A DNA stretch of 64,000 nucleotides from Synergistaceae bacterium UBA6083 (GTDB lineage Bacteria; Synergistota; Synergistia; Synergistales; 79-D21): the NCBI GenBank assembly GCA_002436015.1, contig DIXJ01000010.1, positions 45,860-109,859 of the forward strand. Direction: 5' to 3'. This document shows positions 1 to 64,000 of this stretch, piece after piece. The position numbers and the translations under genes are program-made. The notes beneath the pieces are model-generated. The model was not told the DNA's origin, did no database searches, and was given only the letters and a program-made list of their open reading frames with translations. How positions within the stretch are numbered: position 1 is the stretch's first letter; each line of letters opens with the position of its first letter.

Positions 1-2
1 AG

Positions 3-467
3 TCGTACGGGGTCGTGAAAACCATGGCGAAGGACCTGGGCTGCACGGTGGCCGACCTGATGGCCAACGCCGAGCTCCGGAAGCGGATCGAGCCCGAACG
101 CTACCTGGGGGGAGACACCGGGGCCTACACCCTGAAGGATATCCTGGAGGAGCTGGATAAGCCGGGCAGGGACCCGAGGGAATCCTTCGAGGCGGTGGAG
201 TTTTCCCCCGATGTGCGGGAAATGGCGGACTTGCGGGAGGGGATGGAACTGGCTGGAGTGGTCACCAACGTGACCGCCTTTGGCGCCTTCGTCGACATCG
301 GCGTCCACCAGGACGGCCTCGTCCACGTCAGCCACCTGGCCGACCGATTCGTGAAGAATCCGTCGGACGTCGTCCGGGCAGGCCAGAAAGTCCGCGTGCG
401 GGTCGTTTCAGTCGACGCGGTTCGCAAGCGCATCGGGCTCTCGATGAAGGGGCTGCCTAGTTCATGA
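3..467 (+). CDS. tex: Tex-family RNA-binding transcription accessory protein, C-terminal part (5' end outside window)
   Basis: DILEELDKPGRDPR followed by S1 domain GVVTNVTAFGAFVDIGVHQDGLVHVS. Confidence 0.9.
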   Translation, partial: SYGVVKTMAKDLGCTVADLMANAELRKRIEPERYLGGDTGAYTLKDILEELDKPGRDPRESFEAVEFSPDVREMADLREGMELAGVVTNVTAFGAFVDIGVHQDGLVHVSHLADRFVKNPSDVVRAGQKVRVRVVSVDAVRKRIGLSMKGLPSS

Positions 468-903
468 TGATTCCCCGGAGCTTCTCCTTTGCCTTCTCGC
501 ACTCCAGGGCGAAATCCTGGGGCTTCGACGTCCAGAAGGCCTTGCGAATCGACCATTCCCTGCGGAAGTTCCGGAGCCACTCGGACTTGAAGTAGGTTTC
601 AAGGGGATCGAGATCCGGGGCCGACGGGGCGGAGAAGACGAACCCCCCGAGCATGTCCTTCAGGCGGAGGGTCCAGGGGCGCACCAGCTCGAAAGGTTCA
701 TCGGCCCGCGAGGTTCTCGTCCAGAGCGTGACGGCCTCGCTGGACATGGCCATGCAGTTGGCCACGATGTGTTCCGGGTTGCAGAAAAAGATCTCGGCTT
801 CGATCCTTTCCTGCGGATCGAGGACCAGCTTAAGGGCAAGGGTGTGTCCCTCGATGAGGAAACCGGTTGTTGCATCTCGTTCGACCGAAATGTTCAATTG
901 CAT
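457..903 (-). CDS. Hypothetical protein (~148 aa)
   Basis: Open frame with GGAAGGGG RBS before ATG at 903; overlaps tex stop convergently; no family recognised. Confidence 0.6.
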   Translation of the reverse strand: MQLNISVERDATTGFLIEGHTLALKLVLDPQERIEAEIFFCNPEHIVANCMAMSSEAVTLWTRTSRADEPFELVRPWTLRLKDMLGGFVFSAPSAPDLDPLETYFKSEWLRNFRREWSIRKAFWTSKPQDFALECEKAKEKLRGIIMN

Positions 904-1176
904 CAGCCCCTTCCAGGGGAGAATAAACACTAAAACTAAAAATTAGCGCTTTTATCAAGCTAATTATAAAGTATTGGCTCTGCAAAGCAAGCAAAAAGCC
1001 GTAAAAAGTAGCATATATTAAATGGAAGGGTTACAAACTGTAATCTTGGCGGCTCCTGTGCACCGAGGTTTTTTAGCTTTTTAAACAGGGGTGTGGGTTT
1101 ATCCCGCACACAAGGCCGGGCACGGGAGAAAAATCCGAAAAAATTAAACGCATTTCCTTGCATACAACAGTCCTGA

Positions 1177-1219
1177 AATTCGGGACAGGTACAAATTCAT
1201 TGCGTTCACAATCACAAGC
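1177..1219 (+). repeat. 43-bp dispersed repeat, copy 1
   Basis: AATTCGGGACAGGTACAAATTCATTGCGTTCACAATCACAAGC; AATCACAAGC recurs 13 bp later (1223-1232). Confidence 0.95.
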
Positions 1220-1252
1220 TTGAATCACAAGCCTGGAAAAGGAGGGATAGCC

Positions 1253-2434
1253 ATGCTTGAACTGCAGGAACTGCAGCAGCGTACGGATCGCTTCCTTGAC
1301 GAAAGGGCCGGCGAGATGGCGGCGTTCAGCGATTTTCTCGGGCATCATCCGGAACTGCCGGCCGAAGAACATGAAAGCAGCCGGCTTTTTGTCGAGGCCC
1401 TGGAAAAAAACGGCTTCGAGGTCGAGTTCCCCTTCCTGGGCATCGAGACCGCCTTCATGGCGAAGAAGCGCCGCGGGGAAGGCGGAGTGGTGGCCCTCCT
1501 GGCGGAATACGACGCCCTGCCGGAGATTGGGCACGCCTGCGGGCACAGCCTGCACGGGACGCTTTCCCTTTATGCCGGGCTTGCCCTGGGGCAGGCGGTG
1601 GAGGAAACCGGCGGGGAAGTATGGGTGGTGGGCACACCCGCGGAGGAAGCCGACGGGGCCAAGAGCCCCATGGCGGACGCGGGGGTCTTCGACGGGGTCG
1701 ACCTGGCGATGATGGTGCACGCGTCCGGGGGAATCACCTGGACGGATTACCGTTCCCTGGCCCTGCACGGCTACGATATCACCTTCAGGGGAAAACCGGC
1801 CCATGCAGCGGCGGCTCCATGGGATGGGAGGAACGCCCTGAACGGGGCCAAGCTTTTCCTTGTGGCGATGGACATGCTTCGTCAGCAGGCCCGGCCGGAA
1901 ACCCGCATGTACGGGATCATCACGAACGGCGGCTCCGCGGTGAACGTGATCCCGGATTTCGCGGCCTGCCGGGTGGAGGTTCGGGCCCCGGAGAGGATCG
2001 GGCTGGACGAGCTGATGGGCCAGGTCTTCGACTGCGCACGGGGGGCCGCAATCGCCACGGGAACCTCCGTGGAGTGGGAAAAATACCTCCAGAGCTTCGA
2101 CGACATGCGCCCCAACCCGGCCGCCGAGGGGCTTGTTAAGGAAATGCTTGAGAAGCAGGGATTTGCCTGCTCTCCCAGTCCGGGCGCCATGGGTTCCACC
2201 GACGTGGGCAACGTTTCCTACCGCTGCCCGGCGATCCAGCCCATGATGGCCATCACGGAACGGTCCCTGGCCCTCCACACGCGGGAATTCGCCGAGGCGA
2301 CCTTCACCCCGGAGGCTCACGACGCCCTCTTGCGTGGAGCAAAAGCCCTCGCGGCCACGGGCCTTCGCGTTTTGACGGACCCTGCCTTGCGGGCTCGGAT
2401 CCACGCCGACTTCCTAATTCGGGACAGGCACTAA
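1253..2434 (+). CDS. M20 family amidohydrolase (AbgB/Acy1L2-like)
   Basis: HPEL..EE, AEYDALPEIGHACGH, GTPAEE, GSTDVGNVS, HT motifs; GGAGG RBS. Confidence 0.9.
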   Translation: MLELQELQQRTDRFLDERAGEMAAFSDFLGHHPELPAEEHESSRLFVEALEKNGFEVEFPFLGIETAFMAKKRRGEGGVVALLAEYDALPEIGHACGHSLHGTLSLYAGLALGQAVEETGGEVWVVGTPAEEADGAKSPMADAGVFDGVDLAMMVHASGGITWTDYRSLALHGYDITFRGKPAHAAAAPWDGRNALNGAKLFLVAMDMLRQQARPETRMYGIITNGGSAVNVIPDFAACRVEVRAPERIGLDELMGQVFDCARGAAIATGTSVEWEKYLQSFDDMRPNPAAEGLVKEMLEKQGFACSPSPGAMGSTDVGNVSYRCPAIQPMMAITERSLALHTREFAEATFTPEAHDALLRGAKALAATGLRVLTDPALRARIHADFLIRDRH

Positions 2435-2458
2435 TTCATTGCGTTCTCATTCACATGA
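2416..2458 (+). repeat. 43-bp dispersed repeat, copy 2 (contains M20 stop codon)
   Basis: AATTCGGGACAGGCACTAATTCATTGCGTTCTCATTCACATGA. Confidence 0.95.
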
Positions 2459-3524
2459 AGGACGGACCCCAGGAGAAACGCTAAAACCGCTGCGATTCGT
2501 CCCGGCGTTGGCGCTGTTTTTTGCCCTGGTCCTGGCGGCTGTCCCTGTGGCGGCCGGTCCCGTGATCCTGGCCTGGGATCACGTCCGGTCCGATCCCCCG
2601 AACCTCGCGGTGGACCCGCCACACCCGGTTGTCACCGTGCTCAGCCCGACCTGGTTCACGCTTTCGGGCCCTGACGGCAGCGTGGCCTCCAAGGCCGACA
2701 AGGCCTACGTGGCCGAGGCGAAAAGGCGCGGTGTCCGGGTGGAGCCGCTCTTCGCGAATGGGTTCAACCCGGATCGCACCAGGGCTTTCCTCTCGGACCC
2801 TCCTGCGCGTGCCCGCTCCGTGGCGCAAATCCTGGGTTTTTGCCGGAGCCTTGGGCTCGATGGCATCAACGTCGATTTCGAGAACGTCTTCGACGATGAT
2901 CGCGACCGGCTCACCTCGTACGTGGCGGAACTGTCGCATGCCCTACACGCCTCCGGCCTTCGCGTTTCGATCGACGTGACGGTCGTGTCCGGCAAGCCCA
3001 ACTGGTCGGCCTGTTACGACCGCGGGGCGCTGGGGAAGATCGTCGATGCCGTGGTCCTGATGGCCTACGACGAGCACTGGCGAAGCGGTCCCGTGAGCGG
3101 TCCCGTGGCTTCCATCGGCTGGGTGGAACGGGCCGTGGCGGAACTGGCGGCACTCGTGCCGCCCGAAAAAATCTGGCTGGGAATCCCGCTCTACACCCGG
3201 GAGTGGGAGGAGGTCCCCGCCAATGGGGGTTGGCAGAAAACCGGGGCGCGCGCCCTGTCGATGGCCGACGCGGAAGCACGTTTGGCGAAAAACGGCGCGG
3301 TTCCGGCCTGGGACGCGGTGGCGGGTCTCTATTACGGGGAATACCTGAAGGACGGGAAGCGCTACCGGATCTGGCTCGAGGAGGAGCGTTCCCTGGCGCT
3401 GAAGGCGGCAATGGTAGGGCGGTTCGGCCTGGGTGGCGTGGCGGCGTGGCGGCGGGGTTTCGAAAAGCCGGAGGCCTGGAGGGTGATCCAGGGGCTCCGC
3501 GAAGTTGCCAAGGCAGTAAATTGA
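2439..3524 (+). CDS. Secreted glycoside hydrolase family 18 (start codon uncertain)
   Basis: DGINVDFE (DxxDxE) motif, LMAYDEHW, GVAAWRRG; hydrophobic signal peptide. Confidence 0.88.
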   Translation: MRSHSHEGRTPGETLKPLRFVPALALFFALVLAAVPVAAGPVILAWDHVRSDPPNLAVDPPHPVVTVLSPTWFTLSGPDGSVASKADKAYVAEAKRRGVRVEPLFANGFNPDRTRAFLSDPPARARSVAQILGFCRSLGLDGINVDFENVFDDDRDRLTSYVAELSHALHASGLRVSIDVTVVSGKPNWSACYDRGALGKIVDAVVLMAYDEHWRSGPVSGPVASIGWVERAVAELAALVPPEKIWLGIPLYTREWEEVPANGGWQKTGARALSMADAEARLAKNGAVPAWDAVAGLYYGEYLKDGKRYRIWLEEERSLALKAAMVGRFGLGGVAAWRRGFEKPEAWRVIQGLREVAKAVN

Positions 3525-3537
3525 AGCTTCTCCCGTC

Positions 3538-4635
3538 TCATTGCCCTAGCAGTTCCGCATAGACCCCCGCGCTTTTTTCCCAGGAGAACCGTCCCGGGTC
3601 GAAAACCGGCAGGTTCTTCCCCTTTTGCAGGCGGGTTTCGAAGATCTCGGCCAGGGTGCGGATGTCGAGAGGCTCGAAGTACTCGGCGGAGTTCCCGCAA
3701 ACCTCGCGATGAACGGGGATGTCGGAGACGACCGCCGGGGTCCCGCAGGCCATGGCTTCCACCACGGGCATGTCGAAACCCTCGAATAGCGATGCGCTGA
3801 CGAAGAGTTCCGCGCCCGAATAGATTGCGGTGAGAGCCTCCTCGGGGATGTAGTCCAGGAAGCGGATCCTGCCGGGAGCCGTTTCCGCGGCGAACCGCTC
3901 TATTATTTCCGTGTATTCCGGTGAATAGGAGCGGTTGCCCGCGATGACGAGGTCCACGTCGGGGATTGTCGGGGCGATGGCGGAGAAGGCCCGGAGCACT
4001 GTTTCCAGGTTCCTGCGGGGGCTTACCGAGGCGAGGGACAAAATGTAGCGCCTGCGGGCTCCCAGTTGGGCCGCGATTTTAAGGGCGTGTTCCGGAGCAA
4101 CGGGGCGGAAGAATTTGGTATCGACACCGGGATACGCCACGGGGATGCGTTCCCTGTCGATGCCGAAAGCTTCGGAAACCTGGTCCGCGGTCGTTTCCGA
4201 AACGGCAACTATACAGTCGGCCTTGCTGATAGCCTGTTCGAACTTGGTCCTGAAACGCTGTTCGCGCGGGGTGAAGGTTCCGGCATGGTGGTCGCCCAGT
4301 TGGGACCGATAGAGCAGGTCATGAACGGTCAGGATGACCCTGGCACGCTTCTCGATGCCCAGGGGCCAGGAATAAAACGGGCACCAGAACCAGTCGCTCT
4401 TCCCGGGGCGGAAAAGCCTTTGCCCGATCAGCCACCTGGCCTGTTTTTCCAAAGGGCCCAGGGAGTAGAGCCGTTCAGGAGGGAAAGGGAAAAGCCCGGT
4501 TTCCCCGAAGGTGAAAAAACGGGTCTCCAATTCCGGGACGTGGAGCAGTTGCTCCGAGACCCGGAAGGCGTAGTTGGGAATGCCCGTTCTCTGGCGAGTG
4601 GTGAATTGCGTGGCGTCGATGACAAGATGGGGCAA
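3538..4635 (-). CDS. Glycosyltransferase family 4 (MtfB/WbaZ-like)
   Basis: TVHDL, SLFEGFDMPVVEAMACGTP. Confidence 0.88.
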   Translation of the reverse strand: MPHLVIDATQFTTRQRTGIPNYAFRVSEQLLHVPELETRFFTFGETGLFPFPPERLYSLGPLEKQARWLIGQRLFRPGKSDWFWCPFYSWPLGIEKRARVILTVHDLLYRSQLGDHHAGTFTPREQRFRTKFEQAISKADCIVAVSETTADQVSEAFGIDRERIPVAYPGVDTKFFRPVAPEHALKIAAQLGARRRYILSLASVSPRRNLETVLRAFSAIAPTIPDVDLVIAGNRSYSPEYTEIIERFAAETAPGRIRFLDYIPEEALTAIYSGAELFVSASLFEGFDMPVVEAMACGTPAVVSDIPVHREVCGNSAEYFEPLDIRTLAEIFETRLQKGKNLPVFDPGRFSWEKSAGVYAELLGQ

Positions 4636-4736
4636 CGCGGTTTCATCCCTTTCGTTTGTTGCATACTATACACAACAAGGGGGCCGGTGTAGAATCGACG
4701 CTGGATGAATCGAGTCGGGAGGCTTCCTGAAAACCG

Positions 4737-5906
4737 ATGAAATGCCTTTATATTACTCCATTCAATCCTTATCCGGCCCGATCCGGCGGGGCCCTTCTAA
4801 CAGACTTGATGCTTCGGAAGATCGGGGCAAAGTGCCCAATCGACGTGGCGACTTTCGGCGATTCCCCGGATTATTCTCCCTATCCCGGGGTTGGAAACGT
4901 AAGGCGGTTCCGCAAGGATCCCCTGTACAGGATCCGTGCCCTGCTGGGAAAATTTCCCGAATCCCTTGAACGGCATACCGACCCCGACCTGGAACGCCTC
5001 GTATGGGCGGGGGGTTACTCCCACGTTTTCTGCGACAGCTTTGCGCCGGCCCTTAACCTGTTGCGCCCCAAGGGGTCCTTGCGCGAGAGGTGCCCCTTTC
5101 GGACCATTCTCCTGAGCCACAACCTGGAGAGCCAGGTAGAGCGCGAAAACATCCAGTACGACGCGAAGCGTTTCTCCTGGCACAAGCGGAAGATCCTGTC
5201 GAGGGACGTCGGGCGCATGGAACGGGCGGAGGCGGTTTTGCTGCCCCGGTTCGACCGGGTCCTTTCCGTTTCGGAACACGAAAGTCTTGTCATGAAGGAC
5301 CGCTGCGGCTGTGGAGACAACGTGCGGACCCTGCCGATCTCCTTCGGGACGAAGCTCTCCGCGTTCCCGGAAGACCGCAAACCGGACACGATTCTCTTTG
5401 CCGGGTCCATGTGGTGGCTGCCGAATCGCCACGGGCTGTCCTGGTTCTTCGAAAACTGCTGGGAAACGATCCTCGCCGCGCGTCCTGCGGCCTGCGTGAT
5501 CCTGGCCGGGAACGACAAGACCGGTTTCGCCCACGGGATGGCGCAACGCTACCCCAACGTGACGGCGACGGGCTTCGTGGAGGAGATCGAGCCCTTTTTC
5601 AGGCAGGCTTCCGTGTTCATCCTGCCGCTTTTGATCGGGACGGGCATCAAGATCAAGCTACTCGAGGCGATGGGCTGGGGGCTCCCGGTGGTTTCGACGC
5701 CGAAGGGGGTTGAAGGGGTCCCCGGTTTCGAGGAAGGCCGCCATGCCCTGGTCTGCGGAGAGCCCATGGATTTCGCGCAGGGAGTCATTCGCCTGCTTGA
5801 GGCCCCCGACCTCCGGGAAAGGATGGCCAGGGAGGCGCTTTCCTGGACCGAGTCGAACGAAAAGGCCCTGGAATCCCTTCTGGACGAGGTGTTTTGCGAT
5901 GCCTGA
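4737..5906 (+). CDS. Glycosyltransferase family 4
   Basis: FAGSMWWLPN, GTGIKIKLLEAMGWGLPVVST. Confidence 0.88.
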   Translation: MKCLYITPFNPYPARSGGALLTDLMLRKIGAKCPIDVATFGDSPDYSPYPGVGNVRRFRKDPLYRIRALLGKFPESLERHTDPDLERLVWAGGYSHVFCDSFAPALNLLRPKGSLRERCPFRTILLSHNLESQVERENIQYDAKRFSWHKRKILSRDVGRMERAEAVLLPRFDRVLSVSEHESLVMKDRCGCGDNVRTLPISFGTKLSAFPEDRKPDTILFAGSMWWLPNRHGLSWFFENCWETILAARPAACVILAGNDKTGFAHGMAQRYPNVTATGFVEEIEPFFRQASVFILPLLIGTGIKIKLLEAMGWGLPVVSTPKGVEGVPGFEEGRHALVCGEPMDFAQGVIRLLEAPDLRERMAREALSWTESNEKALESLLDEVFCDA

Positions 5907-6897
5907 AGAAAGCCCGATCCACGTCTTTCTTTCGTCGGACGAGAGCTACGCGCCTCACCTTGCAGTCACTGTCGTTTCAATCCTCCGGAACGCGAATCCA
6001 GATGACCGGTTTACCTTTCACGTGTTGAGCAGGGGAATCACGGAAACGAGCCGCGAGCGCCTTGTCCGCCTGGCGGAAGGCCAGGGGGCCGCCCTGTTCT
6101 TCATCGAGGCGGACGCGAATATGCTTCGGACCTTCGAGGGTGTCATGGTGCTGCACGAAAACGATTACGTGAACGTCACGTCCTACTTGCGGCTGGCCGT
6201 TGGGGAGCTTTTTCCGGATCTTTCCAGGATTCTTTACCTCGACTGCGACGTTGTTGTCCGGAAAAGCCTTTCGCCCCTTTGGAAGACAGACTTGGCCGGG
6301 CATGTCCTGGGCGCGGTCGAAGACCAGGGATTCGGGGAAAAGATGGATTTCGAAAAGCAACTGCTTGGGGTGAGCCGATATTTCAACTCCGGCGTCCTGC
6401 TTATCGACCTGGATCTCTGGCGCCGAGAGTGTTGCGGGGAAAGGTGCCTTGAATTCGCGCGGACGAACACGCTGCCGACGATATGGCATGACCAGTCCAT
6501 CCTTAACGCGGTCTTCAAGGACCAGGTGCTCTTCCTGGGGCAGGATTGGAACCTGATGGCCTGTGACGCCTGGCGGGTGACCCGGCAAGGCCGGATCCCG
6601 GCCGGGTGGGAAGACGCCATGAACGACCCGTCGATCGTCCATTACACGGCCGCCAAGCCCTGGCTTTACGAGACGCGGCATGTCCTTTTCGAGGAAGATT
6701 ACTGGAAGGCTCTTGCGGAGACGACTTGGGGAGACAGGAAAACCCTGGAGGGCAAGGCCGAGAAGTTTCGGCAGTGCCGCGCCCGGGAAACCTGGCGTCA
6801 CCCCCGGGAGGCCGCCCTGGCCCTTTTGGGCCTGGCGGAATGGCCCCCGGCCCTGCCAAATGGCCTTTGCCTCGCGATTTCGGGAAGCGGCAAATGA
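5899..6897 (+). CDS. Glycosyltransferase family 8
   Basis: RILYLDCDVVV, YFNSGVLLIDL, DQSILN, IVHYTAAKPW; ATG overlaps upstream gene end. Confidence 0.9.
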   Translation: MPEESPIHVFLSSDESYAPHLAVTVVSILRNANPDDRFTFHVLSRGITETSRERLVRLAEGQGAALFFIEADANMLRTFEGVMVLHENDYVNVTSYLRLAVGELFPDLSRILYLDCDVVVRKSLSPLWKTDLAGHVLGAVEDQGFGEKMDFEKQLLGVSRYFNSGVLLIDLDLWRRECCGERCLEFARTNTLPTIWHDQSILNAVFKDQVLFLGQDWNLMACDAWRVTRQGRIPAGWEDAMNDPSIVHYTAAKPWLYETRHVLFEEDYWKALAETTWGDRKTLEGKAEKFRQCRARETWRHPREAALALLGLAEWPPALPNGLCLAISGSGK

Positions 6898-7832
6898 AAG
6901 TATCGGTGATCGTTCCCATGTACAACGCGGAGAGGACGATCGCGGTTCCGCTGTTGTCCCTGGCCCACCAGACCCTTCCGCCCGAGTCTTTCGAACTTGT
7001 TTTGGTCGACGACGGATCGACGGACCGGTCCGTATCGAAGGCACGCAAGCTTCTCGAGTCGGTTTCCTATCGATGGGAGATTCCCGAGGGGGCGCGCCGG
7101 GGTGTCAGCGCTGCACGGAACAAGGGGATCGACCATGCCCAGGGGGAACACGTTTTCTTCCTCGATGCGGACGATAGCCTCCCCCCGGATTTTTTGGCAA
7201 CGGTTTTGGAGGGGATCGAAAGAGAAGGGGCCGACCTGGCCTGGATCTGGAAGATCACGAACCCGGCCGAGTTCCAGGCCTTGAGAAAACACCCCATGGC
7301 CCTGAAGAGAAGCGGGGTGGAATGCCTCGATGGCTTCCTGAAAAAGCCCCGGAACGCACAGGTCATGGTTCGCCGGAGTTTCCTGGATTCATCCTGTGTT
7401 CGCTACACCGAGGGCCTTGCTTACGGTGAGGATTTCGATTTCTTCGTCCGTCTCCTGCTGGAAGCCCTCCGGGTCCACGTGGAGGATCGGACTTTTTACC
7501 TCTACCGCCGGCACCCCTTCCAGGTGACGCGAACCATCGATCGCCTCGAGGCGAGGAAGGCTACGGACGAGGCTTTTCGGCGGCTTTCGGGTTTCCTCGC
7601 GGAAAAGGGGGCTCCCGGTGAAATCCTTTTCGAGATGAAGCGGAACGAGGCCAGGGCCCGGATCAACCTCCTCCGGGAGGCCTGGAAAAGGAGGCCGGAA
7701 GGATATTTCGATGCGCTCCTTGAAAGCCCTGAAACGGAAGAGGCCATTCGCTTTGCCGGGCAGGGGAAGCTTTCGGTGAAATGGCAGATGAGGGCGGCGA
7801 TGCTTGACCTGGCACGGGTGATGAAGGGCTAA
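6894..7832 (+). CDS. Glycosyltransferase family 2
   Basis: VSVIVPMYN, VDDGSTD, GVSAARNKG, FLDADD, GED; ATGA overlap with upstream stop. Confidence 0.9.
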   Translation: MKVSVIVPMYNAERTIAVPLLSLAHQTLPPESFELVLVDDGSTDRSVSKARKLLESVSYRWEIPEGARRGVSAARNKGIDHAQGEHVFFLDADDSLPPDFLATVLEGIEREGADLAWIWKITNPAEFQALRKHPMALKRSGVECLDGFLKKPRNAQVMVRRSFLDSSCVRYTEGLAYGEDFDFFVRLLLEALRVHVEDRTFYLYRRHPFQVTRTIDRLEARKATDEAFRRLSGFLAEKGAPGEILFEMKRNEARARINLLREAWKRRPEGYFDALLESPETEEAIRFAGQGKLSVKWQMRAAMLDLARVMKG

Positions 7833-7867
7833 CCCGAAGCGGGAGTTGGCTAGCCTATACGGACAGG

Positions 7868-7901
7868 AAGAGGGGCCGGAAATCGATCCGGCCCCTCTTT
7901 T
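7868..7901. terminator. Bidirectional intrinsic terminator between GT2 and porB
   Basis: AAGAGGGGCCGGA-loop-TCCGGCCCCTCTT hairpin followed by T run. Confidence 0.75.
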
Positions 7902-7904
7902 GTT

Positions 7905-7947
7905 TCATGTGAAAGTGAACGCAATGAATTTGTACCTGTCCCGAATT
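7905..7947 (-). repeat. 43-bp dispersed repeat, copy 3
   Basis: Reverse complement reads AATTCGGGACAGGTACAAATTCATTGCGTTCACTTTCACATGA; exact 13-bp tandem CCGAATTACGCCT x2 at 7941-7966. Confidence 0.95.
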
Positions 7948-7958
7948 ACGCCTCCGAA

Positions 7959-8897
7959 TTACGCCTCCCAGGTTGCGCCGCAGCGGTCGAGGATGACCTG
8001 CCAGTCGGCGTCGACGTCGGCCTGGATTTCCTCCAGCATGGCCTTTGCACCGTCTCCCTTGAACAGGTGGCGGAAACGGGCCTGGGGCTTGAGGAACTCC
8101 TCGATGGGAACGCGTTTCTTTGGCTTGTAGGTGAGCTTCCACACGCCGTCGACGACTTCGTAGACGGGCCAGAAGCGGGTGTCCGCGGCCAGCTTGCAGA
8201 TGTCCTGCTGCAGGGACGGGTCGATGCCCCAGAAGAGGACGCAGGGGACGAGGATGTTGACGAAGGCCGGCCCCGGCGTCTCGACGGCCTTCTTCACCTT
8301 CTCGGCCACGTCGGTGGCGTTAAAGAGGGTCGTCTGCGCGACGTAGGGGATGTGGTGAGCCTCCACGATGGCGGTGAGGTCCTTGGGTTTCTGGAGCTTG
8401 CCCGGCAGAACGCTTCCCGCCGGCGAAGTGGTGGCGTTGGCCCCCTTCGGGGTGGCGCTGCTCCGCTGGGCGCCGGTGTTCATGTAGCCCCCGTTGTTGT
8501 AGCAGATGTAGGTGAAGTCCTGCCCGCGCTCCAGGGCCCCCGACAGGGCCTGGAGGCCGATGTCGTAGGTCCCGCCGTCGCCCCCGAAGGCGACGAACTT
8601 GATTTCCTTGTCGATCTTGCCGCGCTTCTTCAGAGCCACGTAGGCGGCTTCAACGCCCGACACGCCCGCCCCCGCGTTCTCGAAGGCCGTGTGGATCCAC
8701 GGCACTCTCCAGGAACTGAAGGGATAGACGGTGGTTGAAACCTCCAGGCAACCCGTGGCGTTGACGACGACCACGGGCGATTCGACGCCCATGAGCCCCT
8801 GGTGCACCGCCGTGGGGGCGCCGCAGCCCGGGCACATGCGATGCCCGTTGGTCAGGGGGCTTTCCTTTTCGGTGAAGTCCTTGATCCGGATGGCCAT
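7959..8897 (-). CDS. porB: Pyruvate/2-oxoacid:ferredoxin oxidoreductase beta subunit
   Basis: GHRMCPGCG, TGCLEV, GGDGGTYDIG TPP-binding motif, YMNTG. Confidence 0.93.
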   Translation of the reverse strand: MAIRIKDFTEKESPLTNGHRMCPGCGAPTAVHQGLMGVESPVVVVNATGCLEVSTTVYPFSSWRVPWIHTAFENAGAGVSGVEAAYVALKKRGKIDKEIKFVAFGGDGGTYDIGLQALSGALERGQDFTYICYNNGGYMNTGAQRSSATPKGANATTSPAGSVLPGKLQKPKDLTAIVEAHHIPYVAQTTLFNATDVAEKVKKAVETPGPAFVNILVPCVLFWGIDPSLQQDICKLAADTRFWPVYEVVDGVWKLTYKPKKRVPIEEFLKPQARFRHLFKGDGAKAMLEEIQADVDADWQVILDRCGATWEA

Positions 8898-8910
8898 CTC
8901 TCACACCCCC

Positions 8911-10077
8911 CTATTCCAGCAGGCCAAGGTAGCGCTCTTCGCGGGAGACCTTCCCCGCGGCGAGGTCCATGAAAAGCTCCCGGGCGTACTGCGGGAAAAA
9001 GTCCCGGCCGCCCAGGCCGTAGACGCACGACTGCACGGGGATGTTCTTCCCGCAGTCGTACAGGGCGCTCTTGATTTCCGCGGCCAGGGGGGCCGTCCCG
9101 CCGATGCTCAGGGCCCGGTCCAGCACGGCCACGGCCTTCGCGGTGCCCAGGATTTCGGCGACCTCATCCGCGGGGAAGGGACGGAACATCCGCACCCGCA
9201 GGCAGCCGGCCTTGATGCCCTGTTCCCGCAGCTCGTCCACGACGTCCTTCACGACTCCCGAGGCGGAAGACATGACCACGACGATGAAGTCGGCATCCTC
9301 GGTGCGGTAGCGGTCGAGCTTGGGGTAGAAACGCCCGGAGACGGCCTCGAATTCCTTCGCGACGCCGTCGTAGACCTTGAGCACGTTCTTCATGGCCTCG
9401 ATCTGCTGCCGCTTGATCTCGAAGTAGTACTCGGACATGGCAAAGGAACCGTAGGTGACGGGGTGGTCGACGTCCAGGAGCGGGAAGTCGGCGTCACGCT
9501 CTCCGACGAAGGCCTTCACGGCGGCGTCGTCGAGGATTTCCACGGGTTCGAAGCCGTGGCTCGTGATGAACCCGTCCTGGCAGACGAAGACCGGGGAAAG
9601 GACGTCCTTGTGCTCGGCCAGGCGGATGGCCAGGATGGCCGTGTCGTAGGCTTCCTGGGCGTCCTCGCAGTAGAGGTGGACCCAGCCCGCATCGCGCTCG
9701 GCCATGCTGTCGCTGTGGTCGCAGTGGATGTTGATGGGGGCGCCGATGCACCGGTTCACCAGCCCGAAGACGATGGGGGTACGGAAGCAGCCGGCGATGG
9801 GGAAGATCTCGTGCATCAGGGCCACGCCGTTGGCGCTGGAGGCGGTCATGACGCGGGCCCCGGCGGCCGAGGCGGTGACGCAGGCGGTGATGGCGGAATG
9901 TTCGCTTTCAACGGTGACGAAGTTCGTGTCCACCTTGCCGTTCGCCACGAAGTCGGCGAACTTCATGGGGATGTCGGTGGACGGGGTGATGGGATAGGCG
10001 GCGACGACGTCCGGGTTGATCTGGCGCATCGCTTCCGCGAAGGCCCAGTTTCCCGACGTGATTTCCCTGCGAGGCAT
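8911..10077 (-). CDS. porA: Pyruvate/2-oxoacid:ferredoxin oxidoreductase alpha subunit
   Basis: AAYPITPST, VESEHSA, FRPFP, YGLGGRD. Confidence 0.93.
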   Translation of the reverse strand: MPRREITSGNWAFAEAMRQINPDVVAAYPITPSTDIPMKFADFVANGKVDTNFVTVESEHSAITACVTASAAGARVMTASSANGVALMHEIFPIAGCFRTPIVFGLVNRCIGAPINIHCDHSDSMAERDAGWVHLYCEDAQEAYDTAILAIRLAEHKDVLSPVFVCQDGFITSHGFEPVEILDDAAVKAFVGERDADFPLLDVDHPVTYGSFAMSEYYFEIKRQQIEAMKNVLKVYDGVAKEFEAVSGRFYPKLDRYRTEDADFIVVVMSSASGVVKDVVDELREQGIKAGCLRVRMFRPFPADEVAEILGTAKAVAVLDRALSIGGTAPLAAEIKSALYDCGKNIPVQSCVYGLGGRDFFPQYARELFMDLAAGKVSREERYLGLLE

Positions 10078-10080
10078 GGC

Positions 10081-10425
10081 TTACTCCCCCTTCGCGCCGG
10101 CGCCGGGGCCGGTGAACTCGGACTCGGGCCGCATCTCGATGGCCTTCTTCGGGCAGATGTGCGCGCAGATGCCGCAGCCCTTGCAGTAGAAGGTGTCGAT
10201 GCCGGTGACCTTCCCGTTTCCATCCGTCAGGATCGAGCGGTCGGGGCACTGGTTCCAGCACAGGAGGCAGGAGATGCACTTCTCCCCGTCCCAAACGGGG
10301 CGCATGCTCCGCCACTGGCCCGTCTCGACGGCCTCCGCGGAGGACCCGAAAGCGATGCCGCCCATGGGGACGTCCTGCCAGCGTTTAGGCTTGCCCATTT
10401 CAGCGCTGTTCCCGCGGTTTGTCAT
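10081..10425 (-). CDS. porD: Oxidoreductase delta subunit (2x[4Fe-4S])
   Basis: TGQWRSMRP, CISCLLCWNQCPD, CKGCGICAHICP; ATGA overlap with porC. Confidence 0.92.
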   Translation of the reverse strand: MTNRGNSAEMGKPKRWQDVPMGGIAFGSSAEAVETGQWRSMRPVWDGEKCISCLLCWNQCPDRSILTDGNGKVTGIDTFYCKGCGICAHICPKKAIEMRPESEFTGPGAGAKGE

Positions 10426-10994
10426 CCGACCTGCACCTCCTCGTAGCCCCGCCGGATCGCCCGCACGTTCGCCGCGAGGATCTTTTCCGGGAGCTTGGCC
10501 ATCTTGTGGGAGAAATGCTCGACGAAGGCCTCGATGGGCACCTCGTCGAAGATGTGGGCGAAGGTGCCGAGCATGGGGGCGTTGGGCCGGTTCTGGCCGA
10601 ACTCCTCCAGCGTGATCTTCGTCGCGTCGATGGTGATGACCTTCACGGCTTCGCCCAGGCCCAGCTGGGTCTTGATCTCGGCCGGGGAAGCGGGTGTGTT
10701 GACCAGGTACACCGTTTTCTCGGTGCACCCGTCGGTGGGGCGGACGGATTCGAGCAGGGTCGGGTCGATGACGGCCACGACATCGGGGTTCTGGACGCCG
10801 CAGCGCTTGCGGATGGGGGCATCGGAAACGCGGTTGAACGCCTTCATCGGGGCTCCCTGTCGCTCGGCGCCGTACTCCGGGAACGACTGCACGTGCTTGC
10901 CGGCCTCGAACAGGACCTCGGCCAGGACGGCGGAGCCCGTCTTGGCACCCTGTCCTCCCCGGCCGTGCCATCGGACCTCGAGGGTCTTGGGCAT
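10422..10994 (-). CDS. porC: Oxidoreductase gamma subunit
   Basis: EVRWHGRGGQGAKT, FPEYGAERQGAP. Confidence 0.93.
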   Translation of the reverse strand: MPKTLEVRWHGRGGQGAKTGSAVLAEVLFEAGKHVQSFPEYGAERQGAPMKAFNRVSDAPIRKRCGVQNPDVVAVIDPTLLESVRPTDGCTEKTVYLVNTPASPAEIKTQLGLGEAVKVITIDATKITLEEFGQNRPNAPMLGTFAHIFDEVPIEAFVEHFSHKMAKLPEKILAANVRAIRRGYEEVQVG

Positions 10995-11170
10995 GGACGG
11001 ATCACGCTCCTCTCATGGAATAATGAATGCTGTATATCTCTTGTGGACATACGGGACAAGAATAGCGTGACTCGGGGGAATAATCAAACGATTCCTGCAG
11101 GCTAAAACCTTCGAAAAGCGGCGCGGTGACGGGTTCCTGTGTTATAAAGGACTTAAACGGGAGGGATGTC

Positions 11171-12493
11171 ATGCTACGGGCCAATTCGCGCTATTCGAAC
11201 TCCCTGGCCGTGCTTTTCGGCCTTGAAAGTTTCGTTTTCTGGGCGACCGTCCTGGGCGGCGGCTTCCTTGTCTTCGAGGGAAAAGCCTACGCCGGGCAGT
11301 ACGCCGCCATCAACGCCTGCCTGGCCCTGGGGCTCTACGCCTTCAGGGGCTATGATCCGGCGCGTCTAAAGAATCCCTACGAAGCCCTGGTCGCCGGCAT
11401 GCAGGGGATCTTCTTCGGAGGAATCCTCGCGGTTTCCCTTTTGATGACCCAATTCCCCCGAATTCCCCGTCCCTACTTCATCCCCACGTTCCTCGCCTAC
11501 CTGGCCGCCGGTCTTGCCGGACGGCTGGCCTGGTCCCGGTGGTTCGCCAGGGGAGACCGGACGACCGCGGCCTGGGTCGTCGGGAGCGAGGATTGGAAGA
11601 GCCTGCTCGACGATATCGCCGCCGGGCTCGGGACGGCTTTCGAACCGCTGGCCTTCGTGAGCCTGGAAGGCGCGGAAAGGGCGCTCCCGGCAGGGCAGCC
11701 AGAAGGGAAGAACGGGAAACTGCTGGTCGTCGCCGACCCCGAAGTGATGGCGGAAAAGGATTTCCACCGGGCCCTGAACCGGCTTGGCACGAAGGGAATG
11801 AGCGTCGACCTGTTGCCGAACCTTGCGGAGAGGGCTTTGGGCCGGATCCCCCTGGACGTGGCGCAGGTTTTTCGCAGCCATTACGAGGTGGTCTTCAACG
11901 ACCTCGTGCTGGACCCGGTGCAGAGGATCCTCGACGTGACGGTCTCTCTTTGTGCGCTGGTGCTGCTTTCACCCGTGATGGCCGCCATCCTCCTGGCCAT
12001 CCGGCTGGATTCGAAGGGCGGCGCGATCTTCATCCAGGACCGGGTCGGGCTGGACGGGACGGTCTACCGGATGCACAAGTTCCGGACCATGGCCGTCCGC
12101 GAAAAGGGAAATGGCGCGCCGGCGTTCGCAGACCAGGAAGAAAACCGGATCACGAAGGTCGGCCGGGCCCTGCGAAAAACCCGCCTGGACGAGTTGCCCC
12201 AGCTCTGGGACGTGCTGAGGGGCAAGATGAGCCTGGTGGGGCCCCGTCCCGAACAGCCGGCCTTCGTGGAGCAGTTCAGCGAGTCGATCCCCTTCTACGA
12301 CTACCGTCACGAGGCCAGGCCCGGCATCACCGGCTGGGCCCAGATCAACTATGATTATGCGTATGACCTGGAAGGCACGAAGCGAAAGCTGGAATACGAC
12401 CTTTACTACGTCAAGCGCCGGTCCCTGATGCTGGACCTGCAGATCCTGCTGAAGACCCTCGAGATCATGGTGGGAAGGCGGGGGGCGCGATGA
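11171..12493 (+). CDS. Polyprenyl-phosphate sugar-1-phosphate transferase (WcaJ/WbaP-like priming enzyme)
   Basis: N-terminal TM helices; KFRTM, RLDELPQL, MSLVGPRPE, PGITGWAQ, DLYY. Confidence 0.92.
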   Translation: MLRANSRYSNSLAVLFGLESFVFWATVLGGGFLVFEGKAYAGQYAAINACLALGLYAFRGYDPARLKNPYEALVAGMQGIFFGGILAVSLLMTQFPRIPRPYFIPTFLAYLAAGLAGRLAWSRWFARGDRTTAAWVVGSEDWKSLLDDIAAGLGTAFEPLAFVSLEGAERALPAGQPEGKNGKLLVVADPEVMAEKDFHRALNRLGTKGMSVDLLPNLAERALGRIPLDVAQVFRSHYEVVFNDLVLDPVQRILDVTVSLCALVLLSPVMAAILLAIRLDSKGGAIFIQDRVGLDGTVYRMHKFRTMAVREKGNGAPAFADQEENRITKVGRALRKTRLDELPQLWDVLRGKMSLVGPRPEQPAFVEQFSESIPFYDYRHEARPGITGWAQINYDYAYDLEGTKRKLEYDLYYVKRRSLMLDLQILLKTLEIMVGRRGAR

Positions 12494-13731
12494 GGGATGG
12501 AAATGGAAAGATTGGACAAGGAAAGAGGATCCTTCTCGTCTCCCAAATGTTTTTTCCTGACGATGCTGCTACTGCAAAAGCTATGAGTGATATTGCAAAG
12601 TCATTGGTTGAAAATGGTTTTTCAGTAGAGGTCCTTTGCCAGAATCGCTCCTACTTGGATATTGATGCTAAGTATGCAGAAGATGAATGGTGGGAAGGAG
12701 TTCATATCAGGAGGGTGCCTGTTCCAAGACTGAGAAAAGACGGTCCGTTTCAGAGAATCTTTCTTCTTCTCCTTTTTACGGCTCTTGTTGCCCATAAATT
12801 ATTAAAAGAGGATGCAGATCTATTCCTGTCGGTTTCTAACCCACCTTGGCTTGGTTACCTGGTTTCGCAGAAAGCTAAAAAGAGTGGGAAACCCTCTGTC
12901 TTTATCCTTCATGATCTTTACCCCGACTTATTGGAAAGGTTGGGTAGGCTGTCAAATAGATCCTTGCTCTACCGATTCAGTCGGCTTGTTATGGAAAAAA
13001 TATTCACGAACAGCCAGAAAATTGTTGTATTGGGACGTGATGTGTCTTCATACATTAATGAGCAGTATGAAGTTCCTTTGGAAAAAATTAAATTGATTAC
13101 CAATTGGGGACCTTCCGACAGAGGGGAAAGTAATCAACAAGCGTGTCCCGCGACTCATGCAGTATTTTCAGGAAAAACCTTCTGGGTTCTCTATTCCGGG
13201 AATCTTGGAGAAACGGCAGAATTTGAGACGCTGCTAGCAGCGTCTCAAATTTGCCAGAAACGAGACCCATCTATTCGTTTTAAAATTCTAGGGAGTGGTA
13301 AAAAAAAGCAGTGGATTGAAAAAAAATTATTTGAAAATAAAATCGATAACGTTGAATTGCATTCTTTCGTTCCATATCCTTTGTACCGAGAAATGCTGCA
13401 CGAGGCAGATCTCTTCTTTGTTAGTCTACGCCCGGAACTTAAAGGCATTTCAGTCCCCTCGAAGACCTATTATTATTTCAGCGCTGGGAAACCCATCCTT
13501 GCCGTAGTTCCTGAAGGGTCCGAAATCGGACTTGAATTGCTTGAGGATGAGGTCGGAATTCCGCTCCCATACGATGGGGAAGCCCTGTCTGAGGCAATTT
13601 TGTTATTAAAAAATGATCAGAAGCACTATTCCCGCTTATCTGAAAAATGCGAGCGAACTTATAAAGATAAATATCAATCCAATGTCGTCTTGCCTAAATA
13701 CAGTGCTTTGATCCGAGAGATATTAAATTAA
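12490..13731 (+). CDS. Glycosyltransferase family 4 (WbuB-like)
   Basis: SQMFFPD, HDLYPD, YSGNLG, SVPSK..Y...GKP; low GC. Confidence 0.85.
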   Translation: MRDGNGKIGQGKRILLVSQMFFPDDAATAKAMSDIAKSLVENGFSVEVLCQNRSYLDIDAKYAEDEWWEGVHIRRVPVPRLRKDGPFQRIFLLLLFTALVAHKLLKEDADLFLSVSNPPWLGYLVSQKAKKSGKPSVFILHDLYPDLLERLGRLSNRSLLYRFSRLVMEKIFTNSQKIVVLGRDVSSYINEQYEVPLEKIKLITNWGPSDRGESNQQACPATHAVFSGKTFWVLYSGNLGETAEFETLLAASQICQKRDPSIRFKILGSGKKKQWIEKKLFENKIDNVELHSFVPYPLYREMLHEADLFFVSLRPELKGISVPSKTYYYFSAGKPILAVVPEGSEIGLELLEDEVGIPLPYDGEALSEAILLLKNDQKHYSRLSEKCERTYKDKYQSNVVLPKYSALIREILN

Positions 13732-13735
13732 TAAG

Positions 13736-14803
13736 GTGATCATTGAAATGTCAAAGTCAAGCGGAAGAGAAGTGATTCGCAATAGGGGAAAAAATGACTT
13801 GATCAGTGTAATTGTCCCGTTTTACAACGTCGAACAGTATATTGAAAAAACCCTAGAGTCGATTATTAATCAGGAATATAAAGAAATTGAACTGGTATTG
13901 ATAGATGATGGATCAACGGATAAATCTTACGAAAGGGCCCTTGAAATGCTTGGCAGAAAGCCTTTTCGGCATATTCTGCATAGGCAAGAAAACCTTGGTG
14001 TAAGTGCGGCCAGGAATAAGGGGATTGAATTAGCGTCCGGGACTTATTTAATATTTATTGATTCGGACGATTTGATGCATCCACGTTATATTGAACAATT
14101 ACATAATGCCCTGGTTCAAAAAAATTTTGATATCATATTTTGTGGTTTTAAGAGGTTTAAAAACGATTTAAAGCTTATGAAGCAACCTTTTCCGACTATG
14201 AAAGTAGAGGAAATGGATCGACTAGATATGATGCGCGACTTTTTGTATGGATTTAAAAAATTGTCTATATGTGCAATGATGATTAGTAAAATAAATATTA
14301 AAGCTAACTCTCTTTTGTTTTATGAGGGACATCGATATGCGGAGGATATCCATTTTATATGGAGAGCGCTCCTTTGCACCGAACGAATTGGTTATGACCC
14401 GTCTTGCCTGTACTTTTACCGATTCAGGAGTGGTTCTGCAATGGCAGGATTTGAAGTTTCTCGGTCGGATGGACTATTTTTGATGAAGGATATAGAAAAA
14501 TATGTTAAGTCTTGTTGCGCTAGTTTTTATGAAGAGTATTCAATGTATGGAAGTGCGCGCTGGGTTTGGTCAACACTGTGGCAAGCAGCCTTTTCTCTAC
14601 CTTATCCAGAGTTCAAAAAAACGTGTAGCCAGCTTGATGCGGGAATGATGTTAAAAAGGCTTTTTAGTTATCCTAATTCCATGGTGAAGATTAGCTCAAG
14701 AGTATTTATCTTCTCGAATCGAATGTATTATTTATTGATAAGGTTATTCTGTAATGCAAGGGATCTCTATTATGGCTTTTCAGCTTGGCTGAACATGATT
14801 TAG
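13736..14803 (+). CDS. Glycosyltransferase family 2
   Basis: ISVIVPFYNVE, IDDGSTD, FIDSDD, AED; low GC. Confidence 0.88.
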   Translation: MIIEMSKSSGREVIRNRGKNDLISVIVPFYNVEQYIEKTLESIINQEYKEIELVLIDDGSTDKSYERALEMLGRKPFRHILHRQENLGVSAARNKGIELASGTYLIFIDSDDLMHPRYIEQLHNALVQKNFDIIFCGFKRFKNDLKLMKQPFPTMKVEEMDRLDMMRDFLYGFKKLSICAMMISKINIKANSLLFYEGHRYAEDIHFIWRALLCTERIGYDPSCLYFYRFRSGSAMAGFEVSRSDGLFLMKDIEKYVKSCCASFYEEYSMYGSARWVWSTLWQAAFSLPYPEFKKTCSQLDAGMMLKRLFSYPNSMVKISSRVFIFSNRMYYLLIRLFCNARDLYYGFSAWLNMI

Positions 14804-14844
14804 AAAAATAAGCTAGCCTTTTTAAAAATGGACGGAGGAAGAGG

Positions 14845-15951
14845 ATGAAAAGGATAGCCCTTATTACCGGTATTACAGGCCAAGACGGATCCTACCTGGC
14901 CGAACTCCTTTTGTCAAAAGGCTATGAGGTTCACGGGATAAAGCGCCGTAGCAGCCTTTTCAACACAGGCCGCATAGATCACCTTTACCAGGACCCACAC
15001 GAGGAAAACGTACACTTCAAGCTCCATTACGGAGACCTGACCGACGCGACGAACCTCATCCGAGTCGTCCAGGAGGTCCAGCCGGACGAAATCTACAACC
15101 TTGGGGCGCAGAGCCACGTGCAGGTTTCCTTTGAAACACCGGAATACACGGCCAACAGTGATGCCCTGGGGACCCTGAGGCTGCTGGAGGCGATCCGGAT
15201 CTTGGGCCTGGAGAAAAAGACCCGTTTTTACCAGGCCTCCACCAGCGAACTCTTCGGAAAAGTACAGGAGATTCCCCAGAAGGAAACCACGCCCTTTTAC
15301 CCGCGCAGCCCGTATGCGGCGGCCAAGCTCTACGCCTACTGGATCACCGTCAACTACCGGGAGGCCTACCATCTTCATGCTTCGAACGGGATCCTGTTCA
15401 ACCATGAATCCCCGTTACGGGGGGAAACCTTTGTGTCGAGAAAGATTACCCGGGCGGCGGCACGAGTCGCTCTCGGCCTGCAGAAGAAGGTTTACCTGGG
15501 AAACCTGGACGCAAAGCGTGACTGGGGACATGCGAAGGATTACGTGGAGGCCATGTGGCTCATGCTCCAGCAGGAGGAGCCCGACGATTACGTGGTCGCA
15601 ACCGGGCAGACTCATTCGGTCAGGGAATTCGCTGCGCTTGCCTTCCGGGAAACCGGGGTCGACCTGTCCTGGGAGGGCAGGGGAGTGGAGGAGAAGGGGA
15701 GAAATTCGAAGACCGGGGAAATCCTGGTCGAGGTGGATCCCCGATATTTCCGGCCTACCGAGGTAGAGTTGCTGCTGGGGGATCCCTCCAAGGCGAAGGA
15801 AACGCTCGGCTGGGTGGCCAGAACGTCATTCGAGGATCTCGTGAAGGACATGGTCGCGTCGGATATCGAACGGTTCCGCAAGGAACGGTATTGCCGCGAC
15901 GGCGGCTTTGCCTCCCCTCCCCGTCTCGAGGAGCTCGGCCAGATCCATTGA
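14845..15951 (+). CDS. gmd: GDP-mannose 4,6-dehydratase
   Basis: [42 protein letters not shown]. Confidence 0.97.
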
Positions 15952-15974
15952 AATAGAGGAAGAAGGATTTCATC

Positions 15975-16925
15975 ATGGAGCTTGGAGCGAAAATCTATGT
16001 CGCCGGTCATAGGGGGCTAGTGGGTTCCGCCCTGCTTCGAAAGCTTGAAGCGGAAGGCTATGAGAACCTTGTGGTCCGTACGAGTACCGAGTTGGATCTC
16101 CGGCGCCAGGAGCAGGTCGAGCAGTTCTTCGTGCGCGAAAAACCCGAAGTTGTTTTCCTCGCCGCCGCAAAGGTCGGGGGCATTTGGGCCAATAGCACCT
16201 ACCCGGGCCAGTTCATTTACGAGAACCTGGCCATCCAGTCTAACATCCTGGAGTGTGCCAGGATCCACGGGGTCAAGAAACTGCTGTTCCTGGGGAGTTC
16301 CTGTATCTACCCCCGCGATTGTCCCCAACCGATCCGTGAGGAATACCTGCTGACGGGACCTCTTGAGAAGACAAACGAGGCCTACGCTCTAGCGAAAATT
16401 GCCGGGATCAAGACCTGCCAAGCCTATCGCGCCCAGTACGGCTGCAACTTCATCTCCGTGATGCCCACGAACCTTTACGGTCCCAACGACAATTACGACC
16501 TCCAGAACAGCCATGTGCTTCCCGCCCTGATCCGGAAATTCCACGAGGCGAAAGTGAAGATGGAACCGTTTGTGAGCTTGTGGGGCACGGGATCGCCGAG
16601 GAGGGAGTTCCTCCACGTGGTCGACCTGGCGGACGCCTGCTTTTTCCTGATGAACCACTACGACGAAGGGGATATCATCAACATCGGAACGGGCGAGGAC
16701 TTGCCGATCCGGGACCTGGCGGAAATCGTGAAACGCATTATAGACTTCGAAGGAGAAATTCGCTGGGATTCGACGAAGCCTGACGGGACGCCCCGAAAAA
16801 CGCTCTGGGTCGAACGGCTTCACCAAGTCGGATGGCACCACCGGATCGGTCTAGAAGAAGGCATAGACATGACCTATCGTGATTTCCTGGAAAAAATAAA
16901 AGCAGGGAGCCTCGGCAAGGCATGA
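15975..16925 (+). CDS. fcl: GDP-L-fucose synthase
   Basis: VAGHRGLVGSA, AAAKVGGI, LGSSCIYP, YALAK, MPTNLYG. Confidence 0.97.
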   Translation: MELGAKIYVAGHRGLVGSALLRKLEAEGYENLVVRTSTELDLRRQEQVEQFFVREKPEVVFLAAAKVGGIWANSTYPGQFIYENLAIQSNILECARIHGVKKLLFLGSSCIYPRDCPQPIREEYLLTGPLEKTNEAYALAKIAGIKTCQAYRAQYGCNFISVMPTNLYGPNDNYDLQNSHVLPALIRKFHEAKVKMEPFVSLWGTGSPRREFLHVVDLADACFFLMNHYDEGDIINIGTGEDLPIRDLAEIVKRIIDFEGEIRWDSTKPDGTPRKTLWVERLHQVGWHHRIGLEEGIDMTYRDFLEKIKAGSLGKA

Positions 16926-17776
16926 AGCCCTATATTTCCATCGTCACTGCAACCTACAATTCGGTTCAGTTACTGCAACGTTGCCTCGACAGCGTTTCAA
17001 GCCAGACCTTCAAGGCAGTTGAACATATCGTGATCGATGGGGCCTCCACGGATGGGACCGTCGAAATCATCAAGCTCAACAAGGAGAAGATCGCCTATTC
17101 AGTCTCCGAGCCCGACACCGGGGTATACAACGCCTGGAATAAAGCTGTGCCCCATACCAGGGGCGAATGGGTGCTTTTCCTCGGTTCTGACGATAGGCTG
17201 GTAAACGAAACAGTGTTGGAGAGGATCGCGCTGCATCTAGAGGATGCATATCCGAGCCATAGACTTGTTTATGGAATTTTACTGGTTTCAAGGAGAGGGA
17301 CAGAAGAAACATTATTCCCTGTTGGAGAACCCTGGGCTAACCTTAAAGGGAGATATAGCCGGGCGAACATTCTCTTGCCCCCTCACCCTGCGACATTCCA
17401 GCATAGGTCTATATTCAACGGGGCAGGAACATTTGATGAGACTTTCAAAATTGCTGGAGATAGTAAGTTTGTGACCCAAGAGGTGCTGAAAAGAGAGCCT
17501 CTCTTCGTTCCAGTGGAGGTCACACGCTTCTCAATTGGGGGGCTGTCCTGGACTCCAGGCCGGGGGGAACGAATGATCTGGGAAGAGGAGAGGAAAATAT
17601 CAAAAGAATTCGGAATCAAGGTAGCATTCCCCAGGTTATTTATTAATTATATTAAGGCGATTATCAAAGATAACATACACCATTATTTGGGGGAGAAAGC
17701 GGCTCTTGCGTTTGTTAATGTTTTCCGAATATTAAAATTAAAGAAGCCAATATATCTCTTCCAATTTAGGAAATAA
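16922..17776 (+). CDS. Glycosyltransferase family 2 (WcaE-like, possibly fucosyltransferase)
   Basis: IDGASTDGT, SEPDTGVYNAWNK, FLGSDD, HPATF, FKIAGD. Confidence 0.85.
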   Translation: MKPYISIVTATYNSVQLLQRCLDSVSSQTFKAVEHIVIDGASTDGTVEIIKLNKEKIAYSVSEPDTGVYNAWNKAVPHTRGEWVLFLGSDDRLVNETVLERIALHLEDAYPSHRLVYGILLVSRRGTEETLFPVGEPWANLKGRYSRANILLPPHPATFQHRSIFNGAGTFDETFKIAGDSKFVTQEVLKREPLFVPVEVTRFSIGGLSWTPGRGERMIWEEERKISKEFGIKVAFPRLFINYIKAIIKDNIHHYLGEKAALAFVNVFRILKLKKPIYLFQFRK

Positions 17777-17815
17777 CGCATCTTTCAATGATAACGGCCC
17801 TATTCATCGGAAGAG

Positions 17816-19069
17816 GTGAGGGACATTAGAGTTGTGATCGTAAATGAATCAGATATCCAAGGAGGAGCTGCCAGGGCGGCTCATCGTCTACACTTGTCTC
17901 TCCTGAGTGCTGGGATTGATAGTCGTATGCTTGTCCAGCGCAAATTTTCTGACGATCCGACCGTCCTGGGACCAGAGACTGATTTTAAGCGGCGATTCGG
18001 GAAGGTGCGCCCGTTTTTGGATTTGCTGCCTATAAATAAATACAAGGATCGAACAAACACGCTTTTTTCCACTGGTTGGCTCCCCTTCGGAGGTATCGCA
18101 GAGCGGATTAACCAACTGAATCCCGATCTCGTTCACATCCATTGGATTGCTGGTGGGATGATGCGAATAGAAGAGCTCGCTGAAATTAAAGCGCCGATTG
18201 TTTGGAGTCTCCACGATATGTGGCCATTTACGGGAGGTTGCCACTACGATGGGCAGTGCGGTAGGTATAGAGAAACTTGTGGTAATTGTCCGCTTCTGCT
18301 CTCGAGGAAGGAGAATGATCTAAGCAGGGAAGTTTTTGCAAGAAAAAGCAGGGCTTATTCAAAGAAAAGGGATATGACCATCGTTGGCCTCAGTTCATGG
18401 ATAACACAGTGCGCTGAATCTAGCAGTCTGTTAAGCGGTAAAAGGGTTGTTCATTTGCCTAATCCAATCGACACCGACAATTTTAGGCCTTTCGACAAAA
18501 GAAAAGCTCGTGAACTTTGGCGATTCCCTTCGGATAGAAAAATTCTTCTGTATGGAGCCATATCGGCGAGTAGCGACCGTAGAAAAGGCTTGAAAGAACT
18601 AAATTCGGCCCTTGATATGGTTGTACAAAAGGATTTTGAAGTTTGTATTTTCGGGGCGAGCCAACCGTCTGAAAAACCTTCACAACGGTATAAAACGACA
18701 TACCTAGGTCCATTGCATGATGAGGTAAGTTTGATTTCCTTGTACAACGCTTGCGACTTAATGGTCGTTCCTAGCCTGCAGGAAAACCTTTCGAACTCGA
18801 TTATGGAAGCGCTTTCTTGTGGGACGCCAGTCATTGCTTTCAACGTAGGCGGAAACTCAGACATGATCGAGCATAAAAAAAATGGCTATCTGGCAAAACC
18901 TTTCGAGCCTAAAGATCTTGCTTTAGGAGTTGAGTGGGTTCTTGATGCCCCGAACTACGAGGACCTTCGAATAAACGCGAGAGAGAAGGTATTGCAAGAA
19001 TTCCGCAGTGACCTAGTGGCCGAGAGATATATAAAAATTTACAACGAGATCTTGCAAGGCGGGAAGTAA
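17816..19069 (+). CDS. Glycosyltransferase family 4 (WcaC-like)
   Basis: GGAARAAHRLH, HIHW, WSLHDMWPFTGGCHY, ENL..SIMEALSCGTP. Confidence 0.88.
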   Translation: MRDIRVVIVNESDIQGGAARAAHRLHLSLLSAGIDSRMLVQRKFSDDPTVLGPETDFKRRFGKVRPFLDLLPINKYKDRTNTLFSTGWLPFGGIAERINQLNPDLVHIHWIAGGMMRIEELAEIKAPIVWSLHDMWPFTGGCHYDGQCGRYRETCGNCPLLLSRKENDLSREVFARKSRAYSKKRDMTIVGLSSWITQCAESSSLLSGKRVVHLPNPIDTDNFRPFDKRKARELWRFPSDRKILLYGAISASSDRRKGLKELNSALDMVVQKDFEVCIFGASQPSEKPSQRYKTTYLGPLHDEVSLISLYNACDLMVVPSLQENLSNSIMEALSCGTPVIAFNVGGNSDMIEHKKNGYLAKPFEPKDLALGVEWVLDAPNYEDLRINAREKVLQEFRSDLVAERYIKIYNEILQGGK

Positions 19070-19106
19070 GAACACGGTGCTTGATGTCTGGGCTTGAATA
19101 TCTTCT

Positions 19107-20036
19107 TCAGCGGAGAAGGTTCTTCCCCAAGAAAGTCCGTGCGATTTTGTTTATCGCACGGGATAGTATGTTTATTTTACGGTAGACCCTTCTGAAAGCT
19201 TCCATTACCTCGGAGTCGGTTTGGATAGAAACTGGCAAAGCGGGGTTTGCCACTGCTTCCTGTAGGTTGATCCCTTCAAAATCCGAAGATTTTCCGCAAT
19301 GCGTCCCGGTCCCATCATGTCCGATGTTTTTGACGTAAGACTTGACCGGACATAGGGAATAGGACCCGCTTTTGAAGTGGGCGTATGAAAACCGGATGGC
19401 CCAGGAATTTATCTTGCCTTCCATCTGGCTGTCGAGCATGGCGCAAAGGTCATCCCCACCTTGATTGAATCTTTCTTTGAGAGAGGTATTCCTAGTGAAG
19501 TCTGCGTAGTCTTTGACCTGCCAATCCACTTTTTCCCATCTGTTTGCCCAGGTCCCCCATCCCCATGAAGAATTTCTCAGTGAAAGCCAGACGTCTTTCC
19601 TATAAATTTTCGGGAATTTCATGAGTTCCCGCGGGTGGTTATAGCCGCTAATTGACATGATCCGGGCATCGGAGGCGTAGGTTTCAAGCGCTTCGTTCAT
19701 GTACTTCAAGAAATAGGGGCTTGTGACCAAATCGTCTTCAAGGACTATGATTCTTCCGTGTTTGTTTACAACGTCTGTAACCCCGTCAATGATAGATTCG
19801 GCAAGTCCCCAGTTTCTATTTCGAAAGGTCAAAACCACATTCTTAAAACCCCCGACCTGCATGACATATTTCCGCACAACTTCAACGTTTTGGGTTGAGG
19901 CCGTGTCCTTTGCAGCATCGCTGTAGATGAAAAGTTCGCTTCCATCCGCGAGAAAGTTTTTTTGAAGAGCCTCTATCGTCTGACGGGTATGCTCAGGCCG
20001 GTTGTAAACAAATAGAGCAATTGGAGCTAATCTCAT
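19107..20036 (-). CDS. Glycosyltransferase (GT-A fold)
   Basis: APIALFVYNRPEHT, IIVLEDD, SSWGWGTW, NIGHDGTG. Confidence 0.85.
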   Translation of the reverse strand: MRLAPIALFVYNRPEHTRQTIEALQKNFLADGSELFIYSDAAKDTASTQNVEVVRKYVMQVGGFKNVVLTFRNRNWGLAESIIDGVTDVVNKHGRIIVLEDDLVTSPYFLKYMNEALETYASDARIMSISGYNHPRELMKFPKIYRKDVWLSLRNSSWGWGTWANRWEKVDWQVKDYADFTRNTSLKERFNQGGDDLCAMLDSQMEGKINSWAIRFSYAHFKSGSYSLCPVKSYVKNIGHDGTGTHCGKSSDFEGINLQEAVANPALPVSIQTDSEVMEAFRRVYRKINILSRAINKIARTFLGKNLLR

Positions 20037-20133
20037 TTATCCTCTTCTCCTTTATTTTTAAGAAGGGTTAGCGACAGATTACTCCTGCATCGATCTTGGC
20101 TGAAACCATGAAACGTAGAGAGGGACCGGCATG

Positions 20134-21015
20134 CTAGCACTCAAGTTCGATACCCCATGGTGGTACGATGTCGGGATGAGAGAGTACCTTTGCCTTCCAG
20201 CCGTACCAATATTTGGGAAAAATAACCTTTATACGTTTCTTCATCAGCCGTGCCCCCCACCAGGAGAAACTGCTATTCGAGGCGACTCCGTATTCGCAGA
20301 GCGTCATCAGGGCTAAGTCCACTTGCATGTTTTCTTTTGAAATGAGCTTATTTTCTACCTCTAAAAAACAGTCTCGCGTGTAGGAGGGATCGTCCGACAG
20401 AAAAATGAAGAACGGCCTTTTCAGATCTTTCGAAATCATCTCGATTGCTTTTGAGAAATAGACCTTGGGAAGATCGATGCCCTGTTCGCCTAAGAAGGAT
20501 TCGTGTAAATAGTCTCCCCTTCTGATATGCACAAACACTTTAGTGTATCCTTGAGGTATTTGAGATGCTATCTGCAGGGCTTTCTGTTCATACCGCTTCT
20601 TAATCCGAAAATCCAGCGCTTCTTTCGAAAAAAATCGTTCCGCCTGAAAGTAGCCCTGGTCGACAAAGCGGAACGGAAGTAATCCGTTGTGCTCCACAAA
20701 ACTTGGTACGTACCAGCCTTGTTCGTTTTTTTTCTGGCAGGCGTAGCCAAATATGCGAGTTCTTGCAAGAGTTCTCATGGAAAAGAGTGTAAGCGGCTTC
20801 AAGATTTTATTGAAAACCAGACGGCCTATCCGTGATTTGAGCAGGTCTTTACATAAAACAATGAGACGCCCGTTGGTGCCTTCAACGTCGAACGTGGATG
20901 CGAATTCGGCCATGTTAAGGCACAGCATTCTCTCGCCCTTTCGAGCGATCGTGTTCAAAAAAGCGTACTGGAAAATTTGATTGCCAAGACCACCGTCAGA
21001 AACAAAAAAAATCAT
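20134..21015 (-). CDS. Alpha-1,2-fucosyltransferase (GT11)
   Basis: GGLGNQIFQYA, GYFQ, VHIRRGDY, FLSDD, SNSSFSWWGA. Confidence 0.9.
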   Translation of the reverse strand: MIFFVSDGGLGNQIFQYAFLNTIARKGERMLCLNMAEFASTFDVEGTNGRLIVLCKDLLKSRIGRLVFNKILKPLTLFSMRTLARTRIFGYACQKKNEQGWYVPSFVEHNGLLPFRFVDQGYFQAERFFSKEALDFRIKKRYEQKALQIASQIPQGYTKVFVHIRRGDYLHESFLGEQGIDLPKVYFSKAIEMISKDLKRPFFIFLSDDPSYTRDCFLEVENKLISKENMQVDLALMTLCEYGVASNSSFSWWGARLMKKRIKVIFPKYWYGWKAKVLSHPDIVPPWGIELEC

Positions 21016-21286
21016 GTATTCAACACCCTTTTTGATATGGCGACATAGTTAGAGTACATGAAGGTCTCAATATACGCTTGGTAGGTTCTGATTCACATGT
21101 TGACCCCGGCATAGAAGACGCTTGCCGAATTCTGCGAGCCAATATGAGGCAAAAAAGATTTTTTTAAAAAATATATCTCGCCGTTTGTGCGCATGTTGCA
21201 GTTTCCGTTGTTCTCTAAAAAATTAAATAAAAATTAAGCAGCTTCCCCAAGTTTTTTTCGAAAAAAGTTTTTTTGATGAGCATTTA

Positions 21287-22072
21287 TTATCGCGCCTTTC
21301 GTAGCATATATAAGCCAGTTCCGAAGCCTCTTTCCGGTGTGTAATCATGAAAAAGCTCCGTACCGTAGATGTAGCGTTCCTCCATGAGCTCTAAATCGTC
21401 AGCAAACAGAGAGAGAAGATAGTCTCGCGTAAAAGCCCGGTGGGCGTTGAAGTAGATGATGTTATCCTGGTCTATTGGCACGCTCAGAAGACAGATGCCT
21501 CCCGGTTTTAAAACTCTTTTGATTTCCGCAATGGCTTTTTCGCTCCCCCAAAAGTCCAAGGGATCTCCGTATCTACCTAGTCCAATATGTTCTACGACAC
21601 ACAGCGATGACAACGATTCTATGGATTTGTCGGGAAACGGCAGTTTTAAAATAGAACCTTTTTGAAATGATAGATTCTCCAAATCCAAGTTGATCGGGCG
21701 AATGTCGATCATAGTCGTCGGTACGAACTGAGATATTATGCCAACCGTTTTTACGGAGCTTCCAATGTCAAAATGATGCTGCGGTTTGTTCTCGAATATC
21801 TTTTTCGCCGCCCAGGCATCTTGATAGAAATAAGTTGCATCTACCGGGGTCTGCAAGGTGTTATCGAATAAACAGGGGTAAAAAAGCAAAGAGTAAATCC
21901 CCTGATCTGACCTGATCATCTTCTTGAACTGCTTATATTCTTTGAAAAACAATAGGTAGCTTTTTAAGAGGCGTATCGGTCGGAAAGCAAAAAAATCGCC
22001 TAAGGGCACGACGAGTTGACGAACTATGCGTATGGACTTGAAGTGTCGTAGACATTTTTTCAACTTATTCAA
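21287..22072 (-). CDS. SAM-dependent methyltransferase-like protein (DUF268-like)
   Basis: HFDIGS, DIRP, LPFPD, SLCVVEHIGLGRYGDPLD, RVLKPGG; GAGG RBS before TTG. Confidence 0.8.
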   Translation of the reverse strand: MNKLKKCLRHFKSIRIVRQLVVPLGDFFAFRPIRLLKSYLLFFKEYKQFKKMIRSDQGIYSLLFYPCLFDNTLQTPVDATYFYQDAWAAKKIFENKPQHHFDIGSSVKTVGIISQFVPTTMIDIRPINLDLENLSFQKGSILKLPFPDKSIESLSSLCVVEHIGLGRYGDPLDFWGSEKAIAEIKRVLKPGGICLLSVPIDQDNIIYFNAHRAFTRDYLLSLFADDLELMEERYIYGTELFHDYTPERGFGTGLYMLRKAR

Positions 22073-23393
22073 TGTATGTACCTCTTTGGAAAATTTTATA
22101 AAACGAGGCAATGGCTAGAAGTTGGAGTTTGACGTTGTTGCGTGTTTTTCGATAGAAAGCGTCCAGAAAGAATATTGTTGTGGAAAAGGAAAGAATCGTC
22201 GCTACAACGGCACCTACGCTTCCGTAGGTTGGTATCAGTATGAAATTGCATAAGACATTGACGACTGTGCCCGTAATCATACTGCATAACGAGTATTTGA
22301 AAAGGCTTTCGATATTGATGAATGCACTGCGAGCCGTGCCGATATTTGTGAATAAAAGCCTTGTTGCCATGAAACAGAGCAACACTCCCGCCGGCTGATA
22401 GGCCTCGCCGTACAAGATCACGATTATTTTTTCAGAAAAAAGATATATTGGAGTGGCCGTCAATAAAAAAAAGAAAAAACTGAGTCTATAGTAGTTCAAA
22501 TACCGGTTCTGATAGAGGTATTCGGAGACGTACTTTGCTTTTGCCAATGCCGGGAAGAAAGATGAGTGCAGAACCACGGGAATGAAACCAAGGGCCTCGA
22601 TCAGCCTCAAGGCGACGCTGTAATACGCGGTCTCAGTGTTCCCAAGCATCTCGCGTATCATTACTTGGTCTATTCTCGCCTGAATCATCAGGGCCCCACC
22701 GCTCAATATCAATGGCCAACTCTCTTTAAGCAGAATCTTTGCAGTCGCCGTTTCGAATCTCCAGGCACGCAGCGAGAGCTTCTTTCGTCTGTAGAAAAAG
22801 ACGAAGCCAGCGGCCAGTACGATGCCGTCGACAAGGACGAGGAAAGCGAAGGCGGCCAGCGGTGCCTCTAGGAGGATGCAGGCGATTTTGAGCAGGCTGA
22901 GTAGAGCCAGGCTGATGGCGTTGGCTAAGGCGACGTACTTGCTGAGCACTTTGCTCTGGAAGTAGAGGTCGATGACGTTAAAGCTCTGGAAGACTGTCGC
23001 GGAGGCAACGATGAAGACGAGCGCGTTGGTGTAGCCGTCGTTGGACGTGAACTGGACAGCAGCTGCCAACAGCATCATAACGGCCGCAGCGCCGAGGAGC
23101 TTCAGGCGGAACGCTGTGCCCAAGAGGATATTGCGCTTGCTCTCGTCCTTTACGAGTTCGCGCACCAGTATGTTGTCGAGTCCCAGCGTGGCGACAACGG
23201 AAAAAAGGCCGACGAAGCTTTGCGCGTAGCTGAGGAGGCCGTAACGCTCCGGCCCGAGGTAGCGCGCCACCCAGACGCCGACAACCAGGCCGACGACCAT
23301 TCGCAGGGTCTTCTCGGCGAAGAGCCACGAGGTGTTGGCGAAGTACCGGCGAAAGCCTTGGTGCTGTGCAAGAATCAAGAGTCTTGCGATCAT
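22065..23393 (-). CDS. wzx: Wzx-type polysaccharide flippase
   Basis: NTSWLFAEK, VARYLGPERYG, RIDQVMI, many TM helices; start 23393 or 23420. Confidence 0.88.
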   Translation of the reverse strand: MIARLLILAQHQGFRRYFANTSWLFAEKTLRMVVGLVVGVWVARYLGPERYGLLSYAQSFVGLFSVVATLGLDNILVRELVKDESKRNILLGTAFRLKLLGAAAVMMLLAAAVQFTSNDGYTNALVFIVASATVFQSFNVIDLYFQSKVLSKYVALANAISLALLSLLKIACILLEAPLAAFAFLVLVDGIVLAAGFVFFYRRKKLSLRAWRFETATAKILLKESWPLILSGGALMIQARIDQVMIREMLGNTETAYYSVALRLIEALGFIPVVLHSSFFPALAKAKYVSEYLYQNRYLNYYRLSFFFFLLTATPIYLFSEKIIVILYGEAYQPAGVLLCFMATRLLFTNIGTARSAFINIESLFKYSLCSMITGTVVNVLCNFILIPTYGSVGAVVATILSFSTTIFFLDAFYRKTRNNVKLQLLAIASFYKIFQRGTYIE

Positions 23394-23445
23394 TGAGAGT
23401 CTGTTCGTCCTTTCGAGCATCTGTTAAGAGTATTTTTATTACTTC

Positions 23446-23720
23446 CTTGAATTGTCAACTCAAGCATAACAAGGTAGTGCCAGCTCAGGACAGATCTCCG
23501 CCGGAGAGCGCCAGCCGAGACGCATTCTCGGTCTATTGTTGAGAAGGGATACGAGGTACCCATCCGGCTCCTCTCTGGCGCAGGTCATCTGTGTTCTCGC
23601 TCGTTCGCCGCCCCTAGGGGCTGTGGGGATAGGAAAAGTCCACCGGTACCCACACCATGTCCCGCGCTACTCCGCTTGTGCGGGGGGAAACTTCATGCCC
23701 TGGTCCACACGGTCATGCTA
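23446..23720 (-). pseudogene. Decayed IS30-family transposase 3' end with right terminal inverted repeat
   Basis: Minus-strand fragments DQGMKF, VDFSYPHSP*GRRTSENTDDL, LLNNRPRMRLGWRSPAE resemble IS30 WDQGxE, FCDPHSPWQRGTNENTNGL, LNNRPRKxLGWxTP; followed by TGTTATGCTTGAGTTGACAATTCAAG. Confidence 0.8.
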
Positions 23721-23992
23721 AGGCTCAAGATCCCTTCCATGGCAAGAAGCTGATCCTTTGCCAAGGGGGCAATCTTTCGTAAATAGGGCCGGGTATCCAA
23801 ATTCTTCTTGAGTTCTCCAAGTATCGTTCCTAGTCTACTATTGGGCATAAGGGCAATCTTTCACTTCGCATTTCATAAATTCAGTATTCCTCTTGAATTG
23901 TACAGCAGGGAAGATTCGGAATTAGCCCAAATTCTCATGCTAGAATATACACATCTATTCACCGCACAAAAGCGAAAGGAGGAATTCCACCC

Positions 23993-24436
23993 ATGTTCAA
24001 GGACTTCAAGACCTTCATCATGCGGGGAAACATGATGGACCTGGCCATCGGCATTATCCTGGGGGCGTCCTTCGGGGGCATCATCAAGTCCCTGGTGGAG
24101 GACATCCTCATGCCGCCCATCGGCCTGGCCATGGGAAACAGGGATTTTTCCGGTCTCTTCACGATACTGAAGGAGGGGGCGACGCCCGGTCCCTACGCTT
24201 CGCTGGCCGCGGCGAAGGAGGCCGGGGCGGTCACGCTGAACTATGGCGTGTTCTTCATGGTGATCGTCAATTTCCTGATCGTGGGCTTTTGTGTCTTCCT
24301 TTTGGTCCGCTGGTTGAACCGCTTGTTCCCGAAACCGGAACCGGCCCCTGCACCGGCGGTGAAGGACTGCCCGTTCTGCCTTTCGAGCATTCCTGCCGGA
24401 GCAAAGCGTTGCCCGCACTGCACATCCGAGCTCTAG
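23993..24436 (+). CDS. mscL: Large-conductance mechanosensitive channel with C-terminal Cys4 motif
   Basis: FKTFIMRGNMMDLAIGIILG, NYGVF..IVNFLI; CPFC...CPHC tail. Confidence 0.93.
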   Translation: MFKDFKTFIMRGNMMDLAIGIILGASFGGIIKSLVEDILMPPIGLAMGNRDFSGLFTILKEGATPGPYASLAAAKEAGAVTLNYGVFFMVIVNFLIVGFCVFLLVRWLNRLFPKPEPAPAPAVKDCPFCLSSIPAGAKRCPHCTSEL

Positions 24437-24478
24437 GCCCCTTGTATCCCGCGGGTTGGAAGCGCCGACGATTTTCAC

Positions 24479-24508
24479 GAGGGGGTTCCCGTAACGGGAG
24501 CCCCCTTC
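24479..24508 (+). terminator. Hairpin after mscL
   Basis: GGGGGTTCCCGT-A-ACGGGAGCCCCC stem. Confidence 0.55.
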
Positions 24509-24615
24509 ACAATGTGTACACCGAGCCGCGTTCCCCTGTATAATCCCACCATATTCAGTATGTACGGAGTAAAAGTTAACCTTTCCTAAAACTCTTAAAA
24601 GGAGCGTGCGTCTTC

Positions 24616-25719
24616 ATGTTTACGGATCTCTTGACCGCCCTGGCCGTCGTCATCAACGGCATCCCGCAGGGCATCCTGGCCCTGAGCTTCGGCTTCGCGG
24701 CCTTTCCCACGGCGATCGCCTTCCTGGTGGGCATCGCGGGTTCCCTGGCTTTCAACTCGGTGGCCACCATCAGCTTCCAGGCGGAAACGATCACCCTGGC
24801 GGGCACGATGGGCCGCAACGTCAGGGAGCGCCTGAGCCTGGTCTTCTGGGGCGGCATCTTCCTGCTCATCCCGTCCGTTTTGGGGATGAACGAGGCGATC
24901 GTGGCCTTCATCGGTCCCACCATCGTCACCTCGATGATGGCGGGCGTCGGCATCATGCTGGCGTTCGTGGCGGTGAACCTGTACGCCTCCGAGAAGTTTT
25001 CCGGGGCCATGTCGTTCGTGTCGGCCCTGGTGGTGTGGTTCATCACGAAGGACCTGGCCAAGACGATCATCGTTTCCGTGCTGGCCTCCACGGCGGTCTA
25101 CAACTACCTGCGCTACGTGGCGAAGAAGGAAGTGGACGCGCCTGAGGTCCACCTTGAGAACGAGCGCTTCCACTTCGGGAACATCGAGTGGTGTTTCTGG
25201 CGGAACCGGGCGGTCTTCCTGGGCGCCCTTGGCATCGCCTGCCTCAACATCGGGGCGAATATCTCCTTCGGCAAGATCACGGGCAGCATCGCCAACACGA
25301 GCACGAACATCGACCACCTGGCGATCTACTCGAGCGTTGCGGACATCCTGTCGACTCTCTTCGGCGGCGGCCCGGTCGAGGCCATCATCTCCGGCACGGC
25401 CACGGCCCCGAACCCGCTTCGCAGTTCCGTGATGATGATGGGCATCATGGCGGCGATCCTGCTTTTCAAGCTGCTGCCGGTCATCGGCCGCTACGTGCAC
25501 CGGTCCTCCATCGCGGGATTTTTGTTCATCCTGGGCACCTTCGTCACGTTCTCGACGAACATCCAGGGCGCCATCGCCTCGGCCCCAGCCTTCGCGGGAC
25601 CCTACGGCTTCTCCCCCTGGGGGATGGTCATCGGGGCCACCACGCTCGTTTCGGCGCGTTGGAACCCGTTCTACGGGCTGCTGGCCGGACTGGCGATCAA
25701 GCTGGCCTTCCAGCTGTAG
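24616..25719 (+). CDS. NCS2/xanthine-uracil-like permease
   Basis: Polytopic membrane protein, ISFQAET, FGGGPVEAIISGT; upstream of a phosphoribosyltransferase. Confidence 0.7.
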   Translation: MFTDLLTALAVVINGIPQGILALSFGFAAFPTAIAFLVGIAGSLAFNSVATISFQAETITLAGTMGRNVRERLSLVFWGGIFLLIPSVLGMNEAIVAFIGPTIVTSMMAGVGIMLAFVAVNLYASEKFSGAMSFVSALVVWFITKDLAKTIIVSVLASTAVYNYLRYVAKKEVDAPEVHLENERFHFGNIEWCFWRNRAVFLGALGIACLNIGANISFGKITGSIANTSTNIDHLAIYSSVADILSTLFGGGPVEAIISGTATAPNPLRSSVMMMGIMAAILLFKLLPVIGRYVHRSSIAGFLFILGTFVTFSTNIQGAIASAPAFAGPYGFSPWGMVIGATTLVSARWNPFYGLLAGLAIKLAFQL

Positions 25720-25731
25720 GGGACGCGGGAA

Positions 25732-26289
25732 ATGCCGGAAAGCACGAACGGTTTCTACGAGCTCCGCGTAGCGGGGCTCACCCGCCGCCTGAAAAAGGTC
25801 CGGGTGGCCGACTCCCTTGTGATCGCCTCGTTCGTCATGCTGGGGGACACGAAGCTGATCGAGTCCTGCGCCGACGCCCTGCTGCCGCTCCTGCCCAAGG
25901 AGAAAATCGACATGCTGGTCTGCCTGGAGGCGAAGGGGATCCCCCTGACCCACGCCCTGGCGGTTCGGCTCGGGGTGGATTACATCACGGTGCGCAAGTC
26001 CGTGAAAAGCTACATGGAGAACCCCCTGGTGGTGGAGGTCCAGTCCATCACGACGGCGGGGAGCCAACTCCTCGTCATGGACGGGGTGGACCGGGCCAAG
26101 GTGGAGGGGAAACGCATCTGCGTGGTGGACGACGTGGTTTCCACGGGAGGATCCCTGCGTTCCGTAGAGAAACTGCTGGCCGAGGCCGGGGCCGAGGTGG
26201 TCTCCAAAACCGCGGTGCTGCTCGAAGAGGGCGGCTACGACGGGCAGGACCTGGTCTACCTCGAGAGGCTCCCGGTCTTCCCGGACTGA
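25732..26289 (+). CDS. Purine phosphoribosyltransferase (Apt/Xpt-like)
   Basis: EAKGIP, RKS, VVDDVVSTGGS PRPP motif. Confidence 0.85.
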   Translation: MPESTNGFYELRVAGLTRRLKKVRVADSLVIASFVMLGDTKLIESCADALLPLLPKEKIDMLVCLEAKGIPLTHALAVRLGVDYITVRKSVKSYMENPLVVEVQSITTAGSQLLVMDGVDRAKVEGKRICVVDDVVSTGGSLRSVEKLLAEAGAEVVSKTAVLLEEGGYDGQDLVYLERLPVFPD

Positions 26290-26330
26290 AACTGGACAGG
26301 TACAAATTCGTTGCGTTCACATTCACAAGA
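26288..26330 (+). repeat. 43-bp dispersed repeat, copy 4 (5' end diverged)
   Basis: GAAACTGGACAGGTACAAATTCGTTGCGTTCACATTCACAAGA, between stop codon and terminator. Confidence 0.92.
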
Positions 26331-26334
26331 AATA

Positions 26335-26362
26335 GGGGGGGCAAAAGCCCCCCCGTTTTTTT
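26335..26362 (+). terminator. Intrinsic terminator after the PRTase gene
   Basis: GGGGGGGC-AAAA-GCCCCCCC followed by T7. Confidence 0.8.
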
Positions 26363-26439
26363 CCTCTCTTGCTGTTTGCTGTGGCAGGTCATTGTTTGGT
26401 AAGCTGGCTCAATGTGAACCAGGGTGTCCAGGGGGGAGA

Positions 26440-27477
26440 GTGGTGGGCTTGAGGGGAAGGTTCCCGCGCATAGCGGCGTTCATCATGGAGATCGGGTGCC
26501 TGGCCTTTCTTTTTTGCGGCGCCTTGCCAGTGGAGGCGGCTTCTTCCGCGTTGACCCCCATCCGCGCGGTGGTCCTGCCCTACATTACTTTTGCGCCGTT
26601 CTTCATCGCCAAGGACGAGGGGTATTTCGAAAAAGAAGGATTGGACGTCGAGTTTGTCAGGCTGGTCCAGCCGATGGCGGGAGTGGCTGAGGTGGCTAAA
26701 GGCAGCATCGACATGACCCAGGTCGGGACGCGTGTCGGGATCTTCAACGCCATGAGCCGGGGGGCGAACCTCCGGATCGTGGCCGACAAGGGCGGCTTTG
26801 CGGGGGAGAAGGCGGCATCCAGCGGATTCCTGATCCGGAAGGAATTGCTCGACAGCAAGGGCAAGCCTGACTGGCAGAGGATTAAAGGGCGCAAGGTGTC
26901 CGTGGATCCCACCAGCTTCTGGGGGTTCCTCTTCGAGAAGTACCTGGTTCGAAACGGCCTGAAGATGTCGGACTTCGATGTCGAGGATTTGCCTGTCACG
27001 GTCCTGCCCGGCGCTTTCGACCAAGGGAACGTGGCGATCGCCCACGTCACCGAGCCCTGGGTTACGAAAATCACCCGGGAAGGGAAGGTCGTGCTGCTCG
27101 TGGCAGACGCAACTCTGTCGCCGAAGTCGCATTTCTCGGGAATCTGTTTCGGCCCCTCCCTGCTGGAAGCCAATCCCCAGGCGGGGGAGAGGTTCATGGT
27201 GGGCTACCTCAAAGGGGTCCGCCAGTACAACAAGGGGAAAACAAGCCGGAACATCGATATCATCGCCAAAAACACCGGCCTGGACACAAGTAGTGTCGCC
27301 GATTCTGCCTGGCCGGCAATTCGCAACGACGGCCACATGGATGTCTCCGGCTTCGTCGAGTTCCAGCGCTGGGCAATGAAAAAAGGGTACCTCGATTCTG
27401 TCGTCCCTGCGGAGAAACTTTGGGATCCCCGCTTCGTCGAACAGGCCAACCGCAAGCTAGGCGGCAAGAACCCCTGA
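26440..27477 (+). CDS. ABC transporter substrate-binding protein, SsuA/THI5/NitT family (start uncertain)
   Basis: APFFIAKDEGYFEKEGLDVEF, EPW, signal-like N-terminus; ORF open from 26311. Confidence 0.85.
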   Translation: MVGLRGRFPRIAAFIMEIGCLAFLFCGALPVEAASSALTPIRAVVLPYITFAPFFIAKDEGYFEKEGLDVEFVRLVQPMAGVAEVAKGSIDMTQVGTRVGIFNAMSRGANLRIVADKGGFAGEKAASSGFLIRKELLDSKGKPDWQRIKGRKVSVDPTSFWGFLFEKYLVRNGLKMSDFDVEDLPVTVLPGAFDQGNVAIAHVTEPWVTKITREGKVVLLVADATLSPKSHFSGICFGPSLLEANPQAGERFMVGYLKGVRQYNKGKTSRNIDIIAKNTGLDTSSVADSAWPAIRNDGHMDVSGFVEFQRWAMKKGYLDSVVPAEKLWDPRFVEQANRKLGGKNP

Positions 27478-27478
27478 G

Positions 27479-30037
27479 ATGGAACTCGACGACTATCTCT
27501 CCAAGGCTTTTTGGGAAAGATTTGAAGAGATCGCCGGCCATTTCCCCGATATCCCGGCTTATTCGCGGGAAGGGGAAGATCTCACCTACGGGGAGATCCT
27601 CTCCCGGGCTGAGGGTTTGGCCGGGAGGCTGGACAAGATTACTCACGGGATTCGCGGGCATGTCGTCGAAGTGGAGGCCACGCTGGTTCCAGGGAGCATC
27701 GTTTCTTTCCTGGCCGTTCTCAAGGCCGGGGCCGTCATCTTGCCGATGGATCCATCCTTCCCACTGGACTTTCGGCAGGAGATCCGCCGGCAGGTTTCCC
27801 CCATTGCCCGCCTGGAGGCAGGCGATGGCCCGCGAGATGTCGTTTTGTGCCAGGACAAGGCTCAGGGCAAGGAAACCCCGCCCGTCCCGTTTGCACCTGA
27901 AGAGGCGGCTGTTCTTCTCTGGACCTCGGGCTCCACGGGAAGCCCGAAAGGGATTCTTCTCCCAGAACAGGCCTTCCTCCTCGATGCGTGGAACCGCATC
28001 AGGGATTATGACGTTCAACCCGGCGACAGGGTCGCCTGGACGGCTCCTCCCGTCCTCGCGGGACCCATCGGAATGCTTTGCTTCTCTCTCCTCGGCGGTG
28101 CGACGCTTGTTCCTTTCCCCCTGAAATCGATCGATGCGGGCGCCCTTTCCGGGCTTCTCCGCGGGGAGCGGGTCAGCTACTTCAATCCCCCGGTTTCCTA
28201 TTACAGGCAGTGGATGCTTGCCGACGAGGGCAAAGGATGCCTGCCCGACTTGCGCACGGTCGTCATAGGCGGGCAGCCCGTAAGCTGGAAGGATGTCCAT
28301 GCCATCCAGGGACGCCTTTCCGAAGGAGCGAGACTGGTTCACCGCTACGCGGCCTCGGAGGCGGGATTGATCTCCCAGGCCTTTTTCGAAAGGCTCGAAG
28401 CGGCTGGGGACGAGGGGATCGTACCGCTGGGATCTCCCCCCAGGGGGAAGCGAACGGTGATCCTTGGGGAGGACGGGGCATTCCTGCCGACAGGCGAAAT
28501 GGGTGAAATCGGCGTGGTCAGCCCGCACGGGGCACTGGGGTATTGGAAGCGTCCCGACCTGGACCGAGAACATTTTCGAAGGCTCCCCGGCGGGGAGACC
28601 CTGTTCCTCACTTCGGACCTTGGGCGATTGAGGCCCGACGGCCAACTGGAATTGCTTGGCAGAAGGGACGGCCAGCTGAAAATAAGGGGCTTCCGCGTTG
28701 AACCCGCCCAGGTCGAGGCGGCCTTGAGAAACCTGCCCGGCGTGGTGGACGCGGTCCTTCTTCCGTGGACCCCGCCAGCTTTTCCGGATGAGAATGAGCT
28801 TGTCGCCTACGTTGAGCCCGCCATGGGTTCAAGGTTGGCTGCGGATGGGCTGAGAGCCGGCCTCCAGAAATTGCTGCCCGAGTTCATGGTTCCTTCAAGG
28901 TTTGTCCTGTTGGAGGAAATGCCAAGAACCCGGAACGGCAAACCCGATCGTACCCGGTTCCCGGATCCGGGAACCTCCCGGCCGAACCTCACGGTGAGTT
29001 TTGTCCAGCCGCAAGGTAAGAAGGAAGAGAGGATTGCCGGCTTGTGGCAGGAAGTGCTGGGGATCTCCCCCATTGGGGCGGAAGACGACTTTTTCGATCT
29101 TGGCGGGCACTCCCTTTTGGCAGTTCGCCTGTTTTCCCGGATCGAAAAGGTTTTCGGCAGGGATATCCCCCTGGCAGAGTTGCTCCAGGCCCGGACCGTG
29201 AGATCCATGGCGCGCCTGCTGGATGCCCCGGAAGCCGAAAAGGAATGGAAGTGCCTTGTCCGGATCAACGTGGCAGGAAATCGGCCCCGGGTTTTTATCG
29301 TTCATGGAGGCGGCGGCAATGTCCTTTGTTTTGCCCGGCTTGCGGCCCACTTGCCCGCCTATGACGTCTACGGCTTGCAGGCGCTGGGGCTGGATCGGTG
29401 TCACCTGCCCCAGCTTTCGGTAAAGGGGATGGCGGAGAGGTATGCGGCCGAAATCCGTGCGGAGCAGCCCCATGGTCCTTTCCGGATCGTCGGCTATTCC
29501 TTCGGAAGTGTCGTGGCGTTCGAGCTTGCCGTCCTCCTGCAGGCCTCGGGTGAAGAGGTTGTCTTCCTGGGCTTGCTGGATCGGGCTACGCCTGCCCGGT
29601 CGTCAGCCCCTCCCCGCGGCAACCTCGTTTCGGAAATTTGGGACCGGGGGACGACCCGCCTCAAGTTCCATTTGAGGCTAAGGGCGGGGCGGCTTTTGCT
29701 GGGGGCGGGCCTGCCCGTTCCGTTCATGCAGAAAATCTACAATGTCGCGACCACTTTCATGAGCCGGGATTATGTCCCACCGGCGGCATTTATGGGCAAC
29801 ATGGCCGTTTTCCAGACCGAGGAAAGGCGAAGCGAAGGGATCGATCCGGCTTCCGAAAGAGGATGGGGACCGCACGTAAAGGGGGAAACCCGGGTTTATC
29901 CCGTTCCGGGCACGCATCACACGCTGCTCGATGATCCTCATGTCCAGGATGTAGCCAGGGCCCTCGAAACAGCCCTTGGCGAGCCTTTTTTGGGTAAACG
30001 CCTATCCGGCGCACCGGAAAGGTTAAAGGAGATTTAG
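27479..30037 (+). CDS. Stand-alone NRPS-like enzyme, A-T-TE
   Basis: WTSGSTGSPKG, TSDLG, QLKIRGFRVE, RNGKPDR (A); DFFDLGGHSL (T); GYSFG and GTHHTL (TE). Confidence 0.9.
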   Translation: MELDDYLSKAFWERFEEIAGHFPDIPAYSREGEDLTYGEILSRAEGLAGRLDKITHGIRGHVVEVEATLVPGSIVSFLAVLKAGAVILPMDPSFPLDFRQEIRRQVSPIARLEAGDGPRDVVLCQDKAQGKETPPVPFAPEEAAVLLWTSGSTGSPKGILLPEQAFLLDAWNRIRDYDVQPGDRVAWTAPPVLAGPIGMLCFSLLGGATLVPFPLKSIDAGALSGLLRGERVSYFNPPVSYYRQWMLADEGKGCLPDLRTVVIGGQPVSWKDVHAIQGRLSEGARLVHRYAASEAGLISQAFFERLEAAGDEGIVPLGSPPRGKRTVILGEDGAFLPTGEMGEIGVVSPHGALGYWKRPDLDREHFRRLPGGETLFLTSDLGRLRPDGQLELLGRRDGQLKIRGFRVEPAQVEAALRNLPGVVDAVLLPWTPPAFPDENELVAYVEPAMGSRLAADGLRAGLQKLLPEFMVPSRFVLLEEMPRTRNGKPDRTRFPDPGTSRPNLTVSFVQPQGKKEERIAGLWQEVLGISPIGAEDDFFDLGGHSLLAVRLFSRIEKVFGRDIPLAELLQARTVRSMARLLDAPEAEKEWKCLVRINVAGNRPRVFIVHGGGGNVLCFARLAAHLPAYDVYGLQALGLDRCHLPQLSVKGMAERYAAEIRAEQPHGPFRIVGYSFGSVVAFELAVLLQASGEEVVFLGLLDRATPARSSAPPRGNLVSEIWDRGTTRLKFHLRLRAGRLLLGAGLPVPFMQKIYNVATTFMSRDYVPPAAFMGNMAVFQTEERRSEGIDPASERGWGPHVKGETRVYPVPGTHHTLLDDPHVQDVARALETALGEPFLGKRLSGAPERLKEI

Positions 30038-30039
30038 GC

Positions 30040-30822
30040 ATGTTGCATTGCAGGGGGCTTTCAAAACGTTACGAAAGCGGGAACGGTTCCGTTACGGCCC
30101 TGGAAAAGGTCGACCTTGACCTGGCCGAAGGGGAGTTCCTGTGTGTCCTGGGCCCGTCGGGCTGCGGAAAATCCACGCTCCTGCGGTTGGTGGCCGGGAT
30201 CGTCGCCCCATCGGCAGGCAGCATCGAATTCGTTCCGGGGTGCGGGCGTCCACCGGGGCGCCCCAGGTGCGCCATGGTGTTCCAGGACCACGGCCTTTTT
30301 CCCTGGATGACGGTTCTTGAAAACACGGGCTTCGGCTTGAAAATGCAGGGAGTCGCAGGGAAGGAGCGAGAGGCGATGTCCACACCCGTGCTGGAACAGG
30401 TCGGCATGGGGGGCTTCGGGCGGCATTACCCTCACGAGCTCTCGATGGGCATGCGCCAGCGTGTGGCGCTGGCCCGGGCTTTTGTTTCTTCCCCCGATGT
30501 CCTCCTGATGGATGAGCCGTTCGCATCGCTGGATGCCCAGTCAAGGGCCGTTCTCCAGCGTGACCTGCGTTCCTGGCAGGAAGAACGCGGCACGCCGGTC
30601 ATTTTCATTACGCATGACATCGCGGAATCCCTTGCCCTTGCGGACCGGATCCTTGTCCTTTCGGCACGGCCGGGGAGGGTTTTGGCGAACATCCCCCTGC
30701 CTCCGGGCCGATGCCATTCACCGGTGGCCGGTTTTGATCCCGAACTCGGGGCGATCGGCCGGGAGATCTGGGGCATGCTGGGGCAGGAATCCTGCCCCGA
30801 GCTGCAGGGTGCAAGCCTTTGA
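30040..30822 (+). CDS. ABC transporter ATP-binding protein (SsuB/TauB-like)
   Basis: GPSGCGKS, LSMGMRQR, LMDEPF, ITHD. Confidence 0.92.
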   Translation: MLHCRGLSKRYESGNGSVTALEKVDLDLAEGEFLCVLGPSGCGKSTLLRLVAGIVAPSAGSIEFVPGCGRPPGRPRCAMVFQDHGLFPWMTVLENTGFGLKMQGVAGKEREAMSTPVLEQVGMGGFGRHYPHELSMGMRQRVALARAFVSSPDVLLMDEPFASLDAQSRAVLQRDLRSWQEERGTPVIFITHDIAESLALADRILVLSARPGRVLANIPLPPGRCHSPVAGFDPELGAIGREIWGMLGQESCPELQGASL

Positions 30823-31592
30823 ATACGGGATGGAAGCAAATCCTGCGGGCCCTGCTCCTGCCGTGCATCCTCCTCCTGGGCTGGGAATTGGGGGTCCGGG
30901 CCGGATGGGTTTCCCCGATGTTTTTTCCCGCTCCGACGACGATCGCGGTGACCCTGGCTGCACTGGCGAAAAGCGGGCGCCTGGGTGCCGACCTCCTTGC
31001 CACCCTTTTGCGGGTTGCCCTGGGGCTGTCGATCGGGGTTGGCCTGGGCCTGCCGCTTGGCTTGTTGATGGGCTGGAAGCCTTCCTTCCGGGCCATCGTC
31101 GATCCCATGGTTGGCGCGACCCATGCCCTTCCAAAGATTGCCATGTACCCGATCCTGATGGTCCTGTTCGGCATCGGGGACGGTTCCCGGGTAGCTTTGA
31201 TCACGCTCGGGGCGTTTTTTCCCATGCTGATCAACGCCATGACTGCGGTGCGCCAGATCGACCCCCGCTATTTCGAGGTTGCGGAAAGCTATGGCGCCAG
31301 GGGATTCCGGATCCTCTCGGAGGTGATCTGGCCGGGCAGCCTGCCTCTTGTCCTTGCGGGTTTCCGCCTGGCCCTGAACGGAGCGTTGCTGCTCGGCATC
31401 GCGGCGGAACTCCTTACGGCCCGGGAGGGTTTGGGCGGGATGATCTGGATGGCCTGGCAGACTTTCAGGACGGAAGAACTTTATGCGGCACTTTTCGTCA
31501 CGGGACTGCTCGGGGTGGCTTTCAACAGCCTGACGGACCTGATGGTCAGGATCCTCGCCCCATGGCGGCCCGGGGCAGAAAACGGCAAATAG
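30819..31592 (+). CDS. ABC transporter permease (SsuC/TauC-like)
   Basis: FFPAP, LPKIA.YP, FFPML, EVAESYGA, AELL...GLG. Confidence 0.9.
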   Translation: MNTGWKQILRALLLPCILLLGWELGVRAGWVSPMFFPAPTTIAVTLAALAKSGRLGADLLATLLRVALGLSIGVGLGLPLGLLMGWKPSFRAIVDPMVGATHALPKIAMYPILMVLFGIGDGSRVALITLGAFFPMLINAMTAVRQIDPRYFEVAESYGARGFRILSEVIWPGSLPLVLAGFRLALNGALLLGIAAELLTAREGLGGMIWMAWQTFRTEELYAALFVTGLLGVAFNSLTDLMVRILAPWRPGAENGK

Positions 31593-31632
31593 AGGCCCTG
31601 GTATCGGCTTTGGCCGGGGATGCATCCAAGGA

Positions 31633-32322
31633 ATGAGGAACCCTTTGCAGCCGCAGGACTGGCAACCGCTTTCCCGAAAGGTTCCGGTAAAGGTCTGGAC
31701 GGTTTCCGTTTCTTCGGTTTTTGGGACCTGCGGGACGGCAGGGCTTTCGGATGCCGAGCGGGATCGGGCAGGCAGGTTTCGGTACGAGGAGGATTCGAGG
31801 CGCTTCTGTGCGAGCCGCCTTCTCTTGCGAGAGGTCCTCGGGAGACATCTGCTCACGAGGCCGGAGGACATCCAGCTAAAGAAGGCTCCCGGAGGCAAGC
31901 TCTCCGTCGTTTTGCCCCCTGGCTTCCCACCCGTTTTTTTCAGCCTTTCCCGGTCAGGCGATTTTTGCACGGTCGCTCTCTCAGCTTCTGCCGAGGTCGG
32001 GGTGGACATTGAAAAAACCAGGGAGTTTTTCGACTGGGAAGCTGTTGCCCGAGCCTGGCTGAGCGAGGGAGAACAAAACGCCATAAGGTCCCTGGTTGGG
32101 GAGAACTCCCGCACCGAGGCCTTCTTCAGGCTATGGTGCGCACGCGAGGCTGCGGCAAAGGCCTTGGGGCTGGGGCTTGCCCTGGATCCTCGTTCTGCGG
32201 GGAGCCTGGAGAGGATCCTGGAGGGGTGGCCTGTCATGGCCGTGTTCGGGGAAAGGGCCGTCGAGGTGGCCGAGATGGAGGCTCCCCAAGGGTACCGGCT
32301 TGCCGTGGCAAGTCTGGCCTGA
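31633..32322 (+). CDS. Sfp-type 4'-phosphopantetheinyl transferase
   Basis: LSDAERDRAGRF, FSLSRSG, VGVDIE, FFRLWCAREAAAKALGLGL. Confidence 0.87.
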   Translation: MRNPLQPQDWQPLSRKVPVKVWTVSVSSVFGTCGTAGLSDAERDRAGRFRYEEDSRRFCASRLLLREVLGRHLLTRPEDIQLKKAPGGKLSVVLPPGFPPVFFSLSRSGDFCTVALSASAEVGVDIEKTREFFDWEAVARAWLSEGEQNAIRSLVGENSRTEAFFRLWCAREAAAKALGLGLALDPRSAGSLERILEGWPVMAVFGERAVEVAEMEAPQGYRLAVASLA

Positions 32323-32332
32323 TTGGCCCAGC

Positions 32333-32352
32333 GGGGGCGAAAGCCCCCTCTT
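32333..32352. terminator. Hairpin between convergent PPTase and MFS genes
   Basis: GGGGGC-GAAA-GCCCCC. Confidence 0.6.
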
Positions 32353-33609
32353 TCATTCTCTTTCCCGAATCAGGAAAGGGAGCACGGCGAAAAGGGAGAT
32401 TCCCAAAAGGGCCCCGGCGTAGAAGGGGGCTTCGGGGCCGAAGGCGACGAACACCCAGCCCATGAGAAGCGGGCCGATCGTCTGCCCGAGCCTGAGCACC
32501 ATCCCGTTGAGGGACATGAATACGGCCCGGTTTTCCTCCGGGGCCAGGTCCGACAGCAGGGCCTGGGTCGCGGGGATGTTCATCCCCTGGGCAAGCCCGT
32601 AGATGACCGTGACCAGCAGCATGAAAGGCAGCCCGGGCATCAGGGGGATCAGGATGAGGGCCAGCGCGAACAGGATGAAGGAGGCCCGAAGGACGTTTCG
32701 CTCGCCGTAAAGCGTGGCCAGCCGCCCGGCCTGCGAGGCGACGGCGGCGTTGGAAATCGACATGGAGGACGAGATGAGCCCGATCGCGAGAGCCCCCGCA
32801 CCAAACTTCACGGCCATCAGGAGCGGCAGGTAGGAGAAGAAGGCCCCGTAAAGGATGACGAAGGTCGAGGTGCTGGCCAGGAGGATCCCGAGGATCCGCG
32901 GGTCTCGCGCCATGCGGGCGGCCTGCAGGAGGTAGAGTTTCAGCGGCAGCTTCGCGGGGGGCCGGGGCGGCGTTTCCAGGATCTTAAGCGCGGCCAGTCC
33001 CACGGGGAGCGCAAGAAGGGGCAGGGCGAAAGGGGCGTGCCATCCAAGCAGGCCGAGGGCCCCCCCGAGGGATGGGTAGAGGGCGGTGCCGATGCTTAGG
33101 ATGCTTGCATTGTAGCCCAGGGCATCCACCCGGTCGTTTCCCTTGTAGAGGTCGCCGATGAGCGTCACGTTCATGGAACTCAGGGGAGCGGCCCCCATGC
33201 CCTGCAGGAAGCGAAGGGCGACCAGCAGCCCGAAGTCTCGGGTCAAGGCGCAGGAGGTCCCGGCGATGGCAAAGAGGAACAGGGCCGGGACGACGACTGC
33301 CTTGCGTCCCAGGCGATCCGCTGCAACCCCGAGAAACGGGGGCAGGATGACTCCCGGCAGGGTGAAGGCCGTGATCAGGAGGCCGACCTGTTGGGCTGAT
33401 ATTCCAAACTCCGCGCTGATGGTGGGAAAGAGGGGCGTGATGCTGGCCACGCCGAGGACGGAAATGAGCGTCACGCCGAACACCACCCGCAGGTTTGGAT
33501 CCCGAAGCAGCAACACGTTGGGTTTCCGGATTTCCCCACGGAAAGCCCTTTTTCGCGTTTCCTTCCAAGCCGATTGCGCCGATTCCCGGATCCATTTATT
33601 AAGCGCCAT
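32353..33609 (-). CDS. MFS transporter
   Basis: GVAADRLGRK motif A, LRFLQGMG, about 12 TM helices. Confidence 0.9.
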   Translation of the reverse strand: MALNKWIRESAQSAWKETRKRAFRGEIRKPNVLLLRDPNLRVVFGVTLISVLGVASITPLFPTISAEFGISAQQVGLLITAFTLPGVILPPFLGVAADRLGRKAVVVPALFLFAIAGTSCALTRDFGLLVALRFLQGMGAAPLSSMNVTLIGDLYKGNDRVDALGYNASILSIGTALYPSLGGALGLLGWHAPFALPLLALPVGLAALKILETPPRPPAKLPLKLYLLQAARMARDPRILGILLASTSTFVILYGAFFSYLPLLMAVKFGAGALAIGLISSSMSISNAAVASQAGRLATLYGERNVLRASFILFALALILIPLMPGLPFMLLVTVIYGLAQGMNIPATQALLSDLAPEENRAVFMSLNGMVLRLGQTIGPLLMGWVFVAFGPEAPFYAGALLGISLFAVLPFLIRERE

Positions 33610-33724
33610 GAAACGCCCTCCCTGCGCCATCATAGCATCCGGCCGAACGATTTTCGGAGTCCCCGGCCGGAGGTTCCTGTTACAATTTCATGGAAAGCAG
33701 TCTTGCCCCGAAGGAGGAGTTGCG

Positions 33725-34348
33725 GTGGAAAAGCCGGCACAAAACGATCACCCGGTTGACGGTCTCCTGGTTCGACGCTGGAGCCCGAGGGCCTTTTCGG
33801 AAACACCCGTCGCCGCCGAGTCCGTTCGCAGCCTGCTTGAGGCGGCCCGCTGGGCTCCCTCCTGCTTCAACGAGCAGCCCTGGAGCTTCATCGTGGCGAC
33901 GCGGGAGGAACCGGAGGCCTTTGAAAAGCTGCTCGGCTGCCTCCGCGCGACCAACCAGGCCTGGGCCCAAAGGGCAGCTGTGCTGATGGTGGCTGTGGCG
34001 AAGGGTGCCTTCGACCATAACGGGAAGCCCAACCGGCACGCGGGGCACGACGTGGGGCTGGCGGTGGAGAACCTCATGCTCCAGGCCGTTTCGCTGGGGT
34101 TGTTCGCCCACGCCATGGCGGGTTTTGACGCGTCGAAGGTGAGGGAGTCCTACGGGGTCCCGGAGGGGCACGACCCCCTCGTGGCCGTGGCTGTGGGCTA
34201 CCCGGGCAACCTGGAAGACCTCCCGGAGGAATTCAGGGAACGGGAACTTGCCCCGCGGGAGAGAAAATCGCTGGGCCTGTTCGTATTCGGTCCGTCCTGG
34301 GGAGAGCCCTGGGATGGCCTCAAATCGCACGAGGGGGAATGGGAATGA
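33725..34348 (+). CDS. Nitroreductase family protein
   Basis: RRWSPRAF, AARWAPSCFNEQPW, HAMAGFD; AAGGAGG RBS before GTG. Confidence 0.9.
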   Translation: MEKPAQNDHPVDGLLVRRWSPRAFSETPVAAESVRSLLEAARWAPSCFNEQPWSFIVATREEPEAFEKLLGCLRATNQAWAQRAAVLMVAVAKGAFDHNGKPNRHAGHDVGLAVENLMLQAVSLGLFAHAMAGFDASKVRESYGVPEGHDPLVAVAVGYPGNLEDLPEEFRERELAPRERKSLGLFVFGPSWGEPWDGLKSHEGEWE

Positions 34349-34707
34349 TTCGCAAGGCATCGGAACAGTCAAAGGTCCGCAGGGAAGCGTTCACCAACGG
34401 AGTGGGCGGCGGTTTTGCCACGCACGCGCTACCGCCGGGGGAGAAGGTTCCGGGGAGCCGCTTCCAGATGATTTCCCAGATCGAGCTCGACCCGGGCTCC
34501 TGCATCGGTTCGCACCTGCACGGGGAAAACGAGGAGATCTACTGGATCCTTTCTGGGGAGGGAATCTACAACGAAGACGGCACGGAGATTCCCGCCGGGC
34601 CGGGGGACATGTTCCTTGCCTTGCAGGGGCACAGCCACGGGTTGAAGAACACGGGATCGGGTCCCCTCGTCATGCTCGCGGTGATCGCCGCTGATCGCAA
34701 CGCCTGA
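34345..34707 (+). CDS. Cupin domain protein
   Basis: GSHLH..NEEIYWILSGEG...PGD...HSHGLKNTG. Confidence 0.85.
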   Translation: MIRKASEQSKVRREAFTNGVGGGFATHALPPGEKVPGSRFQMISQIELDPGSCIGSHLHGENEEIYWILSGEGIYNEDGTEIPAGPGDMFLALQGHSHGLKNTGSGPLVMLAVIAADRNA

Positions 34708-34713
34708 AGACGG

Positions 34714-35235
34714 CTAGAAAAGGGCGAGGCCGGCCAGTCCGAAGAGCAAAAACAGGGCGGGCGGGTTTTCCCGGAAAAACCGCAGCCTCAGGGCGGCGAG
34801 CCCTGCGGTGAAGAGCAGGGCCGGGCCGACACCGGAAAAGGCTGTCCGGGCCAGGGGCAGGAAGGCCAGGCTCAGGAGGGCGGCCACGGTTGGGCGGAGG
34901 GCGCTCCTGAAGCGATCCATGCAGCCTTCTGGGCCGCACTGGAGCAGGGCGGAGACGGCGATGACAACAAGGAGCGGGGTCCCGACCACCGAGAGGGTGG
35001 CGACCGACGCACCGCTGATCCCCGCCCGCTGGAAACCGACGAAGGTAGCGGCGTTGACGGCGATGGGGCCGGGGGTTACCTGGGCCAGGGCCAGGACCTG
35101 GTTGAAGCCGTCGAGGGTCAGCCATCCGTAGTTGTCCACCAGGATGTGGCGGATCAGGGGAAGGGTGGATATCCCGCCTCCGAAGGCCCCGATGCCGACC
35201 TGGGCGAAACCCCAGGCGAGTTTCAGCAGGTCCAT
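34714..35235 (-). CDS. Short-chain chromate transporter (ChrA family) subunit
   Basis: VGIGAFGGG, AQVTPGPIAVNAATFVG. Confidence 0.87.
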   Translation of the reverse strand: MDLLKLAWGFAQVGIGAFGGGISTLPLIRHILVDNYGWLTLDGFNQVLALAQVTPGPIAVNAATFVGFQRAGISGASVATLSVVGTPLLVVIAVSALLQCGPEGCMDRFRSALRPTVAALLSLAFLPLARTAFSGVGPALLFTAGLAALRLRFFRENPPALFLLFGLAGLALF

Positions 35236-35765
35236 CGGTTTTCCCCCGGAAGGATGAGGCGAAGCCCTACGCCGCAGGCCATGGCGAGCAGCGGGTGCAG
35301 TCCGGCCCACAGGATGAGGCCGACCACCAGGGCGTAGGGAAGGATGTTGATCCACTTCCCCTTCCCCACGAGGGACCGGCGGATTTCCCCCCAGACGAGG
35401 GTGGCGACGAGCGCCGCCACGGCGCAAAGCACGCCCTTGAAGAAGGCCGCCAGGGGGGCCGAATCCCTGTGGGCCATGACGAAGCCGGAAAGCAGCAGGA
35501 TCGCGAAGAACGGTGGAACCAGGATCCCGGCCACGGAGGCCAGGGCTCCGCGGATGCCCGCGATCTTCCGGCCGGCCAGCCAGGCCGAGCTAGTGGCGAT
35601 GGGACCGGGCATGGCGGTTGCCAGGGCGGCGATTTCGGCCATGTCCTCGTCTGGGAAACCGCGTTTTTTCAGCTCGGTTTTCGCCATGGCGAGGATGGCG
35701 ATGCCGCCGCCAAAGGTGACGGCGCTGATCCTGAAAAACATCACGAAAAGGCTGAGTGGGGTCAT
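35223..35765 (-). CDS. Short-chain chromate transporter (ChrA family) subunit
   Basis: ISAVTFGGG, ATAMPGPIA, ILVPPF. Confidence 0.85.
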   Translation of the reverse strand: MTPLSLFVMFFRISAVTFGGGIAILAMAKTELKKRGFPDEDMAEIAALATAMPGPIATSSAWLAGRKIAGIRGALASVAGILVPPFFAILLLSGFVMAHRDSAPLAAFFKGVLCAVAALVATLVWGEIRRSLVGKGKWINILPYALVVGLILWAGLHPLLAMACGVGLRLILPGENRWTC

Positions 35766-35816
35766 CCTGCGCAACTCCTCCTGCAAGGAATTCACCTCTA
35801 TTGTACCCGCTGGTCC

Positions 35817-35844
35817 TGCAGAATATTTGCAAATGATTTGCAAA
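35817..35844. promoter_or_regulatory. Putative Fur/Zur operator
   Basis: Perfect 9-1-9 palindrome TTTGCAAAT-G-ATTTGCAAA (35826-35844) with an overlapping near-copy TGCAGAATATTTGCA, just upstream of the Fur-family gene. Confidence 0.65.
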
Positions 35845-35862
35845 AGAGATATCATTCCTCCC

Positions 35863-36309
35863 ATGGAATCCCTGTGCGATGCTGCCAAGGTGTTGAAATC
35901 AAATGGAGTGCGGGTCACACCCGCCCGCGTGGTTCTCCTGGAGGCGCTCCATTCCAGGCGGGGACCTTTCACTGCCCAGGAACTCCATGCGAACCTGCCC
36001 GCCAGGAGCGCGGACCTGGTGACCGTTTACCGCTTCCTGGCCCGGCTCGTGAAGGCCAGTCTCGCGCGCGAGATCGTCGGAAGCGACGGGGTGGCCTACT
36101 ACGAGATGGCCTGTGCCCATAACCCGGTTCACCCGCATTTCGAATGCCTGTCCTGCGGCCGCCTCTTCTGCCTGCCGCTTTTCAGGGAAGAGGATTCCGC
36201 CCGTGTGCTTGACTACGGGACCGGGCACCGCGTCGAAAGCGTGTCCGTCGTCTTCCGCGGGACCTGTGCCGCTTGCCTTGCCAACGAACTGGAGGAGGGA
36301 AAAAAATGA
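35863..36309 (+). CDS. zur: Fur-family regulator, probably Zur
   Basis: GVRVTPAR, TVYRFL, HPHFECLSCG, CAAC; heads the znu operon. Confidence 0.85.
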   Translation: MESLCDAAKVLKSNGVRVTPARVVLLEALHSRRGPFTAQELHANLPARSADLVTVYRFLARLVKASLAREIVGSDGVAYYEMACAHNPVHPHFECLSCGRLFCLPLFREEDSARVLDYGTGHRVESVSVVFRGTCAACLANELEEGKK

Positions 36310-37157
36310 AGCGCCTGCCGATCTTCCTGTTTTTGCTGTTGCTGCCGGCTCTCCTTGTCGGCTTTGCTTTCCACGGTACCCTTTCGGCTGCACCGACCAG
36401 GGTGTTCGTGAGCGTTCCTCCGCAGAAATACTTCGTGGATCGCATCGGGGGGAACCGGGTGAAGGTTTCCGTACTTGTCCCCGCGGGTGCGGACCCGCAC
36501 ACTTTTGAACCGAAGCCGGCCACCATGGTGGAACTCTCCCGTGCGGGGGCCTGGTTCACCATCGGGATCCCCTTCGAGGAGAACCTGGAGCCGCGGCTTT
36601 CCTCGGCAAATGATGAACTGGCCGTCGTCCGTACGGAGGAGGGAATCCGCCGCAACGATCACGGCCAAGAGGGCGTCGATCCCCACATCTGGCTTTCCCC
36701 CCGCCTGGTTAAGGTACAGGCGGAGAACATCCTCCAGGGGCTCATCAAGATCGATCCCGCAGGGGAGAAGGCCTACCGGGGAAACGCCCGCCGTTTCGCT
36801 GCCGAACTTGACGCTCTCGACAGGGAACTCAAGACACTCTTTTCCGGATCCCGGGGGAAGGCTTTCCTTGTCTTCCATCCCTCCTGGGGATACCTGGCCG
36901 CCGACTACGGCCTGGACCAGGTTGCCATCGAGGTCGACGGGAAGGAGCCCAAGGGGGCCGACCTGGCCCGGGTCATCAAGCTTGCCAGGGAGAAGCGGAT
37001 CCGGGTGGTCTTCGTCGAACCGCAGTTTTCCTCCCGCAGCGCCAGGACGATCGCCGAATCGATAGGGGCGAAACTGGTGACGGCCGATCCTCTTGCGGCC
37101 AACTGGGCCGACAACCTGAGAAAAGTCGCCCGGGGCTTCAAGCAGGCCGCTCGCTAG
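36306..37157 (+). CDS. znuA: Zn/Mn ABC substrate-binding protein
   Basis: ADPHTFEP, DPHIWLSP, FHPSWGY. Confidence 0.88.
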   Translation: MKRLPIFLFLLLLPALLVGFAFHGTLSAAPTRVFVSVPPQKYFVDRIGGNRVKVSVLVPAGADPHTFEPKPATMVELSRAGAWFTIGIPFEENLEPRLSSANDELAVVRTEEGIRRNDHGQEGVDPHIWLSPRLVKVQAENILQGLIKIDPAGEKAYRGNARRFAAELDALDRELKTLFSGSRGKAFLVFHPSWGYLAADYGLDQVAIEVDGKEPKGADLARVIKLAREKRIRVVFVEPQFSSRSARTIAESIGAKLVTADPLAANWADNLRKVARGFKQAAR

Positions 37158-37192
37158 GCTCGCGGGCAAACGGCCGGGACGGAGGGGCTGCC

Positions 37193-37966
37193 TTGGAAAG
37201 CCCGCTTTACGACATCGAGCTGGAAAACGTCCGATTTGCCTACAACGGGTCCGGTCCTGTCCTGGACGGGATCTCGCTGGCCGTCAGGCCAAGGGAGTTC
37301 CTGGCGGTACTCGGCCCCAACGGCGGCGGCAAGAGCACCCTGCTCCGGGTCATGCTGGGCATTCTCGAACCCCAGGCGGGCAAGGTTTCGCTCCTCGGCC
37401 GCCCCCCTCTGGAATCCGTCAGGCAAGTGGGGTATGTTCCGCAGGATGCCAACACGAACCGCGGGTTTCCCGTTTCCGTGGAGGACGTCGTGCTCATGGG
37501 ACGATTCGAGGGGGGGCGGGGATCCTGGAGCCCTTCCGCAAAGGACCGGGCCGCCGTGGAAGGAGCCATGGAGCGGATGGGAATCGGGCATCTTCGCCGC
37601 AGCCGGATCGGTGAACTTTCGCAGGGGCAGCGCCAGCGCGTGGCGATTGCCCGTGCCCTTGCCGTCGAACCGGCCGTGATGCTTCTCGATGAGCCCACCG
37701 CCAGCGTGGACCTCCAGACCCAGGCGGCCCTCTACGACATCCTCGGGGAACTGAACCGGGAGATCACGATCGTCATGGTGAGCCATGACCTGACAGCCCT
37801 TACCAGCTATGCCACCTCGGTGGCCTGCGTGAACCGGACCCTTTTCCATCACGACCGGGCCGAACTGACCGGCGACATGGTCCAGGCGGTCTACGGGAGC
37901 TGCCCGGTCGAACTCATCGCCCACGGTGTCCCCCACCGGGTCCTGCAGAGGCACGACCATGATTGA
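37193..37966 (+). CDS. znuC: Zn/Mn ABC ATP-binding protein
   Basis: GPNGGGKS, GYVPQ, LSQGQRQR, VACVN; His-rich tail. Confidence 0.88.
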   Translation: MESPLYDIELENVRFAYNGSGPVLDGISLAVRPREFLAVLGPNGGGKSTLLRVMLGILEPQAGKVSLLGRPPLESVRQVGYVPQDANTNRGFPVSVEDVVLMGRFEGGRGSWSPSAKDRAAVEGAMERMGIGHLRRSRIGELSQGQRQRVAIARALAVEPAVMLLDEPTASVDLQTQAALYDILGELNREITIVMVSHDLTALTSYATSVACVNRTLFHHDRAELTGDMVQAVYGSCPVELIAHGVPHRVLQRHDHD

Positions 37967-38771
37967 CGCCCTGCAGTTCGGTTTCATGAGGAATGCCCTC
38001 CTCGCCGGCCTGCTGGTCAGCATTGCCTGCGGGATCATCGGGACCCTCGTGGTGGCCAACCGCCTCGTCTTCCTCGCTGGGGGCATCGCCCATGCCGCCT
38101 ATGGAGGGGTGGGGCTTGCCCTGTTTGCCGGTTTCTCCCCCTTTTTGGGGGCCATGGGTTTCAGCCTCGTCATGGCGGTCCTCCTCGCCGCCCTTACCGT
38201 GAAAAGCAAAAACCGCGCCGACACGGCGGTGGGGGTCCTCTGGGCAGTCGGCATGGCCCTGGGGGTCATTCTCGTCGACCTGTCGCCCGGGTACAGGGCC
38301 GACCTCATGAGCCTCCTTTTCGGGAGCATCCTCACCGTGAGTTCCCGGGAACTCTGGATGATGGGGGGAACGACGGCCGTCGTGGCAGCGACGGTGGCCC
38401 TGAAATACCGTGACCTCCTGGTTCTCTCCTTCGACCCCGAGTTTGCCGCCACCCGGGGTGTGCGTGTCGCGAGGCTCCACACTCTCCTGCTGCTCCTGGT
38501 GGCTGCCGGGACGGTTGTGGCGATTCACGCCGTGGGGCTCATCCTGGTCATTGCCCTCTTCACCATTCCGCCGACTCTCGCCGAACGCTCCTGTCGCTCC
38601 CTCGCGGGCATGATGGCCGTCGCGACTGCCTGGAGCGCCCTCTTCACCCTCATCGGCCTGGACCTCTCCTACCGCCTCAACCTGACCTCCGGGGCCACCA
38701 TCATCCTCGTCGCTGCCTTCGCCTTCTTCCTTGCCTCGGTCCGGGGCGCAAAAAAACGGGGTGGGATTTAG
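37959..38771 (+). CDS. znuB: Zn/Mn ABC permease
   Basis: FMRNALLAG, IAHAAYGG, LFGSIL, SFDPEFA. Confidence 0.88.
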   Translation: MIDALQFGFMRNALLAGLLVSIACGIIGTLVVANRLVFLAGGIAHAAYGGVGLALFAGFSPFLGAMGFSLVMAVLLAALTVKSKNRADTAVGVLWAVGMALGVILVDLSPGYRADLMSLLFGSILTVSSRELWMMGGTTAVVAATVALKYRDLLVLSFDPEFAATRGVRVARLHTLLLLLVAAGTVVAIHAVGLILVIALFTIPPTLAERSCRSLAGMMAVATAWSALFTLIGLDLSYRLNLTSGATIILVAAFAFFLASVRGAKKRGGI

Positions 38772-38787
38772 CCCCGCCCCGTTTTTG
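38752..38787. terminator. Bidirectional terminator
   Basis: AAAAACGGGGTGGG-loop-CCCGCCCCGTTTTT. Confidence 0.75.
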
Positions 38788-38810
38788 AACGGTTTTGCCC
38801 TCCACCCGAA

Positions 38811-39815
38811 TCAGGGGGCGAGGATGATCTTGCCGAAGTGTTCCGCCCGCTCCATGCGCTCGTGGGCGAGGGCAGCGTCCTTCAGCGGCATCACCGTGTC
38901 GATGACTGGGCGGATGAGGCCTTCCTCAACGAGGCGGAATACCCGGCGGATCTCTTCCGGGGTGCCTCCGTACGAGCCGAAGGCGGTGATCTCCTTCCGG
39001 TAGATTTCCTGGAGGTTGACGTGGACCTCGGCACCCGAGGTGGAGCCGCAGAAGGCGATGCGGCCTCCTCGCCTGAGGGAGGCGATGCTGCGGACCCAGG
39101 TTGCCTTGCCGACGGTTTCAAGGACGAGGTCGACCCCGTGGTCGCCCGTGAGACGGCGAACCTCGGCCGAGAAGTCGCTCCCGGAATCGATGACGGCGTC
39201 GGCACCCAGGTCGTACAACCGGGTTCCCTTCCGGGTGTCTCGCGTCGTGGCGAAAACGCGGGCACCCATCGCGTTGGCCAGCTGGATTGCCGCAACGCCG
39301 ATCCCGCCCGTGGCCCCGACGACGAGGACGGATTCGCCGGGTTGCAGGTTGCCCCGGGTGATGGCCATCCTATAGACCGTTGTGGTCGTGAGGGGAACCG
39401 AGGCGGCTTCCTCGAAGCCGAGCTTGGCCGGCTTGCGGAGCAGGGCATGGGCGGGCGCGACCACGTACTCGGCGTAGCATCCGTCCCGGGCCACCCCGAA
39501 TATCCGCACCGACAGGTTGGGCGGGTCCGCGTAAGGGCGATCCGGGAAGATCCAGGGGGTCACCACCACTTCGTCGCCCTTTTGGTACCCCGTCACACCG
39601 GAGCCCAGCCTTTCAACGATCCCGGCGCCTTCGCAGCCCGGGACGATCGGCATCGGGGCGAAAACCGACCCCAGCCGCATCCAGATGTCCAAATGGTTCA
39701 CGGCTGCGGCCTTGAGCCGGACCAGGACCTCCCCGGCCGACGGTTCCGGCGTCGGGGTTTCCTCCCACTTCAAGACTTCTGCCGGGCCTGGTGCGTGAAC
39801 GCGGATCGCCTGCAT
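38811..39815 (-). CDS. MDR-family (quinone/alcohol) oxidoreductase
   Basis: NHLDIW, PGCEGAG, GATGGIG, HFGKIIL. Confidence 0.88.
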   Translation of the reverse strand: MQAIRVHAPGPAEVLKWEETPTPEPSAGEVLVRLKAAAVNHLDIWMRLGSVFAPMPIVPGCEGAGIVERLGSGVTGYQKGDEVVVTPWIFPDRPYADPPNLSVRIFGVARDGCYAEYVVAPAHALLRKPAKLGFEEAASVPLTTTTVYRMAITRGNLQPGESVLVVGATGGIGVAAIQLANAMGARVFATTRDTRKGTRLYDLGADAVIDSGSDFSAEVRRLTGDHGVDLVLETVGKATWVRSIASLRRGGRIAFCGSTSGAEVHVNLQEIYRKEITAFGSYGGTPEEIRRVFRLVEEGLIRPVIDTVMPLKDAALAHERMERAEHFGKIILAP

Positions 39816-39840
39816 CGCTTCCCCCTCCTTCCAGGATTCC

Positions 39841-39883
39841 GCTTGTGATTGTGAACGCAATGCATTAGTGCCTGTCCCGAATT
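39841..39883 (-). repeat. 43-bp dispersed repeat, copy 5 (contains nucleotidyltransferase stop codon)
   Basis: Reverse complement reads AATTCGGGACAGGCACTAATGCATTGCGTTCACAATCACAAGC. Confidence 0.95.
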
Positions 39884-41145
39884 AGCCAGGAGCGGGCCTC
39901 GGCGGGGGTCGAAACTTCCCCGCAGGCGACGGCCTCGTCAAGCTTTGCGAGGATTTCCCCCACCCGGGGGCCTTCGGCAAGGCCCAGGATATCCATGACT
40001 TCCCGGCCATCCAAAAGGCGGCCGGCCTGTTCCAGGCGGAAAAGCCCCGCGAGGGCCCGTGCGCGGTTCTCCATCCAGGGCATGAGGCGGCCGCTTCCGG
40101 CAAGCACGTCGGCATAGCCCAGGACGAAGAGGCGCTCGAGCCACTCTCCGCCTAACACCCGGATCTGCCGGGCCATTCCCCCTTCGGGCCACGCGGCCGA
40201 GGGCATCCGGTGCCATCGCACGAGGCTCGTGACAACTTCCGCGAATTCCTGGGGCCAGGCCCACTTGCGGGCCATCTCCCTCACGAGGTCGGCCCCGTCC
40301 TTCTCGTGCCCCGTGAAGCAGGCGGGCGCGTCTTCCGTGGAAGCGCAGGACGCCTTTGCCACGTCGTGGAGAAGGGCGGCGGCGCGGATCGCAGGGTCGG
40401 GCGTGAGTTTCTGGACGGTGTCCAGGCAGAGGCGGGTATGGAGGTAGGCGTCTCCCTCCGGGTGTTTATCGGGATCCTGCTCGATTCCCTTCAGGGCTTC
40501 GATTTCGGGCAGGATGGCTCCAAGGAGGCCCGTGCCGTTCAGCATGTCGAGGAAAAGGCCGATATCCCCTTCCAGGGCTTTCATGAGTTCCTTTCCAAGG
40601 CGTTCCCCCGGCACCCGGGCAATCATCCGGTAAAGTTCCGGGTCGCGACAGGCCGATTCGGAGTCGGGAGCCACGGTGAAAAGGGGAAGCGTGGCGGCGA
40701 ACCGGAAAAGCCGGACGGCCCGCACGGCGTCCTCGCCAAGGCGCTCCGAGGCCTTTCCGTTGAACCGGAGTCGCCTGCGGGTGAGGTCTTTCTCTCCGCC
40801 CCTCGGATCCACGAGGGTCCCGAGCCGGGTCATGGCCATGGCGTTCACCGTGAAATCCCGCCTGCCGAGGTCGTGCTCGAGGCTGAACCCGCAATAGGAA
40901 CAAAACTCCACGGATACGCTCCCGCACTGGAGGAGGGCAGTCTGGAGAGGAGGCTTGCCGACCGGCTTGGCCCCGGGCCAGAGGCGCAGCACAACCTCCA
41001 GGGGGGCGGATGTGGCGATGTCCACGTCCGTAATCGGCAGGCCGAGGAAAAGGTCCCGGACGGCGCCTCCCACGAGAGCCCCTTCGTAACCTTCGTTTTC
41101 CAGCGCGAGCAGCCACTCAAGGGCCGTCTTTATTTCTTGCTTCAT
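39865..41145 (-). CDS. cca: Class II tRNA nucleotidyltransferase with HD domain (possibly CC-adding)
   Basis: VGGAVRD, DVDIAT, RRDFTVNAMA, EDAVRAVRLFRF, HPEGDAYLH, LLHDVAK. Confidence 0.87.
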   Translation of the reverse strand: MKQEIKTALEWLLALENEGYEGALVGGAVRDLFLGLPITDVDIATSAPLEVVLRLWPGAKPVGKPPLQTALLQCGSVSVEFCSYCGFSLEHDLGRRDFTVNAMAMTRLGTLVDPRGGEKDLTRRRLRFNGKASERLGEDAVRAVRLFRFAATLPLFTVAPDSESACRDPELYRMIARVPGERLGKELMKALEGDIGLFLDMLNGTGLLGAILPEIEALKGIEQDPDKHPEGDAYLHTRLCLDTVQKLTPDPAIRAAALLHDVAKASCASTEDAPACFTGHEKDGADLVREMARKWAWPQEFAEVVTSLVRWHRMPSAAWPEGGMARQIRVLGGEWLERLFVLGYADVLAGSGRLMPWMENRARALAGLFRLEQAGRLLDGREVMDILGLAEGPRVGEILAKLDEAVACGEVSTPAEARSWLIRDRH

Positions 41146-41189
41146 CGCATCATCCCCTCACCGTAAAGTATAGCAGAGGGGTTCGACAA

Positions 41190-41237
41190 AGAAGAGGGGA
41201 TTCTTCGAGGCAGGCCTCGAAGAATCCCCTCTTCTTC
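41190..41237 (-). terminator. Terminator after ferredoxin
   Basis: AGAAGAGGGGGATTCTTCGAGG-CAGG-CCTCGAAGAATCCCCTCTTCT long stem. Confidence 0.75.
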
Positions 41238-41255
41238 TCTTGCTAAAACTGAGGG

Positions 41256-41429
41256 CTACTGGGAGATGGCGCTGACGGGGCAGGTGGCCACGCAGGCGCC
41301 GCACTCGACGCAGCTATCGGGATCGACGAACGCCTTGCCGTCAACCATGCTGATGGCGGTAACGGGGCAGACTCCTACGCAAGCCTCGCACGCGATGCAG
41401 GTATCCTTGTCAACAACAGCCTTTGCCAT
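41256..41429 (-). CDS. 2x[4Fe-4S] ferredoxin (57 aa; not in ORF track)
   Basis: Hand translation MAKAVVDKDTCIACEACVGVCPVTAISMVDGKAFVDPDSCVECGACVATCPVSAISQ*; GAGGAGGG RBS. Confidence 0.95.
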   Translation of the reverse strand: MAKAVVDKDTCIACEACVGVCPVTAISMVDGKAFVDPDSCVECGACVATCPVSAISQ

Positions 41430-41599
41430 AACTTTTTCCCTCCTCGTAAGTTTTTCGACGGGCGACGGGCCCGCTCGGACCCAAGCGAATTCTAACCGAT
41501 ACGAAAGGGGAATTGCAAATGGTCCTCCTCCCTGGAAAGCGCCTTTCCCCTTATAATGAAAAAACGATGGAAAACAGGAAAGGGCGGAGGTCGAGAGGG

Positions 41600-42118
41600 A
41601 TGACGGAACCGGAAGAGCTCCAGATCGAACTTTTCGAAGGAGCGAAGGAACGCAAGGCAGGAAGGGCAGCGGGAGGCAAGGCGGCTTCCAGGCGAAGGGT
41701 TGTCCTGGAAACCCTCGACAAGAATCTTCGCAGCATCTGGGAAGGGGATGCCGACCTCTACCGGGCGACCACGGCCGACGAGGTGACGTTCTTCGAATGG
41801 TACATCAGCCCCGACCGCATTGACGGGATCGACTTCCACATGAGGGAAATCAAGGTTCATGCCTCGGTCCTTGGCGAGGGGGGAGCGATCGAGCACGAGA
41901 TCCTGAACCCGAAGGTCCAGTTCTACGGACCCGTCGCCATCGTTACTTACACGCTGATGATACGGTCGTCCTCCTGCGGCAAGGTGACCCACAAGAGCCA
42001 CCACGAAACCCGTGTTTTCCACGACACGGGTTCTGAGGAGGCACCCGAATGGAAGCTGGTCCACTGCCATAAATCACCCGTGAGCACTATCGACAGCCTG
42101 GGGGTCCTGAGGGGCTGA
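41600..42118 (+). CDS. NTF2/SnoaL-like protein (CaMKII association-domain-like)
   Basis: SIWEGDADLY..VTFFE..RIDGIDFH..ETRVF..WKLVHCHKS. Confidence 0.75.
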   Translation: MTEPEELQIELFEGAKERKAGRAAGGKAASRRRVVLETLDKNLRSIWEGDADLYRATTADEVTFFEWYISPDRIDGIDFHMREIKVHASVLGEGGAIEHEILNPKVQFYGPVAIVTYTLMIRSSSCGKVTHKSHHETRVFHDTGSEEAPEWKLVHCHKSPVSTIDSLGVLRG

Positions 42119-43224
42119 TGCCGTTTTCCGCGCCGGGCGCGCCTTCGCTGGGGACGGCTGCGCAAAGGCTGCAGGAATGGTTTTCGGTCCATGCCCGGGA
42201 TCTCCCGTGGAGATCCACGCGGGATGCCTATGCGATCCTGGTCTCGGAGGTCATGCTCCAGCAGACCCAGGTGGACACCGTGGTTCCTGCCTACCGGGAG
42301 TGGATGGGGCGTTTCCCCGATCTCGGAACCCTGGCCGAAGCCTCGCAGGAAGAGGTCCTGAAGGCCTGGGAGGGGTTGGGCTACTATGCCCGGGCCCTCA
42401 ATCTCCAGCGTAGCGCCCGGCTGATCCTGGAGCATCACGGGGGGCGGGTTCCGCGCGAGGACGAGGAACTCCTTGCCCTTCCCGGGATCGGGCGCTATAC
42501 GGCAGGAGCGGTCCAGAGCATCGCTTTCGACCTGCCACGGGCTGCCGTAGACGGAAACGTCGAGCGGGTCCTCTGCCGCTTCCTCGATATCGACACGCCT
42601 GCCCGGGACCGAAGGAACCAAATCCTCTTCGGGAGAATCGTCCGGGAAATGATGGAGGAGAACTCACCGGGGGACTTGACCCAGGCGCTCATGGAACTGG
42701 GAGCCCTGGTTTGCCTTCCGCGGAAGCCCCGGTGCGACGGTTGCCCTTTCGGGGGACTTTGCCTTGCCCGGTCCAGGGGAACGGTGTCGAAGAGGCCGGT
42801 TCCCCGGCCGAGAAAGCCGACCCAGGCGATCCAGGCCTCTGTGGCGATCCTGACCGACGGGGAAAGGATTTTCCTCCAGAAACGGCCGCCGGAGGGGCTC
42901 ATGGCGAATCTTTGGGAGTTTCCCGGAGGGAAGCTCGAGGAGGGCGAAACCCCTCGGGCCGCGTTGAGGCGCGAGCTTTTCGAGGAACTGGGGATCAAGG
43001 TGAGGGGCGAGAAAAAGGTTGGGACCATCCGTCACGCGTACACGTCCTTTTCGGTGACCCTTCACGTCTACCTGGCGAGGATGAACGGCAGTGAAAGCCT
43101 TCCGGATCCTTCCGGAAACCTGGCCTTGCCCTCCGGCTGGTTCACGCCGGAAGAGGCCCGGAGACTGCCGATGCCTGCGGCGAATGTTAAAATCCTGGCC
43201 CGCTGGGTGGAAGAACCCGATTGA
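42118..43224 (+). CDS. mutY: A/G-specific adenine glycosylase with C-terminal Nudix domain
   Basis: RDLPWR, VSEVMLQQTQV, WEGLGYYARA, LPGIGRYTA, VDGNV, C-x6-C-x2-C-x5-C. Confidence 0.95.
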   Translation: MPFSAPGAPSLGTAAQRLQEWFSVHARDLPWRSTRDAYAILVSEVMLQQTQVDTVVPAYREWMGRFPDLGTLAEASQEEVLKAWEGLGYYARALNLQRSARLILEHHGGRVPREDEELLALPGIGRYTAGAVQSIAFDLPRAAVDGNVERVLCRFLDIDTPARDRRNQILFGRIVREMMEENSPGDLTQALMELGALVCLPRKPRCDGCPFGGLCLARSRGTVSKRPVPRPRKPTQAIQASVAILTDGERIFLQKRPPEGLMANLWEFPGGKLEEGETPRAALRRELFEELGIKVRGEKKVGTIRHAYTSFSVTLHVYLARMNGSESLPDPSGNLALPSGWFTPEEARRLPMPAANVKILARWVEEPD

Positions 43225-43250
43225 ATCCTTAAATTTAGCGCTTGCCCATA

Positions 43251-43278
43251 TTGCATAGACAGGGCGTCAGTATATAAT
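43251..43278 (+). promoter_or_regulatory. Sigma70-like promoter
   Basis: TTGCAT-16bp-TATAAT upstream of the DUF883 gene. Confidence 0.55.
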
Positions 43279-43310
43279 GATTCCATAACCACTTAAAGGG
43301 GTGATTGAGA

Positions 43311-43601
43311 ATGAGTGAAGTCGACCTGCAGACCGAGCTTGACGCGCTGAAAGAGGAACTGGGCACCATCCGAGCCGACCTGGCGGAACTCAAGGGTCCC
43401 ATGAAGAACATCGCGATCGCCTTGAAGGAGAACCTTGCCGAGGCGCTGGGTTCCGGCCTTGAAAAGGCGAAGTGCACGGGCAAGAAGGCCGTGGAAGCCG
43501 TCGAGACGACGGTGGAGGACAAGCCGCTGCAGTCGCTCCTGGTTGCCTTCGGAGTGGGGCTGCTGCTCGGCAAGCTGCTCGACATTTCCAACCGGAGGTA
43601 G
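43311..43601 (+). CDS. DUF883/ElaB/YqjD-like tail-anchored protein
   Basis: Coiled N-terminus, VEDKPLQSLLVAFGVGLLLGKLL tail. Confidence 0.78.
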   Translation: MSEVDLQTELDALKEELGTIRADLAELKGPMKNIAIALKENLAEALGSGLEKAKCTGKKAVEAVETTVEDKPLQSLLVAFGVGLLLGKLLDISNRR

Positions 43602-43608
43602 GTCCTCC

Positions 43609-43887
43609 ATGGGCTTGGCGAGGCTGGTGGTCTCGTTCCTCGAGCTTTTGGAGGCTGAGGCCCGGGCCCTGGCGGCCGGCCTCCTTGACCTGAAGATTGC
43701 TTCCATCCTCGCCTGGGTTGCAGGTTTTCTTCTCCTCGCGGGTTTTTCCCTAACGGTTGCGGCGCTGTACGTTTTTGCCCGCCGCGGGGTTTCGGCCCCT
43801 GCCGCGCTGCTTTTGACCGGCGTCATGACGCTGGCGGTTTCGGGAGGACTCCTGTGGAGCGCCCGGAAAATCGTCCGGAAAATCTAG
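43609..43887 (+). CDS. Two-TM membrane protein (YqjE/holin-like)
   Basis: LELLEAE followed by two hydrophobic helices; follows DUF883 gene. Confidence 0.6.
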   Translation: MGLARLVVSFLELLEAEARALAAGLLDLKIASILAWVAGFLLLAGFSLTVAALYVFARRGVSAPAALLLTGVMTLAVSGGLLWSARKIVRKI

Positions 43888-44123
43888 AGGCCGCGAAGGC
43901 CCGCTTCCTGGAGGAAGCATGCAGGCTGACGCCTTCGGCCTGGATCAGGGAACATCCCGACGTGGCCGTGGGAGGTGCCCTGGCAGCCGGGTTTTTCCTC
44001 GGTTGCTCGCCTGAGGCCCAGGAGGCGACGATCAGGAATGCTTCGACCGGGATCAAGCTGGTGCGGGAACTCCTTGAGCGAATGGGGAGTCTTCCCGGCG
44101 GTACGGACGAGCCGCAAGCCTGA
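43854..44123 (+). CDS. Small hypothetical membrane-associated protein
   Basis: WIREHPDVAVGGALAAGFFLG resembles a DUF883-like tail; followed by terminator. Confidence 0.55.
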   Translation: MERPENRPENLEAAKARFLEEACRLTPSAWIREHPDVAVGGALAAGFFLGCSPEAQEATIRNASTGIKLVRELLERMGSLPGGTDEPQA

Positions 44124-44128
44124 ATGTG

Positions 44129-44162
44129 AAGCCGGCCCCGGAAACCCGGGGCCGGCTTTTTC
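44129..44162. terminator. Bidirectional terminator
   Basis: AAGCCGGCCCCGG-AAAC-CCGGGGCCGGCTTTTTT. Confidence 0.8.
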
Positions 44163-45191
44163 TCAGGGTTTTTCCTGTGTTTCCCAGTCAAGCCCCGGCG
44201 GGAGCTCCGGCTTTGGATCCCTGGAGTAGAGGGCTTCAAGGACCCGAATAGGAGGGGTTCCCTCGTACAGGACGCGGTGGATTGCCTCGGCGAGGGGCAA
44301 TTCGACGTCCAACTGCCGAGCAAGGGCTACGACGGCCTTGACGGTAGTGGCCCCTTCGGCGACCTGGCCGAGCCGTCCCAGTGCCGCATCGAGGGAGAGT
44401 CCTTCCCCCAGGGCAAGTCCCAGGCGGAAGTTCCGTGAGTGATGGCTGTAGCAGGTGACCATGAGGTCGCCGACCCCGGCCAGGCCCGCCAGGGTGAGCG
44501 GACGGGCTCCGAGACGGGCCCCCAGTCTCATCGTTTCCGCCAGCCCGCGGCTGACAAGGGCGGCCACGGCGTTGTCTCCCAGCCCCATGGCCCTCGCCAC
44601 GCCCGCGGCGACAGCCATGACGTTCTTTACGGCGCCGCCCACTTCCACCCCCACGACGTCCGTGCCGGTGTAGACGCGGAAGGTGCCTCCGTTCAGGAGG
44701 GCCTGCCAGAGAGTGGCCTCCCGGCTTTCGGACGAGGCCACGACAACGGCCGTGGGCTGGCCGACGATAACCTCCTCGGCATGGCTTGGGCCTGAGAGGA
44801 CCGAGTACCGGGCCTGGGGGAGGATTTCGGCGACGATCTCGTGGATCAGCTTGCGGGAGGAGATCTCGATTCCCTTGGCGGCATTGCAGACCGACAGGTC
44901 GGTGGGTGAAACCGGAGCAAGCCGGGTGAGGACTTCCCGGATTGCCTGGGTGGGAATGGCGAGGATCCAGCGTCCGGAGTGGGAGGCGGCCTCTTCAAGG
45001 TCGCCCGTTGCGTTCAGAAGGGAGCTCAAAGGGGCCTCGGCAAGGTAGCGGGGGTTGTGCCCGGTGGCGGAGATGGCTCGGGCCTGGTCTTCGTGGCGGC
45101 ACCAGAGGACCACATCGTGTCCGCGCCGCGCTGCAAGGTCCGCAAGGGCCGTGCCCCAGCTCCCTGCTCCGAAAACGGTTATGGCTTCCAT
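44163..45191 (-). CDS. gpsA: NAD(P)H-dependent glycerol-3-phosphate dehydrogenase
   Basis: GAGSWGTALA, KGIE, SGPSHAEE, KNVMA, GDLMVTC, SRN. Confidence 0.95.
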   Translation of the reverse strand: MEAITVFGAGSWGTALADLAARRGHDVVLWCRHEDQARAISATGHNPRYLAEAPLSSLLNATGDLEEAASHSGRWILAIPTQAIREVLTRLAPVSPTDLSVCNAAKGIEISSRKLIHEIVAEILPQARYSVLSGPSHAEEVIVGQPTAVVVASSESREATLWQALLNGGTFRVYTGTDVVGVEVGGAVKNVMAVAAGVARAMGLGDNAVAALVSRGLAETMRLGARLGARPLTLAGLAGVGDLMVTCYSHHSRNFRLGLALGEGLSLDAALGRLGQVAEGATTVKAVVALARQLDVELPLAEAIHRVLYEGTPPIRVLEALYSRDPKPELPPGLDWETQEKP

Positions 45192-45382
45192 GAGAATCCC
45201 TCCAGGGTCCTTGTTTTGCTTTCTTATGCCGAATTCACTTTAGCATGAAACCGCGGGTGCGCGGATTGGAGCGAAAATTTCCTTGAAGAGGGCTGAACAA
45301 AAGGGCAGAGTATCCTGTATAATCAACCGGATTTTTGGATGGCGTATAAGTGGGGCATGGCCCCCTAAGAAGGAGGATCCCG

Positions 45383-46423
45383 ATGGAACGCGTGACTCTT
45401 ACCCTGGGCGATGGAACGGCATGGCCGGGCTTTTCGGCGAATGGCCTCACGAGGGCCGAAGGCGAGGTCGTCTTCACGACGGCGAGCTGCGGCTACCCCC
45501 AATCGATCACGGACCCGTCCTACAATGGGCAGGTCCTGGTCTTTGCCTTCCCGCTGGTAGGCAACTACGGCGTGGACGAGGAACGGCTGGAAAGCTCCAG
45601 GCCGTGGGTGAGAGGCATCATCGCCAATTCCCTGACGGGCGAATCCCGGCTGGGTCCGCCGGTGGAGGAATGGCTGTCGAGATGGGGCGTTCCCGCCGTC
45701 ACGGGGGTGGACACCCGGGCCCTCATCAGGCACCTGCGGGAGAAGGGAACCGCCATGGGGCGCCTTTCGGAAAAGCCGGAATCCCCGAAGGAGACGGACC
45801 TTCCCCATGACCTGGCAATCGAGGCCTCCGCACCCGAACTGGTCATCCACAACGAGGGGGCGGACGGTCCCCGCATTGCCCTCCTGGATTACGGCGTAAA
45901 GGCCAACATCATCAGGGAATTCCTCCGCAGGGGATGCACGGTTTTCCAGTGCCCGGCCGGCATGGACGACGCGGAGGTCCTGTCGCTTCGGCCCGACGGG
46001 GTGGTCCTGAGCAACGGCCCGGGAGACCCGTCCTGGCTGGTTCCCCAGGTGAAGACCGTCGCGAACCTCATGGGACGGCTGCCGCTATGGGGCATTTGCC
46101 TGGGGCTGCAGGTCATGGCCCTTGCGGCTGGGGCAAAGACGTACAAGCTTCCTTACGGGCACCGGGGCGTGAACCACGCTGTGGCCGAGGTGGAAGGGAC
46201 AAGGGGCTGGATCACCAGCCAGAACCACGGTTACGCGGCCGACGGCGAAAGTCTCCGGGGCACCGGTTTTTCCGTTTCCCTGGTGCATTTGGGGGATGGG
46301 AGCGTGGAGGGCATCCGGAGTGAAAAGCACAGGGCCTGGTCGGTGCAGTTCCACCCTGAGGCTTTCGCGGGACCCCGCGACACGGGTTTCCTTTTCGACG
46401 AATTCCTGAAGGAGCTGAAATAG
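45383..46423 (+). CDS. carA: Carbamoyl-phosphate synthase small subunit
   Basis: GEVVFTT, TDPSY, SNGPGDP, GICLG, GHRG, SQNHGY, QFHPE. Confidence 0.95.
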   Translation: MERVTLTLGDGTAWPGFSANGLTRAEGEVVFTTASCGYPQSITDPSYNGQVLVFAFPLVGNYGVDEERLESSRPWVRGIIANSLTGESRLGPPVEEWLSRWGVPAVTGVDTRALIRHLREKGTAMGRLSEKPESPKETDLPHDLAIEASAPELVIHNEGADGPRIALLDYGVKANIIREFLRRGCTVFQCPAGMDDAEVLSLRPDGVVLSNGPGDPSWLVPQVKTVANLMGRLPLWGICLGLQVMALAAGAKTYKLPYGHRGVNHAVAEVEGTRGWITSQNHGYAADGESLRGTGFSVSLVHLGDGSVEGIRSEKHRAWSVQFHPEAFAGPRDTGFLFDEFLKELK

Positions 46424-49400
46424 ATGAAATCTCCCACGACTAAAACGATCCAGAGCGTGCTGGTCCTGGGTTCGGGCCCGATACGCATCGGGCAGGCCGC
46501 GGAGTTCGACTATTCGGGCAGCCAGGCCTGCCGGGCGCTCCGGGAGGAGGGCGTGAAAGTCATCCTCCTGAACAGCAACCCTGCGACGATCCAGACCGAT
46601 CCCGGCCTGGCCGAGGTGACCTATCTCCGTCCCCTCACTCCCGAGGTGATCGAAGACATCCTGAAGGCTCACCGCCCCGACGGGGTCATCGCCACCCTGG
46701 GAGGGCAAACGGCGCTGAACCTGCTGGTGGAGCTCCATCGCCAGGGGACGTGGGAGCGCTACGGGACGCTTCCCCTGGGGACCGCACCCGAGACCGTGGA
46801 CGAGGCCGAAGGACGCGAACCGTTCCGCGACCTCATGAAATCCATCGGCGAGCCGGTCGTGGAAAGCCGGATCGTCACCGAAACCGAAGCTGCCCTGGAG
46901 TTTGCCCGGGGAGTGCCTTTTCCCCTGGTCATCCGGCCCGATTTCACCCTGGGCGGAACGGGAGGGGGAGTGGCGTACGACGAGGGGTCCCTCGTGGAGA
47001 GGGTCCTGGAAGGCGTGGCGGCTTCCCCGACAAGCCGTGTCCTGGTGGAGCGCTTCCTCTCGGGTTGGTACGAGGTGGAAATGGAAGTCGTCCGGGACGG
47101 TTTCGGCAATGCCCTCTGCGTCTGCGGCATGGAAAACGTCGACCCGATGGGAATCCACACGGGCGACAGCGTCGTGGTGGCACCCGTCCTGACCCTGAGC
47201 GACAGCCAGTGGCAAAGGCTGCGCAAGGCCGGCCTCAAGATCGTGAACGCCCTGGACATCCGGGGGGCGTGCAACGTCCAGTTCGCGGTTTCACCGGACA
47301 TGGAGGAATACGCGGTCATCGAGGTTAACCCGCGGGCAAGCCGGTCCAGCGCCCTGGCCAGCAAGGCCACGGGGTACCCGATCGCCAGGATGGCGGCCAA
47401 GATCGCCCTGGGCAAATCCCTGGCGGAGATGCCGAATCCCGTTACGGGTGTGGGCAGCGCCCTTTCGGAGCCCGCCATCGACTACGTGGCGGTGAAGTTC
47501 CCGCGGTGGCCCTTCGACAAGTTCCCCGACGCGGATCCTTCTCTGGGAACGAGGATGAAGTCCACCGGCGAGGTCCTGGCCCTGGGCCCGAATTTCCCCC
47601 AGGCCCTCCTCAAGGCCATGAGGTCGGTCGAGTGGGGCGGCGGCCTCCGGCCGTCGTCCGTGTCCGAAATGCCGGACCGGGCCCTATGGGCGGAAGTGCG
47701 GAAAGCCACCCACAGGCGCCTCTGGTTTATCCTCGAGCTGATCCGGAGGGGGGAGGAAGTGGAGGCCCTCGCTGAAGCGAGCGGGATCGCCCCGTTCTTC
47801 CTTCGCCAGATGAAGACGATCGTCGAAGCCGAACGAGCCCTCGCAAAGGGCGGGCTCGGAGACGCGGAAGCCCTGGAAAGGGCCAAGTGGCTGGGCCTTG
47901 CTGACCGCGACATCGCGGTCCTGCTCGGGATGCAGGAGGAAGAGGTCCGCAAGGTTCGGCTGTCCCTGGGCATCGAGCAGGGATTCCGGGAAGTGGATGG
48001 CTGCGCGGGCGAGACACCGGCCGGTTCCCGGTACCTTTATGGATCCTACGGAGTCGCAAGCGACGGATCGCCGGATAACTCCACCCCAGCGGTCGTGGTG
48101 CTGGGGTCGGGACCGATCCGCATCGGGCAGGGGGTAGAGTTCGACTATTGCTGCGTGAAGGCGGTGGAAGCCCTCAAGGCAATGGGAATCCGGGCCGTCA
48201 TGGCGAACAACAATCCGGAAACGGTCAGCACCGACCACGACCTTTCCGATGCCCTCTACCTGGAGCCCCTGACGGTGGAGGATGTCCTGCCCATCGTTCG
48301 CAGGGAGAAGGCCAGGGGCGTGTTCGCCTCCTACGGGGGACAGACCGCCCTGCGGCTGGGGATGGAACTCGCGGATGTCGGCGTTCCTCTCCTGGGGACG
48401 GGACTTGGGGCCATCGAGGCGGCGGAGGACCGGGGGCAGTTTTCGGCGATCCTGAAAGACCTCGGGATTTCCCAGCCGGAAGGAGGAGCCGTCCGGTCGG
48501 CGGAGGAGGCCCTGGAACTGGCCGCTCGCCTGGGTTACCCCCTCATGGTCCGGCCGAGCTTCGTCATCGGGGGCCTGGCCATGGCTCTCGTTGAATCCGA
48601 ACCGGACTTGCGGGCTGTCCTCGCCCTGGCCTTCGAGGCCATGCCGGGGCAATCCGTCCTGGTGGACCGTTTCGTGTCGGGAACCGAGTACGAGCTGGAC
48701 GCGGTGTGCGACGGGGGAGACATCCTGGTCCCCGGCATCTTCGAGCACCTCGACCCGGCCGGGATCCATTCCGGGGATTCGATGGCCGTGTTCCCGGATC
48801 TCTCGCTGAGCCCGGCCCGGCGGGAGGAAATGATGCGCATCGTCGGTTCCATCGCCGAGGCCCTCGACGTGAAGGGGCTCCTGAACGTCCAGTTCGTCGA
48901 GAACGGCGGGCGGCTTTACGTGATCGAGGCGAACCCGCGCGCCAGCCGGACGGTTCCCATCGCAGGCAAGCTTACAGGCCTCCCGCTGGTGGACCTTTCG
49001 GTGAGGGTGGCTCTCGGCCAGCGCCTGAGGAACCTCGGGGTGCCACTTGGCCTTTTGCCCCCGCGGGGCCCCCTGGGGGTCAAGGTCCCGGTTTTCTCCA
49101 CCGAGAAGCTTCCCGGTGTGGACAGCCGCCCGGGTCCCCAGATGCAGTCCACGGGCGAGTCCCTGGGCGTGGGGGAATGTGTTTCCACGGCCCTTTGGGA
49201 AGGCCTCAGGGGAGCGGGCTGGGTCCTTCCCGACAGGGGTGGCAGGGTTCTCGTCTCGGTGAACGATGTTTCCAAGCCTGGAGCCTGCAGCGCTGCGGCC
49301 ACGCTCTTCGGGATGGGCTGGGAGATCGAGGCCACCGCCGGGACCGCAGGTTTTTTCCGGCGATGGGGCCTGCCCGTTACGTCCGTCGAAAAAGGGGAAT

Positions 49401-49597
49401 CGCTGGTGAGCGCCCTTCGCGAACGCCGATGGAACCTTGTCGTTAACGTGGCCGGCTCGCGCCTGGGGGAACTGAAGGACGGCTATGCCATCCGGAGGGC
49501 GGCCATCGAAACGGGCATTCCCTGCGTGAGCAGCCTCCCCGTTGCGTCCGCCCTGGCGCTGGCCCTTGCGGTCCGGCGTGGTAACATGAAGCCCTAG
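46424..49597 (+). CDS. carB: Carbamoyl-phosphate synthase large subunit
   Basis: GSGPIRIGQAAEFDYSG, GIHTGDS, duplicated ATP-grasp halves, MGS-like tail. Confidence 0.96.
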   Translation: MKSPTTKTIQSVLVLGSGPIRIGQAAEFDYSGSQACRALREEGVKVILLNSNPATIQTDPGLAEVTYLRPLTPEVIEDILKAHRPDGVIATLGGQTALNLLVELHRQGTWERYGTLPLGTAPETVDEAEGREPFRDLMKSIGEPVVESRIVTETEAALEFARGVPFPLVIRPDFTLGGTGGGVAYDEGSLVERVLEGVAASPTSRVLVERFLSGWYEVEMEVVRDGFGNALCVCGMENVDPMGIHTGDSVVVAPVLTLSDSQWQRLRKAGLKIVNALDIRGACNVQFAVSPDMEEYAVIEVNPRASRSSALASKATGYPIARMAAKIALGKSLAEMPNPVTGVGSALSEPAIDYVAVKFPRWPFDKFPDADPSLGTRMKSTGEVLALGPNFPQALLKAMRSVEWGGGLRPSSVSEMPDRALWAEVRKATHRRLWFILELIRRGEEVEALAEASGIAPFFLRQMKTIVEAERALAKGGLGDAEALERAKWLGLADRDIAVLLGMQEEEVRKVRLSLGIEQGFREVDGCAGETPAGSRYLYGSYGVASDGSPDNSTPAVVVLGSGPIRIGQGVEFDYCCVKAVEALKAMGIRAVMANNNPETVSTDHDLSDALYLEPLTVEDVLPIVRREKARGVFASYGGQTALRLGMELADVGVPLLGTGLGAIEAAEDRGQFSAILKDLGISQPEGGAVRSAEEALELAARLGYPLMVRPSFVIGGLAMALVESEPDLRAVLALAFEAMPGQSVLVDRFVSGTEYELDAVCDGGDILVPGIFEHLDPAGIHSGDSMAVFPDLSLSPARREEMMRIVGSIAEALDVKGLLNVQFVENGGRLYVIEANPRASRTVPIAGKLTGLPLVDLSVRVALGQRLRNLGVPLGLLPPRGPLGVKVPVFSTEKLPGVDSRPGPQMQSTGESLGVGECVSTALWEGLRGAGWVLPDRGGRVLVSVNDVSKPGACSAAATLFGMGWEIEATAGTAGFFRRWGLPVTSVEKGESLVSALRERRWNLVVNVAGSRLGELKDGYAIRRAAIETGIPCVSSLPVASALALALAVRRGNMKP

Positions 49598-49619
49598 GAA
49601 CGGAGTTCCGGTTTCGGGG

Positions 49620-51308
49620 GTGTTGCGAGTGCGCAAGGTTGGAATGAGGCTGTCGGGCGCGATCGGGCTTTTTGCCCTTGCGCTGTCTTTTGCGTTGCCC
49701 ACGCACGGAGCCGAAGTGAAAGCGGAGACCCTCAGGGGACCCAGGATCGGAGAACTTTACATGGTCGTCGTGCGCGACCCGGACGCGGCAGTCCTGGCCC
49801 TGGAGCGCGGGAAGCTGGATGTCCTGGGTGACGTCACCCGCCCTTCGGACATCAGGAGGATCTCAAAAAACCCCGCTTTCGAACTTTCCATGGCCCAGGG
49901 TTTCCACATGGCCCAAGTCGGGTTCAACCTGCGGAAATCCCCGTGGAACGCTCCGGAGCTTCGCCGGGCTGCGGCCATGGCCATCCCGCGGGATCGCCTG
50001 GTCCGCGAGCTCTTTTCCGGCTACTCGGCCCCACTGACCACTTACCTGCCTCCAATGTCGCCCTACTGCGACAAGGAGGCCTCGGCTCCGCGGTTCGACC
50101 CGGAAGGGGCCCGGGCCCTGCTCAGGAAAGCGGGCTGGACCTGGGATCCCTCGGGAGTGCTCGTTCCCCCGAAGGGAAAGTCCCCGTTGCCGCCTGCAAC
50201 GATTCTTTCCCCCACCGCGGGGGTTGCTCCCACGACGGCCGAACTGGCCGACCGCATCGCCGGGTCACTTCGGGAAATCGGGATCCCGGTCAAGGCGGAG
50301 CCTCTCGATTTTGCCGCCATGATCCAGCGTATCGACGAGCACAAGTTCGACCTTTACCTCATGGCGTGGCAGCTCTCGCGAGACCCTGACAGCCTTTACG
50401 CCTTCTATCACTCTTCCATGGACGTGAAGGGGGGCTACAACCAGACGGGGCTCAAGGACGCGAAAGTCGACCGCCTGCTGGAAGATCTCCGGTACGCCCC
50501 CGACGAACCGGCCGCGCGTGTCGCGGCAAGGGCAGCCCAGAAGGCGCTTTCAGACCGCCTGCCTATCATTCCCGTCTACACGCGATTCTCGGTGGCTGCC
50601 GTTTCGAAAGGCTGGCAAGGCACGGTCTCCACGAAGTCCATGACGGCTGACAACAGTTGGAGCCTCCTGGCGATGTCTCCCGCTTCCGGACCCATGAAGC
50701 CCCTTTACTGGGCGCTGGGGGACGAGCCCCGGACCCTGAACCCCTTCACGGCCAGCACGGCGACGGATTGGCAGGTCCTGGGGATGGTCTACGACACCCT
50801 CCTGACGGTGAACCCGAATAACCTGGAGGACTTGCCCTGGCTGGCCCGCTCCTGGAAGGTCGAGACGGTGAAGGATCCCGGAGGGCTCCGCACGCGGCTG
50901 ACCTTTGTCCTCCGGAAGGATGTTTCCTGGCAGGACGGGAGTCCCTTCACGGCGAAGGATGCGAGGGCAACCCTGCTTTTCCTGCAGAAGAACGCGATCC
51001 CCCGCTATTTCGACTCCGTGCGGGACGTCGCTTCCGTCTCGGTGCCGGATGCCCACACCCTCATAGTGACGATGAAGAACGTGAGTTACTGGCACCTTCA
51101 TTCCATCGGCGGCACCCCGATCTTCCCCGCCGCCCTTCTCGGCCGGGTCAAGGACTGGCGCTCCTGGCAGCCTGCGCGAAATCCCGTCCCCGGGAAAGCC
51201 GGCCTGACGGAGCTTTACGGGACGGGTCCCTTCGTCTTCAGGGAAGTGCGTCCCGGCGACTTTGTCCGTTTCTCCCGGAACGAGCGGTTCTGGCTGATCC
51301 CGCGGTGA
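49620..51308 (+). CDS. Family-5 (Opp/Dpp/Nik) ABC solute-binding protein, circularly permuted (start may be 49644)
   Basis: Family-5 motifs present but LNP..YDTL..LARSW..LRKDVSWQDGSPFTAKD..GTGPF..RNERFW lie at the C-terminus. Confidence 0.85.
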   Translation: MLRVRKVGMRLSGAIGLFALALSFALPTHGAEVKAETLRGPRIGELYMVVVRDPDAAVLALERGKLDVLGDVTRPSDIRRISKNPAFELSMAQGFHMAQVGFNLRKSPWNAPELRRAAAMAIPRDRLVRELFSGYSAPLTTYLPPMSPYCDKEASAPRFDPEGARALLRKAGWTWDPSGVLVPPKGKSPLPPATILSPTAGVAPTTAELADRIAGSLREIGIPVKAEPLDFAAMIQRIDEHKFDLYLMAWQLSRDPDSLYAFYHSSMDVKGGYNQTGLKDAKVDRLLEDLRYAPDEPAARVAARAAQKALSDRLPIIPVYTRFSVAAVSKGWQGTVSTKSMTADNSWSLLAMSPASGPMKPLYWALGDEPRTLNPFTASTATDWQVLGMVYDTLLTVNPNNLEDLPWLARSWKVETVKDPGGLRTRLTFVLRKDVSWQDGSPFTAKDARATLLFLQKNAIPRYFDSVRDVASVSVPDAHTLIVTMKNVSYWHLHSIGGTPIFPAALLGRVKDWRSWQPARNPVPGKAGLTELYGTGPFVFREVRPGDFVRFSRNERFWLIPR

Positions 51309-52291
51309 TTTCCATGAGGGGATACTGGGCCAGGCGCCTTGGCGGGGCCGTCTGCGTCGTGGCGATCGTCCTGGTGGCGAATTTCTTCCTGTTCAGGCTG
51401 ATGCCCGGGGACCCGGTGAGCACGGTCCTGGACCCCCGCTTTTCCCCGCAGGCGAAGGCGGAGCTGGAGGTCCTCTACGGTCTCGACCGGCCCCTGGCGG
51501 TCCAGTTTTTGATTTACCTCGAGAGGACCGCCACCTTCGATTTCGGCCTTTCATTTGCGACCCAGCGTCCCGTCCTGGACGAGATATTGAGCCGCCTTCC
51601 CAACACCCTGGCCCTCCTGGTGCCCGCCTACCTCCTGTCCGTCCTCCTTGGTACGGTCCTCGGGGTCCTGGCCGCGAGACGGCGAGGCCGGGCTGCGGAA
51701 AAGGCCGTTCTCTCGGCCGGGGCGATCTCCTTTTCGTTCCCGTCCTTTTTTGTCCAGATGGTCCTCCTCCTGCTATTCGCCTACGTTTACCCTGTCTTTC
51801 CGCTGCGAGGGAGCCTTTCCATTCCCCCTCCCCAGGGGACCTGGCCGCTCCTGGTTGACCGCGTGTGGCACCTGGCCCTGCCGGTCGGTTCGCTGGTCCT
51901 GCTCGGCTTCGGCGGCTGGGCCCTCACCGTCCGAAACCTGGTGGTGAAGGTCATGGGAGAGGATTTCATGGTGCTGGCGCGGGCCAAGGGGATCGGGGAG
52001 CGCCGCCTTTTCTGGGGTCATGCCTTCCGGGCCGTCCTGCCTCCCCTCGTGACCCTTTTTCTCCTATCCCTTCCCGGGGTCGTGTCCGGAGCGGTCCTCA
52101 CGGAAACCGTCTTTTCCCTCCACGGTGTCGGGCGCTTCCTGCTCGATTCGGTCCTGGGCCAGGATTACCCGGCCGCGGGAGGCGCGTTCTACCTCCTGAC
52201 CCTCATCACGGTGGCGAGCAACCTCGTCGCTGATTTCCTGGTCCAGTTCACCGACCCGAGAATCAGGACCGGCGAGAGGAGTTCGTCATGA
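51305..52291 (+). CDS. Peptide ABC permease (DppB-like)
   Basis: RLMPGDP, YGLDRPL, RLPNTL, ARAKG, ETVFS, DPRIR. Confidence 0.9.
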   Translation: MISMRGYWARRLGGAVCVVAIVLVANFFLFRLMPGDPVSTVLDPRFSPQAKAELEVLYGLDRPLAVQFLIYLERTATFDFGLSFATQRPVLDEILSRLPNTLALLVPAYLLSVLLGTVLGVLAARRRGRAAEKAVLSAGAISFSFPSFFVQMVLLLLFAYVYPVFPLRGSLSIPPPQGTWPLLVDRVWHLALPVGSLVLLGFGGWALTVRNLVVKVMGEDFMVLARAKGIGERRLFWGHAFRAVLPPLVTLFLLSLPGVVSGAVLTETVFSLHGVGRFLLDSVLGQDYPAAGGAFYLLTLITVASNLVADFLVQFTDPRIRTGERSSS

Positions 52292-53481
52292 GGCGATTTC
52301 GGTGGAGTGCCTGGACCCTGCTGATCCTTCTGTTCTCAGGGTTCGTCCTCCCGCTTTTCCTCGCGGGCGACCCGAGGGAACCGGTGGCCTCTCCTTTTGC
52401 CCGGCCTGCCTGGGTGGGTCGCAACCAGGCGCCGGCCCTGGCCTTTTCCGTTCCGCCGGGGGAGGGGAAGGCCTTTGCCTGGTCATGGGACGCCCCGAGG
52501 GGGCTTTCCGTCTCCGGGGAGGTCGAATTCGCGGGGGTCCCGGGGTCAGCCCGCCTCACCTGGGAGAAGCCTTCCGGAGAGATCCTTGTCCTGGCGGACC
52601 TTTCGGGACAGGAAACGGCCACCCTCGATCTCGACGCCCGGGACATGGCCTTCCGGGCTGCCCTGGGACTTTCTCCCTTCGACGAATCCCTGGAGGGCCT
52701 CTTCGGCGGCCGCGGGACGATACGGGTCCGGATCGATAGCGACGTTCCCGTCGAGAAGTCCTCCCTTTCCGTCAGGATTCCAGGGGACCGGTGGGGCCTT
52801 TTCGGCACCGACCAGAGGGGGCGGGACGTCTTCCGGCTTTTCCTCGCAGGGATTCGCGTGTCGCTCCTGGTGGGTGTCATGGCCGTCCTTGTCTCCACGG
52901 TGATCGGCCTTTCGGCGGGCCTTTTGGGAGGCTACGTCGGGGGCGTGGTGGACGCCCTGCTGATGCGTGCCGTGGACGTTCTCCTGTCGATCCCCCTCCT
53001 CCCGATCCTCATGGTTCTGGCAGCCCTTTGGGGAAAGGGACTGTGGCAGCTCGTCCTGATCCTGGGGCTCTTTTCCTGGATGGGAACGGCCCGAACGGTC
53101 CGCTCCATGACCCTGTCCTTCAGGGAGGCGCCCTACGTGGAGGCACTCAGGGCCATCGGGGCCCCTACCTTCTACATCCTCGCCCGGCACGGGGTGCCCA
53201 CGGTGCTGCCTCTCCTTCTGGCCAACATCGCCCTGGGGGTCCCCGGGGTCATCCTCTCGGAGGCAGCCCTTGCCTACCTGGGCCTGTCCGATCCCCGGGT
53301 CATTTCCTGGGGCCGCATGCTTCACGAAGCCCAGTCCTTCGGGGCTTTCACGACAGGAGCCTGGTGGCTTTTGCTGCCGCCCGGCCTGGGCATCGCTCTC
53401 CTCTGTTTCGTCTTCATGGACCTGGGCAGGGCCCTGGAGGAATGGGCCGACCCGAGGCTGAAGGGAGGAGGGGGAGCATGA
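52288..53481 (+). CDS. Peptide ABC permease (DppC-like) with extracytoplasmic insertion
   Basis: FGTDQRGRD, YVEALRAIGA, EAALAYLGL, SWGRML, WWLLLPPG. Confidence 0.9.
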   Translation: MRRFRWSAWTLLILLFSGFVLPLFLAGDPREPVASPFARPAWVGRNQAPALAFSVPPGEGKAFAWSWDAPRGLSVSGEVEFAGVPGSARLTWEKPSGEILVLADLSGQETATLDLDARDMAFRAALGLSPFDESLEGLFGGRGTIRVRIDSDVPVEKSSLSVRIPGDRWGLFGTDQRGRDVFRLFLAGIRVSLLVGVMAVLVSTVIGLSAGLLGGYVGGVVDALLMRAVDVLLSIPLLPILMVLAALWGKGLWQLVLILGLFSWMGTARTVRSMTLSFREAPYVEALRAIGAPTFYILARHGVPTVLPLLLANIALGVPGVILSEAALAYLGLSDPRVISWGRMLHEAQSFGAFTTGAWWLLLPPGLGIALLCFVFMDLGRALEEWADPRLKGGGGA

Positions 53482-54260
53482 TCGTGCTTGAAAACCTCTC
53501 CGTCCTTTACCGTTCGCAGGGCCGGGAGGTCTTCGCCCTCTCGGATGTGACCCTGTCCCTTCCGGCCGGTCGGGTGACGGGCCTGGTCGGCGAGTCCGGG
53601 AGCGGGAAGACGACCCTGGTCATGGCGATCCTTGGACTGCTGCCGCCCGAGGCCAGGGTGCGGGGGCGCATCCTCCTGGAGGGGGTCGACGTGGCTGGCA
53701 TGGCGGAGTCCGGACTGGATCGTTTCCGGTGGACGCGCGTGGCCCTGGTTCCCCAGGGAAGCCAGAATTCCTTCAACCCGGTCCTCAGTATCGGAGAACA
53801 GGTCGCCGAGCCCATAAGGATCCACCAGGGAGCCAGCCGCACCGAGGCCGAAAAGAAAACCCGTCGCCTGCTGGATGAGGTGGGGCTGGGTGCCAGGATC
53901 GCGGCGCGATTTCCCCACGAGCTTTCAGGGGGGCAACGGCAGAGGGCGGCCCTGGCCATGGCGCTCGGCTGCGACCCGGCCTTTCTCCTGGCGGACGAGC
54001 CGACCACGGCGCTGGATGTGATCATCCAGGCGGAGATCGTCGAACTCCTCAGGCGAACCGTGAGGGACCGGAAGATGGGGATGGCGCTGGTCTCGCACGA
54101 CCTTCCCCTTGCTTCCGGCCTTTGCGAAACCATTTGTGTCCTTGACGGGGGAAGACTCGTGGAAATCCTCCCCGCGGAGGACCTGGCCGAAAGGGCGAGG
54201 CACCCGCGAACCCGTGCGCTCGTGAAAGCCCTGCTGGAAATGGAGCAGGCCCGGCCATGA
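53478..54260 (+). CDS. Peptide ABC ATP-binding protein (DppD-like)
   Basis: GESGSGKT, FPHELSGGQRQR, ADEPTTALD. Confidence 0.9.
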   Translation: MIVLENLSVLYRSQGREVFALSDVTLSLPAGRVTGLVGESGSGKTTLVMAILGLLPPEARVRGRILLEGVDVAGMAESGLDRFRWTRVALVPQGSQNSFNPVLSIGEQVAEPIRIHQGASRTEAEKKTRRLLDEVGLGARIAARFPHELSGGQRQRAALAMALGCDPAFLLADEPTTALDVIIQAEIVELLRRTVRDRKMGMALVSHDLPLASGLCETICVLDGGRLVEILPAEDLAERARHPRTRALVKALLEMEQARP

Positions 54261-55180
54261 CGATGCTGCTCGAGATCCGCGGGCTTCATGTGACCTTTCA
54301 CGGCCGCCGGGGCAAGGAACAGGCTCTACGGGGGGTGGACCTTGCCGTGGCCAGTGGCGAAAGCGTTGCGGTCGTGGGGGAGTCGGGAAGCGGCAAGACG
54401 ACCCTCCTGAGGGCGTCCCTCGGGCTGGTCCCCACGGAGGGTGGAAGCGTATGCCTCTTCGGAACCGACCTCGGTGCCCTCGAGAGAGACGGCCGGATTC
54501 GGGCCTTGCGCCGGTGCGGCATGATGCCGCAAGATCCCTACGGGGCGGTTCCCCCCACCTTGTCTGTGCGTGATGCGGTGATGGAACCGCTCCTCCTGGT
54601 CAACGGCTTCCGGTCGAAGGAAATCTCCGCGCTGAAGGCGGAATCCCTTTTAAGGGAATGGGGGCTGCCTGACGAACGCATCTGGGGAGCCAGGGTTTCC
54701 CGGTCCCTTTCCGGCGGGCAGCGCCAGCGAGTCTGCGGGGCAAGGGCCATGGCCCTGGACCCTGAACTTTTCCTGGCGGATGAGCCTACCAGCATGCAGG
54801 ACGCATCCCTGCGGGGGGAGATCGTGTCCGTCCTGGAAAGCCGTGTAGCGGAGGGCATGGGGCTTGTCCTCGTGACCCACGACCTGATCCTCGCCCGCCG
54901 GGCGGCTCGGGCGGGGCTCGTCCTCTACCGGGGAGTCGTGGTGGAGAGGGGACCGACAAGGGATCTGCTCGACAACCCGCGTCACCCGTACACGGCGGCG
55001 CTTGCACGGGCTCTTCCAAGGCTCGGGAAGGCCATCCTGCCCCCGCCAGGGAGCCTCGTCCGCCCGGGACAGGGCTGTCCCTACGCGGAACGCTGCGAAA
55101 GAGCCGATTCGTCGTGCATGGAACCCCCGGTCCTGAGGGAGGTTTCACCAGGAAGGTTCGTGGCCTGTCACAAGGCCTGA
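54257..55180 (+). CDS. Peptide ABC ATP-binding protein (DppF-like)
   Basis: GESGSGKT, LSGGQRQR, HPYTAAL, GCPYAERC...VACH. Confidence 0.9.
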   Translation: MTMLLEIRGLHVTFHGRRGKEQALRGVDLAVASGESVAVVGESGSGKTTLLRASLGLVPTEGGSVCLFGTDLGALERDGRIRALRRCGMMPQDPYGAVPPTLSVRDAVMEPLLLVNGFRSKEISALKAESLLREWGLPDERIWGARVSRSLSGGQRQRVCGARAMALDPELFLADEPTSMQDASLRGEIVSVLESRVAEGMGLVLVTHDLILARRAARAGLVLYRGVVVERGPTRDLLDNPRHPYTAALARALPRLGKAILPPPGSLVRPGQGCPYAERCERADSSCMEPPVLREVSPGRFVACHKA

Positions 55181-55187
55181 AAAAATC

Positions 55188-55700
55188 TTGGAGCTGGAGG
55201 TTCCGGAATTGTCCTTTTTCAGGAACAGCGGAAATGTTTCCCGGTTTCTCGCGCGGAGCGCACTCATCGCTGCACTTTATGCCCTCCTGGTGCTGGCTTT
55301 TGCCCCGATGTCCTTCGGACCTGTCCAGTTTCGGGTCGCAGAGGCGATGACCCTCCTCCCGTGGCTCTTTCCCGAGGCGGTTCCCGGGCTCTTTATCGGC
55401 TGCCTCGTGTCGAACCTGTTCGGGGGACTCGGGATCGTCGACATGGTTTTCGGCAGCCTGGCCACCCTTGTGGCAGCCTGGCTCACGAGGCGCATGCCGA
55501 ACCTGCTCTGGGCGGCGGTCCCCCCGGTGCTGGTGAATGCCCTCGTCGTGGGAGCCTACCTTTCCGTTCTTCTTGACGTTCCCCTTGCTGCGACGATCCT
55601 TTACGTGGGACTGGGACAGGCGGGGGTCTGCTTCCTGCTTGGGGTTCCCCTGGCGACCCTGCTGCGCCGGGTCCTCAGGGACAAGGGATCGAGGGCCTGA
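55188..55700 (+). CDS. queT: QueT-family ECF S component (queuosine precursor transporter)
   Basis: ALIAALY, SFGPVQFRVAE, GLFIGCLVSN, DMVFGSLAT. Confidence 0.85.
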   Translation: MELEVPELSFFRNSGNVSRFLARSALIAALYALLVLAFAPMSFGPVQFRVAEAMTLLPWLFPEAVPGLFIGCLVSNLFGGLGIVDMVFGSLATLVAAWLTRRMPNLLWAAVPPVLVNALVVGAYLSVLLDVPLAATILYVGLGQAGVCFLLGVPLATLLRRVLRDKGSRA

Positions 55701-55707
55701 AGAGAAG

Positions 55708-55746
55708 AAAAAAGAGGGGGTTCCCCGCGGGGAACCCCCTCTTTTG
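55708..55746. terminator. Bidirectional terminator
   Basis: AAAAGAGGGGGTTCCCCG-CGGGGAACCCCCTCTTTT near-perfect palindrome. Confidence 0.85.
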
Positions 55747-55756
55747 GCATTGCGGG

Positions 55757-57907
55757 TTACGGGACCCGGACGACTGTCGTGGTTCCGTCGTCCCAGGTTG
55801 CGGCCAGTTCGTAGCGAGACGCCGGAAGCTGCAGGGTTCCGTTGTTCTCCACGAAGAGTTGGAGGTTCCGGTTCGGCGGGACCGGGAAGGAAACGGACCC
55901 GTCGGGCTTGTTCAGGAGCTTGGCGCCTGGAACCCGGACAGCCATCGTCCACCGGCCGTTTGAAGGGATCGTGTCCCAGATCCCCCTTACACCGATGTTC
56001 CTGAGGGAAAGAGACTTGATCGTTCCCCTGCCCCTGATCTTCAGCGTGAAAACCCAATCTCCCTTTCCGTTTTTCAAAAGCCGGTCATAGGGCCCGACGA
56101 AGTCGCTCGAGGCTTGCCACGGCTTCGACAATTCCAACTCGCGCTTTTCGATCAACGGGAGCGCGCCGGGGGCAGGAAGGACACCGATTTCCTTTTCGAG
56201 CAGCTGCCCGTCGCTGAAGGCGAGTGAAACTCGCCATTTCGACGCCGGTTCGGCCAGGGTATTGTTGTCCTCGACCCAGAGCTGCAATGCCGTGGTCCCT
56301 TCCACGGGAACCTTGACGGACCCGTTGGGTGCGTTCAGGACCCCCCCTCCGGGCCGGGTCACGGCCAGGAGCCAGCGGTTGTTGTTGGGGATCGTGTCCC
56401 ATTCCCCGCCCTTGGTGAGGTTGACCAGCCGGACAGCCGTCAGGGTTCCCGCTTTCGTGAACTTGATATCGAAGCGGTAATCCCGGTTCAGGTTGCCCGC
56501 GAGCTTTTCGTTAGGCCCGACGTAGTCGTAGCTGCCCGTGCCCGCCAGTGAGGCTTCCAGGAAGTTTCCGTCCCCCGTTGCAACCGGGGCGCTGTAAGGC
56601 TTGATGTCCTCTTCGAGGATCCTGCCGTCATCGTAAACCAGCGTGAGCTTTGAGCGCGTTTCAGACCGGCCCAGCGAATCGTTGTTCTCGAGCCAAAGGA
56701 TGAACGCCATGGGTTCCGATATGGGGATGTTGATCGCACCGTCGGCGCGGTTGAGGATTTCTCCGTTCGTCCGCGTTACGGCCAGGAGCCACTTGCCGTT
56801 TCCGGGCAGGGTGTCCCATTCCCCGGAGGGGCCCTTCACGTTGGTGACCTTCATCCCGATCACGGTTCCGGGGGAATCCGACTTCACGTCGATGCGCCAG
56901 TCGGGTTTTCCGTTGCCGGCCCGTTTCTCGCTGCCGCCGACAAGGTCGCGGTTCCCCTCCCCCATCATCGTCGCCTGCAGGCGCTCCGACTGGGTCACCT
57001 GGGGTTCTGCAGCCTGTGCGGCGATGGTTCCGCGCAGCCGCTTGCCGTCGGCAAAACGCAAAATTACCTCGAAGCGTGTTTTCCCTTCGGCGATGGAACC
57101 GTCATCCGACATCCAGAGGTCAAGGGCCGACCTCCCGGAAAGCGGGATCTCGACGCTGCCGTCATTCCTGTTCAGGGTGTTCCTGCCCCGTACGACGGCG
57201 AGTGCCCACCGACCGTTGCCTGGAATCGTGTCCCACGCCGTAGTTGGCCTGCCTTCGACGAGGTTGCGCACCTCGATTTCCGTCAGCGTGCCTTCCCCCT
57301 CCAGTTCAAGGCGTATGCGCTCGTCGGGACGCCCGTCGCCCGTGAGTGTTTCGTTCCGCCCCGCGAGGTCCCGGTTTGTCTTTTCCAGCCAGCCGACCGA
57401 GACGATTCTCGCCGTGGTGGCTGTGATGGACGGCGGGATCGTGATGGTGGAACTGGCCTCGGAGTTGTCCAGGAACCGCGCCGTGAGGGTGAACTTGCCC
57501 CCCCGGGCGATCGCGCCGTTATCCGCCACGGCAAACTCCACGCCCAGCCCGAGCAGGAACGGAACCATGGGCAGCCTGCCGTTGGCTTCGGTCAGCAGGT
57601 TCCCGGAGTTGTCCCTGACCCGCATTCCCCAGCTGGAATTGCCCGGGGTCGTGTCCCAGGTACCGTTGCCGTCCACTGCTCTCAGTATGAGTCCCGCAAG
57701 GGCGCCGGCACCGCTGATCGATGCCGAGAACCGGGCATCCGGCTTGCCGTCGGGGGTGCTGCTTTCCCCTTGCCCGACAACGTCATCCGGACCGAATCCG
57801 TTGAAGGTGAAACCCGCCACTTCGCCCATGGCCGCGAAAGCCCCCGTTGCAATCAACAGGAGCATCGCGACCGAAGTTGCCAATGACCTGAAAGCCTTTC
57901 TTCGCAT
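55757..57907 (-). CDS. Secreted protein with five tandem ~135-aa repeats of unknown family
   Basis: Signal peptide ending GAFA; five WDT(I/T/L)PxNxxW motifs. Confidence 0.85.
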   Translation of the reverse strand: MRRKAFRSLATSVAMLLLIATGAFAAMGEVAGFTFNGFGPDDVVGQGESSTPDGKPDARFSASISGAGALAGLILRAVDGNGTWDTTPGNSSWGMRVRDNSGNLLTEANGRLPMVPFLLGLGVEFAVADNGAIARGGKFTLTARFLDNSEASSTITIPPSITATTARIVSVGWLEKTNRDLAGRNETLTGDGRPDERIRLELEGEGTLTEIEVRNLVEGRPTTAWDTIPGNGRWALAVVRGRNTLNRNDGSVEIPLSGRSALDLWMSDDGSIAEGKTRFEVILRFADGKRLRGTIAAQAAEPQVTQSERLQATMMGEGNRDLVGGSEKRAGNGKPDWRIDVKSDSPGTVIGMKVTNVKGPSGEWDTLPGNGKWLLAVTRTNGEILNRADGAINIPISEPMAFILWLENNDSLGRSETRSKLTLVYDDGRILEEDIKPYSAPVATGDGNFLEASLAGTGSYDYVGPNEKLAGNLNRDYRFDIKFTKAGTLTAVRLVNLTKGGEWDTIPNNNRWLLAVTRPGGGVLNAPNGSVKVPVEGTTALQLWVEDNNTLAEPASKWRVSLAFSDGQLLEKEIGVLPAPGALPLIEKRELELSKPWQASSDFVGPYDRLLKNGKGDWVFTLKIRGRGTIKSLSLRNIGVRGIWDTIPSNGRWTMAVRVPGAKLLNKPDGSVSFPVPPNRNLQLFVENNGTLQLPASRYELAATWDDGTTTVVRVP

Positions 57908-58073
57908 GTTTACCCCTCCCTCGGGGACGTACCCCTGATGGTGTTTATGTTATATGAATATTTTAGCACAGGGCCTTATGCCCATCATGGACTGGGGAAA
58001 GAAACCCGGTTGCCAGCCCCTTCCCGCAACGGTTTCAAAATGTTACCATCTCTTTAAACGGGGGTGGCATCCA

Positions 58074-58874
58074 GTGACGAAGGTCATGCTCTGCGGACGA
58101 GGCGGAAGCGGAAAGAGCACGGTGACGGCCATGATGGCCCGTTACCTGGCTGCCAACGGGCAAAAGGTTTTGGTGATGGACGCCGATACGAGCAGCCGGG
58201 CCCTTGCGGGACTGGTTGGGCTTCGCCGGCCCGAGCGCAGCCTGGCCGACGAACTGGGGGGGCCCGAGGCATTGACGAGAAAGCTCGGTGCCTACCTTGC
58301 CCCCTGCGGTGAGCGGGAGTGCCGGATCCATGTCGACGAACTTCCTGCGGCCTGTACAAGCCGGCGCGATTGCCTGGCCCTCCTGGAAGTGGGGAAAGCC
58401 TGGCCGGGCGGCGACGATGCAGGCCACATCCTCGACGAACTGGGCCGGACCGTCCTGAGTCGCCTGGATGACCGCAACTGGTGGGTCCTGGTGGACAACG
58501 AGGCCGGCATGGATCGCTACGGGTCCTGCCACCGATGCACGGACGCCTTCCTTTTCGTCTCCGACGGGTCCTTGGAATCACTGGAATCCGCGGCGTTTGC
58601 CACCCGCCTTTTCCTGGAGGTCGAAAAACCCCTTTTGACCCTGCTGAACCGGGTCGATCCCGGTTCGGCAGACGAGATTGGCCTGCGGGCAAGGCGCCTG
58701 GGGGTGTCTATTGATGGCGTCATCCCTCCGGAGTCTTGCGTGCTGGAGGCCGTTGCCGAGGGTCGCCCCGTTCCGCTGAAGGGAGAGGCCGCCACGGCGA
58801 TCGGTCACGTCCTGTCACGCCTGGAGTCGGTCCTGAACCCGTCCGGGAGAGCGCAGCTCCGCCGCCGGTTTTAG
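58074..58874 (+). CDS. CooC/MinD-ParA-family ATPase (divergent)
   Basis: GRGGSGKST, VLVMDAD, VDNEAG, LNRV. Confidence 0.75.
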   Translation: MTKVMLCGRGGSGKSTVTAMMARYLAANGQKVLVMDADTSSRALAGLVGLRRPERSLADELGGPEALTRKLGAYLAPCGERECRIHVDELPAACTSRRDCLALLEVGKAWPGGDDAGHILDELGRTVLSRLDDRNWWVLVDNEAGMDRYGSCHRCTDAFLFVSDGSLESLESAAFATRLFLEVEKPLLTLLNRVDPGSADEIGLRARRLGVSIDGVIPPESCVLEAVAEGRPVPLKGEAATAIGHVLSRLESVLNPSGRAQLRRRF

Positions 58875-58882
58875 GAAAGCCG

Positions 58883-58911
58883 TTGACACCCCTTGCCCTT
58901 GGGGGTATAAG
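58883..58911 (+). promoter_or_regulatory. Sigma70 promoter for the TPP riboswitch-thiT transcript
   Basis: TTGACA-17bp-TATAAG. Confidence 0.75.
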
Positions 58912-58920
58912 TCTGCTTGG

Positions 58921-59008
58921 CATCGGGGGAGTCGGAAAACCGGCTGAGAGGAGGCGAAGGCCTCGACCCCTGGAACCTGATCCGGGTCATACCGGCGAAG
59001 GAAAGATG
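58921..59008 (+). ncRNA. TPP riboswitch
   Basis: GGGGAG..CTGAGA..GACCC..GAACCTGATCCGGGTCATACCGGCGAAGGAA; P1 CATC/GATG; upstream of thiT. Confidence 0.95.
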
Positions 59009-59141
59009 CGAGCCATTCCATAAGCCGCGTTTCCCTTCAGGTCCTCCCCGTACGGTTTCCCTTTCCCCAGGTGCCCAATTGCTGTCCATGCCGGTTGTGA
59101 ATGCATCCCGGCCTGGGGCAGATTCCTGGGGGAATGGAGTC

Positions 59142-59657
59142 ATGAAGCCCAATGTGAAGATCATGGTGGAAGGTGCGCTGGCAGCGGCCATGACGGTCGC
59201 GCTTTCCTACGTCAAGCTGTGGGAGATGCCGCAGGGTGGCTCGATCACGCTGGAAGCGATCCCGCTTCTTGTCTTTTCCCTGAGACGGGGCGTGCGCCCG
59301 GGAATCGGCGCCGGTGCGATTGCGGGCCTCCTCCAGCTCCTGCTGGGCGGGTATATCGTCCACCCGGTCCAGGCGGTGCTGGATTATCCCCTGGCCTTCG
59401 CGGTCCTTGGCCTTGCGGGAACTTTCAGGAAGCCGCCCTGGGTGGGAACGGTTCTCGGCAGTCTTGCGAGGTTTGCCTGCCACGTGGCATCAGGAGCGGT
59501 CTTCTTCGGGAGCTATGCCCCCGAGGGAACGAACGTCTGGGCTTATTCCCTGGCCTATAACGGAAGCTATATGCTGCCGAACCTCGTCCTTGCGGTGGTG
59601 GTCGTGTCAATCCTCTGGCCGAGGCTGTCCCGGGTTTCCCAGCCGGGTCCAGGATAA
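59142..59657 (+). CDS. thiT: Energy-coupled thiamine transporter S component
   Basis: MPQGGSI, HPVQAVLDYPLAF, HVASGAVFFGSYAP, YSLAYNGSY. Confidence 0.92.
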   Translation: MKPNVKIMVEGALAAAMTVALSYVKLWEMPQGGSITLEAIPLLVFSLRRGVRPGIGAGAIAGLLQLLLGGYIVHPVQAVLDYPLAFAVLGLAGTFRKPPWVGTVLGSLARFACHVASGAVFFGSYAPEGTNVWAYSLAYNGSYMLPNLVLAVVVVSILWPRLSRVSQPGPG

Positions 59658-59659
59658 AG

Positions 59660-59698
59660 AGAAAGCCCGAACGCTGCGGCGTTCGGGCTTTCTTGTTT
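59660..59698. terminator. Bidirectional terminator
   Basis: AGAAAGCCCGAACGC-TGCG-GCGTTCGGGCTTTCT. Confidence 0.82.
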
Positions 59699-59730
59699 TC
59701 CGGAAACGGTACCGTTCCTCAAGGGAGGGG

Positions 59731-60474
59731 TCAGGCTTCGCTTTCGACCTCTTCGTTCAGCTCGGCAGGGTCGAGGGCTAGCCAGCGCCTCCAGTCGAAA
59801 CGGAAAAAGCCGCTCGTGATGTAGATGGCCATCAACGCAAGGGTTGCCTTGCCCTGCAGCGCGACGATGAGGGCGACGGTGAGGGCGAACATGAAGGCCA
59901 CCTTCAGCCGATTGACGTTCCCGCTCCTGAGACGCTTGAGGTTCCCGTAGGGGATGCTCGAGACCATCAGGAGGCCGGAACCCACTGCCAGCAAGCTGGC
60001 AAGGGCCGGCGGCATGGAGAGGCCGCCCATGACCATCGAGGCCAGGAACAGTCCCCCGGCGGGGATGGGAAGGCCCTGGAAGGGGCCGGGAACATGGCAG
60101 ACGTTGAAGCGCGCCAGGCGCAGGGCGCCGCAAAGGCCGAAAAAGGCTGCCGCGAGGGCGCCGACTATTCCAAGCCAGCCCCAGAGGAAAACCGCGTAGA
60201 AGAGAAGGGCCGGGGCGGCCCCAAAACTGACGACGTCGGCAAGGCTGTCCAGCTCGACGCCGAATTCCGTGCTGCCACCGAGGCTCCGAGCCATCTTGCC
60301 GTCCATGGTGTCGAAGAAGACGGCGGCCATGATCAGCCATGCCGCGGGCTGGTAGTGACCCTGAAGTGTGAGGATCATCGAGAGGATCCCGCTGAGGATG
60401 TTGCCGCTCGTGATCATGTTCGGGATGATCTTGCGGAAAGGCAGGGAGCGTGCTCTACGAGGAATACGCTTCAT
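59731..60474 (-). CDS. pssA: CDP-diacylglycerol--serine O-phosphatidyltransferase
   Basis: PNMIT, DTMDGKMAR..G.ELDSLADVVSFG, RLARFN, FQGLPIP. Confidence 0.92.
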   Translation of the reverse strand: MKRIPRRARSLPFRKIIPNMITSGNILSGILSMILTLQGHYQPAAWLIMAAVFFDTMDGKMARSLGGSTEFGVELDSLADVVSFGAAPALLFYAVFLWGWLGIVGALAAAFFGLCGALRLARFNVCHVPGPFQGLPIPAGGLFLASMVMGGLSMPPALASLLAVGSGLLMVSSIPYGNLKRLRSGNVNRLKVAFMFALTVALIVALQGKATLALMAIYITSGFFRFDWRRWLALDPAELNEEVESEA

Positions 60475-61090
60475 CAAAGTGGCCTCCTATCGGCGTTTCG
60501 CCTGCCCGAACCCGGTCGCCGACGCTGACGAGGGGCCTGACTGACGCGGGGAGATATACTTCCACCTTTGAACCAAGCTTGATCATGCCATACCTCTGGC
60601 CCCTTGTCAAAACGTCGCCTCTTTTGACCCTCGAGGCGATGCGCCTTGCAAGCAGGCCGGCGATTTGCACGAGAAGCGTCTTTCCCCGGGCGGTTTCCAT
60701 CCCGACGTAAAAACGCTCGTTCTCCATGGAAGCCTTGGGGTGATAGGCCGCCAGGCGCTTGCCGGGGACGTAGTCCAGGAACTCGATGGTGCCGCCTGCC
60801 GGGGATCGGTTGACATGGACGTCGAGCGGGGACATGAAGATCCCGATGCAGAGGGCAGGTCCCGTGAAGGGGTGTTCCGCCGGGCCGATCTCCATGACCC
60901 GCCCGTCAGCCGGGCTGACCCAGAGGCTTTCGTCTTCCGGCGGCATCCTGTCCGGGTCCCTGTAGAACCAGAGCAGCAGCAAGAGCACGGCAAGGAAAAA
61001 CAATCCCAGGGGAAGTGCGATAAGCACTCCCCCTGCGGCCATGAAAGCGCAGGCCGCGATGGCGGTCAATCCGTCCCGGGCCAGCTTCAC
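60455..61090 (-). CDS. psd: Phosphatidylserine decarboxylase
   Basis: YRDPDR, SPADG, IFMSPLDVHVNRSP, QIAGLLARRI, GMIKLGS. Confidence 0.92.
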   Translation of the reverse strand: MKLARDGLTAIAACAFMAAGGVLIALPLGLFFLAVLLLLLWFYRDPDRMPPEDESLWVSPADGRVMEIGPAEHPFTGPALCIGIFMSPLDVHVNRSPAGGTIEFLDYVPGKRLAAYHPKASMENERFYVGMETARGKTLLVQIAGLLARRIASRVKRGDVLTRGQRYGMIKLGSKVEVYLPASVRPLVSVGDRVRAGETPIGGHFDEAYSS

Positions 61091-61095
61091 TGTCC

Positions 61096-63576
61096 CTAGA
61101 CCTCCACGTCGCAGGCGGTTTCGACCACGACGCTGACATCGGAAACGCTGTCCCCGTCGTCGAGACGGACCAGGATCGACCCGGTTGCGATTCGGCTCAG
61201 GAGGGGAATCCCCGATGCGCTTTGCCGCACCATCCGGCCGCGGCTCGAGATGACCACGACCTCATCCTCGGGAAGCACGCCCCAGGATCCGACGAGTTCT
61301 CCCGTCCGGTCGCCCAGGCGCATCGCCCGGACGCCGCCGCCGCCCCTGTGATGCACGGGGAAGTCCTCGAAGGGGGTTCGCTTGCCCACGCCCCGTTCGC
61401 TGATGAAAAGGATGTCAAGCCCCTCCTGCAGCACGTCACAGCCCACAACACGATCGGCATGGGGGAGGCGAATCCCGCGGACGCCCATGGCCAGGCGTCC
61501 CTGCGGCCTGAATTCCTCTTCCCTGACCCGCAGGGCCTGCCCCCGGGCCGTGGTCAGCAGCAGTTCATTGTCTCCACGGGTGAACCGGACCCGGGCGATC
61601 GTATCGCCTTCCGAAAGGCCGAGGACGCGCCGCCCTGCCCTCGTGAGGTTTTGCAGCTCGGAGACGGGAAGGCGCTTGGCGAGGCCGCGTTCGGTGACGA
61701 AGATGACGTATGCGGCTCCGCGCAGGCTGGAATCCTTCAGGGCGACGATTCGTTCGTTCTCCTCCAGGGAGACAAGGTCGCGGATCGGCTTGCCCTTGCC
61801 GCTCTTGGGCTCGGGGACGGAGAGTCCCTTCAGGGCAAAGACCCGTCCGCGGGATGTAAATAGGAAGAGTTCTCGATGGGTCGTCGTGCAGGTCATGATC
61901 GCGATTTCGTCTTCGCCCCGCAGGACGGCGCCTTTCACTCCCTTGCCGCCCCTTGACTGCGTGTGGAAGTCCTGGAGGGGGGAGCGGCGGACGTACCCGT
62001 CGCGCGATAGGACGATGACGATGTCCGATTCGGGGATGAGCTCTTCCACGGAGACATCTTCGGCGGCCGACGAAATTTCCGTCTTGCGTGGCGTGGCGAA
62101 CCTTCTCTTGACCTCTGCCAATTCCTCCCGCACGACGGCGTCGAGGACGGCTGGGTTGGCGAGGATGGTCCGGTAGCGCTCGATATCGGCCAAAAGGACA
62201 GCCAGTTCTTCTTCCAGCTTATGTCGCTCCAGCCCGGTGAGGCGCTGCAGGCGCATTTCCAGGATGGCCTGGGCTTGTGCCTCGCTGAAGCCGAGTTCCT
62301 CCACCAGGCCGGCCTTCGCGGCCGCGGCATCCTTCGAGGCCCGGATGAGGGCGATGACGGCTTCGATCATGTCCAGGGCCCGCACGAGGCCCTCCACGAT
62401 GTGGGCCCTCTCCTCCGCTTTCCGAAGGCGGTAGGCGGTCCTGCGGCGGATGACGGACCGGCGGTGGTCCAGGTAGACCCACAGCATTTCCAGCAGGGGG
62501 AGTTCCCTGGGGCGGCCGTCCACGAGGGCCAGGTTGATCACGCCGAAGGTGCTCTGGAGGCTGGTTCGGCTGAACAGCTGCTTGAGCGACACGTCTGGGT
62601 TCGCGTCCCGGTGAAGCTCAAGGACGACCCTCATCCCGCGGCGGTCGGACTCGTCCCGTATATCGGTGATGCCGTCCAGGTGGCCCGACTTGACGCCATC
62701 GGCTATGGCTTCCAGGAGGGCGGTTTTGTTGACCATGTAGGGGATCTCCGAGATGATGATCGCTTTTTTCCCCCGCTTCCCGTCGTCGACCGAAGTCCTT
62801 CCCCGGACGATGACCTTGCCCCTGCCCGTGCGGTAGGCCTCCACGATGCCGTCCCGTCCCATGATGATGCCCCCCGTGGGGAAGTCGGGGCCCGGGACCA
62901 GCGAAATGAGATCGCTCAAGTCCGATTCGGGATTGTCCAGCAGCGCGCAGAGGGCGTCCACGATCTCGCCCAGGTTGTGCGGAGGGATGTTCGTGGCCAT
63001 GCCGACCGCGATGCCTGAGCTCCCGTTGACCAGGAGGTTGGGCAGGCGTGCCGGGAGGACCATGGGTTCTTCCAGGGATTCGTCGAAGTTCGGCTGCCAG
63101 TCGACGGTGTCCTCGTCGATGTCGGCCAGGATTTCCTCGCCCAGGAGGCTCAGCCTTGCTTCCGTGTAACGCATGGCCGCCGGGGGATCGCCGTCGATGG
63201 AGCCGAAGTTCCCCTGTCCGTCCACGAGGGGGGCCCTCATGTTGAAATCCTGGGCCATCCGGGCCATGGTGTCGTAAATCGAGGAATCGCCGTGGGGGTG
63301 GTATTTGCCCATCGTCTCGCCGACGACCCGGGCCGACTTCTTGTAGGACTGGCTGTGCGACAGACCCAGTTCCCTCATGGCGTAAAGGACACGCCTCTGG
63401 ACCGGTTTCAGGCCGTCCCGGGCATCGGGCAGGGCCCGCCCGACGATGACGCTCATCGCGTAGTCGAGGTAGCTGTGCTTGATTTCGTCCTCCAGCGGTA
63501 GGGGAACGACTCGCCCCAGCCCGGGAGTGTTTTCCTTGTCCTTGCCTGCCTGGTCTTTTTCGTTGAATTCAGCCAT
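61096..63576 (-). CDS. gyrA: DNA gyrase subunit A
   Basis: [33 protein letters not shown], GyrA-box QSRGGKG. Confidence 0.95.
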
Positions 63577-63686
63577 GCTTGGGAACCTCCATCCGGCGGG
63601 AAAACCACCTGTTTCACGAACCGGGCGCGGCTAGATGGCCGCCGCGCCCGCAACCTACCTATTTTAACACAGAGTGCCGCAAGGGC

Positions 63687-64000
63687 TCACCAGCGGTTCA
63701 GGTGCAGGGACCCGGGGTCGATCCCCTCGTGAGGCGGCTTGACCTCGTCCGGGTAGCCGATGGCCGCGATGCCCAGCACGGCGATGCCCTGCGGGATGCC
63801 CAGGATATGGCGGACCGCCTGTTCCCTCTCGGGGGTATGGCGAACGCCGAGCCAGACGCTGCCCAGTCCCAGGGCGTGGGCCGCGAGCTGGAGGTTTTCC
63901 ATGGCGGCGGAGCAGTCCTCTTCCCAGTAGAGGCGCGAAAAGTCGTTCTTTTCGGGATCGCCGCAGACGACCACGGCCAGCGGGGCCTGGTAGAGCATCT
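63687..64000 (-). CDS. Nitroreductase family protein, C-terminal part (5' end outside window)
   Basis: DCSAAMENLQLAAHALGLGSVWLG, IAAIGYP. Confidence 0.88.
   Translation of the reverse strand, partial: MLYQAPLAVVVCGDPEKNDFSRLYWEEDCSAAMENLQLAAHALGLGSVWLGVRHTPEREQAVRHILGIPQGIAVLGIAAIGYPDEVKPPHEGIDPGSLHLNRW

Follow-up and report, generated by a model that had tools for sequence, protein, structure and literature searches.

Two unrelated genes of the window (the whole stretch of 64,000 nucleotides that was analysed) end in the same six residues, LIRDRH*, where the asterisk marks the stop codon. This shared ending very probably arises where a solo terminal inverted repeat (TIR) of a TIRYT transposase is read in frame, and is likely to be a neutral by-product.

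The repeat behind the shared ending

The M20 peptidase gene closes with TTC CTA ATT CGG GAC AGG CAC TAA (window 2411-2434, plus strand), which gives the protein end ...ADFLIRDRH*, and the last 21 of these nucleotides return unchanged on the minus strand at 39885-39865, where they close the open reading frame of a tRNA nucleotidyltransferase-like gene. The original prediction that both genes take LIRDRH* from the same 21 nucleotides of a repeat was confirmed, the repeat being 42 nt long. Five copies lie in the window (Table 1) and eight clear copies in the genome, six of these on this contig; the eight, seven of which were used to build the copy profile, are confined to three of the 16 contigs of the 1.33-Mb assembly. 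The exact repeat (as a 16-nt pattern) is present in 4 of 31 genomes, all of this genus.

A genome-wide count of such endings had been proposed as a check, and it agreed with the claim: IRDRH closes two of the 1,189 crudely called genes against 0.0003 expected from the composition of the last ten residues. In all six frames of this 56% complete genome RDR[HY]* is found at those two genes only, and a third gene outside the window (C13:10866), which from its sequence looks epimerase-like, has a related tail, LIRNSH*, from a decayed copy. The source is a metagenome assembly of limited completeness, which could point to chance or to an assembly artefact behind the shared tail; however, this origin is extremely improbable in view of the count and of identical junctions in independent assemblies. 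An artefact is unlikely because L126 and L146, two independent metagenome contigs, both contain the nucleotidyltransferase junction, and because L116 (LNRDRY*) and the relative G008, whose positional M20 orthologue ends ENRDRY*, have a filled M20 site.

It had also been claimed that copies of the other sequence subtype follow TAA or TGA triplets. This is right at 26287-26289, where TGA is the true stop of the phosphoribosyltransferase gene, partly right at 7949, where the true stop lies 13 nt upstream beyond a 13-nt duplication, and wrong at 1175, where the copy lies within a 5' leader, with no gene stop before it. In relatives the register is not set by the subtype: GGTACTAA copies give RDRY* tails and GGCACTAA copies are also found after stops.

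Table 1. Genes, repeat copies and related loci (window positions unless a contig is named)
Feature	Position	Strand	Remarks
Solo TIR	1175..1216	+	5' leader of M20 gene, right after a -10-like hexamer (by eye); missing here in G005
M20/M25/M40 peptidase (amidohydrolase) gene	1253..2434	+	ATG 1253, stop 2434; Pfam Peptidase_M20 and M20_dimer
Solo TIR, in-frame register	2414..2455	+	First 21 nt give LIRDRH* and stop of M20 gene
Solo TIR	7908..7949	-	After stop of TPP-binding (2-oxoacid oxidoreductase beta-like) gene, behind 13-nt tandem duplication of junction; terminator-like hairpin comes next
Solo TIR	26286..26327	+	Positions 1-3 are TGA stop of phosphoribosyltransferase gene; terminator-like hairpin comes next; spacer shorter in G004/G005 orthologues
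Empty allele of TIRtron locus	38736..38813		Between convergent zinc-binding dehydrogenase and metal ABC permease-like gene
Solo TIR, in-frame register	39844..39885	-	LIRDRH* and stop of nucleotidyltransferase gene, then ribosome-binding site of next gene
PolyA_pol and HD tRNA nucleotidyltransferase-like gene	39865..41145	-	Ends ...RSWLIRDRH*
GGGGTCAG-type TIR doublets	G000:C6 131-192, 18503-18564, 19221-19282, 20619-20680, 76124-76178, 76520-76566

Apart from the clear copies, a decayed ninth one at G000:C6:61154 (+), intact in L120 and L136, faces in antisense the ribosome-binding site of a gene that resembles those for sugar ABC ATPases; at G000:C6:43296 (-) a stop is followed by a short doublet whose outer end is the same. 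The repeat on contig C3 carries a T-run indel, and the gene before it (G000:C3 near 202202) recurs on C3 in a near-identical form that lacks the repeat. An Rfam scan of the window returned only a TPP riboswitch (58915-59021, plus strand; RF00059, 75.5 bits) and no match for the repeat. Two other repetitive features of the window are four diverged 42-nt blocks about 420 nt apart at 55937-57235, within ORF 55757-57907, which likely encodes a repeated-domain protein, and a perfect 23-bp inverted repeat at 41189-41236, likely a terminator that acts in both directions, immediately upstream of the promoter region of the nucleotidyltransferase gene.

Peptide, codons and orthologous gene ends

The suggestion that selection keeps LIRDRH as a C-terminal tag, for instance a degron, was not upheld and is very unlikely to be correct. 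The last four residues, RDR[YH], do recur at nine unrelated genes across the genus, but the 17 in-frame copies vary at residue 1 (L, A, S, Q or E), at residue 2 (I, N or K) and at residue 6 (Y in nine copies, H in eight), with AIRDRY, SIRDRY and QKRDRH among the variants. A C-terminal degron would show protein-level conservation with synonymous freedom; here the peptide varies and the codons are fixed. Each of the core codons CGG GAC AGG is fixed in 16 of the 17 in-frame copies, with no third-position change save one that is non-synonymous, and the non-coding copies (n=26) are equally invariant (CGG 25, GAC 26, AGG 25); most copies were collected by near-exact patterns, so this conservation is inflated, the comparison of orthologues being free of that bias. 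The leucine codon used, CTA, makes up 2.5% of Leu codons in this genome. Depending on the relative, one gene ends RLIRDRH*, RLRRGVRP*, RLKSPRT* or RLR*, orthologue tails drift where the repeat decays (LTRKRF, LTRNRP), and the targets range from membrane proteins to unrelated enzymes.

The last residues of canonical bacterial C-degrons are nonpolar. With the ssrA tag and its relatives the tail has in common that a short C-terminal peptide is found on unrelated proteins, but it is gene-encoded through a DNA repeat, has a charged end and is not conserved as a peptide. No tmRNA was found by ARAGORN in the first four contigs. The available part of PMC7246954 reports that charged and polar C-termini raised protein levels, which is a further point against a degron.

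It was originally predicted that the insertion replaced or truncated the native 3' ends. For these two genes truncation is not supported and replacement hardly so, as the orthologues stop at the same or nearly the same place. For the nucleotidyltransferase, four of five same-genus orthologues share the stop codon (LTRKRF*, LIRNRA*, LTRNRP*, LVQNGP*), and the fifth, that of G008, ends LTKKG* one codon earlier without the repeat and is the earliest branch in the protein tree (support 86/89). The L of WL is found across the family, and homologues from other families carry short unconserved tails past the same helix. The two closest M20 orthologues likewise have six residues past the conserved F, and those of G004 and G005 end SKSAPR* and AKSAPR*, which is the same length. 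The tail touches only the last four to six residues, which are conserved in neither family. A shared ending in orthologues without the repeat had been named as evidence against the repeat as its source, and half of this was found: one orthologue in which no repeat can be recognised ends LIRNRA*, and at two others the end is itself a decayed repeat.

Remnants were sought by scoring the repeat profile in a fixed register over 39 positions, a test blind to remnants whose stop has moved. A decayed colinear TIR was recognised at the nucleotidyltransferase end of G005 (24/39, LTRKRF*) and G004 (22/39, LTRNRP*), the best of 1,186 other gene ends scoring at most 20; the insertion is therefore old, and the tail drifted as the repeat decayed. 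The ends of this gene in G001 (16), G003 (13) and G008 (11) have no standout score. At the M20 gene G004 is borderline (19/39, top 0.9%) and G005 is not a remnant by this test. In total 2 of 32 alleles scored above every non-TIR gene end, and the rest, besides M20 of G004, were not significant. More repeat remnants are present at four other genes, and tail lengths differ at other genes (LIRALLQHGR* vs LIRDRH*; SVRGAKKRGGI* vs SIRDRY*). Gain cannot be told from loss at those genes, because several empty alleles are remnants that keep the first bases of the repeat.

Likeness to the repeats of TIRYT transposases

By sequence comparison, the 42-nt repeat is assigned to the TIRs of a TIRYT Y1 transposase (TnpA-REP subclass 2.1-like) carried by relatives. 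At G008:C20 an inverted pair of repeats, 28078 (+) and 29111 (-), about 1 kb apart, stands around a gene for a 222-aa Y1 protein, and the same TIR - Y1 - TIR arrangement is found at this locus in metagenome contigs L124-L126 (84% aa) and L143-L144. Dispersed TIR copies number 16 in G008 and eight in this genome. The 222-aa protein reaches 52.5 bits with Y1_Tnp (cut-off 23) and carries NHVH, WQ and YVELNP, which were checked against the subclass 2.1 table of PMC6006769 (NHVH, W[EQ], YIELNP; class 2 Y---NP); with the RAYT model NCBIfam NF047646 (REP_Tyr_transpos) it scores 77.9 bits, under the cut-off of 80. About 95 residues follow the Y1 core, and no HTH Pfam family was found in the protein at E up to 1. 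The TIR core, CGGGACAG, matches GGGGWSAS at seven of eight positions, and sister families of this genus match it fully; as far as the available text of PMC3733652 and PMC6006769 goes, some or most TIRs carry this motif, not all.

A Y1 HUH gene between long non-palindromic inverted repeats, together with moderately abundant dispersed TIR copies whose core is close to GGGGWSAS, is what the system shares with the TIRtrons and TIRYTs of Di Nocera et al. 2013 (PMC3733652, in its accessible part). With TnpA-REP subclass 2.1 (Quentin et al. 2018, PMC6006769, likewise in part) it has the NHVH, WQ and Y-ELNP motifs in common, with 222 aa here vs a median of 238. It differs from both in the single mismatch of the core, in a C-terminus on which no HTH family scored and in copies that are solo, not dimers. 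The tight placement at stop codons and the in-frame tails also set the repeat apart from the TIRs described in the available parts of the same two papers.

GTAG REP/REPIN elements with RAYT enzymes (E. coli TnpA-REP, PMC3333891, available part) resemble the present system in enzyme class, in repeats located downstream of genes and in sequence variability and tandem amplification at the junctions, and REP termini are said in the accessible part of PMC3733652 to "often provide" the stop codon of flanking ORFs, as the repeat does here. In contrast to these elements the repeat has no GTAG tag, no hairpin and a low copy number. A GTAG/CGTC REP was therefore rejected: the consensus bears no such tag, and all five window copies fold no better than shuffles (z -0.49 to +1.74), so that no RNA hairpin or stem-loop was found in them. 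According to the part of the review PMC3184786 that was available, residues encoded by MITE, ERIC, BOX and RPE repeats likewise extend or end the 3' ends of unrelated genes; the partner here is an HUH enzyme, not a DDE transposase. A MITE was also rejected, as the copies are solo, with no paired TIRs around a short core. No consistent target-site duplication was seen, filled and empty alleles differing by lost or swapped spacers. As a whole, TIRYT TIR families, REP ends that give stops and repeats fused to gene 3' ends are already described, so far as the available text of PMC3733652 and PMC3184786 shows. Neither this repeat nor a placement of TIRYT TIRs at stop codons came up in a literature search of largely open-access papers.

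The cognate transposase is absent from this assembly, 56% complete, as judged by a Y1_Tnp search and tblastn. The interval that in G008 and L124-L126 holds a TIR, the 222-aa Y1 transposase and an inverted TIR (about 1 kb) is empty here (Table 1). This genome, L146, G004 and G005 have a homologous empty TIRtron allele with a bidirectional terminator-like hairpin (L085 was also compared). The state of the locus departs from the host tree, as the close L124-L126 and the distant G008 are both filled, with identical junctions; homing or recombination is a possible cause of this pattern.

Two sister TIR families with a GGGGTCAG core read GVRP*, GVRS* or GVRA* in the same register, and in relatives they occupy the same gene ends as the GGGACAG family. 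Two genes of this genome end GVRP* from a sister family (GGGGTCAGACC core), at G000:C6:54433-54447 (+) and G000:C13:30646-30660 (-). On G000:C6 the GGGGTCAG-type TIRs form head-to-head doublets with 45-60-nt hairpins, REPIN-like and mostly intergenic (Table 1). Nearly all TIR copies of the three families are located on contigs C6 and C13. The stop-terminator slot at G000:C6:56958 (-) holds a TIR of the GGGGTCAGGTC family here and one of the GGGACAG family in L128, L117 and L151, and L142 has a fourth TIR-like variant with the same GGGACAGGCACTAAT core, a different inner part and an 8-nt duplication upstream.

Placement at stop codons and its possible causes

Copies from this genome, G001, G002, G004 and G008 and from 43 metagenome stretches were pooled into 66 distinct contexts, one of which, at a contig edge, was dropped. 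Of the remainder, 56 contexts represent 23 gene-end sites; nine others are two cut-off copies of known gene-end sites and seven that make up about six further sites. In all, 23 of about 29 distinct sites in the genus lie at gene 3' ends, all 23 in sense orientation. At 14 of them the gene stop falls at -12 to +1 of the repeat and is mostly the repeat's own first TAA; at the other nine, translation runs six codons into the repeat (xxRDR[YH]*) and stops at its second TAA. Among sites that are not in frame, 14 of 20 lie within -12 to +1 of a stop, compared with 3.9% of non-coding positions (p about 6e-16), this null being taken from our own gene calls. Offsets at one gene differ among relatives, for example 0, -4, -5 and +1, -7, -12.

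The original prediction that copies at coding ends survive only where they supply an in-frame stop stood the test. Repeat positions 18-20 form a stop codon in each of the 17 distinct in-frame copies vs 12 of 26 copies after a stop, and read-through frames occur at none of the 23 gene-end sites. A replication-strand bias was tried as the source of the orientation and rejected on C13, where the GC skew is positive in all 12 windows and copies are found on both strands (four plus, two minus); orientation therefore follows the genes. An insertion sequence suspected between two G008 copies was rejected as well, the interval holding two ordinary genes.

Across the phylum, 62 of 201 genomes have a related motif, 11 of them in at least seven copies. 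In G131, which belongs to another family, a same-strand stop lies within 45 nt in 3 of 14 copies of a sister TIR, none of them in frame, a count that rests on a crude ORF call in a lower-GC genome. The odd part is the tight hugging of stop codons in this genus, which was not seen in the one other family tested.

Under the explanation preferred here the TIRYT, by analogy with known enzymes, would nick and rejoin single-stranded DNA at the outer end of the repeat and so shift that end toward the nearest gene. E. coli TnpA-REP cleaves and rejoins single-stranded DNA at C|T, creating variability and tandem copies (PMC3333891, available part). The TIRYT would make and maintain solo copies and spread them near its own locus. 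Small deletions and duplications at the outer flank would bring the repeat end against a stop until a needed element halts them, and only junctions that still provide a stop codon would survive selection. The stop could be crossed only where the loss is confined to a dispensable tail and the second TAA stands in frame. What is conserved would then be a putative DNA binding or cleavage site, not a peptide. Tandem duplications of at least 7 nt across the outer junction occur in 9 of 125 TIR contexts (three families) vs 3 of 1,189 gene ends, one of them inside the window at about 7950. Copies here deviate from the consensus at a mean of 1.7 of 36 positions (n=7) vs 0.4 in G008 (n=15), which has the cognate gene; a higher deviation would be expected here if upkeep had ended when the enzyme was lost. 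Against this link, no cognate Y1 was detected in G001 and G002, which have one and three near-perfect copies, respectively.

The main rival is direct targeting of stops, which we regard as unlikely although the most credible of the alternatives. It says that the TIRYT inserts the TIR directly between stop and terminator, so that the native spacer is replaced and older copies are overwritten, and that the cue is a short likeness to the outer end of the TIR (C-T-purine) or the exposed non-template strand at gene ends. Besides the uniform sense orientation of the gene-end sites, which on C13 holds on both strands under one GC skew, this rival gains from a C before the stop at 10 of 14 after-stop sites vs 32% of genes (p 0.003) and from a terminator-like hairpin, starting no more than 31 nt from the inner end, at 11 of 23 sites vs 15-16% of gene ends. 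Different TIR families hold the same gene ends, and the junctions and length of the TIRtron are identical in G008 and L124-L126, though the flanks of L124-L126 are close to those of this genome, which is empty; the transposases are 0.78 identical at four-fold sites, above their neighbours (0.63, 0.53). However, the shared TIRtron junctions could come from homologous recombination with an unsampled relative, decay also explains the likeness of empty alleles to the TIR, and the pattern is not seen in G131. Among the sites away from gene ends, one copy follows a promoter-like hexamer (window 1175) and one is antisense toward a ribosome-binding site (by eye), and these two fit a repeat end that stops at the nearest essential element equally well.

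A stronger form of this thought, somewhat less likely still, is that the TIRYTs of the genus are site-directed gene-end rewriters, which would home the TIR to the stop-terminator slot of transcribed genes, re-cut the outer end, displace rival families and repeatedly swap the last four to six host residues (RDRH*, GVRP*, GVRS*). If it is true, the sites would let the target rule and the activity of a large transposase subclass be read from genomes.

About as doubtful is that the repeat is kept for a domesticated, REP-like host role, either at the 3' ends of mRNAs or as a protein-binding site on the chromosome, with the peptide a by-product; it can be combined with the preferred explanation. The 36-nt core is 95% identical at orthologous sites vs 66% at four-fold sites (34 pairs, a value biased upward by the way copies were collected), and several sites, in sense and between stop and terminator, are common to three or four genomes. 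A host role is weakened by the lack of a hairpin in the five window copies compared with shuffles, by copies that decay or vanish at the same genes in G001, G003, G004 and G005, and by the presence of just eight copies in 1.33 Mb, on few contigs.

Taking the shared end as the reading of a TIRYT repeat, the protein tag as such is without importance and the tail is a by-product; when proteins share a tail of the RDR[HY]*, GVRP* or GVRS* kind, this is best taken to indicate a TIRYT repeat. The junction duplications point to where the TIRYT may cut. Among TnpA-Y1 groups subclass 2.1 ranks second in size and is present in 14.9% of strains (PMC6006769, available part). The data set offers a compact TIRYT-TIR pair with 23 mapped gene-end sites in filled, empty and decayed alleles, and binding and cleavage of TIRs by TIRYTs, left open by Di Nocera et al. 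in the available part of PMC3733652, are now testable with short oligonucleotides on this pair.
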